NCBI GenBank assembly: GCA_951406725.2
Contig: OX597818.1
Location: 65,162,001 to 65,226,000, forward strand
DNA from: Octopus vulgaris
Taxonomy: Eukaryota
Length of the DNA stretch: 64,000 nt
Reading direction: 5' to 3'
Every line of letters starts with the position of its first letter. Position 1 is the stretch's first letter. The translations under genes and the position numbers were made by a program. Shown piece after piece: positions 1 through 64,000 of this stretch. The notes below the pieces were generated by a model. The model had not been told where the DNA came from. It did no database searches and saw nothing but the letters and a program-made list of their open reading frames with translations.

Positions 1-1214
1 GTTTGATTATCGCTTAGTTTTAAAATTATATAAGCACTTATTAGCACCCATGCGCGTATTTTTTGTGCACCTGTAGAATCTCGTAGGTGTGAGAGCACGT
101 GTGAGCACTTGTATATTCTCGTGTTAAGAAGTAAGATTCAGCGTTAAAATCTGAGGAAACACGGAATGAGGCAGAAAAAATGTCAATAGAAAAAAAATGA
201 AAAATATAAGATAACATAATGTAAAATATATAAAGGTGATCAAAAAGTTGTTAGTTATGAAAACTTAGGTCTGCAAGTGGTGGTGGTGGTGGGGGGGGGC
301 GACAGGGGAATATTTGAGCAATGACACGGGGGTGGAACGCAGTTATTTGTCCTTAGAGAAAGTGTGGTGTAATTTGTGTCTGCAACCAAAAATTTAATTA
401 ACTTCGTTCGTTCAAACAACTTGTGGATTGCATAATCGAATTTGGCGATGCATGGATCGCATTTGTCGTTAGAGCCGTTATACGGTTTAGCATGAGTGAC
501 TATGGAGCATGTTGAATTATATGGAGTTGAATTTTGTTTAATGTTGTGAGTTAGCTGAAATAAAGAAGAAAAAAAAGAAAACAGTGCTATTTGATTTCTA
601 GCCTTGGTGTTTTGAAGCTAGAACAGTAATTGCTCACTCTTACTTTGAAGGCAGTGCAGCATGGGCCGATGTATTTAGAAATGGAATTCTCAGTTGAAAC
701 CGTGCATTTGAATAGAATATTTTTGTTGTTTTTTTTTTTTGTAAGACATCGATTATCTAAGCGACGGGTGGTATGTATTTTATATATTCATCTTCTAGGT
801 ATGTATGTATGTATGTATGTATGTATGTATGTATGTATGTATATATAAACCTTTTGGCCACCTTTTGGCCACCGTATCTAAAGCTGTTAATAGAGCAGTT
901 AGATTTTTATGTATTTTTCAGGAATTTTCCCGAAACAAGTATAAAATTGTATTTTATACATATAAAGCATAAAATAACATCGAGGCACTGAAAATCAATA
1001 TTTTTATTTGTAAACAAATTTTAATCCGACTTTGTGGAAGACTGATGAAAATATTTTCAAAAACTTAATCATGGCGGTGATGTATATTTCTGAGAAATCA
1101 AACGCGTAATTCAGGAAATAAATCCAATTTCATTGCCCTCTACCTTATATTGTCAAAGACGAATATTTGAATAATTATATTTTGTAAATTAAATAATCAT
1201 TGAAATATTAGTTC

Positions 1215-1412
1215 CTAGTTTTGGCACACGACCAGCAAATTTTGAGAAGCGGGTAAGTCGATTATATCGATCTCAGTGTTGAACTGGTGTATAATTTCAT
1301 CGATCCCGAAGGATAATTGGCAAAGTTGACCCCGGTGCAATTTCTATTCAAGACTGGAAGTGTGACGAAATGTCCCGAAGAATTTTGCCCGGTGTACTAA
1401 CGATTCTGACAG
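1215..1412 (-). mobile_element. Degenerate copy of tRNA-derived SINE family A
   Basis: Eroded reverse-complement match to family A motifs (aagtcgattatatcga...ggcaaagttgacc...ctaacgattctgacagc) seen intact at 15588-15820 and 29017-29437. Confidence 0.7.
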
Positions 1413-1413
1413 C

Positions 1414-1416
<3 letters not shown>

Positions 1417-1474
<58 letters not shown>
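1417..1474. repeat. (AAT)n microsatellite at the 5' junction of an R4-type fragment
   Basis: Direct reading. Confidence 0.95.
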
Positions 1475-2163
1475 CATGGGTATCTCAACAGACATGATAG
1501 AGTTGCACAATATATTCACTGGGTAATTTGCAAAAGCCTGGATTTGCCCCATGATAAAAACTGGTGGGAACACAAACCACCTCCAGTGCTTGAAAATGAC
1601 CACATCGCACTCCTCTGGATCTTCCCCATTCAAACTGACAGAAAGATAGACGCGAATAGGCCAAACATCATAGTAAAAGTCTTCAGACAAAAACGTGCCT
1701 CCTCATTGATATGACTGTCCCAATCGATATAAACGTATCTGTCAAGACCTACCAGAAACTGAGCAAATATAAAGTTCTTGAAATAGAAATCAGAAAAATG
1801 TGGAACCTGAAGACTAAAACAATACCCGTTGTCATAGGTGCCCTGGGAATGATAGCAAAAGGGGCTGATTGCTACCTAACTCAGATACCAGGAAACCCCA
1901 AAATGGCAGAAATTCAAAAGATAGTGGTCATGGGAACTGCTCATATCCTACGCAAAATACATTCTATGTAATCTCAGGGTTTAAAACAAATATAATTTTC
2001 GTATGTTTTTTTAGGCATTCACTAGTACAACACTAAGTACAAAACCAAATATATGGCACCCTAGGCATAACGCCAACATGAACTTCCAACTTGTTGTCTC
2101 TTGAGGTCTCTGGGTGAGACTTGGAGCCAGCTTGTGCAAATGTAAAGCAAAAGTCAAACATAG
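1475..2163 (+). mobile_element. 5'-truncated non-LTR retrotransposon, R4/Dong-like clade: restriction-like endonuclease C-terminus plus 3' UTR (pseudogenised)
   Basis: ORFs 1370-1714 and 1711-1971 together read YLNRHDRVAQYIHW..WWEHKP..LW.FPIQTDRKIDANRP(N)II..IDMTVP..QKLSKY..LEIEI..MW..PVVIGALG..GTAHILRK*, the RH..RPD..D..K..KY layout of RLE domains. Frameshift near 1690-1711; flanked by AAT tracts. Confidence 0.85.
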
Positions 2164-2380
2164 AATAATGATAACAATAATAATAATAGCATCATCAAAA
2201 AATACCTTAGGAATGAGAAGCCAAGGTTGGGTTCAAAATCCTACAGGACACTTGATGAAGACTGGAGAGTAAACCAGCGAAAGGTTGTGGTAACAACAAA
2301 CAAGATCAGGACACATATCCGTCTAATGTAAATAATGTAAATAATGTACAGGATTCCACATCTCAAAAATATGGAATAGT
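2164..2380 (+). mobile_element. Headless copy of hammerhead-bearing SINE family E (eroded HHR at about 2247-2292)
   Basis: aaaaataccttaggaatgagaa...gacacttgatgaagactggagagtaaaccagcgaaaggttgtgg..caaacaagat..ggaca..tatccgtc matches 9215-9385. Confidence 0.75.
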
Positions 2381-2429
2381 ATTATCATACTCCTGTATAA
2401 TAAGAAAAATAGAAATGTATTGAGTAGCG

Positions 2430-3235
2430 GAAAATATGAGAAGCCTTATATGGAATAGCATGAAAATCTGGACAATGGAATTCACAGCAGGTAATTAAAT
2501 ACTAGGAGTGGGGAAAATCAAAAGAGGAATCTTCCAGGGGGACAGTGTGTCCCCACTGATCTTCCTGTTGAGAATGATCCTCTTGAGTGAAATAGTAAAG
2601 AAATTTCAGTAGAGATATGATCTGGGAAGAGTTAAGGGAAAACTAAAACACTTGCTACTCATGGACGACCTGAAGCTATTCGCAGAAATCGAGGCAGAAT
2701 TGGACAGCCTAGTCCATTCTGTGCAGAATTTTTCCAATGATATTAAGATGATGTTTGAACTCTCAAAATGTGTTACGATGGTGATGAGACGAGGAAAGCT
2801 TGTCAGGATAGATGGTGAAAGTGTCAGGACCAAGTGGTGAAATAATGAAAGTTTCAATCCAGTTAGAAATTCCTTGGAATACTTGAGGCAGCTGGAATCA
2901 AACCCAACGACATGAAGGGAAATATAAAAAGACAGGAACTGCGTCGAGTGACAAAAATATTGGCTTCAAAGCTGAATGCCAGAAACATAATTTCGGCAAT
3001 AAACTCGCGCGCAGTTGCAGTAGTTTGGTATGGCGCTGGAATCCTGAAGTGGGCAGAGGAGGAGTTAAATGAGACGGACGAGAAGTCAAGAAAATTCCGA
3101 ACGATGCATGAAGTCCATCATCCACGTGCAGACACTGATCCCCTATACATGAAGAGAACAAATGGAGGAAGAGGAGTAGAAATTGTGGAAGACTGCGTGC
3201 ATATCGAACTCGAGGGCTAAATGAGATCCCTAGCC
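2430..3235 (+). pseudogene. Reverse transcriptase fragment of an R4-clade non-LTR retrotransposon (frameshifted)
   Basis: IKRGIFQGDSVSPLIF, HLLLMDDLKLFA, FELSKC, SKLNARNIISAINSRAV..YGAGILKW, HHPRADTDPLY..R..GGRG motifs across broken frames. Confidence 0.88.
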
Positions 3236-3239
3236 TAAA

Positions 3240-4222
3240 GTAAGGAAACCTTAACCATAAAATATCACTTTACATATTCTTCAAGGAATTTCATATACGC
3301 TATCAAACGTCAAGGATGTAAAGAAGATTAGATAGGTCAAACATAGTGTACTCAAACATGGTTTACAGAAATAGACTAATCATTCACCGACAACAAATAT
3401 CAGGATCCAGTACTAGACATATTCCACTGAGTGGCCACATAGACATATGTGAAAAAAGTAAGTTTCCAAAGTTTCATGTCTTCCCACTCTACCTATATTC
3501 AGCGAATACCACGGATGAAGCAGGGATAAGCAACGAAAATACTTTCATAAAAAAGTACAACACCAAGACTTAACAAACTTTAATAGAATACATAAACAAA
3601 TACCTGTTCATACACAAAATTCTTTTTGCCACTTATCATGAAGAAGCTACACAGCTAACAATCTAAATGGGACTACATACAAACGACTCTTGACCACTCT
3701 CCCACATGACAGATCGATTTTGGAGTGCCTTGATTATAATTAAATGTTCACTCAACCATGTCGCACGAACGTAGTAGGAAGCGTACAAAAGTTTAAAAAT
3801 CTAATCATGTATTCATTTTCTACAAATACGTGACAGAAATCATTCTGAGCATTGATTGTTTTAAGATAATCAGTCAACTGTGTCGGATTTAATTTACGAC
3901 GCCAAACATTGTTACTTGATACAAACAGACGGATGTATCTGGGAACCTGCAAAAATTTCTAAGACCAGTCATGTGACTATCCTCAACCAATCAAATCCTA
4001 TTCAAAACAAATGCTAAATTCAACCATGAACTCCTTATAAAAACTGGGGAATGTTTAAGGATTAGTCAGAAGTAAGACAACTGCAACATAAACCACGTCT
4101 TTCTATTTGAACCTTTTAAAAATCGGTTTAAACTGTGAAACCGGTCAAAGCTTCAAGTATATGAATAAAGAATATTTCAACAATTCTCAGTGCATTTTCA
4201 ACTTCTATTTTTCCCATATATA
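3240..4222 (+). mobile_element. Penelope-like element 3' remnant: GIY-YIG endonuclease pseudogene (about 3240-3575) plus pseudo-LTR with eroded hammerhead (4107-4156)
   Basis: Translation HFTYSSRNFIYAIKRQGCKED*IGQT...HRQQI...PLSGHIDIC...FHVFP...ENTFIKKY fits the PLE GIY-YIG pattern (IY..C..C..YIGQT..R..H..E..FI). Downstream GAAACCGGTC is flanked by ttgaaccttt/aaagcttcaa; the element ends in a TA/CA tract. Confidence 0.8.
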
Positions 4223-4468
4223 TACATGATACATATATACCATATACACATACATATATATATACACACACAAAAAAAAATATTATATACACACACACAC
4301 ACACATAATATTATATAAAATCATATTAAATGATATGATATTCAACTAGATCTGTGTGTGATAAGTTTGAATGTAAGAATGCGTGTTCTTGTGTAAAGAT
4401 ATATACATATATATCTCTCAGTTTCATTACATAAATACATATTGATATCATAGGTAAATATATCTACA

Positions 4469-4575
<107 letters not shown>

Positions 4576-5952
4576 TCTAACTGATGTTTTAAATATGTCA
4601 CGTTCAGTACATCCTGATGAATTTAAAGTAGTTTTCTCTTCTTCCTTCACTCGTGAGAGGAAATATTTATGCGATAAAATATTTTGTAGTTTGTCTCTAT
4701 CATGGTTCGTGTGCTCTCCAGCCTGTTGTGTTTATCATATAATCTAATTCGTTACATCAAATTGTGGTCGTTGGCTCTTTAGCTTTTAAGCCTATTAAGA
4801 AAACAGTATAATCTTCTTTTCACAAAATGGCATATTGAAATTTATTGGTTTGGTCTGAAAAGTTAGACTCTGCAATAACATCTTTCTCTTTGTATCTCAA
4901 ACCACACTGGCACTTTGCAATGATATTATTCAGAAAAAAAAAGACAACTTGTCATCGAAGTTTTATTAATTAGATTCTTGCATGGCAGAGCGTACGGACA
5001 AATGGAATTTAAATATAGGAATTTCTGTATATAAAACGATTTTGAAACATTACACACTTTTTTCTAGCTCTATAAATATTGTTCTCTACAGATATTGATT
5101 TTTAGCATTTATGCAATAGAGTTTATTTTATTTTTCTGGTACCTAAACGACGCTTGGTGATCGACAAATACTTACAACATCGAAGCTGCTAAATGACATT
5201 TCGACCATCTTGTAATACTTTCAAAATATGTATAATATACTAGGAAACTGAATGTGAGCAAGAGGTATCGGATCAGGTTCGGGAAAATACCCTCCTGGTC
5301 AGGTAAAATATATCTCTAAGATATGTTCTACTAATGAAATGTTTTAACGTCGTGTAACCATTTCTCTCCCGTCTTGAGGATTACCATTGGTGGAATTTTA
5401 ACTCAAAAACGAAAGGTTTGCGGTTATGTTTCGCAGAGCATTACTTTTCCATTTTTTCATTTCGTAAGGATTCTACAAAATCACAAACTTTCGTAAAGCA
5501 CTCATATTGTCATATATTCAATTACATTTAATTATGCACATAGAACTTTGCTTGAAACAGTGAAATACATTTTATAATTGAAAAGAAGAATTCAAAATTT
5601 CATATCAATATTAATGAAGATGTATGGTCTTACCTTTTCACTATTCTTTATAAAGTAGCTAATAGCGAGATAAACAAGTTTTAATCAGAAACAGCATGAA
5701 CGGAATAGAATATATTATATTCATTTTAATTCATATGATTTGTGTATTATTTCCTACAAACTCGCCGAGGGAGTGAGTGAATAACATTATTATACAGTTT
5801 TACTAACTTAGTAAATCAAGCCTTACATTTCTTTTATTCATATCAATGGAATTGGAATAAGCATTAAAGCCTCATATATGCCGTGAATAAAATTCAAAAC
5901 CGTCAAATAAAATTCTGGTATATTCATCTTATAGAATGTTGTGATATATATA

Positions 5953-6004
<52 letters not shown>

Positions 6005-6014
6005 TATTTATATG

Positions 6015-6067
<53 letters not shown>

Positions 6068-6475
6068 TATTACATTTTGATAATAAATGATTTAATTTGC
6101 ATTTGTTTCCATTGTATTTAATTTATTTAGTTTGTGTAGTCATTTTGATTTCTCTATCAAGGATTGCATGTATGCCTCTTGTTCCAAATAGAATTTTAGC
6201 ATAAAATATGTGTGGCTTTTAAGAATCTCATTAGCTTGGTGAACGGTTTGGCAGAATTGTCAAAAGTTGATGTTCAGTCACTTTCTCTCGTATGAACTGC
6301 TATACTAACTCAAGCATATAGACATACCAGTTAAATTTTCTGATCATTGTACACACAGACACACATACAAACTGATAAAGTGTGATAAATATGCTACAAT
6401 CACATTGCGACTTAGAAATAATACATTTCTAAATCTCTCAGAGAGATTTATGCAGTAGCATTACGATGAATTGAT

Positions 6476-6850
6476 AGATCCCCGCTACTAGACATATACC
6501 ACTGAGTGGTCAGATAGACGTATGTACAATAAATATGTTTCCAAAATTTTAGGTTTTCCCACTCTACCTATATTCAGTGAATACCACGGATGAAGCAGGG
6601 ATAAGTAAAGAAAATACTTCCATAAAAAAAGTAATACACCAAGATTTAACAAACTTTAACATAATACATACACAAATAATTATTCACTCACAAAATTCAT
6701 TCTGCCACTTATCATGATGAAGCTACACAGTAAACAATTCAGTTTAAATTTCAACCATTGGGCTACATACAAATGAATCCTTTTCACTCTCCCACCAGAC
6801 AGATTAAATTTGGAGCGCCTTGATTATAACTAAACATCTTCACTCAAACG
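6476..6850 (+). mobile_element. Second, shorter copy of the same PLE GIY-YIG C-terminus/3' region
   Basis: Collinear similarity to about 3405-3755 (actagacata..ccactgagtgg..cccactctacctatattcag.gaataccacggatgaagcagggataag..gccacttatcatga.gaagctacacag..gccttgattataa). Confidence 0.85.
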
Positions 6851-7337
6851 TGTCAGCCTTCTTTTTATACGCAAAATATACTGTTAAGTGAGACTAACAC
6901 GCGGACGTAGTACGGTGTTTCCTAGGGCTAAATAAAAGTAGCATTCTTCACTTTCATGGGACTGTCACATGAAGTTGATAACATACTATCACTCATTGCG
7001 ACTTGTCAAAAAAAAAAAAGCTTATCCCGGGCCAATAATTGTGGATTTTACAGAGTAGCACATTCTATGGTTTGGCTATTTGATTTAGAGGCCGAGTAGC
7101 CGTGAGCACTCATAAATATCATTTTGTCTCCTTTACTCTTTAACAAAGAGAGATCAACATTCTGTCTCTATCTTGCCTCAAAATTTGAATTCTTGCCCCA
7201 GCTCTAAGTTTCCCAATGAGTTTAATTTCTCCCACAGTTCACAAGATACGCATTCCACCTTCCCAATACTTATTTCTCCCTTCTCTATCCGCTGACTAAT
7301 TGGATCGCAGAATTTTTTCTACTGTATTACTATGTAC

Positions 7338-7755
7338 TTATTTATTTATTACCCACAAGGGGCTAAACACAGAGAGAACAAACAAGGATAGACAAACGGA
7401 TTAAGTCGATTATATCGACCCCAGTGCGAAACTGGTACTTATTTAATCGACCCCGAAAGGACGAAAGGCAAAGTCGACCTCGGCGGAATTTGAACTCCGA
7501 ACGTAGCGGCAAATGAAATACTTATTTCTTTACTACCGACAAGGGGCTAAATATAGAATGGACAAACAAGGACAGACAAACGGATTAAGTCGATTACATC
7601 GACATCAGTGCGTAACTGGTACTTATTTAATCGACCTCGAAAGGATGAAAGGCAACGTCGACCTCGGCGGAATTTGAACTGAGAACGTAGAGACAAACGA
7701 AATACTGCTAAGCATCTCACCCAGCGTGCTAACGATTCTGCCAGCTCGACACCTT
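7338..7755 (-). mobile_element. tRNA-derived SINE family A, dimeric
   Basis: A-box-like tggcagaatcgttagc and B-box-like gttcaaattcc on the minus strand; two tandem bodies; probable TSD ctgtatt(ac/gt)tatgtac at 7322-7337 and 7756-7771. Confidence 0.9.
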
Positions 7756-8580
7756 CTGTATTGTTATGTACCTTGACGAAACAACTCTATAATGTCTCGC
7801 TTTAAGAATGAAACTAAGGCTTCGCGGCAATTATGCTTGTATTCCATGCTTTATTATTTCTTGCATTGTCATCCATCACAGAACTTTATCAGTTTCCTTA
7901 AATGCTATTGTTTTATTGATGAAAGTAGTTTGTACACGGAATGCAAACGTTCTTTCTAGTGACATTTATACGACAAGTAATCACGACATGACATATGGAT
8001 GTCATAAATAGAAATGCCGATAATTAATTTGAAATTATTTGACAGTAAACAATTTAAATATTATATAAATTTTGATAAATATTTATTTAAAAAAAGAAAA
8101 TTAATTAAAATGACGAAATTGTAACGTATTTTAAAATTCATTACTTAAATCTTTTCATAATAAATCAGTAAAATAAAACAGGCTGTAAAATGTTATGATC
8201 ACAATGTTATTGAATACTGTATGATAGTTACATTGATAAAACTACGTTCAATATTGTTTTTAATTAAAACACTTTGTATAGTCATCATTCAAACTGTTTC
8301 CAAATAAGAAATTAAACTAAATATTATTAAAATTTGTTGATAAATTTGTGCTGGCAAAATCTGTTTGCAAAATGTTGAATGTTGTTTAATTTTTCGAATA
8401 CTGAGATTGATATCGATTTTCTTGTTCGCAGTGTATGTTCAGAGGAAATTATTTGACCTGATCAAACATTTTTTTCTTTCCATTATCACTACAAATAACC
8501 AGTGGGACAATCAAAACGATTGGTGAGTATTCCGTTTATTATAATAACATTAACAAGAGTTAATATTATTTTTCCTTTTA

Positions 8581-8800
8581 AGGCTGCGAGCTGGCAGAAT
8601 CGTTAGCACGCCGGACAAAATGCTTAACAGCATCTCGTCCGTGTTTACGTTATAAATTTAATTGCTGTCGATGTCGACATTGTATTTCATCGTCTCAGAG
8701 CCGATGAAATAAATGCCAGTTGAATCCTGGCGTGGATGTAATGAAGACAGCACTTCCCCCAAATTGCTGGCCTTGTGCCATAAATTGAAACGAATATTAT
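8581..8800 (+). mobile_element. Old SINE family A-related copy
   Basis: Starts aggctgcgagctggcagaatcgttagcacgccgg; body diverged. Confidence 0.8.
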
Positions 8801-9084
8801 TTTCGCAGTTTTTCATTGGCAGTTTTTGATTAGAAGATTGAACAAATTTTCTGACGATACACTTTCACGTACATTAGAATTTAATTTATATTTTTCTAGA
8901 TAAAGTGTGGCATCCTACTTCTCACCGGACTATATAGCGCTCAGGTAAAAATAAATAAATTAAATTAAAAAAGCACGTGCTTACGGCCAAGCATTTTGCC
9001 AGGTAGATATTTTCTGTCTCAGATATTTCGATTTTAGAGTAGTTTCAACAAAAAATGTGTACGTTATTTTAGCCATATGCCCAC

Positions 9085-9155
9085 GGGCGTATGGCGTACT
9101 GATTAAGAGCGAGGGCTACTCACCCAAAGATTCCAAGTTCGATTCCAGGTAGTTA

Positions 9156-9205
<50 letters not shown>

Positions 9206-9385
9206 GTAACAACAACATCGAAAAATACCTTAGGTTCGAAACTTCCCCCAAGACACCTGAAGAAGGCTGGAGGGTATATCAGCCGAAACGTTGTGTTAAC
9301 AACAAACAAGATGAGGACAAATATCTGTCAAATATAAATAATGTAAATAATGTACATAATTCCTCATCTCTTAAATATAGAACTG
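9085..9385 (+). mobile_element. SINE family E: tRNA-like head + (AAT)n + hammerhead-containing tail
   Basis: Head gggcgtatggcgtactgattaagagc..gttcgattcc (A/B boxes), AAT tract about 9160-9203, tail shared with 2164-2380, 32765-33115 and 33116-33208. Confidence 0.85.
9252..9297 (+). ncRNA. Minimal type I hammerhead ribozyme motif (PLE-type)
   Basis: GACAC-CTGAAGA-A-GGCTG(10-nt loop)CAGCC-GAAAC-GTT-GTGTT: stem I GACAC/GTGTT, 5-bp stem II, palindromic AACGTT stem III, GUU cleavage triplet. Confidence 0.7.
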
Positions 9386-9899
9386 AAAAAAATGTGTGTC
9401 GGAAATATTTCCCCCAACTTCTCGATTCGTATATTTTATTCATTGTGTCATGAACATGGTGAAAGGGTGTGTGTGTGTGTGTGAATAAACTGTTCATTTT
9501 ATCATTTCCCTGATTAAATTGCTCAAAATTATGTTATTTTTAGTCAAAAAGCTATTAATTGCTTCTTCTAAAATAAATGTTTTGCTGAAGATTACATTTT
9601 CTCCAACTACTGCTTGTAAAAATATGTTTGTTTACGTTGGAATTATTTATGAGGCGTATTTATAACATTCCCTTATTTATAAGAGATAGAAATAACAACC
9701 GCAAAATTTTGTCCGGTAACTGTAGAATTCTCCACCACCCACCACCAGACCAAAAGAAAAAAAGAGATAATGCAGACAACTAAAGTACGCGCTACTTCAG
9801 CGAAGTGTCACGTCGTTTCCCTTGGTAATCTGCAGTAAGGAGGAGTGACATAGAACAACTTTCCAAATAGAAATAACAAAGAGAACAACAAAAATATTT

Positions 9900-10475
9900 C
9901 AAATTATTGCCACATATGCAACTTGGGGGGAATGGATTAAGTCGAATACATCAACCCCCGAGCATAACTGGTACTTATTTAATCGACCTAAAAATGATGA
10001 AAGGCAAAGTCGACCTCGGCGTAATTTGAACTCAGAAAGTAACGGCTGACGAAATACCCATTTCTTTATTGCCTACAAGAGGCTAAACAGAGGGGGGACA
10101 AACAAGGACAGACAAACGGATTAAGCCGATTACATCGACCACAGAGCGTAACTAGTACTTAATTCACCGATCCCGAAAAGATTAAAGGCAAAGTCGACCT
10201 CGGCGGAATTTGAACTCAAAACGTAACGGCAGACGAAATACCTATTTCTTTATTACCCACAAGAGGCTAAACATAGAGAGGACAAACAAGGACAGACAAA
10301 CGGATTAAGTCGATTACATCAACCCCAGTGCGTAACTGGTACTTAATTTATCGACCCCGAAAGGACGAAAGGCAAAGTCGACCTCGGCGTAATTTGAACT
10401 CAGAAAGTAACGGCAGACGAAATACCGCTAAGCATTACGCCCGGCGTGCTAACGTTTCTGCCAGCTCGCCGTCTT
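9900..10475 (-). mobile_element. SINE family A, trimeric (184-bp internal period)
   Basis: gtcgacc recurs at 10009, 10193 and 10377; single tRNA-like head at the right end. Confidence 0.9.
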
Positions 10476-10629
10476 AAATACAACAAAAATAACAACAAAG
10501 AATACTGATGATTCTTTCTCATTTTTGACCGAGCACCTAGCCTCGGGCCGACCAAAGACTTGTGAGTAGATTTGGTAGATGGAAACAAAGAAGCTCACTG
10601 TATGCATATATATATGTGTGTGTGTAATT

Positions 10630-11140
10630 TATAGTGTGGACTTCAGAGAGAACAAAATTGTTACGACCACAAACCCGAAGGCATCATCGAAAATGATAAT
10701 TCAAAGATTCTGTGAGGTTTAATGATTCAGTGCGACCATGCGATAGAGAATAGGAAGCAGACACAGTCTTAATTGAGAAAGAAAGCAAACTATGCTGGTT
10801 CATAGATATAGCATGCCCAGCTGACAAGGTATACAATAAGGAAGAAAGAAAAGTTGATAGATATGACAGGTTAGCTTGAGAAGTTAAGCAGTTGTAGTTG
10901 ATGAAAAATGTAGTTGTGGTACCAAGAATTGTCGGAACCCCGTGAACAGTGAGTAAAAATCTTGAGAAGTACATGGAACAAATAGGGGTGCAGTAACGGT
11001 GGAGAAGATAGCAGCACTACTTGGAACCGCTCGAATACTCCGGAAAGTGCTCGAAAAATAAGGGGTGTTACCCTGGTTAAACGGTAGTGAGCAGCTGACG
11101 CCGTAGTACATCTCCAGCGTTAGAAGCTGTGCAAAGGCAA
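10630..11140 (+). mobile_element. Second R4/Dong-like RLE C-terminal fragment with 3' UTR
   Basis: Broken frames read YDHKPEGIIENDNSKIL..IQCDH.IENRK..IDIACPAD..KVDRYD.L..EVK..ALLGTARILRKVLEK* (stop near 11060); followed by taa(tga)n. Confidence 0.8.
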
Positions 11141-11142
11141 TA

Positions 11143-11233
<91 letters not shown>
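11143..11233. repeat. (TGA)n microsatellite
   Basis: Direct reading. Confidence 0.95.
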
Positions 11234-11234
<1 letters not shown>

Positions 11235-11342
11235 AGCAACAGCAACAACAAGAACAATACATTATTTCATGGCGAGTTAATTAAAACTGAATGGATTTTA
11301 ATGGTGCCTAATCTACAATATATATTGTTTCTAAATTATATA

Positions 11343-11730
11343 TAGTGGCTGTTTGGTAAGTAGCTTGCTAACCAACCACATGGTTCCGGGTTCAGTCCCA
11401 CTGCGTGGCATCTTGGGCAAGTGTCTTCTGCTATAGCCCCGGGCCGACCAATGCCTTTTGAGTGGATTTGGTAGACGGAAACTGAAAGAAGCCTGTCGTA
11501 TATATGTATATATATATAAGTGTGTGTGAATATGTTTGTGTGTCTGTGTTTGTTCCCCTAGCATTGCTTGACAACCGATGCTGGTGTGTTTACGTCCCCG
11601 TCACTTAGCGGTTCGGCAAAAGAGACCGATAGAATAAGTACTGGGCTTACAAAGAATAAGTCCCGGAGTCGATTTGCTCGACTAAAGGCGGTGCTCCAGC
11701 ATGGCCGCAGTCAAATGACTGAAACAAGTA
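11343..11730 (+). mobile_element. tRNA-derived SINE family B
   Basis: gtggctgtttggtaagtagc..gggttcagtccc head, cttgggcaagtgtctt core-like segment, internal (TA/TG) tract, tail ctccagcatggccgcagtcaaatgactgaaacaagta; many copies in the window. Confidence 0.9.
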
Positions 11731-11761
11731 CAAAGTGTAATAGTATACAAAAATTATTATT

Positions 11762-12650
11762 AGAATCCCCTCGGGGAGAGAAGACGCTACTTAACATCAA
11801 TACGGTCGTAGGCTATACATCCCAGCTTTTCCAAACCGATTATCTAATCTGCGTTCTCCTAATTGTCATTCTTAAACCTAGAATCATCATATTTGTTTCC
11901 CATCTGTCATCTAAACAAGTGCTGCAGAGTAACATTTTCTTTTTCCCTCCCCTCAACATTCAGAATAGATCTGGAAAGGTGATGACGTCTTGATTGGTGT
12001 GAAATGCTATTTGTCTTCCACGTGCCTAGTTGCATTCACTATACGAAGTATTTCAATACAGCTGCCAGAGAAACAATATCTGGCCGACATTCCTTCCCAG
12101 AATTAGACGAAGATTGGTACTCCGCATGTTCTTGCCCAAATGCTGGATTCTCAGATACACGTAAACCAAGAGCAAACACTGAACTTATGCCCGTGGAAGG
12201 GTTTCATTGCATTCCACAGTTCGGATAATAGTGATCAAGTGTCCTTCCATGCGTTTTCCATTTATCTCGAAACAATAATTCCTGTAGCACTTGAATATTT
12301 GAGAGATCTACAAGTTGTCTCAGGATATCAGGCTGACTTTTACTGGATCAATTTATTCTCGTTGACGCTCAGAGTTTTCTCTGATATCCGTGTTTCTGAA
12401 CACTTCGACATTGTATAGAATCATTATTGCAACAGATTATCTAACAGGTCTTGGCAGGTTCAAATCTAGAATAAGCTGGTCGTTGCAGCGCATGTCATTG
12501 GCGATTAACTTCTTTCTATTTCAATGACAATGTGTTCAAAGCAATTGGTTTGACTGGTGCACAGTATTCTGGGAAACAAGTGTGTCGAAATAGTGGTGTT
12601 GCAGAATGCCGTGAACCAGTGATCCATGTTTGTTGAATTGACAGCCATTG
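11762..12650 (-). mobile_element. Possible heavily decayed non-LTR retrotransposon fragment between TTA tracts
   Basis: Higher-complexity, more GC-rich block; the minus strand has a CRPDIV motif and a Cys/His-containing segment, but frames are broken. Confidence 0.3.
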
Positions 12651-12654
12651 TTGT

Positions 12655-12656
12655 TA

Positions 12657-12716
<60 letters not shown>
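12655..12716. repeat. (TTA)n microsatellite
   Basis: Direct reading. Confidence 0.95.
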
Positions 12717-12717
<1 letters not shown>

Positions 12718-13149
12718 GTACATCTTTGTCTCTCTTTCGCGTTCCTGCTTTATGTTTTATTCTCTGCTCTATTCTTCACACCAGTATTCTTCTTCTTGAA
12801 CATTCCATTTATTTATGCTATATTTTCTGTCACTTACTTCGCAATATATATTCTAAAGAAAAATACAAAACATGTTAGCATTAAATTGATATTTTTCATG
12901 ATTTTTATTTCAGTGTTTTCTTCTTTTTTTTTACATATATATTTCTTTTAAAATCTGTGTTTTTTTCTTGTGTTTTTTTTCTTGTATTTCGCATTCATGA
13001 AATGATTTTTCTTTCAAATTATGAACGATAATGAATTGCGTACATGACATGAATATCGAATATTTAATGAAGGGAAAAAAAGTCCTCATTATTATATAAA
13101 GAAATTTAAGGGTAACAGAGCATTAATTATAACAAAAGACAATAGCGAC

Positions 13150-13231
<82 letters not shown>

Positions 13232-13262
13232 ATAGAAGTACTAGTAGTAGTAGTAGTAGTAG
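13150..13262. repeat. (TAG)n microsatellite
   Basis: Direct reading. Confidence 0.95.
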
Positions 13263-13566
13263 TTGTGGTGCTGGTATTAAATATAATACTGAATTTATTA
13301 ACCGATATGTTACAGGGTGTTTTTTGCGACGACTCTGGAATTCTGGTATTTAATACGTTACTAATTTCGTCTAATACATAAAAACGCATCGAATTTTCAG
13401 CAGAGACACATGGTTTTTATATAAATGATTGTGAGTTCAATTTTAATGTGTTCATAGGTGAGGAAACGAAATTGTTGTGCATTACTACAAACATAGTACC
13501 AACTCTTTTGTGAAAGATGTTCGACTATTTACAATCTTCATATAAAAAAACACAGGTATTATTATC

Positions 13567-13622
<56 letters not shown>

Positions 13623-14499
13623 CAACATCATCATCATCATATGAAAACCCACATCTTATTTTGCTGTGTATGATGGAAAGCGTCATATGTCCACAGCCAG
13701 CGGATTAAAGTGACACATATGTTAGACGTCTCGAAATAACAAAACCCCAAAATCTAACATTAGACTTACGACAGGTGTTATGCAGAATCCTAGCAATAAT
13801 GCTCTCCAATTTTGGTAACAGGTCTTCAGTTTTGAGGAGAAGGATACAGTCGATTAGATCGACGCTTTGCTCCACTGGTACTTGCTTTATTAACCAGGAG
13901 TAAATGCGAAGTAGATTACGGCATGGTGCGCAGAATTCTAACTTATGGAAACACCTCGAGAGGGAAACATACGTAAGCGTTTATATACTACTGCAAATTC
14001 CTATGGATATTGAGAATTTGAAAACAATAAATCTTAGGCGCAACCAAAATTCTCTTAATTAGAAAATGTTTGCTGTAAAACATTTCAGGCCAAACTTCCA
14101 CCAAGAGAACATAATTATATACATGTAGTCATTCGATATGAAATTGAAATTAGATTATATATGTGCATATGAATACATATATGTCTATGTCTGTCTGTCT
14201 CTCTGTTTGTATGTATGTATGTATGATTGTATGTATGTATGTATGTATGTATGTATGTATGTATGTATGTATGCATGTATGTATGCATGTATGTATGCAT
14301 GCATGCATGTATGTAATGCATGCAGATTACGACGTTTCCTAAACAAATACGTTGATGTAAACAATACGATCGACGATGAGAAAAATAGTTAATGGGTGTA
14401 TATGAATATTTCAACGATTATTGCTCTATCGTCAGCATCTTATCTATACCATCAACTGTCCACGATCACATCAGCTCAATACTTGTACGTATATATTAA

Positions 14500-15110
14500 T
14501 TGAGAGCAATATATATCTACAAGTTTCCAGGAATGTGTTTAATATTCAAATTAGTCAGTTCAACTGTGCTACACTGCAAAGCTAGAGATGGAAACTCAGA
14601 GAATGAACTGGACTTTAGGATTGTAGATGCTGTCACAGTAATGCAGCTGCTCCGGCATTCGATTATTGGAAGTGGAGTGGTTTTCGTGTCTTACTACACA
14701 TCTGGTCATAAATGTTCGGTGATAATCGGATGACTACGATCGCCAATGAAAGCAGCCGAGAAGCGATTTCTGCGATGAATCTTTCGGGCACTGTTAATTG
14801 TCCGATTACATAGCTTGGTGATAAGGGAACCCTTTCCACATTGAGCGATCACAGTTCTGGTACTAAAGACTTGTGATAAAAATATTGCTGAGAAGAATCA
14901 CAATGCGAATCCTTGAAGCTGAGACAATCGGAGAAGACCTCGGAGTAGACTAAGAAAAAGTCCGTTACGTAATATCCAGAGACTGTGTTGGTCGTCCTTG
15001 GAAATCTATCTGGAAATGGTAAATATAGTTGCTTCTCGTAACGTTCTAATGGAAGGTGTGCCTCAGGAATCTACCTCAATGACCCACCCAGAAATTGAGA
15101 GAGGAGAAAA
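14500..15110 (+). mobile_element. Possible very decayed Tc1/mariner-type transposase N-terminal remnant
   Basis: HTH-like residue pattern near 14925-14985 (IGEDLGVD*EKVRYVISRD); otherwise eroded. Confidence 0.3.
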
Positions 15111-15318
15111 CAGACTGATGGATACATAGAACCCTACATGTACATCTAAACTAATGCATGTATGTGTGAGTATTTATATAACAGACTAAAGAGTTTGAAA
15201 TTTACGGACAGTGTTATTAAAGTGTTAAAAGAGTTAGAATAGAAACAAACGAGCCATGAATTATGTATACGTTTGACAAGTAAATTACTACATCTTCCGT
15301 CTGAGAAATATTTTTTGC

Positions 15319-15517
15319 TCCAAAAAGCTGGAGATGCATCCGACGTTTTCACTAGCCGCTTCCGGAATGATTTTTCTTCTCCAACCGTTATATATTGTTA
15401 TCGACATATTTATAAATGTCTATAAAAGTGTCGATAACAATATATAACTGTAGGAGAAGAAAAAGTCATTCCGATAGCGGGTAATGAAGAGGCAGGATTC
15501 ATCTCCAGGATTTTGGA
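15319..15517. repeat. About 200-bp fold-back palindrome (MITE-like)
   Basis: Arms tccaaaa..ctggagatg.atcc..ggaatga.ttttcttctcc..gttatatattgttatcgaca / tgtcgataacaatatataac..ggagaagaaaaa.tcattcc..ggat.catctccag..ttttgga. Confidence 0.85.
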
Positions 15518-15587
15518 CCCTGTCAATGATTTGAGCGCACCGCAAGCTACCTGCCTAAGAATGACCAAATCAACATATTAAAATACA

Positions 15588-15820
15588 CATTTCTTAACTA
15601 CCGACAAGGGGCCAAACACAGAAAGAACAAGCAAGGGGAGACAAACGGATTAAATCGATTATATCGACTCCAGTGCGTAACTGGTACTTATTTAATCGAC
15701 CCCGAAATGATGAAAGGCAAAGTCGACCTCGTGGGAATTTGAACTCGGAACGTAACGGCAGACGAAATACCGCTCAGCATTTCGCCCGGGGTGTTAACTT
15801 TTCTGCCAGCTCGCCGCCTT
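15588..15820 (-). mobile_element. SINE family A monomer with 16-bp TSD
   Basis: Full head and body; aacata(t/c)taaaataca at 15572-15587 and 15821-15836. Confidence 0.92.
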
Positions 15821-16289
15821 AACATACTAAAATACATTAACACTCACCGTAACGGAAGTATGAATTTCCAGGTTTTCAATTTTGTTAACACAGGATATAT
15901 TTCGGTGTACATTAATGTAAAGGCGGAAAATTTGGAAGGAATATCATAGAAATAAGGGTTTGTCTTAATAGGAAACTTATAGGGTTATCGATATTAGTCG
16001 TTTCATCTCCACAAATATTGCTAGGAACCCATACACCACGAACACAATTTTACTACATACCGTACTTAGTTGTTATTTACGATACAGAAGATGTGAGACT
16101 GGTTTATTCAGTTTTTGCATCGCTACTAATATTATCTTTGATTTATTGCGAATGGTTATCTGTAGCATTCCTGGTCGGCTAACACATTGAGCTTTAGAAC
16201 ACTCTGTAGTTTATACATACATGCAGGCATACATACATACATACATACATAATATATACATATGTACATATTTATATATATATATGTAT

Positions 16290-16342
<53 letters not shown>

Positions 16343-16502
16343 CATACACATATATATATATGTATATACATACATATATATATATGTATATATATATATA
16401 TATGTATGTATATACTCTAGGGATGCATTAGATTCTTCATACTACTACCACTGCTTCTATTACAACTATCATCGCCTCTTTTTCTTCTTCTTCTTCTACT
16501 AC

Positions 16503-16587
<85 letters not shown>

Positions 16588-16875
16588 TCTCTTTTGTGAC
16601 CTCTTGTTACTACTACTGCTAAATAGCTAGCTGACCAACATATATGTAAAAGAGAAAAAAACACGTCAGAATAACAACGGAATCCCATAACAAACATTAA
16701 TGTTATGAATGACACGAGAATAACAGCGTTGACCACGTCATGACTATTTAAAAGGCAGAATGTAGTTGAACCAAATTTATGCATAATATTCCCCTCTCTC
16801 CCTCACTCTCTGTTTCTTTGTTCCTTCTCTCTTTACACACACACTCACATACACACTCATAAGCACAACCATATA

Positions 16876-16941
<66 letters not shown>

Positions 16942-17599
16942 AAATAAGAGCCCCAGTGTTTGCAAAGTCAACAAATGATAGATAAATTATATGGATGATG
17001 TAAATCTCTACGCAGCAGACATCATTCTGCTGGAGATTATGCATTCAGTATAGAAGAGTGTGAAGATGAGATATGAACGACACACATGTGATGAAATGAT
17101 TATAAGAATAACTAATCTCAAATTATCAAATAGAAGGTTTGAGAATTTTCATTTTATGGCTTTGCTCTCTTTATACACTGCACGACACAAAACTATTTCA
17201 AAAGTGATGCTATATTGCATTGAAACTAATCAACTGGGTGTTTTCTATGAATAATTCTTAAGAGGTTTTTGTCTTAATTCGATATCTTCCTTTTATGGTT
17301 TCACCGACCGTTTCTATTGCCACGCATTGTTTTAGCTTTTAAGATGAAGTGACCTCACTGCTTTGGCGGGCAGGTCACTTATTGCCATTATAATTAGGCT
17401 TCGGTTTAATAGGTTTCAGTTTAATTGTCTTCCAGCATCAAACGAATGAACTACGTGCTCGCTTCTGTGAAACAGTCGTTTCGTACAGTGAGAAGTCCGG
17501 TGCCTTTGAAGCTTAGTTGGTCCTGTCACAGCATAAGCACAGCTACCATGACTACCAAACAAACATAGTCACTGTTGCATCATTGTTACATAATATGGT

Positions 17600-17720
17600 A
17601 AGGTTTCGCAACTGTGGACTCGTGTAACTTTCGAGTGGTAACCAAAGAATCGGAAAGAGGCCATGTGGAAGGCATCCATGAAGAGGGGAAAACTGAGGTC
17701 AGGATGGAAAAGATGTAAAA
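17600..17720 (+). mobile_element. Possible RTE-type LINE ORF C-terminal remnant
   Basis: WTRVTFEW*PK..KRPCGR resembles the RTE terminal WT..V.EW.P...KR..GRP motif. Confidence 0.4.
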
Positions 17721-17734
17721 ATAAAGTCAGAAAT

Positions 17735-18139
17735 AAGGCAGCGAGCTGGCAGAAAACGTTAGCACATCGGGCGAAATACATAACGGTGTTTCGTCTGCCG
17801 CTACGTTCTGAGTTCAAATTCCGCCGAGGTCGACTTTGCCTTTCATCCTTTCGGGGTCGATAAATTAAGTACCAGTTACGCACTGGGGTCGATGTAATCG
17901 ACTTAATCCCTTTGCCTGTCCTTGTTTGTCCCCTCTGTGTTTAGCCTCTTGTGGGTAGTAAAGAAATAGGTATTTCATTACCGTTACGTTCTGAGTTCAA
18001 ATTCCACGAGGTCGACTTTGCCTTTCATCCTTTCGGGATCGGTTAAATAAGCACCAGTTACGCACTGTGGTCGATGTAATCGACTTAATCCCTTTATTTG
18101 TCCTCTCTGTGTTTAGCCCCTTGTGGGCAATAAAGGAAT
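17735..18139 (+). mobile_element. SINE family A dimer with TSD
   Basis: Head at about 17736; two bodies; aaaataaag(t/a)cagaa on both flanks. Confidence 0.9.
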
Positions 18140-18366
18140 AAAATAAAGACAGAATTAGAAGTGCATTGTAACCAGCGATGTTTAACAGCTTCTAATGTTT
18201 GAGCGATACATTGAAGTTAATACTATGCCACCTAACGTTCCTATAAATCTTCAGTGTAGAATTCGCTTTGCAAAGCAGACCTTATAAAAGAGTAAAACCA
18301 TAGGAATCTAGTCCGATTGCAGCATCTAGGGATTCCTTTAGTTATACATTCTTGGTTAACATTAGC

Positions 18367-18682
18367 CGCAGCCATGGCTGTGTGGTTAGAAGTTTGCATC
18401 CCAATCACATACTTCCAAGTTGCATGCCACCTTAGGCGGACGTCTTCTACTATAAAACTCGGGCCGACCAAGGAACTGTGACTGGCTTTACTAATGGGAA
18501 ACTGAAAGAAGCCGCATGTATGTGTGTGTATGTGTATGTATTTATGTATGTATGTGTGTGTGGCAGTTACGTTCACATCACCAAGCGGTACAGCAAATGT
18601 AACTGATATAATAAGTACTCGGCTAAATCTCTGCAAAGTGGTACTCCATGAAAGCCACAATCAAATGGGTGAAACAAGTAAG
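18367..18682 (+). mobile_element. Degenerate SINE family B
   Basis: tggctgtgtggttagaag..gggccgaccaa..ggaaactgaaagaagcc..ataagtact..gaaacaagtaa. Confidence 0.75.
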
Positions 18683-19181
18683 AGATTATCATTACGCGGT
18701 ACCATAGCTAGGAGGTGTGGTCTGCTCGGACATCACATCTTTGTGGGCGACACATTTGGTTTCCCTTATAAATCTGTAACAGGTGTAACAAAGTCAAGGA
18801 TTGCTCCGCTGTGCCACACTCTCTTCCTACACCACTGATATTAATTATTCCCAACAATTTCCACAAGCCTACAGATTTTGAAAATCTGACATTTCAGACA
18901 AAGCTTTTAATTATTTATGAATTATCTGGTAGCATTATCTGGTTTCAATTTCTGAAGGACCGCTTAAGTAGGGATCCACTGACCCCATTATTTTTTACTA
19001 AATTTACGTCGCTCCTACGCTTATTGATTATATTATAATCAGTATCAGTGCGTCGCACGCTTACAGAAATATGTTTGGGCATTCTAAATACCTTCACGTA
19101 CATCCACATCGAATAAAGAGTTATAACAGATACGTTTAAGACGTGGTAGTGTGGATATTTATATCTTGTAGTTTATGAAAC

Positions 19182-19183
<2 letters not shown>

Positions 19184-19269
<86 letters not shown>

Positions 19270-19272
19270 GTG
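19184..19272. repeat. (TG)n microsatellite
   Basis: Direct reading. Confidence 0.95.
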
Positions 19273-19424
19273 AATGCATGTGTGTATGTATTTAATCGGC
19301 TGAAGTTACAAAGGAGAATTTGTGACGCCTATTAAAACAAAAACAATTATGTTTTATGAACTTGGCGTTTTTAGGTCAAAATATTCTGCTTGTAGGACCA
19401 ATGTTTGTGTGTGTGAGTGTATTA

Positions 19425-19456
<32 letters not shown>

Positions 19457-19835
19457 ACACACTCACATACGTATACACACCTTTTATTGAGTGTCTGTTT
19501 GTCGTCTTCCACTACGGGCAGTTATGTCCTGTATTGACATTTACTGCTGCATCGGAGAAATTGATCAGCTTCGATTCAGAGCGAAATCTCATCCCAATGA
19601 GATTTAGTGCTCGTCGGTCTCCCTCTGCAGAAGTCACGCACAGTAATGTAACAAGTTTATTATTTTCCTTGAGTGTAGAAACTTTAATCCGACTAAACCG
19701 GAAATCTCTACACTTTGATACTTTCCAATATGCCGAAAATGTTCTTTCTGTATTTGCTACCAGTGTATTCTATGTAGGTGCATCCATGCATACATACATG
19801 CATGCATTTACGCACCCCCCTCACACACACGCACA

Positions 19836-20246
19836 CAGGAGTGGCTGTGTGGTAAGTAGCTTGCTTACTAATCACATGGTTCAGGGGTCAGTCCCACTGC
19901 GTGGCACCTTAAACAAGTGTCTCCTACTTTAACCTCGGACCTACCAAATCCTTGTGAGTGGATTTGATAGACGGTAACTGAAAGAAACCTGTCGTAAATA
20001 TGTATATATATGTATGTGTGGATATATGTTTGTGTGTCTTTATTTGTCACACCCCACACATCAATTGACAACCAATGCTGGTATCTTTACGTCCCCGTAC
20101 CTTAGTGGTTCGGAACAACAGTCCGATAGAATAAGAACTAGGCTAACCAGGAAGTCCTGGGGTCGATTTGCTCGACTAAAGGCGGTGCTCCAGCATGGCT
20201 GCAGTCAAATAAATGAAACAAGTAACAGAAGAAAAGAGTAAAAGAG
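19836..20246 (+). mobile_element. SINE family B
   Basis: Collinear with 11343-11730 and 54089-54478; ends in aaaagagt repeats. Confidence 0.9.
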
Positions 20247-20260
20247 TATATGTGAGTGTT

Positions 20261-20350
<90 letters not shown>

Positions 20351-21168
20351 CATACATACGTATATGTATTCATTGCATTATTGCAATTAGTGCCAGTAAT
20401 TAAATATATATATCTTATATTTTTGTTCTATCTTATTGCTTTTTTTATTAGTTAATTCTAAAGATTTTAGGATGAGGTGCTTGGCTATGGACCGATAAAA
20501 TGGTTCAAAATCCAAATGGATAAATCTTCAATTGATTTATTATTTTGCTAAGTATCTAGACTCTAGATTCTAGAGTCTACAAGAACTGTCGGAATTCCAT
20601 TATACAAGAATATTTTAGTTTCTATCTTATGTTTTCAGGAATCGGAGCGTTACCTTTGATTATGCATACATGACTGTGGTGTTATTTTCAAAACTCTAAC
20701 AATATACATGATTTACATCGATTCCTTTCTTAAATGTGTACCTTCTGAAAGTTTTCAGGTCTTAAGGGTGCAGTAGAAAATCATCTCGTATTTCCCCCTT
20801 TCGTTGATGTAATAGTAATGATGCCAAGCCACCCATAATGGTAAATGTCTGTATCTAATATTTTCCGTAATGATTTTAAGATACAACCTGGATGTGACCC
20901 GATGTACAGTGTGATGGCCTCTCAGACGTTCATCAAGCATTGCGAAATTGCTAGTCTGTGCTTATTTTCTTCATCTCCTTGGATGTAACTCTGTATAAAA
21001 GTCGTAGCTAGAGCTCCCACTTCGCTGTCACACGCAGAGTATACGATTGTTTCTTGCATATGGTTCAATTAAAAAAAAAACCCAACCTTCTGTAGGTTGT
21101 TCTATGTAATTCGAGTATCTTTTTGCAAGATGTGTCCTTGGGTGTGTCGAAGTTTTGTGTAGAGAAGA

Positions 21169-21226
<58 letters not shown>

Positions 21227-21242
21227 AGAGTTTACGAAAAAA

Positions 21243-21280
<38 letters not shown>

Positions 21281-21284
<4 letters not shown>

Positions 21285-21554
21285 AGAGTTTACGAAAAAA
21301 AAAACAAAACAAAAGACGAATACAGGTGGTGTACAAAAAAACACAGATGTATTAGTATAACGCTCAGAAATAGAAAACGTCTTTTACGTTTCGAGCCTAC
21401 GCTCTTCTACAGAAAGGGACAGAAAAAACAAGGAGAGAATAGCAGCAGTTTTACGTAAAGTTTAAAGGTTTTTAGACGTCGTGGTGTATTGCAAGGTTTT
21501 CTCATCAAGAGTCGAGTCCACTGTGATCCGTGTGTAGGAGAGGTGCAGCCGGAG

Positions 21555-21555
<1 letters not shown>
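21281..21555 (-). mobile_element. PLE-type pseudo-LTR fragment inserted in a (TA)n/(GTAT)n tract, with an extra copy of its terminal ~27 bp at 21222-21248
   Basis: Contains an HHR motif at 21381-21416; agggagagtttacgaaaaaaaa(a)caa occurs twice, separated by (TA)n. Confidence 0.65.
21381..21416 (-). ncRNA. Minimal hammerhead variant
   Basis: Minus strand CTTT-CTGTAGA-A-GAGC-gtag-GCTC-GAAAC-GTA-AAAG; one core deviation (A6 to U). Confidence 0.6.
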
Positions 21556-21585
<30 letters not shown>

Positions 21586-22044
21586 TGTATGTATGCATGT
21601 ATGTATGTATGTATGTATGGTATGTATGTATGTATGTATGTATGTATGTATGTATGTATGTATGTATGTATGTATGTATGTATGTATGTACGTAATATAA
21701 TGTAGATATATAAATATAATTTAGAGACGCATGTGTCGATATATATATGCTTAAACCGTGTTGTAAATATAAACATTTACCTTTCATATCCATTGCGCAC
21801 ATATTTATATGTGGAAGTAAATATGCATGCGCATTTGCCTAAGTATATCTATGTCTGTATGTGTTTACGTACAGTTATGTGAACAGTTTTCTTTGCACTA
21901 CATTCGCTTCGTTTTTATATTGTCATAATTTCAAAATCTTATATAGAAAGAAAACGAAATTAATGCATGATAAAACAATATATATATATATATATACATA
22001 CATACATACACACACACACATATATATATATAGGTATATATATA

Positions 22045-22162
<118 letters not shown>

Positions 22163-22887
22163 TATATATATGTATATATATATAAAGTTTTTTGAAAGAA
22201 ACTTCTTTAGCACTTAGCTGCGCACAGTCTCTCATTCATAGGATGTCAACGCCCACTTATAGAAAAAAAAATATGTAGCCATCATACCTGTAGTTGCATA
22301 GAAATGGTGGAGGGTATCACCTGTAGGAGTGGCGTCTATTATTCATTTAATCTAAACAGTCGCTTTTCTATCAATACTCTCGTGTTACAATCAATGTGCC
22401 GAACTGCTAAAACTTAAGGTTGCTTTCCAAGGCTATTCTCTTCCAAGTAGAATTGTTTTCAATAGTTTACTCTTCTACGTTACTAATTTTGAAGCAAAAA
22501 CGCACGTTTGAATAACTGTGCAAGCTCCACCTCTGCAGTAATTACAACTGACTTAACAATACAGGTAACTGAGAAGCTGAGAGAGAGAGAGAGAGAGAGA
22601 AAGAAACATTTACAAACGTTCAGCTAGTCAGTGGGAGCTGTGTGTGTGTGTGTGTGTATATATATATGTGTGTGTGTACAAAATGAAATAGATATAATAG
22701 ATATGCATCTTTATATATACACATATATATATATGTGTGTTTGTGTAGCGTATGTGTATGCATATATATATGTACACACACTCAAATGCATGTTGTGCTT
22801 ATATATCTGTATACATTTACATAAGTGTGTATATGTGTGTGTAATTATATCTTTATATATGTATAATATTTATATTTACACACATGC

Positions 22888-22949
<62 letters not shown>

Positions 22950-23631
22950 ATGTATGTATATACAGAAAAAGAGAGAGAGAGAATTAGATACATACATATG
23001 ACATATTCACTCATGCTTCGCTTCTAGTGATAGCTAGAGAAGAGAAGAGGGTGAGTAAAGGGAAGTCAGAGAGAGAGAGAGACAGAGAGTGAGTGAGAGT
23101 GAGAGTTAGAGAGAGAGAGAGAGAAAGGGGGCGAGTGAGAGAGAGAGAACGAGAGAGTAGTGTGTATTGAGCATTGAATGAGAAAAGGCACGTGTTTATA
23201 TCAAAGAGAGAATAGAATTTTCGCAAAAGACAAAAAAAGTTGAGAGCAGTGTGTATGGATGTGGGTAGAGTAGGGGTGTTTCTCAGAATGTGACTATGTA
23301 TGTAGGTTAATTTTAATGGAGAATACATACCGTTTGTCGGAGTTAGTTTAGTTATAACTTCCATAAATCATCCGAGATGTTTCGTAGGTGGGATATAATG
23401 AAGAAATTTTCCTTTTACGGAGATGTTGCTAAACATAATGTCGGTGCGTCATTAGTAAGATGCTTTTAGATTGGCTGTATACAGGCATTATCAAGTGTGT
23501 ATATGGTGATATAAGACACTCCCACATCAGTCACGGTTGAATATGTCATGTCTTTTCTTTTATGTTCATGATAAAGGGTAGGGGGCATTCTCAATATTTC
23601 ACTCTCTCACTGCTGTCTCCTCCCCACATAA

Positions 23632-23663
<32 letters not shown>

Positions 23664-23751
23664 ATGTGTGTGTTACTGTGTACTGTGTGTGTATGTGTGT
23701 ATGCATACATATATGCATTTCTATCTATATGTATATGTATATGTATGTAGG

Positions 23752-23799
<48 letters not shown>

Positions 23800-23929
23800 C
23801 ATACATACAAAAATATATGTTTATAAGTTTATGTGTCTATATCTACCTATATATATATATACATATATATGTATGTGTGCATATATATATATACACATAT
23901 CTATATACATATATATGTATGTGTGCATA

Positions 23930-23992
<63 letters not shown>

Positions 23993-24020
23993 GTCTGTAT
24001 ATATCTGTTTATATATCTGT

Positions 24021-24068
<48 letters not shown>

Positions 24069-25489
24069 TACATATAATAAATTATGTGTATGTATGCTAT
24101 TGTTTTGTAGTTTAAGAGTGGAATGATAACGCATACATTGGTATAGAGGAGGAGAGGCATCTCTTTCTAAGCGCACCTGCACACACATGCAATTGAGTAG
24201 AACTTTTTAAAGAAAATACGAGACTACCATAAAAGAAAGAAAGAAAGAAAGAAGTGCGTTTCCTCTTTAAGTGCGGAAAAGCAATTGTTCATAGCGTGGA
24301 GACGTTTCAATCGATTTCAGTTTAATAATGTTACCTACTTACTGACCCTAGCCCGAGAAAACATAAAAGTAATGTTCACAAATAAAAAAAAATATAACCG
24401 AAAAGCTACAAAATACACACACATACACACGAACGCACGCACGCACACACGCACACAGAGACAAAAATACGCTCACACAGGTTTGATAGATGCTACATCG
24501 TCTCACTGAAGCGCAGATTCCTTGAGCTTTTTACCTGTTATTCTGGGTAAAGTTATATTTGTAAAAGAAAGAATAAATACCTGTATACGTTAGCGATTAT
24601 TTCACCTGTTTGTATCAGATTGTTTGCTGTCCACGAGTTCTAGATGGATTTTGCGATTTATATTCGGCAACATTTTTCCGTATTACATTTTCCTTTTAAT
24701 TTCTTTTCTGCTAGGAAACATATCAGTCCGTCTGCAACCACCAGTTCCACTCGTTGGACAACATACATTGTTTCGTGTCTATATGTTCTGAATTAAATTC
24801 AAAGTGGTTATTTTCGCTTTTTGTCGTTTCGGTATACTTTGATAAAATAGACATCAAGTACTGAAATTTATTCACTCGGATAACTCTTCGCTTAGATTAC
24901 AAAGCTTGTGCTTCAGTTAGGGAAAATAAAATTGTATATATTTATGTATTTTCTAAGGATCTGTAATAACCCCAACTAATCTCTCTCTACTTATTACACG
25001 GTAGTTGTGAGTAATACTCTTTTATGAGTGATGGCCTTGCAAGTTGTAATAGTGTGAGTGTGTGTGTGCCTGTGTGTTTGCATGCACTTTTATGGCATTT
25101 GCTTAAGAGCTACATCATTTAGTGAAGTTGGTAAAACGAGAGGTATTGTTCTATTTGATAAGATTTGAACGGAGAGCGCTGCAATTCGCAAAGCATAACA
25201 CAAGTAATTTTATCTGAAGTGTTATAAGATCTGTCAAGTCTACTATATATACGCCTACACAGCTCTAAACCGGATAATTATATTCCTTTGATACAGAGGA
25301 ATAGATAGCAACGGTTTAAATACACGTCTCCGATACTCAGGTATCTAAAAATAGTCAGCATATGGCGTCCAGGAATTAGGAGTAAAAGAAGTAAAGGGCC
25401 GAAAAACTTGCTTAAGGGAAGTTCTTCTCTGACGATCTTCTGCTGTTCAGCTCGCTTCCTAATTTCTTACCACTTCGTTTTAATCTTTT

Positions 25490-25815
25490 TTCCTCTATTC
25501 GTTTACGCGTTTTAGTCATTTGTCTGCGGCATCGCCTTTAGCCAAACAAATCGAACCCAGGACTTATACATTGTAAGCCTTGTACTTATACTGTTGAGGT
25601 ATTTACCGAACCGCTATATTAAGGGGACATAAACACACCAGAATCGGTTGTCAAGCGATGGGAAAAACATAGACACATAAATACACATGTACATAAATCT
25701 ACACAAAAGGCTTTGGTCGGTCCGAGGCTATAGTAGAAGATACTTGACCAGGTGACACGCAGTGGGACTGAACCCAGAACCATGTAGTCGGTAAGCAAGC
25801 TTCCTATCAAACAGT
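25490..25815 (-). mobile_element. SINE family B
   Basis: Reverse complement of family B motifs (gcagtgggactgaaccc.gaaccatgt; cggttgtcaagcgatg). Confidence 0.85.
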
Positions 25816-26200
25816 CACTTCATGCTCATAATACATAGAAAAAATATTCAGTTACTTATTTTCCTTGTAAAGCAAAAAAAAAAAAAAGTGACAATTGCTG
25901 CATATTGGTTAGTTATTGCGTTGTACACACCCAGAAGTCATTCCACTTTATAACATGAAAGAAATTTTAGTGAAAACGAGAAGAAAAATCCAAGCTGTAT
26001 ATATATATATATATATATATAGTTCAATTTAAAAACTCCTCTAGAATGGACGAAAGGGTTAATATATCATATATGATATATCATATATGGTGTATACAAA
26101 TGTAATATACAAATAAATATCTGTAAATATAAAACCATCCGAATTTCTGAGTACCGAATTTCTTCTAATATAAAATACCTGTGCATCATCTCCAAACCTT

Positions 26201-26284
<84 letters not shown>

Positions 26285-26340
26285 GAGAGAGTGAAAGAGA
26301 TACATACATTCACGGGAACGTGAATCTGAGTAACAGCTTT

Positions 26341-26443
<103 letters not shown>

Positions 26444-26592
26444 TAGCTATAGATATAGATGTATGTATATGTATATACATTTATATAAGGATAAGATCAT
26501 TATTTAAAATACCGATAATAACAAGTGGCCAACATGGGAATAAAAACCTTATCCGTAATAATCATTAGTAAAATCAAAATTAAAGGTACGGT

Positions 26593-26815
26593 AAAGACAC
26601 TCCCATGCTAGAGATAGCAGTTAAAAGCTGACTCTAAAAGCACTTCATGTATTCGTCCAGCCCCGACAGAACAGACATAAAGACAAATATACTAGCAGAA
26701 AATTATTGGGATTATCCAATAATTCTATTTGACTTTTCTCCTGGTGCTGTATGAAAACATGATGTGGTGTTAGAGTCAAGTTTTGACTGCTATCTCTAGC
26801 ATGGTGGTATCTTTA
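26593..26815. mobile_element. MITE-like element with ~45-bp terminal inverted repeats
   Basis: aaagacactcccatgctagagatagcagttaaaagctgactctaa versus ttagagtcaagttttgactgctatctctagcatggtggtatcttt; central hairpin ttattgg..ccaataa. Confidence 0.7.
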
Positions 26816-26994
26816 GATAATTTTATATGTATATATCGAAACACTATAGTTAAAAGTATCTAACATGAAACAGGTGAATTACACAATAATTTTTGTAGAA
26901 AAATTATAGGAATTTGCAGTTTCAGCGAATAGTCTTCTGCTGATACTGGAGAGGCGAAAGAAGAGATAGAAAACAAATCTTAGTTGGATTTAAA

Positions 26995-27385
26995 CAGGAG
27001 TGGCTGTTACCAAGCACATGGTTCCGGGTTCAGTCCTACTGCGTGGCTCCTTGGGCAAGTGTCTTTTACTCTGACCCCAGGCAGACCAAAGCCTCGTGAG
27101 TGGGTTTGGTAGACGAAAACTGAAAGAAGCCCGTCGTATATATGTATATGTATGTGTGTGTGTATATGTTTGTGTGTCTGCGTTTGTCCCCCAACATCGC
27201 TTGACAACCGATGGTGGTGTGTTTACGTCTCCGTAACCTAGCGGTTCGGCAAAACAGGCCGATAGAATAAGTACTAGGCTTCCAAAGAATAAGTCCTGGG
27301 GACTAATTGCTCGACTAAAGGCGGTGCTGCAGCATGGTCACAGTCACATGACTGAAATAAGTAAAAGAGTTAAAGAGTTAAAGAA
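26995..27385 (+). mobile_element. SINE family B
   Basis: Collinear with other B copies; small deletion in the head. Confidence 0.9.
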
Positions 27386-27477
27386 TAAATATAATGAATA
27401 GAATTTCTTTCACTGACCATCATTTTATTATGAAATATCTCTACAGAATTTATTCTATACGCTTCACGCGCTTCGAA

Positions 27478-27556
<79 letters not shown>

Positions 27557-28204
27557 CGTGTGTGTGTGTGTATATGTGTGTGTGTCAGTGCGTGCGTGCT
27601 TCAGATTGCATGCTTGTGAATGTGGGTAAAGTGAGGTGTCCTAGTGATATTATTGTCATAAAGTACTGGCTTCAATTCTGGGCACATTGATTAAAGCAAA
27701 TCAAATCATGTGACTCCGGTCTCCGTAAATAAAATCAAATACCAACGACCGCTGGTGCGGCTTTCTCTATTTCCGATTACACACACACACATACGACACA
27801 CATATATATATGTATATTCATGTGTTGCGTGTTTCTGTGTGTGTGTGAGCGCCTGCGTGCGTGCGTGCGTGTCTGTGCACGTTGATATGATTGAGTGCGC
27901 GAGTGTGGTTGTGTGTAAAACTAAAATAGCAGAAGAGTGTGCATGAAACAAGGGGGAATAAGCGATGGGTAATTGGTCAATGATAGATATTGCAGCATGA
28001 AGAATAAAGATCGAAAGGGGATGGAGAAAATACAAATACCAAGATAAAAATACATAAATGAATAAATAAATAGATAAATAGATAACTGCATACATAAATA
28101 AAAGTTATCACTGTTAATTGTACGACGAAAAAAAATGAGAAAATGGCAGCCGTGAACTGACATTTCCAGAGGAACAGTTTATGAAAGAAGAATAAGAAAC
28201 ATTG

Positions 28205-28732
28205 TAATACATACATACGTACATGCATACATAAATACATATATACATATATACATACATGCATACAATCATACATACATGCATGCATGCATATATCATA
28301 CATACATACATACATGCATGCATATAATCATACATACACATGCATGCATACAATCATACATACATACATGCATGCATGCATACAATCATACATACATGCA
28401 TACATGCATGCATATAACCATACATATATACATACATGCATGCATACAAGCATACATACATGCATGCATGCATACAATCATACATACATACGTGCATGCA
28501 TATAATCATACATACATACATACATGCATACATACATACATACCTGCATGCATACAATCATACATACATGCATGCATACAATCATACATATATACATACA
28601 TGCATGCATACAATCATACGTACATACATACATACATACATGCATGCATACAATCATACATATATACATACATACATACATGAATGCATATAATCATACA
28701 TACATACATACATGCATGTATATAATCATATA
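28205..28732. repeat. Compound CATA/CATG minisatellite (recurring catacaatcatacatacatgcatg-like units)
   Basis: Direct reading. Confidence 0.9.
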
Positions 28733-28744
28733 ACATCCCACGAA

Positions 28745-29015
28745 AAATAACATCCCACGAAATGTAGCCGTCCACAGGTACCAGCACCGCGTTAAGACTC
28801 CTCCGAAACCTGGGACATCCATTCATCACTGCGTCTCGGGGATGATCTTCGAGCACCTTCGTGATTTTCGCTACCAGTCCGGCTTTGGTGTTGCAGACAG
28901 AGCAGTGGGTTTATTTGCCAACTACAACCCATACACATTAAGCTATAGATATACAGTCAGGGCCATTAAGAGGCCAGAGAATGGGGTTGGGAAAGTCACA
29001 GAAACTCTCTGACAA
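28745..29015 (-). mobile_element. Tc1/mariner-superfamily (maT/DD37D-like) transposase C-terminal remnant; continues beyond the SINE at 29438
   Basis: Eroded WPP.SPD..YVYGVV..CNTK..LVAKI..D.PRDAV.N.C.RFRR.L.AV..DGYI; parallels 56940-57180. Confidence 0.7.
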
Positions 29016-29016
29016 A

Positions 29017-29437
29017 AGGCGGAGAGCTGGCAGAAACGTTAGCACGGTGGGCGAAATGCGTAGCAGTATTTCGTCTGCCGTTACGTTCTTAGTTCAAATT
29101 CCGCCGGGGTCGACTTTGCCTTTTATCCTTTCGGGGTCGATTAAATAAGTACCAGTTACGCACTGGGGTCGATCTAATCGACTTAATTCGTTTGTCTGTC
29201 CTTGTTTGTCCTCTCTGTGTTTAGCCCCTTGTGGGTAGTGAAGAAATAGGTATTTCGTCAGTCTTTACGTTCTGATTTCAAATTGCGCCAAGGTCGACCT
29301 TGTCTTTCATCTTTTCGGGGTCGATTAAATAAGTACCAGCTACACACTGAGGTCGATGTGATCGACTTAATCCGTTTTGTATCTCCTTGTTTGTCCCCTC
29401 TATGTTTAGCCCCTTATGGGCAGTAAAGAAATAAGAA
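29017..29437 (+). mobile_element. SINE family A dimer inserted in the transposase remnant
   Basis: TSD core tctctgaca at 29006-29014 and 29439-29447. Confidence 0.92.
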
Positions 29438-30033
29438 ATCTCTGACAGAAACTTATGTCTCTTTCTAAACATGGCCTTCCAACAGCAACTCTTTCCACTC
29501 AGCTGTTGACCACAGTCCCCAGAAGCTTCGCATAGCTTCCTGAATAGAGCTTAATGCTGTGTTTCAAAGATTTGGGGCCAAGTGAAGTCACTCTCAATGG
29601 AGACAAACCGAAAGAAAATCAGCGAATAATGTGGTTTTCATGATGTTTCTGCTGAATCTTACAGTTTTTAAGTTGTTCACAGAGCATTTTGCAGCAGTCA
29701 TGATGTCGACATTTCCACACCCGGTGTGAAATATTAGAGGTATTTTTTTTTCTTAATAATCCCTTGGTTTCCCCATCTTTATATCAGCTAACATGTTTTC
29801 AGCAATAATATTATTGTCCTCCAACACAGTTGACTATTCGCCAGTCTTACCAATCTGTTCCTGGGAAAGTATATTTAAACAATCTTCCGTAAGTGGTGGA
29901 GTGGAAGGCGGAAAGATGAAGCACTACAGTGCAAGGCAAGTTTATTTGCTGTATTTCGTTGTTGCTGTTGTTGTTCTTCTTCTTCTTCTTGTTCTTCTTT
30001 TTCTTGTTCTTCTTCTTCTTCTTCTTCTTCTTC

Positions 30034-30103
<70 letters not shown>

Positions 30104-30244
30104 CATTATTATTATTATTATTTTACTCGTAATTTAACTTAAATATATATATATATACACCCCCACATCCACACACACTTCTTCACTTGTTTTCTCTTCC
30201 TCGTCTTCATCTTCTCTCTCTCCCACCTTCTCTCTCTCCCACCT

Positions 30245-30295
<51 letters not shown>

Positions 30296-30433
30296 GCAGC
30301 ACGGACTTTGTCAGTGAAAAGGTCGCGGATTTTAGCGACGAAAATATTTTGACAAATTAAACTTAAATGTTGGAGTGAATCGAACGGCTTTTGTGTGTTT
30401 CTTAAATGGCTTATAAACACCTTCCACGCTGCA

Positions 30434-30470
<37 letters not shown>

Positions 30471-30879
30471 CACACACATTCTCTCTCTCACACACACAAA
30501 CACACACACACTCACATACATATATATATATGCTCAGTGCGTTTACCGATTTACAGCTGAGTTTGCGCTTTTTGCAAGTAAACATTAAATTCCTACCGTT
30601 TTGTGATCCCGAAGGTTTCTATACAGTTATAGCGTACTATGTGAAGCTTAAGGAGGCTGTGGTCAATACCTGTGGACATGCATATATAATTCAAGGGGAA
30701 AATCAAGGGGAAAGAAAATAACTACCAACGACGAGACCTTATATCTTTGTTAGAAACCTGCTCTTTCACCAGAGAAAGAATTTGTATACTAATGAAAAGC
30801 AAGAGAAAACACACACAAACACACATAAACGCATACATATGCACGCACACGAAGATACAAACTCACACACACTCATATG

Positions 30880-30993
<114 letters not shown>

Positions 30994-31584
30994 CATATGA
31001 ATGAATGTATGTCTGCTTGTATGTAGATGCATATTAGTTATGTTTTATATTCGTCTTGTACAAAACAAATGTATATTAAAAACAGCGTGAACAACGATGC
31101 AGGTTTAATTTACCTTGAGAAGTTTTGCAGTTCATATGTTTAAAACGCAACCTCCGTACATATACAACTTAATGTATATCAGAGACGTGACTATTGATGC
31201 TGCATGTGCATGGAATCGTATGAATATATGTGGATGTATCGATTTATAGGCAAAAGAAAAGTATCGTCAACATATTTACGGATATGTGTATCCTGTGTAA
31301 ATATATATTTTGTGAAGCGTATGGTAATGATGCATTTGTAAATAGAATCTGCATTAAATAGGGCCAGACTGTTTGTAATCATGCCATTACATATATCAGT
31401 ACCGATTCTATTTCAGAATACATACGTATAGATTCGACCTTCTACCCCGAATTACATGTTAAAAGTCTGGTCATACTCTGCATTTTTTTTTTGGTGCGTT
31501 ATCTATTCTGTTGGTGGCTTATTGTTATAGTTCCTCGACATACGTATATACATATCTACACACAGACAAATGTATATATATATA

Positions 31585-31660
<76 letters not shown>

Positions 31661-32317
31661 CATACATATGCGTATGTGTTTATGTATGTATATGTATATG
31701 TATATATATGTATATATATGTATATATATATATATGTATAGATAGATAGATAGATATAGAAGACTAAACAATCAACCACATATATATATAGTTAAATATA
31801 GAACCAATCAATAAGTATTTATATTTTTGGGAAGGAGAGCAAAGATATGTATTTGACTTCTCAGAAAAGAATTCTATAGAAATATCGAATTATTATGCTG
31901 TGTCTGCCCGTATTTCATGCAGATTCTAATCAAACGATGCGCTATTAACTTACGCATACCCGAACATGGACATTACTAAGATCATTCGTAAATATATTCA
32001 GCGTATTTATTGCAAAGAGATCGATATATCCAAATGTGCTCATGTAACTTCATGCACACACAATCGATGTAGTCGTCTGTTAGACGGACATTAAAAGAGG
32101 TTCCATTCAAAAGAAATGAAAGACAATGCTAAACATGCTGAATAAAGTTTTCTGAAATTCTTCATGGACTGTTTTATACATATTTGCTACGCATCTGTGC
32201 CAGATTTAAAGAAAATTCGGCTTCTTTGCTTTTTTAAGACACCCAATATTTGCCTGATAGTATATATATATATATACATACATACACACAAGAATGCATA
32301 TTTGGGTAAATGTGTGT

Positions 32318-32409
<92 letters not shown>

Positions 32410-32764
32410 ATGCTTGCGAGTGTGAAGGTATTTCCAACAATACATGCTTTACTTAATAACGATTGTCAGTAACGTATTTACACAGATCTCAATAAGGTAA
32501 CTCCGAAATGTCTTAGGAACCCTATTTGGGTCGACTAAAACTATAATGATTACTTTTGCAGCAGCTCCCTACACTCATTTATATCAGTGGACACAACCGT
32601 ATCTATGATGTCCTCCTCTTCTAGCACCTTGTCCACATTGGTAATATCAGGTTCTTTTTTAGTTTTATGGTTAGCCTCTAAATTAAAGTGCCTTAAACCC
32701 TACAACTGATAATTCCCCGTCAAATTATCCAGTATGATTTTGACACCAAATTATCAGTTTATAT

Positions 32765-32999
32765 AGTTCTATATTTAAGAGATGATAATTATGTACATTA
32801 TTTACATTAGTTACATTTCACGGATATTTGTCCTCATCTTGTTTGTTGTTAATACACCGTTTCGTCTGATATGCACTCCAACATTCATCAGGTGTCTTGG
32901 GTTAATTTTTGAACCTGGGTTCTCATTCTAAAGGTATTTTTTGATATTATCATAATAATAATTATTATTATTATTTTAATTATAATTATAATTATAATA

Positions 33000-33035
<36 letters not shown>

Positions 33036-33208
33036 TATTCAGATCACAGTCTGGAATCGAACTCGGAATCTTGAGGTTAGTTGCCCGCGTTCTTAATCAC
33101 TATGCCATATGCCCCCAAAACACCTGATGAAGACTGGATGGTATATCAGCCAAAACGTTGTGTTAACAAGGTGAGGACAAATATCCGTCAAATATAAATA
33201 ACGTAAAT
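32765..33208 (-). mobile_element. SINE family E, full copy (minus, 32765-33115) plus inverted partial tail (plus, 33116-33208), flanked by a 16-bp direct repeat
   Basis: Minus: tRNA head, AAT tract, gacacCTGATGA..GAAAC tail. Plus: aacacCTGATGAagactggatggtatatcagcc-aaaacgttgtgtt. aattatcagtttatat at 32749-32764 and 33209-33224. Confidence 0.85.
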
Positions 33209-33737
33209 AATTATCAGTTTATATTGTTATATTTTAGATTGTCTGAGAATGAACGTAAAATTATTTGAAACGTATGTATTGAAAGGATTGGTTATGTCTG
33301 TGTTTGCTTAAAATTTGTCCAACATCACGAAACTACAGTCACATTTTCGAATGCGCATGGGATCTACATACACCATATTTTCATGAGCAACACTCTTCGA
33401 AGAATGTAGGAATAATTTGCCCTGTTAGTATTATAAATATTTGTAGAAGAAACTATACGGTCACACGTGAAAAGTAAATTTGAAAAGGGATTAGAATGAA
33501 CATGCGATTGTAGGATTTGCAGATGAACAATTATTTCAAAGATTGCACGAGGTTACAGCATTGCATATATGGGTGAGTATTTGTAAAATATAAAGCAGTA
33601 TGTATAGTCAACATGAGAAAATACTCTTCTGTGAGTTGTTTTTGTTTTGTTTTCATTTTTTTGCTTACCCGATTTCATGGAAATAGGTATTAAGTCTATG
33701 GCACTCTATATTATGCAAGTCATCCATAAAAATAATC

Positions 33738-34210
33738 TTTTCTACTCTAAGCACAAGGCCCGAAAAATTTTGGTGGGTGGTGGCCACTTGATTAGATTGA
33801 CCCCAGTACGCAACTGGTACTTAATTTATCGACTCCGAAAGGATGAAATGCAAAGTCGACCTCGGCAGAATTTAAACTCAGAACATGACGGCAGACGAAA
33901 TACCTATTTCTTTACTACCCACAAGGGGCTAAACATAGAGGAGACAAACAAGGACTGACATAGGTATTAAGTCGATTATATCGACCCCAGTGCGTAACTG
34001 GTACTTAATTTATCGACCCCGAAAGGATAAAAGGCAAAGTCTACCTCGGCAAAATTTGAACTCAGAACGTAGCGGCAGACGAAATACCGCAAAGCTTTTC
34101 GCCCAGCGTTCTAACGTTTCTGCTAGCTCCCCGCCTTATCCCATACAAATAATCTTTCCTACTCTAGGAACAAGACTCGAAATTTGGGGTGAGGGGTCCA
34201 ATCAATTGTG
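33738..34210 (-). mobile_element. SINE family A dimer plus adjacent partial tail
   Basis: Family A motifs; ~30-bp duplication at 33721-33750 and 34137-34168. Confidence 0.88.
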
Positions 34211-34329
34211 TGTGTGTGTGTGTTTGTGTGTGTGTATTATGCAAGGTGTAAATTAGAGATATTAAGTCCTCTACGGGAAAGACGTATCCAGTGGCACACC
34301 TGGTAATTACCTCCGTAAGTATGGTCCTT

Positions 34330-34377
<48 letters not shown>

Positions 34378-34640
34378 ATGAACGAGTAAGGAAGAGAGAG
34401 AAAGAGAGTAATGAGATAGAGAGAAATATATTGAGAGAGAGTTTTAGGATCACTGTAACTTCGAAATTTTAGTTTACTCGCCTTTGTCATGGAATTTGAT
34501 TGGGATGGCGCAAACTATACTTCGAAGTCACTATGACCAATTCATTTTAAGAGAAATCACATGTGATACTCAACTTAGCAATCGAGATGGATGCTACAAA
34601 GTTTTTTACTGTTTACATATATATATATACATATGTATAT

Positions 34641-35142
<502 letters not shown>

Positions 35143-36304
35143 CCATCCATACACTTACATGTGCACATGTGTATGTATATAGGCATATGATATTAGAATG
35201 TGTGCTTGTGTATTCAGTGTCTTGTGAGAAAGGAACATCAGATGATTAAACTTTGGTTTTACTTTTGACATTTCAAACAGTCACCATCCTACATTGCAAA
35301 GAAAACTGCAGCGGACTGCATACTATTTTCTTATAAGCGCATGGTATTTTCTTATGGGTATTTAGTATTCCCCAACAAAAATATATAATACGTATGATGC
35401 AACTCACTTCACAAAAAAAAGATCAGAACTATTAGCTTAGATATTGTTTCTTTTTTTCTTGTTATTGTTTTTCTTTATTTTAGATAAAGACGCGTAGTTT
35501 TGTTAAGTGATCCGTTTTTAATTCAATTTAGTTGTCTTTTGAAATAACTTAGTAAAATGGAATGCAGGTTTGTAAAGATCAAACTGTTATTTCTCTCCTA
35601 TATACAGGCGTATTTCAAAAGTTAAAGAATTTCACTGTATAGAAATATCTGCTGAAGATAACGGAGCTGCAGACAATTTTGTTTTACGTAAAAAATCTTG
35701 GATAAAGAAATCCTGAACACGAATAATACTCTCCGTATCGAAAGTGACTTGGAAGTATACTGGTTAGTCATATGTCCACTTGCAGAATGTATTCTGTGTA
35801 AAGGAGAAAAAGTTAGAATAAGCAAATATTTCTTTATGGATCAAACAGGACATTGTTTTTGGTAGACCTTACTTAATATTCTTGACTGATTATACAAATG
35901 GTTAAAATTATTCTCCTGATCTCCTCCACAGCACACGGGAATCTCATCATGCAGTCTTACATCACATTTTAATAATGCAATTCTAGTTATATAGTGTCGC
36001 AAATTAAAACGAATTGATCATGGCTGAATCGCTCTTTATCATCAATACGATTTCAGTTGGTGACATAAGATCGTAGACACATCTAAGGAAGGGAAGTAGT
36101 AGCAATATATACCAGATACACAGCAGCTACCTAACAAAGATATCAAGATTTCTAGATAAAGGCTTCAATGTGAAGGATATACATGTCGAGGTGTTTAAAT
36201 GCATAGGAAAGGCTGTGTAGTAGATGCTAGCATTTGAAGAAAGGAAACATATCTTTGTTACTCTCAGTGATGAATCAAAAGTTCTCATGTGTTATAGTAT
36301 ATAC

Positions 36305-36700
36305 TTTCTGCTCTAGACTCAATGCACGAAATTTGGGAGGAGGGGCCCAGTCGATTAGATCGACCCCAGTACGCAACTGGTGCTTAATTTATCGAAACCG
36401 AAAAGGAAGAAAGGCAAAGTCGACCTCGGCGGAATTTGTACTCAGAACGTAGCGGCAGACGAAATACCTATTTCTTTACTACCAACAAAGGGACTAAACA
36501 CAGAGAGGACAAACAAGGACAGACAAACGGATTAAGTCGATTACATCGACCTCAGTGCGTAACTGGTACTTATTTAATCGACCCCGAAAGGATGAAAGGC
36601 AAAGTCGATCTCGGCGGAATTTGAACGCAGAACGTAACGGCAGACGAAATACCGCGAAGCATTTCTCCCGGGGTGCTAACGATTCTGCCAGCTCGCCGCC
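36305..36700 (-). mobile_element. SINE family A dimer
   Basis: Family A motifs twice; head ends at ccagctcgccgcc near 36700. Confidence 0.9.
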
Positions 36701-38074
36701 CTGTTTCAGTTTGTCTTTTGATTACACCAACGCACACATACAATCAAACCAGTCACGCATATATTGTTTATGAATGTAGGTATAGGTGTTGGTGTGTACG
36801 TATGTTGTGTGTTGTTTTGTGTGTGAATATCTATGTACTTACATATATATGTATATAACATCATTGGAGGCTTCCGTGTGTGAATTAGTCTACATTATAT
36901 GTGTGTGTGTGATGATGTTCTTCAAAGCAATTTTTAATGATTTATCTATTTTCGACCTCACATACCCAATATATTGTCAACTACGTCACGTCAAGCGAAT
37001 TTCAATCTCATAATATATGAATGTAATAATTGAAAACCTTGGACATCCAGAATATTCCATTATAAGCATTCATTGACATTCATTGATAAAAATCTTTCGT
37101 TTGCTAATGAGGCTGGTTTGAAACCAATTCTATTGAAAAAGAGCAGAAAACCAAACAAAGAAATGCCCTTTTGAATGAGTTCCCTGAAATTTAGCCTTCC
37201 TTATGAGCTAATGGTGGATTTGATCGGGAGAATCTTGTAGAATAACAACCAGACTCTTCAGTGAAATTATATTAAAGAACTTATAATCATTGCTGGGAAG
37301 TCTTCGATTAAATATCTGTTACTTTAGAGGTTAATATGGAATAAAAAAAAGAAAATGAGAAGCCTATAAAAAGAATATGCTGCATTTACTCTTCATTATG
37401 TTTTCTCGAAAAATCACTTTCGCAATCCATTTAAAACATTACACTGCACAGAAAGTTCTGTAATTTATTCCGGGAAGAAATTTCAATACGGTATTACTGT
37501 GCTTTAATGTGTGAACGTTACACGAAACTGATGAATCGTTCGACACTTTGAAAATGATAACCGCTTCTTTTTTTGTTTCTTTTTGGGGTCTTTTTGGGAT
37601 TTAATTTGACCAAATGGTTACAGTTGTAGATACTTGCATTCCAAAAATGTGATAAAATAATCGTTCAGCTGCATGATTTATTAGCTCCAGCTTCCTGTCA
37701 CCGAATACTGTGTATTTTAATTCACTTCTCTCATATTACTTCCTTACTGCATACGTCAACTTAATTCTCTTAGTTTTTTCGATTTCTGTTTTTTGTTTTT
37801 TGTCTTGCTTTCTTTTTAATGTTCCTAATTGCATCTGTAACTCGTAAATATGAGAACATTTATTGTCTTCCAGCCAAAGCACAGCGAAAAGATTGTAAGT
37901 TAAAGGTGTCAAGCTTCTCAAATAGCTGGATTCTGATGATTAATGGAGCGTTTTAACTATTGCCGCTGAGTAATTGGAAGAAAGTCGGGAAAGTATGGAA
38001 TCGCATACTCTTGAAACGCGTCAGATAATATAGGCACTGTGGATACAATATATATATATATATAATATATATAT

Positions 38075-38257
38075 CATCATCATCATTATCATCATCGTTT
38101 AACGTCTGCTTTCCATGCTAGCATGGGCTGGCCGATTTTGACTGAGGGCTGGCGAACCAGATGGCTGCACCAGGCTCCAATCTTGATCTGGCAGACTTCC
38201 TACAGCTGGATGCCCTTCTTAACGCCAGCCACTCCGAGAGTGTAGTGGGTGCTTTTT
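38075..38257 (-). mobile_element. 3' part of a SINE/LINE with (GAT)n tail (RTE-related tail)
   Basis: Minus strand ggcgttaagaagggcatccagc...cccatgctagcatggaaagcagacgttaaacgatgatg. Confidence 0.6.
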
Positions 38258-38277
38258 ACACAAACACACACACACAT

Positions 38278-38396
<119 letters not shown>

Positions 38397-39459
38397 ATGT
38401 ATATACGTATATATGGTGTATATTCATGTATGTATAGTGCTTCTTTCAGTCATTGGACTGCGGCCATGATGGTGCATCTGGTATTTAACTTGCCGATCTG
38501 GCACTTATGTGCGTTACTTTTCACGAAACACTCACGTACACATATAAATATATATACACATACAGATACACACATAAATACGTATATATATATATACATA
38601 CAACAGGTTTCCTGCGCATATACTGATAATTACATACTATATAACGAAAATATAAAGTGCGAAATATGTGACAAAAATTGATTGCTTGATATAAAAATAT
38701 ATACAGCGTCTGCAAGAAAGTATGTAGTATATGTGGCATATCGTTTGAGTATTTCTCTCATTCTACTGCGGCCATGCTGGAGCACTGCCTTGAAGGTGTT
38801 CATCGAGTATATGACCGCCAGTGCTTATTTTTGTAAATCTGTTATTTGTTATATCGGTCTCGTTTGATTAACTACTAAGTTGGGGTAAAAGAAAAATGAA
38901 ACGCCGATTGCCAAACGGTGGCAGGGAACGATGGATTGATGCACAGAGATACACACAGACAGACACACACACGCGCACACACAAGTATGCACAAACATAC
39001 ATAGACACACACACTAATACACAGACACACACACTAATACACAGACACAAACACACGCACACATGCCAACACACAAACGCATACACACACCAAAACACAC
39101 ACACACACAAACACGCACACACATACGGATACCGACACACATATACACATACACAGCAACACATACACGCGCACAAATACGCGCACATACATACACACAC
39201 TCATCAAAACACACATACACATACACAACCATACACTCATACATAAATACATAGGCACAAGAGCACACATAATATACGGCTGGTTTCCACCTAGTTTCTG
39301 CCTGCCTAATTCACTCCAAAGGCTTTAATCGATCAGGGATTATAGCAGAAAAGACTGAGCCAATGAGACCTTTAATGGGATTGAAACCGAGAACCTGCTT
39401 CTACAACGAAGGGTTCTTCACGACATGGCCAGTTCTACGCGTAAATAGAAAATTACATA

Positions 39460-39845
39460 CTCTTGTACTCTTTTATATATTTCAGTCATCTGACTGCAGC
39501 AATGATGGAACACTGCCTTTGGTCGAACATGTGGACCCCAGGAATTATTATTTGTAAGCCTAGTACTTATTCTGTCGGTCTTTTTTGCCGAACCGCTAGT
39601 CTACGAGGACGCAAACACATCAACATCGGTCGTCAAGCGATGTTGGGGGACAAACACAGACACACAGACATACACACGCATACATACATATACATATATA
39701 CAACGGGCTTCTTTCAGTTTCCGTCTACCAAATCGACTCACATGGCTTTGGTCGATCAGTGGCTATAGTAGAAAACACCCAAGGCGCCACGCAGTGCGAC
39801 TGAACCCGGAAGTATGTGGTTGTTAAGCAAGCGACTTACCACTTC
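39460..39845 (-). mobile_element. SINE family B (further decayed B pieces at about 38750-38940 and 39275-39430)
   Basis: Reverse complement of the family B body and head. Confidence 0.85.
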
Positions 39846-40360
39846 ACTGCAGTTCTTTCCAACTATTGTTTAATTGATTAGCAGTGATATTACAACATTA
39901 GAAAGAAAACCGAATTCTCCGCTTGAATACTTTGGCTTTTGATTGTGTTTTAATGTTGCGGCTCAGGTATTCGCCAGATGAAAACGATTTTTTTGCTATG
40001 ATATAATGTCTCCATTAAAGAACTGGAAATTCGGTAGAAAGAGCTGCGAGTAATTAACACATTATTCACCTGTTATTATTTGTTTAATTTTTATTTACTT
40101 CACTTGGAACCTGCTCCTTTCGTAGATCCGAAATGTATTAGGGACCTTTACATTTAGCACAACGTGCGCTTCTTGATTAGCTTCAGGGTTACTGATAAAA
40201 TCAAGCGGGTACAGATAATCGTATATATAACCTGAAGATCTTTCTATTTGTACTCTAGTATCTGCAAATGCATTCCTCTACTTTAGTTGTGTACATATTT
40301 CATTTTTCGACCCGACCTGGTGCCGTAATATTCACGCGCCTGACTCACTCGTATCCTGAT

Positions 40361-40444
<84 letters not shown>

Positions 40445-40450
40445 TGTATG

Positions 40451-40494
<44 letters not shown>

Positions 40495-40819
40495 ATAGAT
40501 ATAAATATAGATAGATACGTAGATAGGTAGATAAATAGGTAGATATATACACAAATTTCTATATATGTATGCATATATATATTCATATATTCAAATATAT
40601 GTATATATATATACATTCACACACACTAACACACACACATATTTATACATACACATAAAGGCACAGATAAGCACAAAGACACACAGATATACGTATGTAT
40701 ATACTATGATCGTGAAAAATGAAAAGAAAAAAGAATCGAAGTTAGAGTCTTATACCTTTATGTGTATGGAGGGAATTCAGAATAAACTCCGCCGCTCTTT
40801 CCTAATGTTTGAATATGTT

Positions 40820-41180
40820 TGATGTTGGTTTTCATATAATGAGTGAGATATACACTACTAAGATATAAAGACGTGTCATAGGTGTTAGCACGCTTCGTTT
40901 CCACCAGAATGTATCTGGAGAGCGTTGTAAGGGAGATAATCGAACATGACCTTACACCATGGACGCTTACCTGCGGCACATCCTTTGATGGATCCACATG
41001 CAATATATATTTAATGGTGTTGAAAACGACGCAATTGGTTTCTCAGTTTAAAATCTCCAATAAATGTTCTGCTACACATCATATATCGCGGTCCGCATCT
41101 TCAAAGGTGAGAAGCAGTTTGTATTGTGCGTAAACGTTTTTGAAATTTTCCATCATTTTATACTTTGGAGATGAAATTGT
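40820..41180 (-). mobile_element. Possible very decayed PLE GIY-YIG remnant
   Basis: Weak resemblance only (a C..EH.IG-like segment requiring frameshifts). Confidence 0.25.
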
Positions 41181-42394
41181 CGTACGTTAGTTGACAAGAT
41201 TATAGATTACATTTCGTGTGTATACACAATATGGCTTCCAGGTGCTGTCTCACAAGGGAAATATGAATACAAAATTAGATTCTGATTCTCAGAAAATATA
41301 TTGAATGCAATATTATCCATATCAAACTGAAAGTATATAAAATATATTCGCCATGTCACCAGTACCACTCTCTCTATATATATCGACTTTTTCTGTGTTT
41401 GCCAGTGAAATGTACACTAGCAAACATCTAGATTACACGAATATATTTATTTGTTTATGGATAATACGCTTGGATGGTACAATAGCGAGCCTTTGAGTAA
41501 AGATTAAGGGCGAATGAATTGAATGGATATGATGCTTTATTTAATCATATCTACTGCTTAGATAAAAGCTGATAGAAAACCGAAAGAATCTTTATACCAA
41601 TTCGAAATGGAGAATGTTTTCTGAAGGGATTTCGGATGGCCATTTCGTGTACACAAAGAAACTGAAATCAAAGATGCACGGCTTAGTTTTAATCAGTCTG
41701 AGAATAGTTATGGTTCCTTCCAATAACAATGAAAGAATATATTAAAGATTCCATATCAATTGCCTTCAGCCAATGAAATGCAAATCTAAAAGAATTCTGA
41801 TCTGGACCAATAAAAGAGACGCGCTGAAAGAATTTCAATTAAATTTCGCACATTGTGGAACGGAATTAGAAATGCTGTCGAAGCAATGATTATTAGGATA
41901 TAAAGGAAGGGGAAGCATATAATATTAACTAGCCATGTTCTTTGATGTATCAAGATTTTCAAGTTCAATAATTACGCAATAGCGGGAAACATATTTTGTG
42001 AATAAGTTTCAGGTAAGTTTGAATATATTGACAACATTCAGTCAATGGTAGTTCAAACATTATGAGATGACTGTCTATTTGAAAGGGAGGTGAATTGCGT
42101 ATCGGATACGTTTGATAGTCGACCGCTGGCAAATAATACGAAGAAACCGAAGCCGATTACGTTATTTTAATCATTTTCGCTTTAAACATTTTCAAATGTA
42201 TCTACAAGAACCACACCTTGTCTTTTACATTTCTTAAGCATTCATGTCCCCAGCAACACATCGATAATCAATCACATCATCACTAACGCCTTTACTGGCA
42301 TCAACCACTTCTGATCGTGCAGAAGAGTAAATTATTTTTCTGTTTTTAATATTAGCACCGTCACCGCCATCATGATGATTATCATCACCACCGC

Positions 42395-42395
<1 letters not shown>

Positions 42396-42446
<51 letters not shown>

Positions 42447-42486
42447 GTCGTCGTCGTCGTCGTCGTCGTCATCATCGTCATCATCA
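42396..42486. repeat. (CAT)n/(CGT)n compound microsatellite
   Basis: Direct reading. Confidence 0.95.
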
Positions 42487-43262
42487 TATCATCTTGTTTC
42501 CTTTTATGGTTTCCACTGTCGTAACTCCCATAATCGTCGATTATCCCAACGAGAAAACCAACACAATTATCTTCTCAAGGATCTTTTCTTGTACTAACCT
42601 CATTATTGTCATCATCACGTGCACTTTATCATATCGTCAGCATCATAGTTGCCATCCCCATCGTCAGGAATCTGTTCGTCATCGACACTTTTAATATCTG
42701 GCATTTCTATGCAGGTAGTGTTCGATAGAATGCCCCCTTATTTTCACACGTATCCAAGTGGCATCTATTGATGCGGAATATAAATATTTATACAATGTGA
42801 CTTCTCGCTGACGCCTCAGGATTACTTCTTCACTAAATAGCACCAATATTTTTAAACAATCATTAAATATACATCGATGTACCAATATATAAGTCTCTCC
42901 CGTCTGCACGAATTGCTCTCTCTCTCTCTCTCTCTCTCTCTCAGGTTATCGTGACTCAACAGGTATTTACAAAGAATGATCGTCCTCCGACTATACTTCA
43001 TCTAAAACAAACTTTGAAATCCAGTGTCGTGAGCAAACGTCTGGCTACGATAGAAAGCTCGCTTTTTTTTCAGAACAAATTGTGGAAACCAGAATTCATC
43101 TTTGTATAAAACAACACTGACTACAATATCGCTCTGAATCAGACAAATATAAATGGCACATCGTAACCATAGAAACAGCTCGGCAACATCGCTTTGAAAT
43201 TCGGGAACAATGTCAGCAATTTCGGGTTAGTGAGTGCTCAATTGGTATTTATTATCAGCCAT

Positions 43263-43497
43263 AAGGCGGTGAGCTGGTAGAAACGTCAGCACGCCGGGCG
43301 AAATGCTCAGCGGTATTTCGCCTGCCGTTACGCTCTGAGTTCAAATTCCACCGAGCTCGACTTTGCCTTTCATCCTTTAGGGGTCGATAAATTAAGTACC
43401 AGTTACGCACTGGAGTTGATGTAATCGACTTTTTCCGTTTGTCTGTCTTTGTTTGTCCCCTCTCTGTTTAGCCCCTTGTGGGTAGTAAATAAATAGG
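43263..43497 (+). mobile_element. SINE family A inserted into an older minus-strand family A-like copy (about 43195-43627)
   Basis: TSD-like (gg)tatttattatca(g/a)cca on both sides; older copy's head at about 43570-43627. Confidence 0.85.
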
Positions 43498-44479
43498 TAT
43501 TTATTATCAACCACGAATCTTTTAAATGCAAATCCTCAGCAGAATGGGAACTCAATGTGAACACAAGGATGAAATGCCGCTAAGCACAGTAAGCACCGTA
43601 CTGACGATTCTGCTAGCTTACCGCCTTCTACAGCTCACTAATATCATTATATATTTCGCTTAGCAGATAACTGGCTTCCCAGACGTGGTGCATATCACAA
43701 TATATTTGATATTCCTTTTGCTACTAGCATCCACTTCATATTCAGCGTAATTTGCTTCTATTTTATTACCTTCGTCTCTACAGGACTGAATATTAACGTA
43801 CTTTGTGTTATGTAGTTGCGCATGTCTATCAACGCCATCATACTTTTTTTTTCCTCTAGATTTACAACATAATATATAATTGAATTTACCGACAGCTTCT
43901 ATGAATAACAGGCCGCAGCCGTATAAACATTTCGGAAACAGTTCAGTGTATGATAGCTGTAGTACAACTTCAATAACTATAATAGACAGTATGAAATGTG
44001 AATAGAGTCCTTTTCCCCAATTTTACACACAAACGCATGTACACACATAACAGACACACAAACACATGCGTATATATCTCAAAATTCTATAACTGTATTT
44101 CGTGTCTATCACAAATTTATTGGAACGTGTCTGTTCTTGTATTCAATGCCATTTAAATTCATAGATTTTACATCTTTGCATATGACTCACTACAACTCCC
44201 TACTGTATGATACAGAGAAGCTTCACGAATCTGGCATTAGATGAAAACCATGAAGTTCATCTTCCTAATAAACTGTTTTAAAAAACACGTACTGCAATCA
44301 TAATTATGAAAGCAATTATATCGCATTAAAAATGAGAGATAAAGCATGCTTTAGGTTCAAACGCAGAACGAGAACAAAGAGATAAGTAAAACGAAGTTAT
44401 CATACTGCTTCAAACGAGTGCTTCAATCAAGGAGAATACGTACACACATACTTTGACTCAAAATGGTATACACATCTAG

Positions 44480-44598
<119 letters not shown>

Positions 44599-44765
44599 GT
44601 GTGATTGTGTGGCATTGGGTTTGCACGTCCGCTGTTTTCACTTCCATCGAGTAATTAGTTTGGAAGAATTTCAGTGGTAGGAGCGTGACGAAAAGGAGAA
44701 AAGGCATCATGAAAGGTGGCATTTTGGGCAGACTATAAGAAATCTAATCACCAAACTTAAACAAA

Positions 44766-44970
44766 GTATGGCGTAGTGGTTAAGGGAGCGGGATGCTAAC
44801 ACTAAGATTCCGATTGCGATTCAGGCAGTGACCTGAATAATGATAAACATATTAATAATAATAATAATAATAATATCTAAAAAATGCCTCAGGAATGAGA
44901 ACTCAGGTAGGAAATTTCCCCAGGATAACTGATGAAAGCGAAACGTCCAATGCGAAACGTCCAATGAGGC
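44766..44970 (+). mobile_element. SINE family E, 3'-truncated at the hammerhead
   Basis: gtatggcgtagtggttaag head, AAT tract, aaaatgcctcaggaatgagaac..aactgatgaa, then tandem gcgaaacgtccaat x2. Confidence 0.75.
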
Positions 44971-45038
44971 ACAAATGAATCTTACATTTTCACATACCGC
45001 AGCAATGGTGAGTGCCATCTCCATCCGATATATACATA

Positions 45039-45247
45039 TTCTTCTTCTTCTTCTTCTTCTTCTTCTTCTTCTTCTTCTTCTTCTTCTTCTTCTTCTTCTT
45101 CTTCTTCTTCTTCTTCTTCTTCTTCTTCTTCTTCAGCTACTACTGCTGTTTAAACAATTATTAGTAGTAGTAGTAGTAGTATTGTTATCGTTATTGTTAT
45201 TGTTACTGTTATTGTTATTGATGTTGTTGTTGTTGTTGTTATTATTG

Positions 45248-45303
<56 letters not shown>
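45039..45303. repeat. Compound (CTT)n-(TAG)n-(TTG/TTA)n microsatellite
   Basis: Direct reading. Confidence 0.95.
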
Positions 45304-45305
<2 letters not shown>

Positions 45306-45509
45306 CTTTTGCAGATCGCGTCAGCGGGAAATATTATATGGAGAAGAATACTATAGGAAAGTTTTCCTATCACGAAGAATATTAATATAATTGAGTATGA
45401 AACATGAATGTATGTATGCATGTATATATATATATGTATGTGTGTGTGTGTGTGTGTGTATGTGTGTGTGTGTGTGTGTAGAAGGCTGGAAAGGAACACA
45501 CGAGTTGAT

Positions 45510-46412
45510 ATATATGGAAAAATTCAAGGTAGAAAATGCTAAAATGATTTTATAAAAATCATTTCGGTACCGGTTTCAGTCATTGAGAGTTTTTCAACTG
45601 TAAGTATGGAAAACAATTAAATTTTGGAAAAAATGAAAGAAAAGTTTTTTAAAAGAATATTTTTATAGTGTTCAAATACAAGGGGCATTTTCCTTGCTTC
45701 TGCCTGCCTCTGTCTCTCTTGTTTATTTTCTTGTCGTTTCGAGGTCATTGTGAATTCTTCGCAGGGAAGAAGAGGAAGAAGAAAAAGAAGGGGGAGGAGG
45801 AGAATAAGAATGCAGGTGTGCCATGATAGTAGTAGGATATTAAAAGGTCAAGTGCCTTAAAAATGCCTTGTTGTGGATGGTAGTAGTGATTGAATTCCTG
45901 AAACATCTCTTTTGAATGCTTTGTTTATAAAATTTGCATTCAATCATTACCATCATCCACAACAGATCTTTTTCAGGGCACTTGACCATTTAAAATCCTA
46001 CTATTATCATGGCACTCCCATATTCTTCGTCTTCTCCTCCTACTCCTCCTCCTTCTTCTTCTTCTTCTTCTTCTTCTTCTTCTTCTTCTTCTTCTTCTTC
46101 TTCTTCTTCTTCTTCTTCTTCTTCTTCTTCTTCTTCTTCTTCTTCTTCTTCTTCTTCTTCTTCTTCTTCTTCCCTGCCAGGAATTCACAACGACCTCGAA
46201 CCCACAAGTGTTGACAAGAGAGACAGAAACAGGCAGAAACAAGGAAAATGCCACTTGTATTTGAATACTATTCAAATATTCTTTTAAAATCTTTAAATCC
46301 AAAATTTAATTATTTTCCATACTTATAGTTGAAAAATCTCAATAACTGTAATCGGAACTGGAATATTTTTAATAAAATTATTTTAGTATCTTCTATTTTG
46401 ACATTTTCCATA
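45510..46412. mobile_element. Inverted pair of PLE-type pseudo-LTRs (arms about 45510-45895 and 45938-46412) with expanded (CTT)n in the right arm
   Basis: Diverged but collinear reverse complements (tgccatgatagtagtaggat/atcctactattatcatggca; ggcattttccttg/caaggaaaatgcc); HHR-like TTGAAAA..GAAACCGGTA near the outer end. Confidence 0.75.
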
Positions 46413-46428
46413 TACATACATACATACA

Positions 46429-46461
<33 letters not shown>

Positions 46462-46471
46462 TCATACATAC

Positions 46472-46575
<104 letters not shown>

Positions 46576-46770
46576 ATATATATATAAAAAGTCTATGTGG
46601 ATTACTTGATACAGTTTTGAAGTGTAAAGGTGATCTTTTAAAAAAGGTATTTTATTTATGAGATGTAATCTGAAGTGCGGATGTTACTAACATTTCTTGG
46701 GAGGTATTTTTTACTAGTATGTGAACGCTTTCGTTAAACCATTTTAAACATGATATATATATATATATAA

Positions 46771-46815
<45 letters not shown>

Positions 46816-46911
46816 GAAAGAGAAAGAGAGAAATATAGAAAGGGGCCGTTAGAGAGATAGATATATAGATATATGCAATCGTACATAAATACACTCTCTC
46901 ACCCTCCCACA

Positions 46912-46999
<88 letters not shown>

Positions 47000-48557
47000 A
47001 ACACTTCTCAAATGATTTGCATCTGTAGACGAATATAAAATTTGTTGCAGATAAATTTACTTATGAGTAAAATATATAGATACTACATTTTGATTTTTCT
47101 CCATTTTTTATGTTTGCAGATAAAATGTAGTCACCGATACTATGTTAAAATCTTCGATTTTCGCTAATTGCTCTCTGTTTTCTGAAAACAGACACGTTTT
47201 ATTTTTCTTGAAATAAACAACATATATTGTTTTGTGAGATATGCATTTCTGAAAACATATTATACCATAAAACCATACTTACGAAATTTAATTTTGGAAC
47301 AGAATAACAGGGTATAATTGAATATAATCTTGCAAAAAACAAAAAGAGACATGAAAATATTATTCTGCGCAAAAAATATTCTATCTCCTATGTGTGAATA
47401 CATAAATGGAGATGTGCCAATCTTTTTTGTCCCACTTAAATTGTAACTGATTGATTCAAATTAGAATTTACACTCGAAAGATTATTTGGAAAGAAAAATA
47501 TCTAATTCTTATCAGAAAGAGTCAGTCTTTTTGCTAAACATATTTAACTAGGCAAGACAATAATGGGAAAGATAAACTAGAAGAGAAATGTTATTATCAT
47601 TTCGAAAATAGATATAGTTTTCAGAAAACGTAATGAGTAAAACATGAAATAGGTGTTCAAATGCAGCAACACTGTGAAAACTAAATCCGGAGACAGATAC
47701 ACAAGTGTTTAAAGGTTATCATAGAAGGATTATTCCTTTTCGATTAAGGAGTCTCTTAGTTCATGATTTCAGTGTGGAAACCCTTAAAATCTGGTGTTAT
47801 ACTTCTCTAAACAACGGTTAACATCTATACCATTGTTCAACAAACACCCATTTATTATTTAAAGACTATCAGATCACATAAATACTATAGTCTCGAATGA
47901 AGCAATAAGCTATAAGTATTACAAAAACGCAACACTGGATGCATTGTTTTTTTGATTACATATGTCGAACTGAATGAAGTCTGCCCTAAATTCATAGCTA
48001 AAGTGACATTTCAGTTTTAGACAGAAATTGTGTCATAGAGTTTGGTTTCCAGTAGTATTTGGTCCAGAAGATTTGTTCATCAAGAAATTGTAGGAGCTTT
48101 TGGAAATCGACATACAAGAAGTCTAAGTGTTCGCAGAGTTCACCCTTCTTGTATGTTGTTTTCCAAAAGAGATAACTCTAACACAGAAGTCGTGGACCAT
48201 TCTAAATGGAATCTGCTTACCGATTTTATTCTTTCAAAAACCTGCTGATTCGGAACGGTGTTATGGAGGGGGGCATGGTGTGAAACTTCTTAATAATTAC
48301 TTTATTCGTGTTTATTGTTTGTTTTTGCTGCTGGTGAAGTTCATCAGCCCGAAGCGTGAAGGTATATTTCAATGTCTCTTTGGCGGGAAATTAATAGGAA
48401 AATCTAGAAATGCATTATGTCATCACTTTTATGATGACTGAAAATTATAATTCTGAACAACCTTTATATTAATTCGGCCAAAATATGTGCAATATGTGTC
48501 TACATAGGCATGAATGCGTACACGATACATACATATATACGCATATATATAAGTGTA

Positions 48558-48652
<95 letters not shown>

Positions 48653-49734
48653 TATATATGTGTCTATATTTATATACAAATATCGGTGTGTGTATGTATG
48701 CGCATCTTACATAGAGGGAATTAAATATGCTTATATTTGTATATATCAACTGTATGATATATTTCATTTAACATTGTGTATGTTATGGGCTTAATCTTTC
48801 TCTCACCCGCCCACACATATATATACACACACACACATATATATATATTTGTATATATCTATCTATACATACATTCCTTCCGTCTAATTAAATAATATTA
48901 GTTTCCATTTACATTAACACTTTCAAAATAATTTGTTTTATGTTGTTAGTTTACGCATGATGTTTTATACATGTCATATTATATTTAAATATTTAATATA
49001 TGTTATGTTATATTTGAAGTCTGTTCGCATCGATAATATATGAAATATTATGTTTGCATGTTTTATGGATTTAATTTAATAATATAATGTTTAATTTAAT
49101 AATACAGTGGATTAATGATTTTTTTTTTTTTTTGCTAATTTCAAATATTTGATATAATTTTCAAATATCAAATTTCTACCAGACGAAATGGAACATGAAA
49201 TATTGTGTATGTTATCTATTGCATTTGTGTATCTAATCTTGATGCATGGTTTAAACTGTCAGGGAATATAATATTTTGAAGAGAGGATTTCAAACTGGTT
49301 GTTTCGAACTGTTACAACATATGTTATATTATCAAAATATGGAATATAGATTCTAGGAAAATCAATAATTGATACCCTTTCCCTTTGATATGATTATATG
49401 ACTACCTTTTATCCTAACAATACGACTAATAAACGATTTAGAAAGATTGATTTTAATACAATAATTTACTATGTAAATAGTTTATTTCAGACGTATATGA
49501 CAAAGAAAAAATAAACTTATTATTCATATATTCACAGCACGGAAACTATGATATATACTTAGATAAAACAAAACTAATTACTAAATACATGTTATAAAAC
49601 AAATCAACATATTAGAATCGTTTAATTGTAGTATTTTGATTAGGAAACTTTTGTAGTTTTCATCGAAATATAGTGTTATCTCTGATCACAGTATTAACTC
49701 TGATCACGAATAAACCGTGCTCCCCCACTCTCTC

Positions 49735-49803
<69 letters not shown>

Positions 49804-49807
49804 AATA

Positions 49808-49852
<45 letters not shown>

Positions 49853-50419
49853 AACATTATATGTACAGGATCCAGATCAAATTGTTACTATAATTTATTC
49901 CACAATTTGTCTAGACATGTTTGTCAATATGTTCTGCCAGACACAACGGAACCGTTCTTATGTTGCAAGAATTATGGTTTCTGAAACATTGTTAGTTACG
50001 AGAGATCACTCATGCATTGTACAAGGAAGGTCACTGGAATGCATCATATGAGTTATTTACAACGTTCCAATGGAATGATCTAATATACTTATTAACTAGC
50101 AGCTTTATTGCCTTCACGTTGGATAATCTTTGGAAATCACGCTACTTGTGAATTGTTCTAAAGTTTAAAGAATGTGCCAAAATATACTTTTTAATGTCGA
50201 TTGTTTAAACCTCGCCAATGTTTTCTGGTTGCTACTTAATATGGTGTCCAGCCAATGAAATAGAATTTATGGACATTAAAATGCCGATAAATTATTACCT
50301 AAAACTCAAGGAAATATGTGAATTATTATATCTATTTCTTTTTTAACCTAATGGATCTGAAGAAGGTGCAGGAGCCACGGCCATTGTAGATCTTCTTATG
50401 TTGTAGAATATGGTGCCAT

Positions 50420-51130
50420 TATGGTTCTTGTATTTTGAAATTTTTCAAAGTACACCTGCAAGATTGGAAACCAAGATAACCAACGTTGTGCAAAAGAAGG
50501 ACCTGCTGTATTGATCAGTGTGGTGTTTAGATTTTGTTCGGTACAGCAAAAATTATTAGAGTAGAGGTCTCGGTAAAGGGGTGGGGAATGATTGACAGAA
50601 TGTTGCATTGATTTAGCAATCTCTGGCAAGCAGAAATTAGACATTAGTGTTAAAGATGAAAGGCAGAAAAATGGAGACAGCGTGATTGGGGTCATATGTC
50701 ATGCGCTGTCTACGAGTTATTTTATTTGCGATCCAATTCTGGATCGAAAGATGTCTTTTTGTGCAGCTTCAGCATCGCCTCAGATGCGGAGCAAATAAGC
50801 CTTTGTGTGGATCGACTTGAAGCTGTACAGATTCGATGCCTTTGGTGGCACAAAGTATCTTTGAGCCTTAAAAGGACAAGTCTATTGTTGAGATGTTATC
50901 CTTGCTATGTTAAAGAATATGCATTTGCAAAAGGAGATCTTTGTTTTTGAATAAAATCTAACAAGTGTAGCAAACGTGTGAGATTTAGCTGTGAGCTGTT
51001 CGTTATTAACAGGTTGTTCTTTTCGTGAGATGTGTGCTGTTTGTATTTTCTCGACAGTTGAACAGAAACGAACAAAGGGTAAAGCGGGACTTAACACAAT
51101 GTGGTATAGAATGCGTTCCGTGAAAATAAG
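50420..51130 (-). mobile_element. Decayed CR1/L2/Jockey-type LINE ORF2 C-terminal remnant
   Basis: Eroded motifs in broken frames resembling LY..QV.P...Y.S.IW, FCL....C.PE.A and SF....W...FP.....FK of LINE RT C-termini. Confidence 0.5.
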
Positions 51131-51506
51131 AGACAAAACGACGGTGTGAATTTAAGTTAGAGTTCCAAGAGGTGAGGGACTGATTGAATCTAATGGGAGG
51201 TTATTTCGTAAGGGAATTAAACATAACAGATATAATTGCAAGTTGAGAAGGACATCATCACCTTTATTGAATTTCTGCAAATCTCAGAGCCACTTCTGGG
51301 TAACCTGAAGTTCTAGATTTACTGAAAGTGCAGCGAATGTCATTAGACAGGAAGTGGCTTTATGAATATACTACTAAGTGTTCATAATATTTAAGGAAAT
51401 TTCTTTTTCGTTACGAAACTGAATTTGTTCAACTTGTTTCATCGTATATATTTCTATAGTTATTCAACTAGAGACATACAATAATTTTATGTATGTTATA
51501 CATCAG

Positions 51507-51890
51507 AGGCGCAGACATTACTGAATGGTAAGAAGCTTGCTTCACAACCACAGAGTTCCAGGTTCATTCCCACTGCGTGGCATCTTCGGCAAGTATTTTC
51601 TACTATAGCTTCGGCTCGATGAAACCTTTATGAGTGGATTTGTTAAACGGAAACTGAAAGAAGTCCATCGTGCGTGTGTGTGTGCCTCTGTTTCTGTGTT
51701 TGTGTGCATCTGTTTGTCCACCGACAATGTTTGATAACCGGTGTTGGTGTGCTTACATCCCCGTAACTTAGTGGTTTATAAAAAGTTAACGTTAGAATAA
51801 GTACTACGCTTAAAAATAAGTTCTGCTAAATATTTTTCAAGTTGTTGCTCCAGCATTGTCGCAATCTTTTGATGGAAAGAGACAAAATAT
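51507..51890 (+). mobile_element. Older SINE family B copy
   Basis: ggtaagaagcttgctt..cccactgcgtggca..ggaaactgaaagaag..tagaataagtact..gctccagcat. Confidence 0.85.
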
Positions 51891-52368
51891 AATGAAAAGC
51901 TTATATATATATATATATATATATATACACCTACGGGTGTATATATTGCGAAATGAGTTTTTGGAGAGCGTATGTAAGTTAGTACTTATATCAAGATGTG
52001 CGTGAGCTTTAAAATTATTGGAGAATCGTTAATGATTTCATATTTCTCTTTTAGTTTGTCTTCTATAATTAAAAAAAGAAAACAAAAGGTAAAAAAGAAT
52101 CACTTCCGCCTTGAAAATTAGTTATGATGTTCTTTAAAATTTAAGTAATTTCTCAAATTTCATCCTCGTTATATTACAAATAAAGTTGGTCGATGATGAT
52201 CAATAAGACATCATCTATCGTTATTGGTTCTTTGACATATTTTTTATCTTCTTGTAACGCATCTTGCTTTTCTGTTTTATGAAAAAAATCTCATTCTAGC
52301 TTATACACAAGCATACGTACACACACATATGTGTGTATATTCGTATGTGTGTGTGGGTGTGCGTTAGT

Positions 52369-52413
<45 letters not shown>

Positions 52414-53294
52414 TATACATATGTGTGTGTATGCGTGTGTGTTGTGTGCGTATGTGCATTTATGTATATGAAGTACATATGCTTCTCTGCGTTTGATGAT
52501 TTCGCTTCGTTCCCATGTATGTGTGTTAAAGAATTGATTTGTTTATTTATCAATCTTATAAATGTTGAACTGGAAATATAATATCTTTGCCAGGATTTTC
52601 TTAATATTGATTGAAATGTCAGAAAGTTAAAGACAAAAAATTCTTCTTGATGTATATACTTTCCTTCTTTTTTTTTCTTTCCTGAATTCTACTTTTCAAT
52701 TAAGCTCCACAAAATGATTACTATTTTTTTTTTATTCTGCATAACTGGTATTTAATTTCATTAACTTTTCTTTATTATTTTTGGAGAAAATAAATTAATA
52801 TATTATTTGAAATTATTATATTACGTTTCCTCTAGGTGATATATTTTTCTCCAGATTTACGCATGCATCATTATTATTTGTAATAATCTGTATTAAATAT
52901 GTTAAATTCTAAGATACATGTTCACTTAATATGAGTGGAAAATATGTATTTTTTCCTTTGTACGAATATTTCAATATTTTTACATAATGCGAAGTGAGAT
53001 TACAGGTTCAAAATATATCAAAGTCGATATTACTATATGCTTATACCGTTTTATATTCTGGGAGTAAAATATCAACCGGGAACCTGATTTCTCTATACTA
53101 TCAATACTCTTTCTTTCAGATCATTATTTTTATATACATACACGATTAGATTAGGTGTATTTGAAGATTAGAAAGAGCAAGAACTATACACTCCAGGAAT
53201 TAAGGACCATCCGCTTTGTGGTATTGGAAGATTTTTAGTACAAATAAACACTACCACGTTGTTAAATTAAAATGCAGCTCTGTTAGTATAGGTT

Positions 53295-53505
53295 TTTCTA
53301 CTCTAGGGACGAAGCCCAAAATTTGGGGGCAGGGGGAAGTCTATTAGATCGACCCCAATACACAACTGGAACTTAATTTATCGACCCCGAAATGATGAAA
53401 GGCAAAGTCGACCTCGGCGGAATTTGAACTCAGAACGTAAATACAGGCAAAGTACCACAATGTATTTCGCCCGGCGTGCTAACGTCTCTTTCAGCTCGTC
53501 GCCTT
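53295..53505 (-). mobile_element. SINE family A monomer (alternative 3' tail)
   Basis: ggcaaagtcgacctcggcggaatttgaactcagaacgt; tail ttttctactctagg..cccaaaatttggggg. Confidence 0.88.
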
Positions 53506-54088
53506 GCTCTCTAAGTATAGCGTCTTCATCCGAGACCTGGTCCGGAGATTTTCGTCTAAGTGTGCTTCATAAACAATACTCATCCCACCGGTAATGGCCT
53601 ATGTGTAAAACATAAGGTCAAATCTAATTAGGTTTGTAAAGAGTGCAGATTCAATTAAGGTAAAAAAAAGCAAATATAAACAATTAGAAGTAGTGTCATC
53701 ATTTTTACTTATTAAGCAATATATAATTTACTTTCCTTTTGACTTATAAACAAAATCCCTTCAGCATTGTTCCATGAACTTTACAATTTTTAAATTCTCA
53801 ACTCGTAAGGGACAATTGTTGCATTGCAACAAGTCTTCATCTTCTCACCTACCATTTTCATTATGATGACGAACTTGAGGGACATGTGCAAGTTCGGTAT
53901 TATAGTGTAGTACACAAAAAGCGGGTGTTAGATCAGTATCCATAGAAGTATCGCGAGAAACCTTCATTCAGAAGGCAATCCAAACTTTGGCTGTTGGCGG
54001 AAAAACGCGAGATAGAAATCTAAAATAATTTTATCTTCAGAAATTCAATCTGTTGAGTTTTAATATACGAAACACATGAAAATGAAAT

Positions 54089-54478
54089 AGGCGCAGGAGT
54101 GGCTGTGTGGTAAGTAGCTTGCTAACCAACCACATGGTTCTGGGTTCAGTCCCACTTTTAATCTTGGGCAAGTGTCTTCTGCTATGCCTTGTGAGTGGAT
54201 TTGATAGACGGAAACTGAAAGAAGCCTGTCGTATATATGTATATGTATGTGTGTGTGTGTTTCTGTGTCTGTGTTTGTCCCCCTAGCATTGCTTGACAAC
54301 CGATGCTGCTGTGTTTATGTCCCCGTTACTTAGCGGTTCGGTAAAAGAGACCGATATAATAAGTACTGAGCTTACAAAAGAATAAGGCCCGGGGTCGATT
54401 TGCTCGATTAAAGGCGATGCTCCAGCATGGCCGCAGTCAAATGACTGAAACAAGTAAAAGAGTAAAAAGAGTAAAGAG
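54089..54478 (+). mobile_element. SINE family B
   Basis: Intact 5' aggcgcaggagtggctgtgtggtaag; ends in aaaagagt repeats. Confidence 0.92.
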
Positions 54479-55104
54479 ACCGTGGATGCTTTTCAAAAAT
54501 AAGAGATTTCAGGATACAGATTTCGATGCAAAACTTGCTTGCGCTGATGCTATAAGATGCCAATATCGAAATCCTATTAAAACCTAGGATATAGATCAGA
54601 TACCAACACATTACCTCCAAGTAGGATTTCTGCGAAACTTAGTATGTGATCCTGAAACACGGATTGAGGGCGACCAAGAGGATATAAAGAAAACAATTAC
54701 AAGTGTAATTGTGTTTATTCGAAGGGTTGCTATATAATGTTACGCAATTAGGTGCATATATAAGAAAGAAGCTGGAGTCTCCTCGGTGCAGCCATTAATT
54801 CTCCGCTTTGAGAAGTGACAGATCTGGTAGGAGACACATGTTATATTAGAATGTCAGAGCAACGTCAGTCGTTGAGAAAGAAACTTACCATCACATTGCT
54901 TCACTATGCTGGCAAAATGAGTAATGATCAATTCACAGGGCGAGACTTGTCACATTCTATGACATGCTGAATCTCGCTGAGAAATACACACGAGAGTGCG
55001 TGTGTGTGTGTGTGGAGTGTTTGCACGTTAATTGCAGGACCAGGCACTTCCGTTGATCGTATCATCTGCAACACTGGTCGTTTTTAACCGATGGAGATTA
55101 AGGC

Positions 55105-55434
55105 AACACACACACACACAGGCACTCACTCACACACACACACATACACACACATACACACACACACTCACACACACATACACACACACATTCACTCACA
55201 CACACACTCACTCACACACACACACATGCATACTCACACACACTCACAGACACACTCACTCACACACACACACTCACACACACATACACACACACTCAGT
55301 CACACACACACATACACACACATATACACACACACATACACACACATACACAGACACACACACACTCACTCACACACACACATACACACACACATACACA
55401 CACAGTCACACACACACACACTCACACACACACA

Positions 55435-55484
<50 letters not shown>

Positions 55485-55490
55485 CACACA
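55105..55490. repeat. Degenerate (CA)n tract of about 390 bp
   Basis: Direct reading; similar cryptic tract at about 38940-39270. Confidence 0.9.
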
Positions 55491-56743
55491 TTTATACGAA
55501 TCTGTATTATTAATATTTGTTTGAACGAGTGCCTGTAAATGGAACGTCCATGTGTATGAAATTTGCCAAGAAATGACGGATAGCGTTCTCATATATTCAA
55601 TAACTGACGGAGGTTACCTACATTTATATGTATACGTGTGTGTGTGTGTGGGGGGGGTATGGGTGTACGTATATGGGATTGTCTGTGTCGGTGTGTTTAA
55701 ATGTATATATGTATATATATATATGTGTGTTTGTGCGTGTTTGTATGTGAGTGAGTACGTGTGTGAGGGATTGAATATCTACGTCTCGGGAAAAATAGCG
55801 TTGCATTAAAAGATGTGGGGAATTGGCTGTTTCGAATGGTTTTCTGCCACTTCAATGTTCCACTAAATATATCAGAATAGATTTATCAACTTACTCTATT
55901 AATCATTTCAGCAATTAGTTAAGTGATTGCTTATGTCTTTCAAGTTGGAAAGACGATATAATGATTAATTCAATTGACTTTTTTTTTTCTTTTTCCTTTT
56001 GTTTTGTTTTGTTCTTTTTTTGTTCACCAAAAGGGCAGTAGGTCTCGTTTATCACTGCATATAAACAATGATTGCTTAGTGCTATTCTTGTCAGCAAATC
56101 TTTCCTATTTTTATCTCACATAAATGTATCCTCCAATAAATCAGGGCCAGCTACAGTGGGGATCCTGCCAATAACCTCGTATGGATGCATAGCATTCGTA
56201 AACGATTTATAACGTGACCTTTGAACAAATACATCTCTTAAAATATTAATTCTTCTTAAAATATATATCCGCCCCAGATGTTCTGCTTGCATTTTTCGCT
56301 GTTTGGAAAGAATATTGCTTTGCAACCAAGGGTCCCGCATTCAGAAGGCTTTGGTAAACGAAAACTGAAAGAAGACTGTATTTACATGCCCGTAACGTAG
56401 TAGCGGTGCGACAAAAGGTAAGGATAAAATATGTTCCAGATATGTAAAGTAAATACATTGGTCGAGTCGTTCGTTCGACTAAAATTGTTGAGAGCGGTGC
56501 TGCAGCATGGCCGCAAATTAATGAATGAAACAATGAAATAATAAAATATATGTATTAGTCATTAGAATCCAACCATCCTAGAACAACAGCTGCAAGTATT
56601 TTTCTTTTTAAAAATTGATGTTTATTCTATCGCTATTATTTGCCGAACGACTAAGTTACGTGACGTAAAGAAACCAACAATGGTTAAGTTCAATTGAGGA
56701 CAAACAGACTCAGAGACACACAACCACAGACACTGACACCGAG

Positions 56744-56779
<36 letters not shown>

Positions 56780-56802
56780 ACACTCTCTCTCACACACACA
56801 CA

Positions 56803-57641
56803 CAGGGTGCGGTGAATATATTGTCGTCTAAATTACTCAAAAAATGAAAATAACATCAACTCATTTTAACAGATATATTTACCAAAATTACATAAAAATA
56901 TCTTGAAATACTAAAGAGTAAATTTATTCAATAAAATCGCTATTGGCTTCATCCACAGCCTCCAGACGACTTCAGAATCTCTTGCAACTCATCCGGATGG
57001 TTTCCTTCTTTAAGTTGCTTAATACTGCCATAATCCTTGCCTTCAGTTCACCTTTGGTGTAACAAGGCGTTTTGTTGATCTCTCGCTCACCTGCACCCCA
57101 CGCAAAAGAATCAAGGGCTTTGCAGTTAAGTGACCAGATGTTAGCGGTAGTGTGATCGCAGAAATTGTCTGACACCCATCACTGGTTTCTCCTGCTTTTC
57201 TGGCATGGTGCAAGTTCTTCTTGGTAGACATAGGGTCTACCAGCAGTTACCTTCTTCACTAACGCACTAACTCACCCAGGCCTCTGTGTTGAGTCTGTGC
57301 CCGTTTGGTAAGTTGATTAGTGGTATAACGTCGACATCACTAGTGATCACTCGAAACACAATGATGTTGACTGGATGTTCGAATTTTATCACCCTCGGTA
57401 CATGTTCTCAGATTGCACTGTTCTCAGATTGATACCCTAATGCTCAGAAACGTTCGTATATCAGTACATCATGTCATATCCAAAATATCTAGCGGAATGA
57501 ATTGCGTCATAATACCGTTTTTCACACAGAGATGCCCAACTGACCCTACCATACTGTGTAGTCGACAAAATCAAAAAAAAAACAATGCATATGCGCTAAA
57601 TTAAAAATATAAAATGGTGAGAATTTACCCATCGAACCCTG
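56803..57641 (-). mobile_element. Internally deleted Tc1/mariner-superfamily (maT/DD37D-like) transposon with decayed TIRs
   Basis: Left cagggtgcggtgaatatattgtc and right revcomp cagggttcgatgggtaaattctc (17/23 identical). Minus strand SDNFCDH..NIW..PLD..WGA.ERE.NKTPC.TK.ELKARI....NL.KET...CKRF..RLEAV.EA. Confidence 0.8.
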
Positions 57642-57667
57642 TGTGTAAATGTGTGTGTGTGTGTGTA

Positions 57668-57713
<46 letters not shown>

Positions 57714-57839
57714 TGTGTGTGTACACAACTGATTTTCTCAGTGTGTTTGTTCGTGGCTGTCTTTACATTTGGCCGTGCGTGTGTTTTCTGTGTAAAAATA
57801 TTCACTGCTTTATATGCTGCTACAAGTTAACCGTAATAA

Positions 57840-58328
57840 AATACGAAAGGACGAAAGGCGAAGTCCAACTCGGTGCAATTTGAACTCAGAATGTTAAAAA
57901 AGACGAAATACCTATTTCTTTATTACCCACAAGGGGCTAAACACAAAAGGGACAAACAAGGACAGACAAACGAATTAAGCCGATTATATCGACCCCAGTG
58001 CGGAACTGTTACTTATTTAATCGACCACGAAATGATGAAAGGCAAAGTCGACCTCTGCGGAATTTGAACTCAGAACGTAGCGCCAGACAAAATAACTATT
58101 TCTTTACTACCCACAAGGGGCTAAACACAGAGCGGACAAACACGGACAGACAAAGGGATTAAGTCGATTATATCGACCCCAGTGCGTGACTGGTACTTAT
58201 TTAATCGACCCCGAAAGGCTGAAAGGCAAAGTTGACCTCAGCGGAATTTGAACTCAGAACGTAGCGTCAGACGAAATACGGCTACGCATTTCGCCCGGCG
58301 TGCTAACCATTCTGCCAGTTCGCCGCCT
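57840..58328 (-). mobile_element. SINE family A, about 2.4-mer
   Basis: Three successive aatttgaactcagaa motifs; one head at the right end. Confidence 0.9.
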
Positions 58329-58831
58329 GACTACCTCCACAATAATAAATGTGCAACAGCTGTCAGTGTATATTTCAAGTATATTTAATTAAACAGTGCA
58401 GCTGGGAATGCCGCATGAGAAGCCGGTAAGAGGATATTAGTACAAAGATACATCATCTCTTGAAATCATTTAAATGTGTACGAAATCAAAATCACAGGTG
58501 CGCAGTTGTTATAGTTGGTTCGGCGTTGCGTTGTGGGGGACTCGAATTAATGATCTCGGAATTATTTTTTTCCTTAATTATATTCCTCATATGATTCCCT
58601 GCACAGTTCTTGTTAATAATGTTGCCACGGTGATACGATAAATAATTCTGGAGGGTCTAAAAATTAACGAATGACATGAGTCCATGCTGGTTCATTTCAA
58701 TAAGTTATGCTAACTCTTCAATATCAAATGCAAGTAAATTTCGCAGTTTCACTTTAGGCGTACAAGGGCGTGTGTATTTAAAACACACCCGAATACACAT
58801 ACAAAAGCATTTATATATATGTGTGTATGTA

Positions 58832-58889
<58 letters not shown>

Positions 58890-59004
58890 TGTATGAAGAG
58901 AGAGAGAGAGAGAGAGGAAGACAGAGAGAGAGAGAGAGAGAGATAGAGATACATATTTGTATATATATATGAATAATATATGTGTGTATATGTGTATATG
59001 TGAA

Positions 59005-59340
59005 GGCGCATGGCTCAGTGGTTAGAGCGTCGAGCTTACGATCGTGAGGTTGTGAGCTCGAATCCCGGACCGGGCTGCGTGTTGTGTTCTTGAGCAAGGC
59101 ACTTTATTTCACGTTGCTCCAGTTCACTCAGCTGTAGAAATGAGTTGCGACGTCACTGGTGCCAAGCTGTATCGACCTTTGTCTTTCCCTTGGATAACAT
59201 CAGTGGCATGGAGATGAGAGGCTGGTATGCATGGGCGACTGCTTGTCTTCCATAAACAACCTCGCCCGGACTTGTGTCTAGGAGGGTAACTTTCTAGGTG
59301 CAATCCCATGGTCTGCGTCGTGACCGAAGGGGGTCTCCGA
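59005..59340 (+). mobile_element. tRNA-derived SINE family C
   Basis: ggcgcatggctcagtggttagagcg..gagctcgaatcccggac (good A/B boxes), then gtgttcttgagcaaggcacttta..cactcagctgtagaaatgagt conserved-domain-like segment. Confidence 0.85.
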
Positions 59341-59409
59341 TGTATATATATACTTATGTATATATATTATTTAAACATATATATATGTATATATACATAT
59401 ACATGTATA

Positions 59410-59463
<54 letters not shown>

Positions 59464-59582
59464 AATCAAGGAACGGCCATAATAGGCCATTCACCCACTA
59501 GAAATAACAGCCAAAAGCTTTAACCGCAAAATAACGTCAATTCCGTAAACCAGGAGAAAATCAAAAAAACATTTACCCTGTA

Positions 59583-59689
59583 ATTTCTTAGACGATGCAC
59601 CGTTTCATCTACTGTTTAATGGAAAACTAACCTGATTAAATTAAATCAAGCCAATCTACCATAGGCCCTTAGATTCATCAGTAAGAAAT
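59583..59689 (-). ncRNA. Type I hammerhead ribozyme, copy 1
   Basis: Reverse complement of 60996-61102; GUC cleavage C corresponds to position 59591. Confidence 0.85.
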
Positions 59690-60073
59690 AGCCAAGCCGG
59701 AACAGATATTTTTCACGAGGCATTCTCGTTGCTACCTCGTCAATATCTGACCTAAAATTTTCAAATCGTCGCACTCGCGCCAAATTTATCGGCAGCAAAT
59801 AAATATAAGCCGCCGATTCCATTACGGAATTAACCAGAAAATTCATAATTAATCAATATAGGGTGGCAAAAAAAATTTTGTAGAATTCTTTTGCCACCAG
59901 CGGCCTAGTGGGAAAAAATTAAATAGTCATAAACCATTTTTAAGTTCAACATCACAATCAAGGAACGGCCATAATAGGCCATTCACCCACTAGAAATAAC
60001 AGCCAAAAGCTTTAACCGCAAAATAACGTCAATTCCGTAAACCAGGAGAAAATTAAAAAACATTTACCCTGTA

Positions 60074-60180
60074 ATTTCTTAGACGATGCACCGTTTCATC
60101 TACTGTTTAATGGAAAACTAACCTGATTAAATTAAATCAAGCCAATCTACCATAGGCCCTTAGATTCATCAGTAAGAAAT
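60074..60180 (-). ncRNA. Type I hammerhead ribozyme, copy 2
   Basis: Same motif, 491 bp from copy 1. Confidence 0.85.
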
Positions 60181-60564
60181 AGCCAAGCCGGAACAGATAT
60201 TTTTCACGAGGCATTCTCGTTGCTACCTCGTCAATATCTGACCTAAAATTTTCAAATCGTCGCACTCGCGCCAAATTTATCGGCAGCAAATAAATATAAG
60301 CCGCCGATTCCATTACGGAATTAACCAGAAAATTCATAATTAATCCATATAGGGTGGCAAAAAAAATTTTGTAGAATTCTTTTGCCACCAGCGGCCTAGT
60401 GGGAAAAAATTAAATAGTCATAAACCATTTTTAAGTTCAACATCACAATCAAGGAACGGCCATAATAGGCCATTCACCCACTAGAAATAACAGCCAAAAG
60501 CTTTAACCGCAAAATAACGTCAATTCCGTAAACCAGGAGAAAATTAAAAAACATTTACCCTGTA

Positions 60565-60671
60565 ATTTCTTAGACGATGCACCGTTTCATCTACTGTTTA
60601 ATGGAAAACTAACCTGATTAAATTAAATCAAGCCAATCTACCATAGGCCCTTAGATTCATCAGTAAGAAAT
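60565..60671 (-). ncRNA. Type I hammerhead ribozyme, copy 3
   Basis: Same motif, 491 bp from copy 2. Confidence 0.85.
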
Positions 60672-60995
60672 AGCCAAGCCGGAACAGATATTTTTCACGA
60701 GGCATTCTCGTTGCTACCTCGTCAATATCTGACCTAAAATTTTCAAATCGTCGCACTCGCGCCAAATTTATCGGCAGCAAATAAATATAAGCCGCCGATT
60801 CCATTACGGATTTTTTTGCCACCCTATATTGATTAATTATGAATTTTCTGGTTAATTCCGTAATGGAATCAGCGGCTTATATTTATTTGCTGCCGATAAA
60901 TTTGGCGCGAGTGCGACGATTTGAAAATTTTAGGTCAGATATTGACGAGGTAGCAACGAGAATGCCTCGTGAAAAATATCTGTTCCGGCTTGGCT

Positions 60996-61102
60996 ATTTC
61001 TTACTGATGAATCTAAGGGCCTATGGTAGATTGGCTTGATTTAATTTAATCAGGTTAGTTTTCCATTAAACAGTAGATGAAACGGTGCATCGTCTAAGAA
61101 AT
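60996..61102 (+). ncRNA. Type I hammerhead ribozyme, copy 4
   Basis: Stem I ATTTCTTA(60996-61003)/TAAGAAAT(61095-61102); CTGATGA 61004-61010; stem II ATCTA/TAGAT (61011-15/61074-78); GAAA 61079-82; stem III ACGGTGCATCGT; GTC 61092-94. Confidence 0.87.
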
Positions 61103-61323
61103 TACAAGGTAAATGTTTTTTAATTTTCTCCTGGTTTACGGAATTGACGTTATTTTGCGGTTAAAGCTTTTGGCTGTTATTTCTAGTGGGTGAATGGCCT
61201 ATTATGGCCGTTCCTTGATTGTGATGTTGAACTTAAAAATGGTTTATGACTATTTAATTTTTTCCCACTAGGCCGCTGGTGGCAAAAGAATTCTACAAAA
61301 TTTTTTTTGCCACCCTATATTGA

Positions 61324-61354
<31 letters not shown>

Positions 61355-61366
61355 CATACACACATA

Positions 61367-61777
61367 GGCGCAGGAGTGGCTGTGTAATAATTAGTTTACT
61401 TACCAAACACATGGTCCCGGGTTCAGTCCCACTGCGTGGCACCTTGGTTAAGTGTGTGTTCTACTGTTGCTTCAGGCTGATCAAAACCTTGTGAGTGAAT
61501 TTGGTAGACAGAAACAGAAGAAGCCCATTATATAATATACTTATGTGTGTTTGTGTGTGTGTCTGTGTATGTGTGTTTTTTTTGCCCCCCCCCCCCCCCC
61601 ATCATCGCTAGAATGTTGGTGTGTTTACGTTCCCGTATGCTAGCGGTTCGGCAATAGAGACCGATAGAATAAGCACTAAAGTTACAATGAATATGTCCCG
61701 GGGTCGTTTTGTTCAACTAAAGTCGGTGCTCCTGCATGGCCATAGTCCAAGAACTGAAACCAGGAAAAGAATAAAAG

Positions 61778-61780
<3 letters not shown>
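61367..61780 (+). mobile_element. SINE family B
   Basis: aggcgcaggagtggctgtg head through ctgaaac..aaaagaataaaagaata tail. Confidence 0.88.
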
Positions 61781-61828
<48 letters not shown>

Positions 61829-61977
61829 ATTATTTGGAAAAGTTTGATTCGAACCCATGCGACTTAAAATCTCTGTAAGATAATATAATAGAGGGTGACC
61901 CATAAATAAGTTTGCTGTTATTCTTTTACATTCATATACTGTTTAGATCCTAATTATCAAAATAAAAATACGAAACC

Positions 61978-62010
61978 ACTAGCAGAGATACCCGGCGTTA
62001 CCCGTGTTAC
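61978..62010 (+). mobile_element. Possible Helitron/Helentron-type terminal motif
   Basis: actagcagagatacccggcgttacccg resembles the ACTAGC..CCCGGCGTT.C.CG ends of non-autonomous Helitrons (from recall); it precedes a tandem array. Confidence 0.4.
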
Positions 62011-62164
62011 ATACAATTGAAGAATTAGACTTTTCTCTTATATTTTCTCTAATGAACCGCTAACTGCAATATCTATGTTTCGAATTTCATCAAAATTACA
62101 GATGAGGGTTATTTCCCTATTTACAACCACGCCCCCCCACAAAAAAAATTGTGATCGTGTGATC

Positions 62165-62365
62165 AATGAAGGCCATATATAAAATGAACTAGCAGTTCGC
62201 CAACCATTATCGATAAAATGAATTAACGGTTCGCCAAACGTGTTCGATAAAATGACTTTGCGGTTCGCCAAACGATATCGATAAAATGACTTAGCAGTTC
62301 GCCAAACCTGATCGATAAAATAATGTAGCTGTTTGCCAAACGTAATCGATAAAATGACCTAGCGG
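62165..62365 (-). repeat. 34-bp satellite, about 6 copies in reverse orientation
   Basis: Repeated atcgataaaatga...gcggttcgccaa. Confidence 0.9.
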
Positions 62366-62612
62366 TTCCTCAGGATATACGGGATGCTAACATCATTACG
62401 CTTTACAAAAACAAAGGTGACCGTGGTGATTGTAACAATGACCGTGGAATATCTCTTCTAAGCACTGTTGGAAAGGCCTCTGCTCGCGTTATCCTGTCCA
62501 GGCTGCAACTGCTTGCTTCTCGAATTTATCCAGAATCGCAGTGTGGCTTTGAAAGAAGCAGATCAGCTATTGACATGATATTCTCCATACGCCAACTGCA
62601 GGAGAAATCCAG
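62363..62612 (+). pseudogene. RTE-clade LINE reverse transcriptase N-terminal fragment
   Basis: VPQDIRDANIITLYKNKGDRGDCNNDRGISLLSTVGKASARVILSRLQLLASRIYPESQCGF..RSAIDMIFSIRQLQEK. Confidence 0.9.
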
Positions 62613-62812
62613 ATTCTGGATAAATTCTGCGATTCTGGATAAATTCGAGAAGCAAGCAGTTGCAGCCTGGACTGGATAACGCGAGCAGAGGCCTTTCCAA
62701 CAGAGCTTCGAAGAGATATTCCACGGTCATTGTTCCACGGTAATTCAATCACCACAGTCACCTTTGTTTTTGTAAAGCGTAATGATGTTAGCATCCCGTA
62801 TATCCTGAGGGA
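62613..62812 (-). pseudogene. Inverted duplicate of the same RTE RT fragment
   Basis: Reverse complement of about 62366-62540 with small local duplications (ttctggataaattc x2; ttccacggt x2). Confidence 0.9.
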
Positions 62813-64000
62813 CTGCTATGTTATTTTATCGATCACGGTTGGCGAACCGCAAAGTCATTTTATAGATATCGTTTGGCGAACCGTTAATTCATTTTATCGA
62901 ACATGTTTGGCGAAACTTTAATTCATTTTATCGGTAATGGTTGGCGAACTGCTAGTTCATTTTATCGATCATGTTTGGTGAACAGCTAGATCATTTTATA
63001 GATATCGTTTGGCGAACCGCTAATTCATTTTATAGATATCGTTTGGCGAACCTTTAATTCATTTTATCGATAATAGTTGGCGAACCGCTATGTCATTTTA
63101 TCGATCTTGTTTGGCGAACCGCTATTCGTTTTATCGATCACGTTGGGCGAACCGCTAGCTCATGTTATCGATCATATTAGGCGAACTGCTAGGTCATTTA
63201 ATCGAACACGGTTGGCGAACAGCTAGGTCATTTTATCCATCTCGTTTGGCGAACCGCTAATTCATTTTATAGATATCGTTTGGCGAACTGGTAATTCATT
63301 TTATCGATCATGGTTGGCGAACCGCTAGGTCATTTTTATCGATCAGAGTTGGCGAACCGCTAATCATTTTATCGATCACGATTAGCGAACCGCTAATTCA
63401 TTTTATCGATTCCGTGGGCGAATCGTTAAGTCATTTTATCCATCACGGTTGGCGAACCGCTAGTACATTTTATCAATCACGTTTAGCGAACCGCTAATTC
63501 ATTTTATCGATCACGTTTGGCGTACCGATAAATCATTTTATCGATTACTTTTGGCGAACCACCAGGTCATTTTATCGATCACGTTGGGCGAACCACTTAT
63601 GTCATTGTATCGATCAGTCTTGGCGAACCGCTAGGTCATTTTATCCATCACGTTAGGCGAACATCTAAGTCTGACAGCCATCACTAGTCATTTTATCGAT
63701 TATATTTGGCGAACCGCTAGGCATTCTATCGATACGTTTGGCGAACCGCTAAGTTATTTTATCGAACAAGATTCGCGAACCGTTCGGTCATTTTATCGAT
63801 CTCGTTTGGTGAACTGCGAAGTCATTTTATCGATCGCGGTTGGCGAACCGCTAAGTCATTTCCTCGATCATTCTATCGAACGTTTGGCGAACCGCTAAGT
63901 TATTTTATCGATCAAGATTGGCGAACCGTTAGGTCATTTTATCGATCTCGTTTGGTGAACTGCGAAGTCATTTTATCGATCGCGGTTGGCGAACCGCTAG
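62813..64000 (+). repeat. 34-bp tandem satellite (consensus about ttggcgaaccgctaagtcattttatcgatcacgt), roughly 34 copies, running off the window end
   Basis: Direct reading; diverged units with conserved ggcgaac and ttttatcgat blocks. Confidence 0.93.

Follow-up and report, generated by a model that had tools for sequence, protein, structure and literature searches.

The insertion at positions 32749-33224 of the window (the whole 64-kb stretch of Octopus vulgaris DNA analysed here) likely arose long ago, when the end repeat (pLTR) belonging to a protein-coding Penelope-like element (PLE) was inserted once, with its two arms lying back to back. We put a probability of roughly 0.8 on this Penelope pLTR insertion having arisen by priming of both cut target strands, which probably used a single RNA and two fixed sites on it, some 35-40 nt from each other. 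Were such priming general in PLE integration, it would account together for the inverted pLTR, the tail found on one side, and the target-site duplication (TSD).

The repeat, here called family E, is present at this locus in two abutting pieces: a full minus-strand copy (main arm, 32765-33115) and, attached to its head, a partial tail on the plus strand (33116-33208). This arrangement was first described in an earlier note on this DNA and is confirmed by the sequence. The 16-bp target duplication reported there is exact as well: the 16-mer AATTATCAGTTTATAT has two matches in the window and no others, at 32749 and 33209, forming the left (32749-32764) and right (33209-33224) TSD copies. On the minus strand, the main arm is one whole family E pLTR and reads from a tRNA-like head (33039-33115, called from its sequence and from the tRNA-Arg alignment of a younger head) through an (AAT)n spacer (32946-33038) that separates the head from the ORF start, then a hammerhead-like motif, to the PLE tail, whose terminus is the distal 3′ end (site A). 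Sequence inspection places an A-box-like motif of the head at 33097-33107 and a B-box-like motif at 33053-33064. A motif scan identified the decayed, minimal type I hammerhead-like motif at 32851-32897 (CUGAUGA at 32891, stem II, and GAAAC), and the tail, an extension between 3′ ends B and A carried by the main arm only, spans 32765-32802. The decayed start of a Penelope ORF, detected by tblastn (32765-32926, ATG at 32926-32924), overlaps both the hammerhead and the tail, and the parts of the main arm are also found 3′ of the ORF in loci L101-L130 and L163-L192.

The inverted partial arm, on the plus strand and without the tail, is a 78%-identical copy of the main arm's 3′ part. It begins just 5′ of the hammerhead, 9 nt 5′ of its CUGAUGA core (33125), and extends as far as site B, the proximal 3′ end, which leaves it without about 38 nt that the main arm has at its own 3′ end. 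The 3′ ends of both arms face outward. The head-to-head junction lies in a C run (33113-33117) compatible with both the complement of the head and the start of the partial arm, with about 3 nt of microhomology. Both hammerheads have decayed, with AAAA in place of GAAA in the partial arm and substitutions near the cleavage triplet in the main arm, whose head is about 6 nt shorter than the usual family E start. The main and partial arms differ from the family majority at 15/155 and 5/75 sites, respectively. By itself, the locus is textbook PLE architecture; an inverted pLTR, a tail on one end, and a TSD have all been published for PLEs.

In the left flank, a 21-bp imperfect inverted repeat (32704-32759) covers the first 11 nt of the TSD, so the target was possibly a hairpin. 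No empty orthologous site was found among sequencing runs of related organisms. In three such organisms, flank contigs extend 21-26 nt into the arms, below the 31-letter bridging threshold, a weak hint that the insertion is common to them. Across four related-organism runs, loose contig ends cluster at 32765 and 32803, which correspond to sites A and B.

As far as its sequence tells, family E, head included, is to be read as the pLTR of an autonomous-type Penelope element with an RT and a GIY-YIG endonuclease, because the head trails the ORF, tandems recur, and the N-terminus matches. In the genome assembly searched (2.8 Gb, 227 contigs), an endonuclease-only query gave 40 matches; the head lies within 120 nt 3′ of the endonuclease end in 24 of the 30 loci fetched, and family E parts lie further downstream in three more. 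The parent is laid out as RT, GIY-YIG-type C-terminus, about 25 nt, head, (AAT)n, ATG, hammerhead, tail, and ORF again. Partial tandems of endonuclease, UTR, head, (AAT)n, hammerhead, tail, and ORF are present at L200, L205, and L208, and the tail continues in frame into the ORF at L146, L152, and L159; on the evidence of these tandem loci and the in-frame continuation, the pLTR is formed by a partial tandem and overlaps the ORF start. Residues 18-50 of an intact 847-aa PLE protein (P0003) match the window's main arm (tblastn, E 3e-5), while at L204 residues 19-130 of the 847-aa homolog align over the hammerhead, the tail, and the onward ORF (46%, E 7e-35). The family E body and tail make up the first ~55 codons of the ORF, and at L051 the upstream stretch beyond the head is the end of an RT-endonuclease reading frame.

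The coding capacity of the parent is represented by a 569-aa open RT and endonuclease frame at L143, whose RVT_1 match (E 2.7e-6) falls just under the Pfam cut-off and which has 2914 homologs at E<=1e-20 among 7990 scored. Most of these homologs carry an RT and some carry PF01541 GIY-YIG; in one of them, P0069, both RVT_1 and GIY-YIG exceed the cut-off. The parent's own C-terminus has no Pfam GIY-YIG match, so this domain is assigned by homology, and the resulting single ORF with an RT followed by GIY-YIG is that of an EN+ PLE. The Penelope/Poseidon clade label is our assumption, made from motifs; a PDB sequence search gave only weak RT matches. No intact parent copy was found, every RT match long enough for inspection being broken, and a distant PLE query returned the same family again in 30/30 loci. 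Median divergence is 6.5% among 60 solo copies. Forty evenly spaced 10-kb stretches contain two family E insertions and one ORF fragment, and the window contains four insertions, which together place the copy number roughly on the order of 10^4. Two other PLE families in this genome have intact-looking RT-GIY-YIG frames (L441 and L442, 850-869 aa; L443 and L444, 1312 aa) and many near-identical copies, often in opposed pairs a few kb apart; judging from these sequences, both families were probably active recently.

The earlier note had held that family E is mobilised by PLEs. PLE enzymes are indeed its likely agent, but it is not a separate SINE, since its head and tail are those of the parent's pLTR; "PLE-mobilised SINE" is therefore a misnomer for a repeat that is the parent's own pLTR and overlaps the ORF start, even if solo copies may behave like SINEs. 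We consider it improbable that family E is an independent tRNA-derived SINE with a captured PLE tail, mobilised in trans. Its head, repeat, and partner-like tail do follow SINE anatomy, a tRNA-derived head with A and B boxes is present, 65/70 copies begin at that head, solo copies are far more numerous than ORF-linked ones, a Pol III SINE-like repeat with a hammerhead has been published (Schistosoma SM-alpha, as described in PMC6765202), and an ancient SINE insertion in the parent's 3′ UTR could have supplied the head. Nevertheless, the head belongs to the parent (24/30) and sits in tandem units 5′ of the ORF start, the body and tail encode the ORF's start, and, by eye, the same variants occur in solo and ORF-linked copies. 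With its 3′ half coding, family E is neither non-coding nor separate from a partner with which only a 3′ tail is shared. The independent-SINE reading differs from the pLTR reading mainly in origin and name, and solo copies may also serve as sources.

The geometry of the family was assessed in a sample comprising the first 70, in genome order, of 156 head-pattern matches, taken blind to their flanks; loci from a junction query (L001-L030), pre-selected for the junction, served as a lead only and were left out of the counts. An inverted tail occurs within 800 nt upstream in 43/70 copies, in support of the PLE-type inverted geometry proposed in the earlier note, which had also suggested comparing inverted-tail frequencies with those of two other families. 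Under a single rule (450 nt, blastn), inverted tails were found in 42/70 family E copies as against 1/109 and 4/88 copies of two other abundant SINE-like repeats, S1 and S2, which may not be the families A and B of that note and are not necessarily LINE-mobilised. These controls were cut from L128 and from window positions 61367-61640 because a regex for other SINE heads found none in the window. Raw matches numbered 9 for S1, of which 8 were discarded for falling short of its 3′ end, and 20 for S2, where those discarded included 13 that were microsatellite only.

Family E copies terminate either at site A (distal) or at site B (about 35-40 nt proximal), and the two arms of an insertion rarely terminate at the same one. 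In the 38 two-armed insertions with both ends scorable (the other 32 of the 70 copies have one or no scorable end), the main/inverted combinations are A/B in 15, B/A in 22, A/A in 0, and B/B in 1; a tail of about 35 nt is thus present on exactly one arm in 37/38 and on both in none (Fisher P=1e-9). The A/B split was also seen, by eye, in 7 of 20 ORF-bearing loci, namely those with both ends visible. A TSD score of at least 9 was obtained for 24/38 two-armed insertions versus 2% of mismatched, cross-locus pairs. Family E accordingly displays what is expected of an EN+ PLE, an inverted 5′-truncated copy (43/70), a one-end 30-40-nt tail (37/38), and a TSD (24/38). Whereas the earlier note regarded the present locus as the best evidence for PLE mobilisation, the parent element and this family-wide one-sided tail provide much stronger evidence than the locus does.

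The same counts bear on whether the arms came together secondarily, by two independent insertions or a later rearrangement, which we regard as very improbable. PLEs are described as inserting close to their own copies (PMC6765202), the arms of the locus are just 78% alike with no private variant in common, and its empty site was not encountered in the runs searched. Against this, a single 16-bp TSD encloses both arms, TSDs in the family far exceed the 2% null, same-end pairs are nearly excluded, the arms are near-equally diverged (7-10%), and the geometry is rare among the control repeats. The single insertion event proposed earlier is therefore supported by the one TSD around both arms, by the TSDs of the family, and by the A/B exclusion.

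Arms of the same insertion also tend to share variants. In the 28 of 38 pairs with at least 30 shared sites, to which this test was limited, 21 private variants are shared over 3035 sites (0.69%), above all 1913 permutations (mean 0.22%, maximum 0.49%). Gene conversion between arms could be another source of such variants. Because the arms of the locus itself share 0/75 private variants, a single template is shown for the family and not for the locus.

Shared variants would equally be produced by self-priming, in which the first cDNA folds at a microhomology and copies its own tail into an inverted arm, as proposed earlier for PLE palindromes (PMC3846280). This route is feasible at the present locus, where the inverted arm is contained within the main arm, and it would also account for the fold-back copy of the head seen in 18/70 family E copies, a short copy that was probably made by folding back of the first cDNA. 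In 22/38 insertions, however, the inverted arm has tail sequence that is absent from the main arm, so these B/A inverted arms were not copied from it, and where self-priming is possible the inverted arm ends at site B instead of at the cDNA's end (15/15). The B/A class largely excludes self-priming as a general route, and we hold it to be an improbable origin of the inverted arm.

The window contains three further copies of family E. A second insertion at 9050-9395, with a TSD of about 11 bp and a main arm ending at site A, carries a stub of about 10 nt of the inverted site-B tail together with a fold-back head copy, and is the one-tail rule in miniature. Older, partial copies lie at 2161-2376 and 44767-44936; the former has no head, and at its (AAT)n spacer it follows on from a different retroelement's 3′ end. 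This spacer is often broken 3′ of the head by coding pieces of a further non-LTR element that resembles R4/Dong, as at L003, L006, L010, L026, and L048. The earlier note had further likened the locus to a retrozyme junction at 60810. The head-to-head geometry is the same, but the retrozyme has no sequence likeness to family E; it is set in (TA)n, where a TSD could not be read, and in unit coordinates 105 nt separate the ends of its arms. It belongs to a young two-armed tandem (59459-61330) of ~491-nt units with a hammerhead motif, the units being 99% identical.

In the preferred mechanism, two-site priming of a pLTR transcript, a dimeric RT-endonuclease would nick the two target strands 9-16 nt apart, and both strands would prime on one RNP, one at site A and the other at site B. 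One 3′-OH would be extended from site A to the 5′ end of the RNA, generating the main arm, and the other would copy from site B over 93 nt, generating the partial arm. The cDNA ends would then anneal via the C/G run, and repair would yield the 16-bp TSD. The RNA template's 5′ end is likely the tRNA-like head. In a less supported step, the template would be a short RNA whose synthesis, probably by Pol III, started at the A/B-box head; such short Pol III-type transcripts would let solo pLTRs spread in a SINE-like manner and outnumber copies joined to the ORF's end, as they do by about 13 to 1. One RNA, or two RNAs of one source on an asymmetric dimer, would fit the counts equally.

Several elements of this scheme have precedents in published work. 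For the Poseidon PLE in vitro, PMC11167929 describes cutting and extension of both target strands and RT beginning at two internal sites that bound a 30-40-nt tail; the start site was not seen to differ between strands there, which counts against the two-site scheme. The inverted 5′ copy, one-end tail, and TSDs of PLEs have been described with their origin left open (PMC8557442, PMC3846280), and the origin of the inverted or tandem structure and of the tail is called unresolved in PMC8557442 and PMC11167929. From the 37/38 one-tail rule and the shared variants, it is predicted that, on one RNP, each target strand is primed at a start site of its own.

The head itself no longer folds or scores as a tRNA, and neither ARAGORN (down to -ps60) nor Rfam detected a tRNA at the locus or in younger copies. 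In a comparison with 27 distinct tRNAs of 6 isotypes, a younger head aligned best to the genome's tRNA-Arg genes (z 9-9.8, above all 300 shuffles), which tentatively suggests tRNA-Arg as its source isotype. Similarly, Rfam found no hammerhead in the window or in two young copies, and the putative hammerhead of family E was recognized by inspection and folding from its core motifs, stem II, and a short stem I; both the head and the hammerhead were called by motif inspection combined, for the head, with alignment to the genome's tRNAs. By inspection, the hammerhead-like motif matches the min-HHR description given in PMC4209133. Hammerhead cleavage was considered as the source of the 5′ ends and rejected, since among 63 ORF-linked and 40 inverted arms the ends did not peak where the cut is predicted.

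Most 5′ ends lie at the head. Copies start about 14 nt 5′ of the A box in 65/70 cases, and in tRNA-type promoters Pol III is expected to start at about that distance; 65/70 match the parent's upstream sequence for no more than 9 nt past the head pattern, and 5/70 go further, into a conserved stretch. ORF-start junctions were tallied separately (78 junctions from 100 loci, with 20 loci lacking a passing N-terminal match): seven of the 78 reach the head's start, four stopping there and three reading on into the upstream copy. Read-through is more frequent in these ORF-bearing copies than in head-selected ones (3/7 vs 5/70, P=0.02). Because 3/7 ORF-bearing copies continue upstream, the head is not the sole RNA start, and long read-through templates also exist. 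A short hairpin at the head that stalls RT could take the place of a promoter start. In 49/78, ORF-bearing copies (L193-L222, L293-L362) stop within about 80 nt 5′ of the ORF junction, near site B of the upstream pLTR, and these frequent stops may mark RT stalling at a protein-bound site.

Furthermore, sense TTTT is absent from the 2700-nt majority sequence of the unit (84 segments, median depth 39), where synonymous shuffles expect 2.7 (P=0.03); GGGG is absent too, and single decayed copies do carry TTTT (three in the L143 frame). In two other PLE families of the genome, TTTT occurs 11 times over 2.55 kb and 9 times over 3.9 kb, no less often than their nulls predict, and a third PLE fragment has 2 versus 3.0 expected. 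A regex search found no A/B boxes near the ORF ends of the other PLE families in the genome. In one raw RNA run from a related organism, the two strands were covered to the same depth and starts did not accumulate at any point, a pattern that speaks neither for nor against Pol III. Taken from sequence features, Pol III transcription of family E from the head is at most suggested, and a tRNA-like promoter within the repeat likely spawns the SINE-like short copies. Known PLE pLTR promoters are of Pol II type, with TATA/Inr described in Pen2a (PMC3846280) and Inr/DPE in the D. virilis Penelope (PMC2377424). A more far-reaching version remains speculative and rather doubtful, namely that a captured tRNA gene replaced the Pol II promoter, that the 2.7-kb unit is transcribed entirely by Pol III, that solo pLTRs number in the tens of thousands, and that PLEs in general can integrate only by priming one RNA from both ends of the target, at two sites. 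If the mRNA were a Pol III product, cap-independent translation would be required, as is presumed for R2.

The less ordinary properties of family E are the A/B-box head in the pLTR, the lack of sense TTTT in the unit, and the one-tail rule. The literature searches turned up neither twin priming in PLEs nor any PLE with a tRNA-like head or Pol III transcription, and Repbase or Ohshima and Okada 1994, on octopus tRNA-derived retroposons, may already name the family. A tRNA-type promoter within the pLTR of a coding retroelement blurs the boundary between SINEs and autonomous elements, and it shows how SINE-like families can originate in their partner instead of alongside it. Part of the SINE annotation in such genomes would then be PLE.

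Among known systems, LINE-1 twin priming also involves priming of both target strands on the RNA and leaves an inversion inside one TSD. There the second primer anneals far inside and the segments barely overlap, whereas the starts in family E are fixed and within about 40 nt, so that two copies of the 3′ part result. Cassandra, Helenus, and Ajax likewise have a Pol III-type module, derived from a small RNA, in a terminal repeat; these are the elements of PMC10886601 and, unlike the family E parent, are non-autonomous LTR elements; Penelope has 0 occurrences in the accessible text of that paper. On the descriptions available, the schistosome alpha elements SM-alpha and Sj-alpha are the nearest precedents for a Pol III head with a hammerhead, being dispersed repeats in which a Pol III-type promoter is followed by a type I hammerhead (PMC6765202, PMC8490949). 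Unlike family E, they are non-coding, often tandem, and carry a canonical hammerhead, and the accessible portions of these papers describe no coding parent or inverted-arm insertion (PMC6765202, PMC8490949). Animal non-LTR retrozymes and non-autonomous PLE derivatives (bioRxiv 10.64898/2026.07.22.740005; PMC7229834) and MRC1-type elements (PMC8557442) resemble family E in being short, in bearing a hammerhead or hammerhead-like motif, and in being linked to PLE pLTRs, and all are presumably moved by PLE proteins. As described there, the retrozymes and PLE derivatives are tandem units without a tRNA head, whereas family E solo copies are monomers with the layout of the parent's pLTR; the locus has no head-to-tail array of the tandem non-coding hammerhead units that define non-LTR retrozymes. 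The nearest known systems, as far as the published accounts were accessible, are the endonuclease-bearing PLEs Poseidon_Ac of the green anole (PMC11167929) and Pen2a_Av of Adineta vaga (PMC3846280). Family E and its parent share with them an RT followed by a C-terminal GIY-YIG-type domain in ~850 aa, a pLTR overlapping the ORF start with a hammerhead (putative in family E) at that start, a one-end 30-40-nt tail, an inverted 5′ pLTR, two RT start sites, and TSDs of 8-16 bp at AT-rich targets. Unlike in these two systems as described, a tRNA-like A/B-box module followed by (AAT)n forms the beginning of the family E pLTR, and most insertions consist of the pLTR only.

Follow-up and report, generated by a model that had tools for sequence, protein, structure and literature searches.

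A young 491-nt hammerhead retrozyme family with paired insertion ends suggestive of Penelope-like, circle-templated copying

We have analyzed a tandem 491-nt hammerhead repeat found in a 64-kb window of genomic DNA (the whole stretch under study), together with its relatives in the genome G000 (2.8 Gb, 227 contigs). The reading we favour, at a probability of roughly 0.6, is that the repeat is a non-autonomous non-LTR retrozyme and that a Neptune-type Penelope-like element (PLE) mobilises it in trans by way of a monomer circle, in a cycle of five steps. The repeat is a young, dispersed and recently spread non-coding family in this genome. As a sequence family it is an ordinary retrozyme; its interest lies in the rule followed by the ends of its insertions and in the pattern of variants among its units, not in the ribozyme or its size, and the mechanistic traces it carries are unusually clear.

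The locus in the window consists of two arms of opposite orientation, set in a (TA)n microsatellite. TRF reports a period of 491, with 2.8 copies and 99% matches, over 59459-60810. Mapping to the unit, whose positions are numbered from the predicted hammerhead cleavage site, gives the following layout.

59343..59460, left-hand (TA)n microsatellite of the target site
59459..60813, minus strand, arm 1 (mapping to the unit and TRF), 1355 bp, 2.76 units, 99.7%; 5' truncation at unit 251; the 3' end is the 'short' one (unit 131) and adjoins (TA)n
59591..60081, minus strand, predicted 491-nt monomer RNA 2, which differs from monomer RNA 1 by one base
60082..60572, minus strand, predicted 491-nt monomer RNA 1
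60811..60813, head-to-head (5'-to-5') arm junction, 3-nt overlap of arms 1 and 2
60811..61331, plus strand, arm 2 (mapping to the unit), 521 bp, 1.06 units, 99.2%; 5' truncation at unit 208; the 3' end is the 'long' one (unit 237) and adjoins (TA)n
61226..61331, plus strand, 106-nt 'tail' (unit positions 132-237) that separates the two fixed 3' ends
61329..61358, right-hand (TA)n microsatellite of the target site

The initial annotation had described a 491-bp unit present about 2.75 times directly and once inverted, and the mapping agrees, with 2.76 units on the minus strand and 1.06 inverted. It had also predicted that a read-through transcript would release two 491-nt monomers; both predicted RNAs have that length and they differ at a single base. 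The circular fold of monomer RNA 1 is predicted at -146.7 kcal/mol, compared to -111.1 +/- 6.3 for 40 shuffles. The unit is non-coding (longest ORF 66 codons) and has a GC content of 36.7%. A tRNA module search of the unit found none, and the RT or GIY-YIG ORF that would mark an autonomous PLE was looked for in the unit and is absent. LTR-like flanks around a unique interior were not seen among the two-arm loci described below, where non-unit interior sequence never exceeds a few tens of bases. The tail contains a strong hairpin at 61278-61314; an Rfam match to mir-5728 (20 bits against a gathering score of 100) is merely this hairpin and was rejected. Elsewhere in the window, a 34-bp minisatellite lies in two opposed blocks around an inverted 111-bp pair (62179-64000), with a short LINE fragment, which we take to be RTE-like, between the blocks near 62400. 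A 184-bp repeat forms three short tandem arrays of 2.0-2.7 copies (7335-7706, 9934-10426 and 57843-58278).

A descriptor search of both strands of the window returned only four hammerheads, all of them in the 491-nt repeat locus.

59583..59689, minus strand, type I hammerhead, predicted cleavage after 59591
60074..60180, minus strand, type I hammerhead, predicted cleavage after 60082
60565..60671, minus strand, type I hammerhead, predicted cleavage after 60573
60996..61102, plus strand, type I hammerhead, predicted cleavage after C61094; stem I 60996-61003/61095-61102, CUGAUGA 61004-61010, 68-nt stem II arm 61011-61078, GAA 61079-61081, palindromic stem III 61082-61093

The H17 positions returned by the descriptor (59591, 60082 and 60573 on the minus strand and 61094 on the plus strand) reproduce the cleavage sites first annotated. 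The motif is made up of an 8-bp stem I, CUGAUGA, a 5-bp stem II base, GAAA, a 12-nt stem III and a GUC site, and it has the invariant type I core (CUGANGA, GAAA, NUH and three stems). None of 3000 shuffles of the unit held such a motif when stems I, II and III were required to be at least 6, 4 and 4 long. The earlier description of a complete canonical hammerhead therefore stands for the core, though not for the periphery, where the 68-nt stem II arm encloses a 14-bp hairpin and is closed by A-U. Stem III is a near-perfect palindrome of 12 nt and is weak as a hairpin (-0.2 kcal/mol, against -17.5 as a two-copy duplex). The active monomer fold lies 3.3 kcal/mol above the minimum, and the hairpin form of stem III has a probability of about 0.01. 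Animal type I hammerheads with a palindromic helix III that are active as dimers have been described (PMC4209133). Rfam models, unlike the descriptor, gave no hammerhead match over the window at the gathering score, nor over 60850-61330 at E<=5, and the 68-nt stem II is a likely reason. Li et al. (10.64898/2026.07.22.740005) define a non-LTR retrozyme by at least two consecutive complete units, and the three tandem hammerheads at 491-nt spacing place this element in that class. Judged from its sequence, the element very probably carries a functional ribozyme.

Searching G000 with the unit gave 1009 candidate loci on many contigs. The 40 best full-unit matches were scored, a choice that biases arm lengths upward. 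A 29-nt core pattern has 700 exact matches in the genome, and the core pattern of a sister subfamily has 832, with no control matches for either. The dispersed tandem copies for which a genome search had been proposed are thus present, at 1009 candidates and 700 exact core matches. Substitution from the majority sequence amounts to 0.43% in the 40 best loci, and the subfamily is therefore young. This low divergence, the three tandem hammerheads and the non-coding unit uphold the original view that the family is a young member of the non-LTR retrozymes, with type I hammerheads in tandem. In one locus (L038) unit-specific variants recur every four units, which reflects either a local block duplication or an assembly duplication. 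The listing for the sister subfamily includes a 10-unit array on one strand. Contigs from four sequencing runs cover the unit; these runs carry no RNA record and are uninformative on strand, ends, level and circularity. A run labelled as another organism holds the unit too, mostly at 90-95%.

The sister subfamily was compared through a single copy (L199, G000:C2:61763730-61765500), which has a 492-nt unit about 92% identical to the main one, a GUA cleavage site and both 3' ends of the main subfamily; several differences of its type recur in independent sequencing runs. Between this one copy and the main subfamily there are seven changes in the 49 ribozyme positions, and all seven keep core and pairing. 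They comprise changes at N7 and at H17 (GUC to GUA), the only core positions that differ between the subfamilies, as well as a wobble, the compensatory replacement of an A-U pair of stem II by G-C, and two joint changes in stem III that leave its palindrome intact. Random sets of seven changes were tolerated in 42 of 400,000 trials. The initial annotation had named a lack of conservation or covariation among other copies as grounds for abandoning its reading; in this one comparison core and pairing are retained. Within the young subfamily, core mutations show no clear depletion (11 events in 39 positions vs 196 in 452). The genome seems to hold several hammerhead families. Other type I hammerhead elements with a long stem II, unrelated to the unit, occur at L078:100-580, in L109 (minus strand, 6470-7500), in L171/L077/L146 and in L073/L158. 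The L078 element is head-to-head and about 70% like L109; on its 3' side it ends 40 nt beyond the cleavage site, where TA follows.

The arrangement of arms in the window recurs throughout the scored sample. End pairing was counted in the 40 best-match loci and in the one sister-subfamily locus. Two head-to-head arms are present in 31 of the 40 loci and a single arm in the other 9. The 5' ends of the arms vary and the 3' ends are fixed. Among the 31 two-arm loci, 28 have one short (~131) and one long (~237) end, the remaining 3 have one long and one non-canonical end, and none has two alike (P=3.7e-9 if the ends were independent). Almost all canonical ends (67/68) adjoin a TA run, and the arms overlap by 1-8 nt at their junction in 22 of 29 simple two-arm loci. 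In one single-arm locus (L035) a second arm of just 9 nt is present and is of the complementary type; the other 8 are uninformative. The coordinates in the two exact-core listings for contig C1 place 14/27 and 9/22 loci head-to-head and none tail-to-tail. Of the 71 arms, 27 have their 5' end between unit positions 150 and 250, a cluster that coincides with the tail hairpin and may reflect stalling or joining of reverse transcription at this structure.

Described PLE insertions contain partial tandems, an inverted 5'-truncated copy and a 30-40 bp tail on one end, with a bias to microsatellites (10.1101/2021.04.23.441226; PMC3846280). The tail has been traced to two internal sites at which RT starts and corresponds to the sequence lying between them; in vitro, both strands are cut and extended by the enzyme (PMC11167929). 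These hallmarks are found in the present family as tandem units with an inverted 5'-truncated copy, two fixed 3' ends and a (TA)n target, the last being the target of Neptune and Naiad elements too. The inverted copy and the two ends are thus the Penelope tandem/inverted-plus-tail signature and carry the mechanistic information of the locus, a meaning overlooked when the inverted copy was first annotated.

Candidate enzymes are resident in the same genome. A search of the GIY-YIG family and three protein searches of G000 (150 of 6136 GIY-YIG candidates scored) identified at least three young PLE families with an open ORF2 of 775, 781 and 784 aa that encodes RT followed by a C-terminal GIY-YIG domain; older PLE families were also found. 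The young families have a Cys linker before the nuclease, a feature tied to Neptune and Nematis (10.1101/2021.04.23.441226), and the label Neptune-type as used here is based on this kind of motif and not on a tree. In the 775-aa family the rule of one short and one long end holds in 7/7 classified two-arm loci; one insertion (L177/L178) is left unclassified by the end motif, and L170 is single-armed in the stretch fetched. The same rule is seen for the 781-aa family in L106, where the tail measures about 38 nt. Tails of the resident PLEs measure about 27-45 nt, compared to 106 nt in the retrozyme. A comparison of the unit with 129 PLE-derived loci, a partial sample of the PLE families that leaves out that of L071, yielded only one nested 53-nt piece and a chance-level 18-nt match as shared sequence. 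The 53-nt match, in L072, was rejected as a shared terminus, being carried by 0/29 other copies of that old element. This piece (L072:342-397, 53-56 nt, unit positions 76-131, sister type) caps an older-PLE arm inside a TA run, and we read it as a nested mini-insertion. The link to Penelope-like elements suggested in the initial annotation is strengthened by the shared end rule (7/7 in the resident 775-aa PLEs) and by the PLE-type architecture of 31/40 loci, and we consider it highly probable that a PLE mobilises the retrozyme.

Several other features of the resident PLEs were observed. Variant minimal hammerhead-like motifs were seen by eye in autonomous PLEs, at L100:6560-6672, in L181 (minus strand, ~8175-8205) and in L170 (~505-545 after the ORF2 stop, in the pseudo-LTR). 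They lie 70-140 nt before the short end. By eye, the 781- and 784-aa families have a U3-A8 core, a variant described in PMC4209133, with GCA for GAA in the 784-aa family as well, and the 775-aa family has a C4 core. In the young PLEs (L170-L178, L100-L111 and L181-L188) an upstream ORF1 of 450-480 aa overlaps ORF2 where the sequence is rich in T, which hints at a frameshift. In one insertion of the 775-aa family, an arm extends over more than two identical units of 4271 bp.

The form of the RNA template can be approached through the lengths and variants of the arms. Arms run past the cleavage site in 32/33 short-end and 30/35 long-end cases, in a sample biased to long arms, and 20 short-end and 25 long-end arms cross at least two cleavage sites. 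The spacing is exact, with no indels, in 166/166 anchored unit junctions. A cut linear monomer primed at 131 or 237 would give at most 131 or 237 bases, so that longer arms need another template; arms that continue past the cleavage site with exact junctions therefore point to a circle or an uncut concatemer. Between these two, variants are informative. In 6 of 27 two-arm loci, substitutions private to the locus (nine in all) are fixed throughout the units of both arms, and 11 homogeneous haplotypes occur among 26 multi-unit loci. Unit-specific substitutions run at 0.89 per unit in arrays. In-register sharing between arms was seen in 4 of 66 testable non-fixed variants, all of them at one mosaic site in L055. 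The mosaics are L055 at position 39 (7/10 units) and L033 at position 471 (3/11). A concatemer transcribed from an aged array should transmit more unit-specific than fixed private changes, and the variant pattern thus favours a circle. The crossing of cleavage sites without indels and the private variants fixed across both arms favour rolling-circle copying of one monomer. On these sequence patterns a monomer circle is the probable template.

The same PLE machinery and start sites could instead have copied an uncut linear read-through transcript, the source arrays having been homogenised at the DNA level and the ribozyme merely trimming. The four-unit duplication in L038 indicates that source arrays could be homogenised without circles, and the autonomous 775-aa insertion with its repeated 4271-bp units fits a linear transcript as well. 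However, with 0.89 unit-specific changes per unit, inherited variants should not be nearly all fixed, as they are here (9 private fixed vs 1 private mosaic), and for each of the 11 haplotypes seen in the 26 loci a source array homogenised on its own would have to be assumed. We consider this rather unlikely. A cleaved linear monomer could also serve if the reverse transcriptase jumped from its 5' end onto the 3' end of that monomer or of a different one, adding one unit at a time. The kinship of PLE RTs with telomerase RT (PMC4209133) lends this some plausibility, and the mosaic sites of L055 and L033 could record switches between molecules. Yet all 166 junctions are exact, haplotypes are almost never mixed among the units of one insertion, and 5' ends are not enriched at the cleavage site (4/71 within 8 nt vs 2.3 expected, P=0.20), which makes such jumping improbable.

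Explanations that dispense with reverse transcription of the retrozyme fare worse. Birth of satellites from a PLE terminal repeat has been proposed (10.64898/2026.07.22.740005), and the L038 block duplication would suit a DNA-level satellite or orphan pseudo-LTR that grew by unequal crossover or circular DNA and whose ribozyme is vestigial. Such a satellite should not be dispersed on many contigs with variable 5' ends and fixed, paired 3' ends in (TA)n, and the ribozyme changes between the subfamilies preserve structure; the end pattern largely refutes this origin, and we rate it as very improbable. Long-read chimeras can give inverted repeats, and the inverted arrays might on that ground be taken for fold-back or assembly artefacts. 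The arms, however, are unlike in length, end and flank at every locus, the end rule is common to autonomous PLEs, and the long end is likewise joined to a TA run in a contig of an independent sequencing run (X2, loose end at 59845). An artefact therefore has a negligible probability.

In the circle-templated cycle that we prefer, a read-through transcript of an array would be cut by adjacent hammerheads into 491-nt monomers, probably aided by pairing between the palindromic stem III of two copies. The monomers would be ligated into circles, by RtcB in the cases described in the literature. A PLE protein with RT and GIY-YIG domains would then nick both strands of a (TA)n run and prime internally at two fixed sites of the RNA, at 131 from one strand and at 237 from the other; the end pattern is observed, and the enzyme is a candidate. 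Each RT would circle the same RNA for a variable distance, from 41 nt to 5.5 kb (up to 11 units), and the two cDNAs would join 5'-to-5' by short microhomology to give the observed head-to-head insertion with one short and one long end. We put at even odds that double-primed rolling-circle reverse transcription has left its record in these insertions, the array and its inverted arm being born in a single event. Several observations count against the cycle. The 129 PLE-derived loci yielded no autonomous partner that shares sequence with the unit, and the tail has 106 nt, compared to 30-40 bp in described PLEs and ~27-45 in the resident ones. The active monomer fold lies above the minimum, core mutations within the young subfamily show no clear depletion, and the L038 duplication and the L055 and L033 mosaics speak for amplification at the DNA level as well. 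An anole PLE uses unprocessed RNA in vitro and its ribozyme mutants still insert (PMC11167929), and 8/9 Xenopus retrozyme dimers were without cleavage (10.64898/2026.07.22.740005). If this cycle is correct, animal retrozymes would be tied to PLE enzymes by mechanism even without common sequence, and it would explain both the PLE tandem/inverted-plus-tail structure and the rule of one short and one long end in autonomous and non-autonomous elements.

The 491-nt family resembles metazoan non-LTR retrozymes (PMC7229834; 10.64898/2026.07.22.740005) in its non-coding tandem type I hammerhead units, GC below 50%, structured predicted circle, dispersed multi-copy distribution, co-occurrence with PLEs and size within 51-972 bp. 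Its description as relatively large was not sustained, since consensus lengths of non-LTR retrozymes span 51-972 bp and average 650 bp in ray-finned fish (10.64898/2026.07.22.740005); 491 nt does lie above the 150-450 bp range given in PMC7229834. Unlike metazoan retrozymes, the unit has a 68-nt stem II and a 12-nt palindromic stem III. Many Xenopus retrozyme families are homologous to a resident PLE pseudo-LTR, whereas no such homology was found for the 491-nt unit among 129 PLE-derived loci. Head-to-head arms, paired fixed ends and (TA)n targeting, all seen here, are not described in the available portions of PMC7229834 or 10.64898/2026.07.22.740005, and no description of paired ends in a retrozyme was found in the literature covered. 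Nor was a published description of a cephalopod retrozyme or of this family found there; a prior entry in Repbase or Dfam is possible. Circles and cleavage have been shown for retrozymes of coral, mussel and axolotl and are predicted for the 491-nt element. The newt and axolotl satellite and PLE minimal hammerheads (PMC4209133; PMC7229834) share a palindromic helix III for which a second copy is predicted to supply the missing pairs; helix III here can form 4 bp in the monomer and 12 bp in the duplex, compared to 1-2 bp and a palindromic loop in that type, and helix II is much longer. The retrozyme core is the canonical C3-G8, whereas the resident autonomous PLEs, by eye, apparently have variant minimal cores.

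With EN+ Neptune-type PLEs (10.1101/2021.04.23.441226; PMC11167929) the family shares partial tandems, an inverted 5'-truncated copy at the 5' end, a tail on one end, microsatellite targeting, a hammerhead upstream of the end and two internal RT starts. It differs from them in lacking an ORF, in a tail of 106 nt instead of 30-40, and in arms of up to 11 short units. More-than-unit reverse transcription on a circular template is not new here, having been proposed in 2014 (PMC4209133) and 2020 (PMC7229834), and in 2024 internal priming at two sites was demonstrated in vitro (PMC11167929). The movement of animal retrozymes and the origin of PLE tandem and inverted insertions are stated as open questions in these sources (10.64898/2026.07.22.740005; 10.1101/2021.04.23.441226; PMC7229834). 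The present family joins the circle-template hypothesis to two-site priming, with counts. It provides a 491-nt substrate, start sites predicted to the base (131 and 237) and a defined target, and its own genome offers three intact candidate enzymes, which makes circle vs concatemer decidable in one assay. If confirmed, such a system, able to insert a circular RNA as tandem copies into (TA)n, would be of interest for retroelement engineering.

Follow-up and report, generated by a model that had tools for sequence, protein, structure and literature searches.

Paired 3′ ends in head-to-head insertions of a 491-nt hammerhead retrozyme in the Octopus vulgaris genome

Introduction

In a 64,000-nt stretch of the Octopus vulgaris genome (GenBank assembly GCA_951406725.2, contig OX597818.1, positions 65,162,001 to 65,226,000; hereafter the window, numbered from its first letter), a tandem repeat carrying a ribozyme motif switches orientation, raising the question of how a repeat came to be inserted as 2 arms pointing away from each other. 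Retrozymes and their circular RNAs have already been described (PMC7229834), and the available parts of that paper and of a preprint (bioRxiv 10.64898/2026.07.22.740005) propose them as non-autonomous partners of Penelope-like elements (PLEs). As far as its available text goes, the preprint derives this link from distribution and phylogeny, without insertion anatomy, attributes tandem growth to local amplification, and presents the mobilization of animal retrozymes as a proposal so far. PLE insertions are described as carrying an inverted arm, a one-sided tail of 30–40 nt and a target duplication, which in Adineta PLEs amounts to 8–10 bp around the whole unit, and several PLE clades prefer (TA)n targets (passages of PMC3846280 and PMC8557442). 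Self-priming on an antisense template has been proposed for head-to-head Penelope structures (in PMC3846280) and a self-priming/resolution model for the tail (in PMC8557442), and the available portions of PMC8557442 and PMC11167929 call the origin of the inverted arm and one-sided tail unresolved. The family analyzed here is young, with hundreds of near-identical copies, which makes rules of insertion countable.

Results and discussion

The 2 arms at the window locus

In ribozyme sense, orientation switches at 60810/60811 (ccattacgga|tttttttgccacc), where the assembly sequence bears out the flip reported in a preliminary description of this DNA. Positions within the 491-nt unit are numbered from m1, the first base 3′ of the hammerhead cleavage site. 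The left arm (59459..60810, minus strand) comprises 1352 nt, or 2.75 units, and runs from m254 at its 5′ end to m131 (..GATTGTGAT|ATAT), hereafter site A, without the tail; the right arm (60811..61331, plus strand) comprises 521 nt, or 1.06 units, and runs from m208 to m237 (..GATTAATTAT|ATAT), hereafter site B, with the tail. Thus, the arms indeed run outward and end at different positions of the unit, each followed by ATAT. The 106-nt "tail" between the 2 sites (m132–m237) occupies 61226..61331 on the plus strand and contains a strong predicted hairpin (61278–61314). The whole insertion lies between a (TA)n-rich target flank on the left (59343..59458) and a (TA)n target flank on the right (61332..61358). 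Because only 2 of 1351 aligned bases in the left arm and 2 of 521 in the right arm depart from the family majority, the insertion is young.

The head-to-head (5′-to-5′) junction is blunt, with microhomology of 0, and the 25 nt of its sequence are found nowhere else in the genome. No contig bridging 60810/60811 is found among those listed from 4 public runs, an absence that is uninformative after filtering, and one joint among the listed read contigs is an ordinary unit continuation rather than this junction, which is documented by the assembly only. A long-read fold-back chimera or an assembly error at this locus, with which the lack of a bridging contig would agree, is nevertheless very unlikely, since the arms are unequal in length, end at different sites, adjoin different flanks and carry private substitutions; furthermore, 95 joints linking left-arm to right-arm positions were counted in contigs of other public runs. 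Nor is the head-to-head layout due to chance, given that the arms are 99% complementary over their 521-nt overlap and that the layout recurs at 67 of the 100 loci mapped (see below).

A second, unrelated fold-back structure adjoins the element (62175–64000), with a 34-bp minisatellite in inverted arms (62179–62368 versus 62815 onward) and an inner inverted repeat at 62431–62541/62627–62737. The window also contains a 184-bp tandem repeat at 3 sites (7335–7706, 9934–10426 and 57843–58278).

A non-coding unit with a conserved hammerhead motif

Each unit contains what we take, from the definition of the motif, to be a type I hammerhead. The left arm carries 3 copies on the minus strand, namely an outer one (59584..59688, limits taken from the unit numbering, predicted cleavage at 59591), a middle one (60075..60179, predicted cleavage at 60082) and an inner one (60566..60670, predicted cleavage at 60573), and the right arm carries 1 on the plus strand (60997..61101, predicted cleavage after 61094), making 4 in the window. 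The motif consists of a 7-pair stem I (60997–61003/61095–61101 in the right arm), CUGAUGA (61004–61010), a long stem II, GAAA (61079–61082) and a 4-pair stem III capped by a UGCA loop, with cleavage predicted after GUC. In searches against Rfam, nothing in the window reached the gathering score of any family, and the right arm gave no hammerhead hit even at E values up to 5. The genome holds 988 exact matches to the ribozyme core. The invariant core positions show 1 change in 1165 bases versus 999 in 52,733 across the whole unit. The free position of the hammerhead is variable, the cleavage base is substituted only from C to A, 1 stem II pair changes from A-U to G-C in 4 loci, and stem I of a sister retrozyme family (see below) carries 2 double changes. 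By this substitution pattern, the core is under constraint.

The unit is low in GC (36%) and non-coding: the longest open reading frame overlapping the window element has 83 codons' worth of residues (83 aa), and no frame with RT and GIY-YIG domains is present in the element. A 66-aa frame of the unit, considered as a piece of a PLE protein, was rejected for lack of a match to the PLE protein compared. Contigs from 2 presumed RNA runs span most of the unit, although strand, ends and circles are not readable from contigs; a loose end in them was traced to a single truncated copy (L156), which was rejected as a partner element. Singleton changes show no A-to-G excess. Judged by these features, the 491-nt repeat is best classified as a non-LTR retrozyme, protein-less and with a predicted self-cutting motif. 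It resembles the metazoan non-LTR retrozymes described in the available literature, which consist of non-coding, low-GC tandem units with a type I hammerhead each, dispersed as dimers to multimers. RNA circles are known for described retrozymes, whereas the present family is known from DNA sequence and has a long stem II.

Two fixed 3′ ends, always paired

The retrozyme is present in many hundreds of copies: exact-pattern counts over the genome gave 429 ends at m131 followed by TA and 713 ends at m237 followed by TA. A search of the 2.8-Gb genome returned 1050 candidates, 40 of which were scored. In total, 100 loci were mapped in 3 samples: the best 40 BLAST loci, which include the window locus and are biased toward long, young arms; 40 loci found by one end and taken in sequence along contig 1; and 20 further contig-1 loci anchored on the ribozyme core instead of the ends. 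Outer ends fall into 2 classes 106 nt apart in the unit, site A (m126–137, mostly 131) and site B (m230–246, mostly 237). Two arms are present at 78 loci and a single arm at 22. Clean two-arm insertions, 68 in number, were obtained at 67 loci (61 called by script and 7 read individually in the ribozyme-anchored sample), and all 68 combine an A end with a B end; neither A+A nor B+B was encountered in the 100 loci. If ends were chosen independently and equally, the chance of A+B in all 61 script-called pairs would be 0.5^61 = 4e-19. In L051, L081 and L168 the second arm measures just 8–20 nt and is consistent with A+B by eye, as are the rearranged L163 and L173, and one end lies outside both classes at 6 loci (L033, L040, L044, L091, L099 and L176). 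The junction in the window is therefore one ordinary case of a family rule.

The inner ends, by contrast, are spread across the unit: arms range from 0.06 to 11 units and elements from less than 100 nt to more than 5 kb. A-arm and B-arm lengths show a modest correlation (rho 0.31), which is of no help in choosing among mechanisms. Given this range of arm lengths, the excess of the right arm in the window over one unit, 28–30 nt depending on how the AT common to arm and flank is assigned, is close to the value of about 29 nt first reported, yet it carries no meaning as terminal redundancy and instead marks a random truncation point. Similarly, the circular permutation of 3′ ends that had been expected is replaced, in the tabulation over 100 loci, by 2 fixed sites. 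Fixed ends had been named as the mark of a DNA transposon or MITE, and such an element with long terminal inverted repeats would account for the arms; however, the 2 outer ends are unlike in sequence, total length and junction are different in nearly all loci, many copies have only one arm, and the ribozyme core is constrained. The terminal repeats do not match, which refutes this explanation and leaves it a negligible probability. By analogy, the fixed 3′ ends would instead correspond to the known PLE start sites and "tail".

Sites A and B each lie ~16–19 nt past a predicted hairpin and both contain UUGAUU, which in this position is a candidate start signal. At 3 loci (L056, L094 and L108), the B end is separated from the TA run by additional A-rich or stuttered bases, which may have arisen by repeated priming or untemplated addition.

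Shared variants and a probable common template of the arms

Compared across 26 common polymorphic sites, the 2 arms of a locus agree in 1002 comparisons and disagree in 7, against 333 disagreements expected if they were independent. In addition, 12 of 54 pairs share between their arms a total of 19 alleles that are private to the locus, "private" being defined relative to the 80 loci of 2 samples out of several hundred. Arm agreement could alternatively result from a single source locus being active at a time or from gene conversion. The concordance refutes, at the family level, 2 independent insertions into one TA tract. TA tracts are hot spots, one locus (L097) has 2 insertions 1 kb apart and some copies are abutted by unrelated PLE ends, but in the two-arm elements no TA separates the arms, pairing of A with B is strict, variants are common to both arms and a single target duplication encloses the whole; we regard this origin as highly improbable.

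The arms often extend over several units. Among 31 loci of at least 2.5 units, 159 variant positions carry one and the same base throughout all units of the 2 arms, some of them also locus-private, with 158 singleton positions and 20 mosaic positions, the latter confined to 8 loci. Fixation in every unit calls for a one-unit bottleneck and hence favors a one-unit circle as template; rolling around such a circle is, by a small margin over an even chance, how we would explain the multi-unit arms. A circular template, one of the 2 kinds suggested in the preliminary description (circular or multimeric), is thus plausible from the variant distribution. Otherwise, multimeric transcripts, template jumps or later duplication would be the source; a linear multimer as template, or tandem duplication at a later stage, has a substantial chance of lying behind the multi-unit arms, though short of an even one.

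The corresponding alternative to the circle, which leaves two-strand priming in place, posits a linear template (an uncleaved multimeric transcript, or cleaved monomers linked through template jumps), with long arrays arising afterwards through unequal crossover, and we give it somewhat less than an even chance. Most arms cross the cleavage site (59 of 71 in class A and 49 of 70 in class B), indicating that in many cases the template had not been cleaved or had been re-ligated. Just 3′ of the cleavage site (m1–30), the end-anchored sample has 18 inner ends versus 4.7 expected. Of 22 stops of this kind, 14 come on the first pass, as run-off from a cleaved linear monomer would yield; the excess would agree with cleaved linear RNA as template in some cases or with a pause at stem I, and it is missing from the BLAST-ranked sample (4 versus 4.4 expected). 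The mosaic positions in 8 of the 31 loci and L047, an 11-unit arm in which 4 variants recur with a two- or four-unit period, the four-unit pattern resembling later duplication, likewise favor a linear template, the period suggesting block duplication after insertion or a multimeric template; multimeric templates or later duplication do occur too. The anole enzyme discussed below used unprocessed RNA, according to the available text of PMC11167929. On the other hand, the fixed and in part locus-private variants require the one-unit bottleneck, the context of the cleavage site is almost free of added or lost bases, and repeated truncating copying would shorten linear arrays with time.

Junctions and targets

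Overlaps of at least 2 nt are present at 27 of 46 insertion-free junctions, as compared with 17% in random joins; these overlaps were derived from BLAST ends and include a few long ones that are imperfect or due to hairpins, which makes the figure approximate. Inserted bases occur at 15 of 61 junctions. Near-symmetry is seen at 11 of 61 versus 3.1 expected, several of them at hairpins, and in 46 of 61 pairs, the window locus among them, the span of one arm contains its partner. Both observations would follow from a single priming event with self-priming fold-back on cDNA or antisense RNA, the second outer end arising through endonuclease resolution, and shared variants would need no extra assumptions. 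In the remaining 15 pairs, however, each arm extends outside the span of the other, so neither can have been copied from its partner, and it is mainly these pairs that disfavor self-priming as a general route. Moreover, arm B contains arm A in 34 pairs and is contained in it in 12, so that either site would have to serve as primer or resolution site, and 50 of the 61 junctions are asymmetrical. Fold-back as the route for the family is therefore unlikely, although it may operate in a minority of insertions. Two loci with different flanks (L041 and L042) have a common junction (m202/m58, 6-nt microhomology), with A arms of nearly equal length and B arms differing by 4 units.

Retrozyme insertions target AT-rich DNA, namely TA tracts. 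Target duplications are readable only where the TA target is imperfect, and most of the 69 two-arm sites are pure TA and uninformative; duplications of 10–15 nt around the whole two-arm unit were recognized at 5 (L070, L101, L157, L161 and L170), and 4 sites with imperfect flanks (L055, L056, L072 and L094) lack one. A duplication on both sides suggests nicks 10–15 nt apart, each leaving a 3′ end able to prime. L041 lies inside a TA tract that forms part of an abundant host repeat, with more than 40 empty paralogous matches among the retrieved sequences, and is the sole case of this kind in the 61 pairs tested. Consequently, the earlier claim that both 3′ ends are anchored in one (TA)n tract holds at other loci, as seen from L041 and the duplications; the flanks of the window locus, pure TA on each side, are uninformative on this point.

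Proposed priming from both target strands

The pairing of A with B, the variants shared between arms, the target duplications and the junction microhomology argue for priming from both target strands, and we consider it likely that an enzyme borrowed from a PLE cuts both strands and primes at A and B on one RNA, the cDNAs being joined head to head. The two-arm layout and the TA-flanked ends lend support to the PLE-style inversion and TA target originally suggested, and the A+B combination in 61 of 61 pairs, the shared variants and the duplications do the same for 2 priming events at opposite strands of one break. The link to PLEs is drawn because autonomous PLEs of this genome also end in TA at 2 sites ~35–40 nt apart. 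In the proposed scheme, the enzyme would nick the 2 strands of a TA-rich target 10–15 nt apart, producing two 3′ ends. Priming by one of these would take place at m131 (site A) and by the other at m237 (site B), the probable reason being that the enzyme is a dimer and grips one RNA with one active site per start site. The cDNAs would be of variable length, often continuing past the ribozyme site and over several units, after which their ends would be joined, often by short microhomology, and the second strands filled in. Counting against two-strand priming are the 22 single-arm loci and the 6 with an end outside both classes, the surplus of near-symmetrical junctions that fold-back would give, the length of the tail (106 nt versus 30–40 nt in described PLEs), the lack of a match between the unit and the pLTRs of 77 PLE-bearing loci, and the 4 imperfect flanks without duplication.

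A narrower version, in which a dimeric Penelope-type enzyme acts on a one-unit circular ribozyme RNA, sets its 2 active sites at 2 different fixed positions and copies round the circle from each strand of a single break, is offered tentatively, as somewhat less probable than not. If true, obligate A+B pairing would account in general for the inverted arm and the tail on one side of PLE insertions, and retrozyme arrays would be multimeric from insertion onward. The rules of a single start site at each end, a common template for the 2 arms and a 10–15-nt stagger separate two-strand priming from self-priming and are open to test in the existing in vitro PLE assay.

L1 twin priming, reportedly described by Ostertag and Kazazian in 2001, is said to involve priming by both target strands and cDNA ends that meet head to head with microhomology, the second primer using a variable internal site and the cDNAs covering adjoining, non-overlapping parts of the RNA. 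In the retrozyme, by contrast, neither start site varies and the arms have whole units in common.

The element is of a known kind, and what is new is a sharper, testable rule of end pairing. As in endonuclease-bearing PLE units, at least as these are described in the available sources, an inverted 5′-truncated copy stands head to head with its partner, a tail is present at one end and a duplication surrounds the whole; unlike in those units, there is no open reading frame, the tail measures 106 nt and arms reach 11 units. Those sources call the PLE tail optional or "often at one end"; retrozyme pairing is strict and counted. The closest biochemical parallel comes from the available text of PMC11167929, according to which the anole Poseidon enzyme PAc cuts and extends both strands of an AT-rich target in vitro, uses 2 internal RNA start sites bounding the tail, with the choice of site not seen to depend on the strand, and is predicted to dimerize. 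The AT-rich target and the 2 start sites bounding the tail are shared with the retrozyme; the template here is a non-coding repeat, and the inverted two-arm structure belongs to the retrozyme, such products being undiscussed for PAc in that text. Obligate A+B pairing is not predicted from the lack of strand difference in the anole enzyme alone. With regard to retrozymes, inverted arms and fixed ends are undescribed in the available text of PMC7229834, where "inverted" occurs 0 times, and in that of the preprint, and both arms of the dispersed insertions are often multimeric here, unlike under the local amplification put forward in the preprint. Within the open-access literature, we found no statement of an obligate pairing of 2 ends or of such retrozyme anatomy.

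PLEs and a sister retrozyme in the same genome

A GIY-YIG scan and a protein search revealed many autonomous elements with RT and GIY-YIG domains, and their CxxxxCxxC linker suggests that they belong to the Neptune group as characterized in passages of PMC8557442. In the first family, elements end in TA at 2 sites 40 nt apart; contigs 1–3 hold 100 no-tail and 19 tail ends, and all 6 of 6 head-to-head pairs are mixed. A young autonomous member with many intact copies (L143:1244–6460, relatives L140–L149) has an upstream open reading frame of ~480 aa, a 781-aa RT and GIY-YIG frame, a 504-bp pLTR and a 40-nt tail. The second abundant family (L178–L206) has 784-aa frames, TA targets and a tail of ~35 nt. 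Comparison of the retrozyme unit with the pLTRs at the 77 PLE-bearing loci, out of thousands of candidates, yielded no meaningful match, and the 2 abundant Neptune-like families, tried as the source of the partner enzyme, show no similarity to the unit.

The sister retrozyme has a unit of ~470 nt that is collinear with the 491-nt unit (L202:166–640, minus strand; L209–L228), with compensated changes in stem I; its B end is conserved, and its A end has shifted. Among its 20 loci, 3 contain clear mixed pairs (L221, L225 and L226) and none contains a same-site pair. Other hammerhead-bearing repeats stand beside PLE fragments (L118:448, plus strand, and 3050, minus strand; L117; L131), and one of these is present in both orientations.
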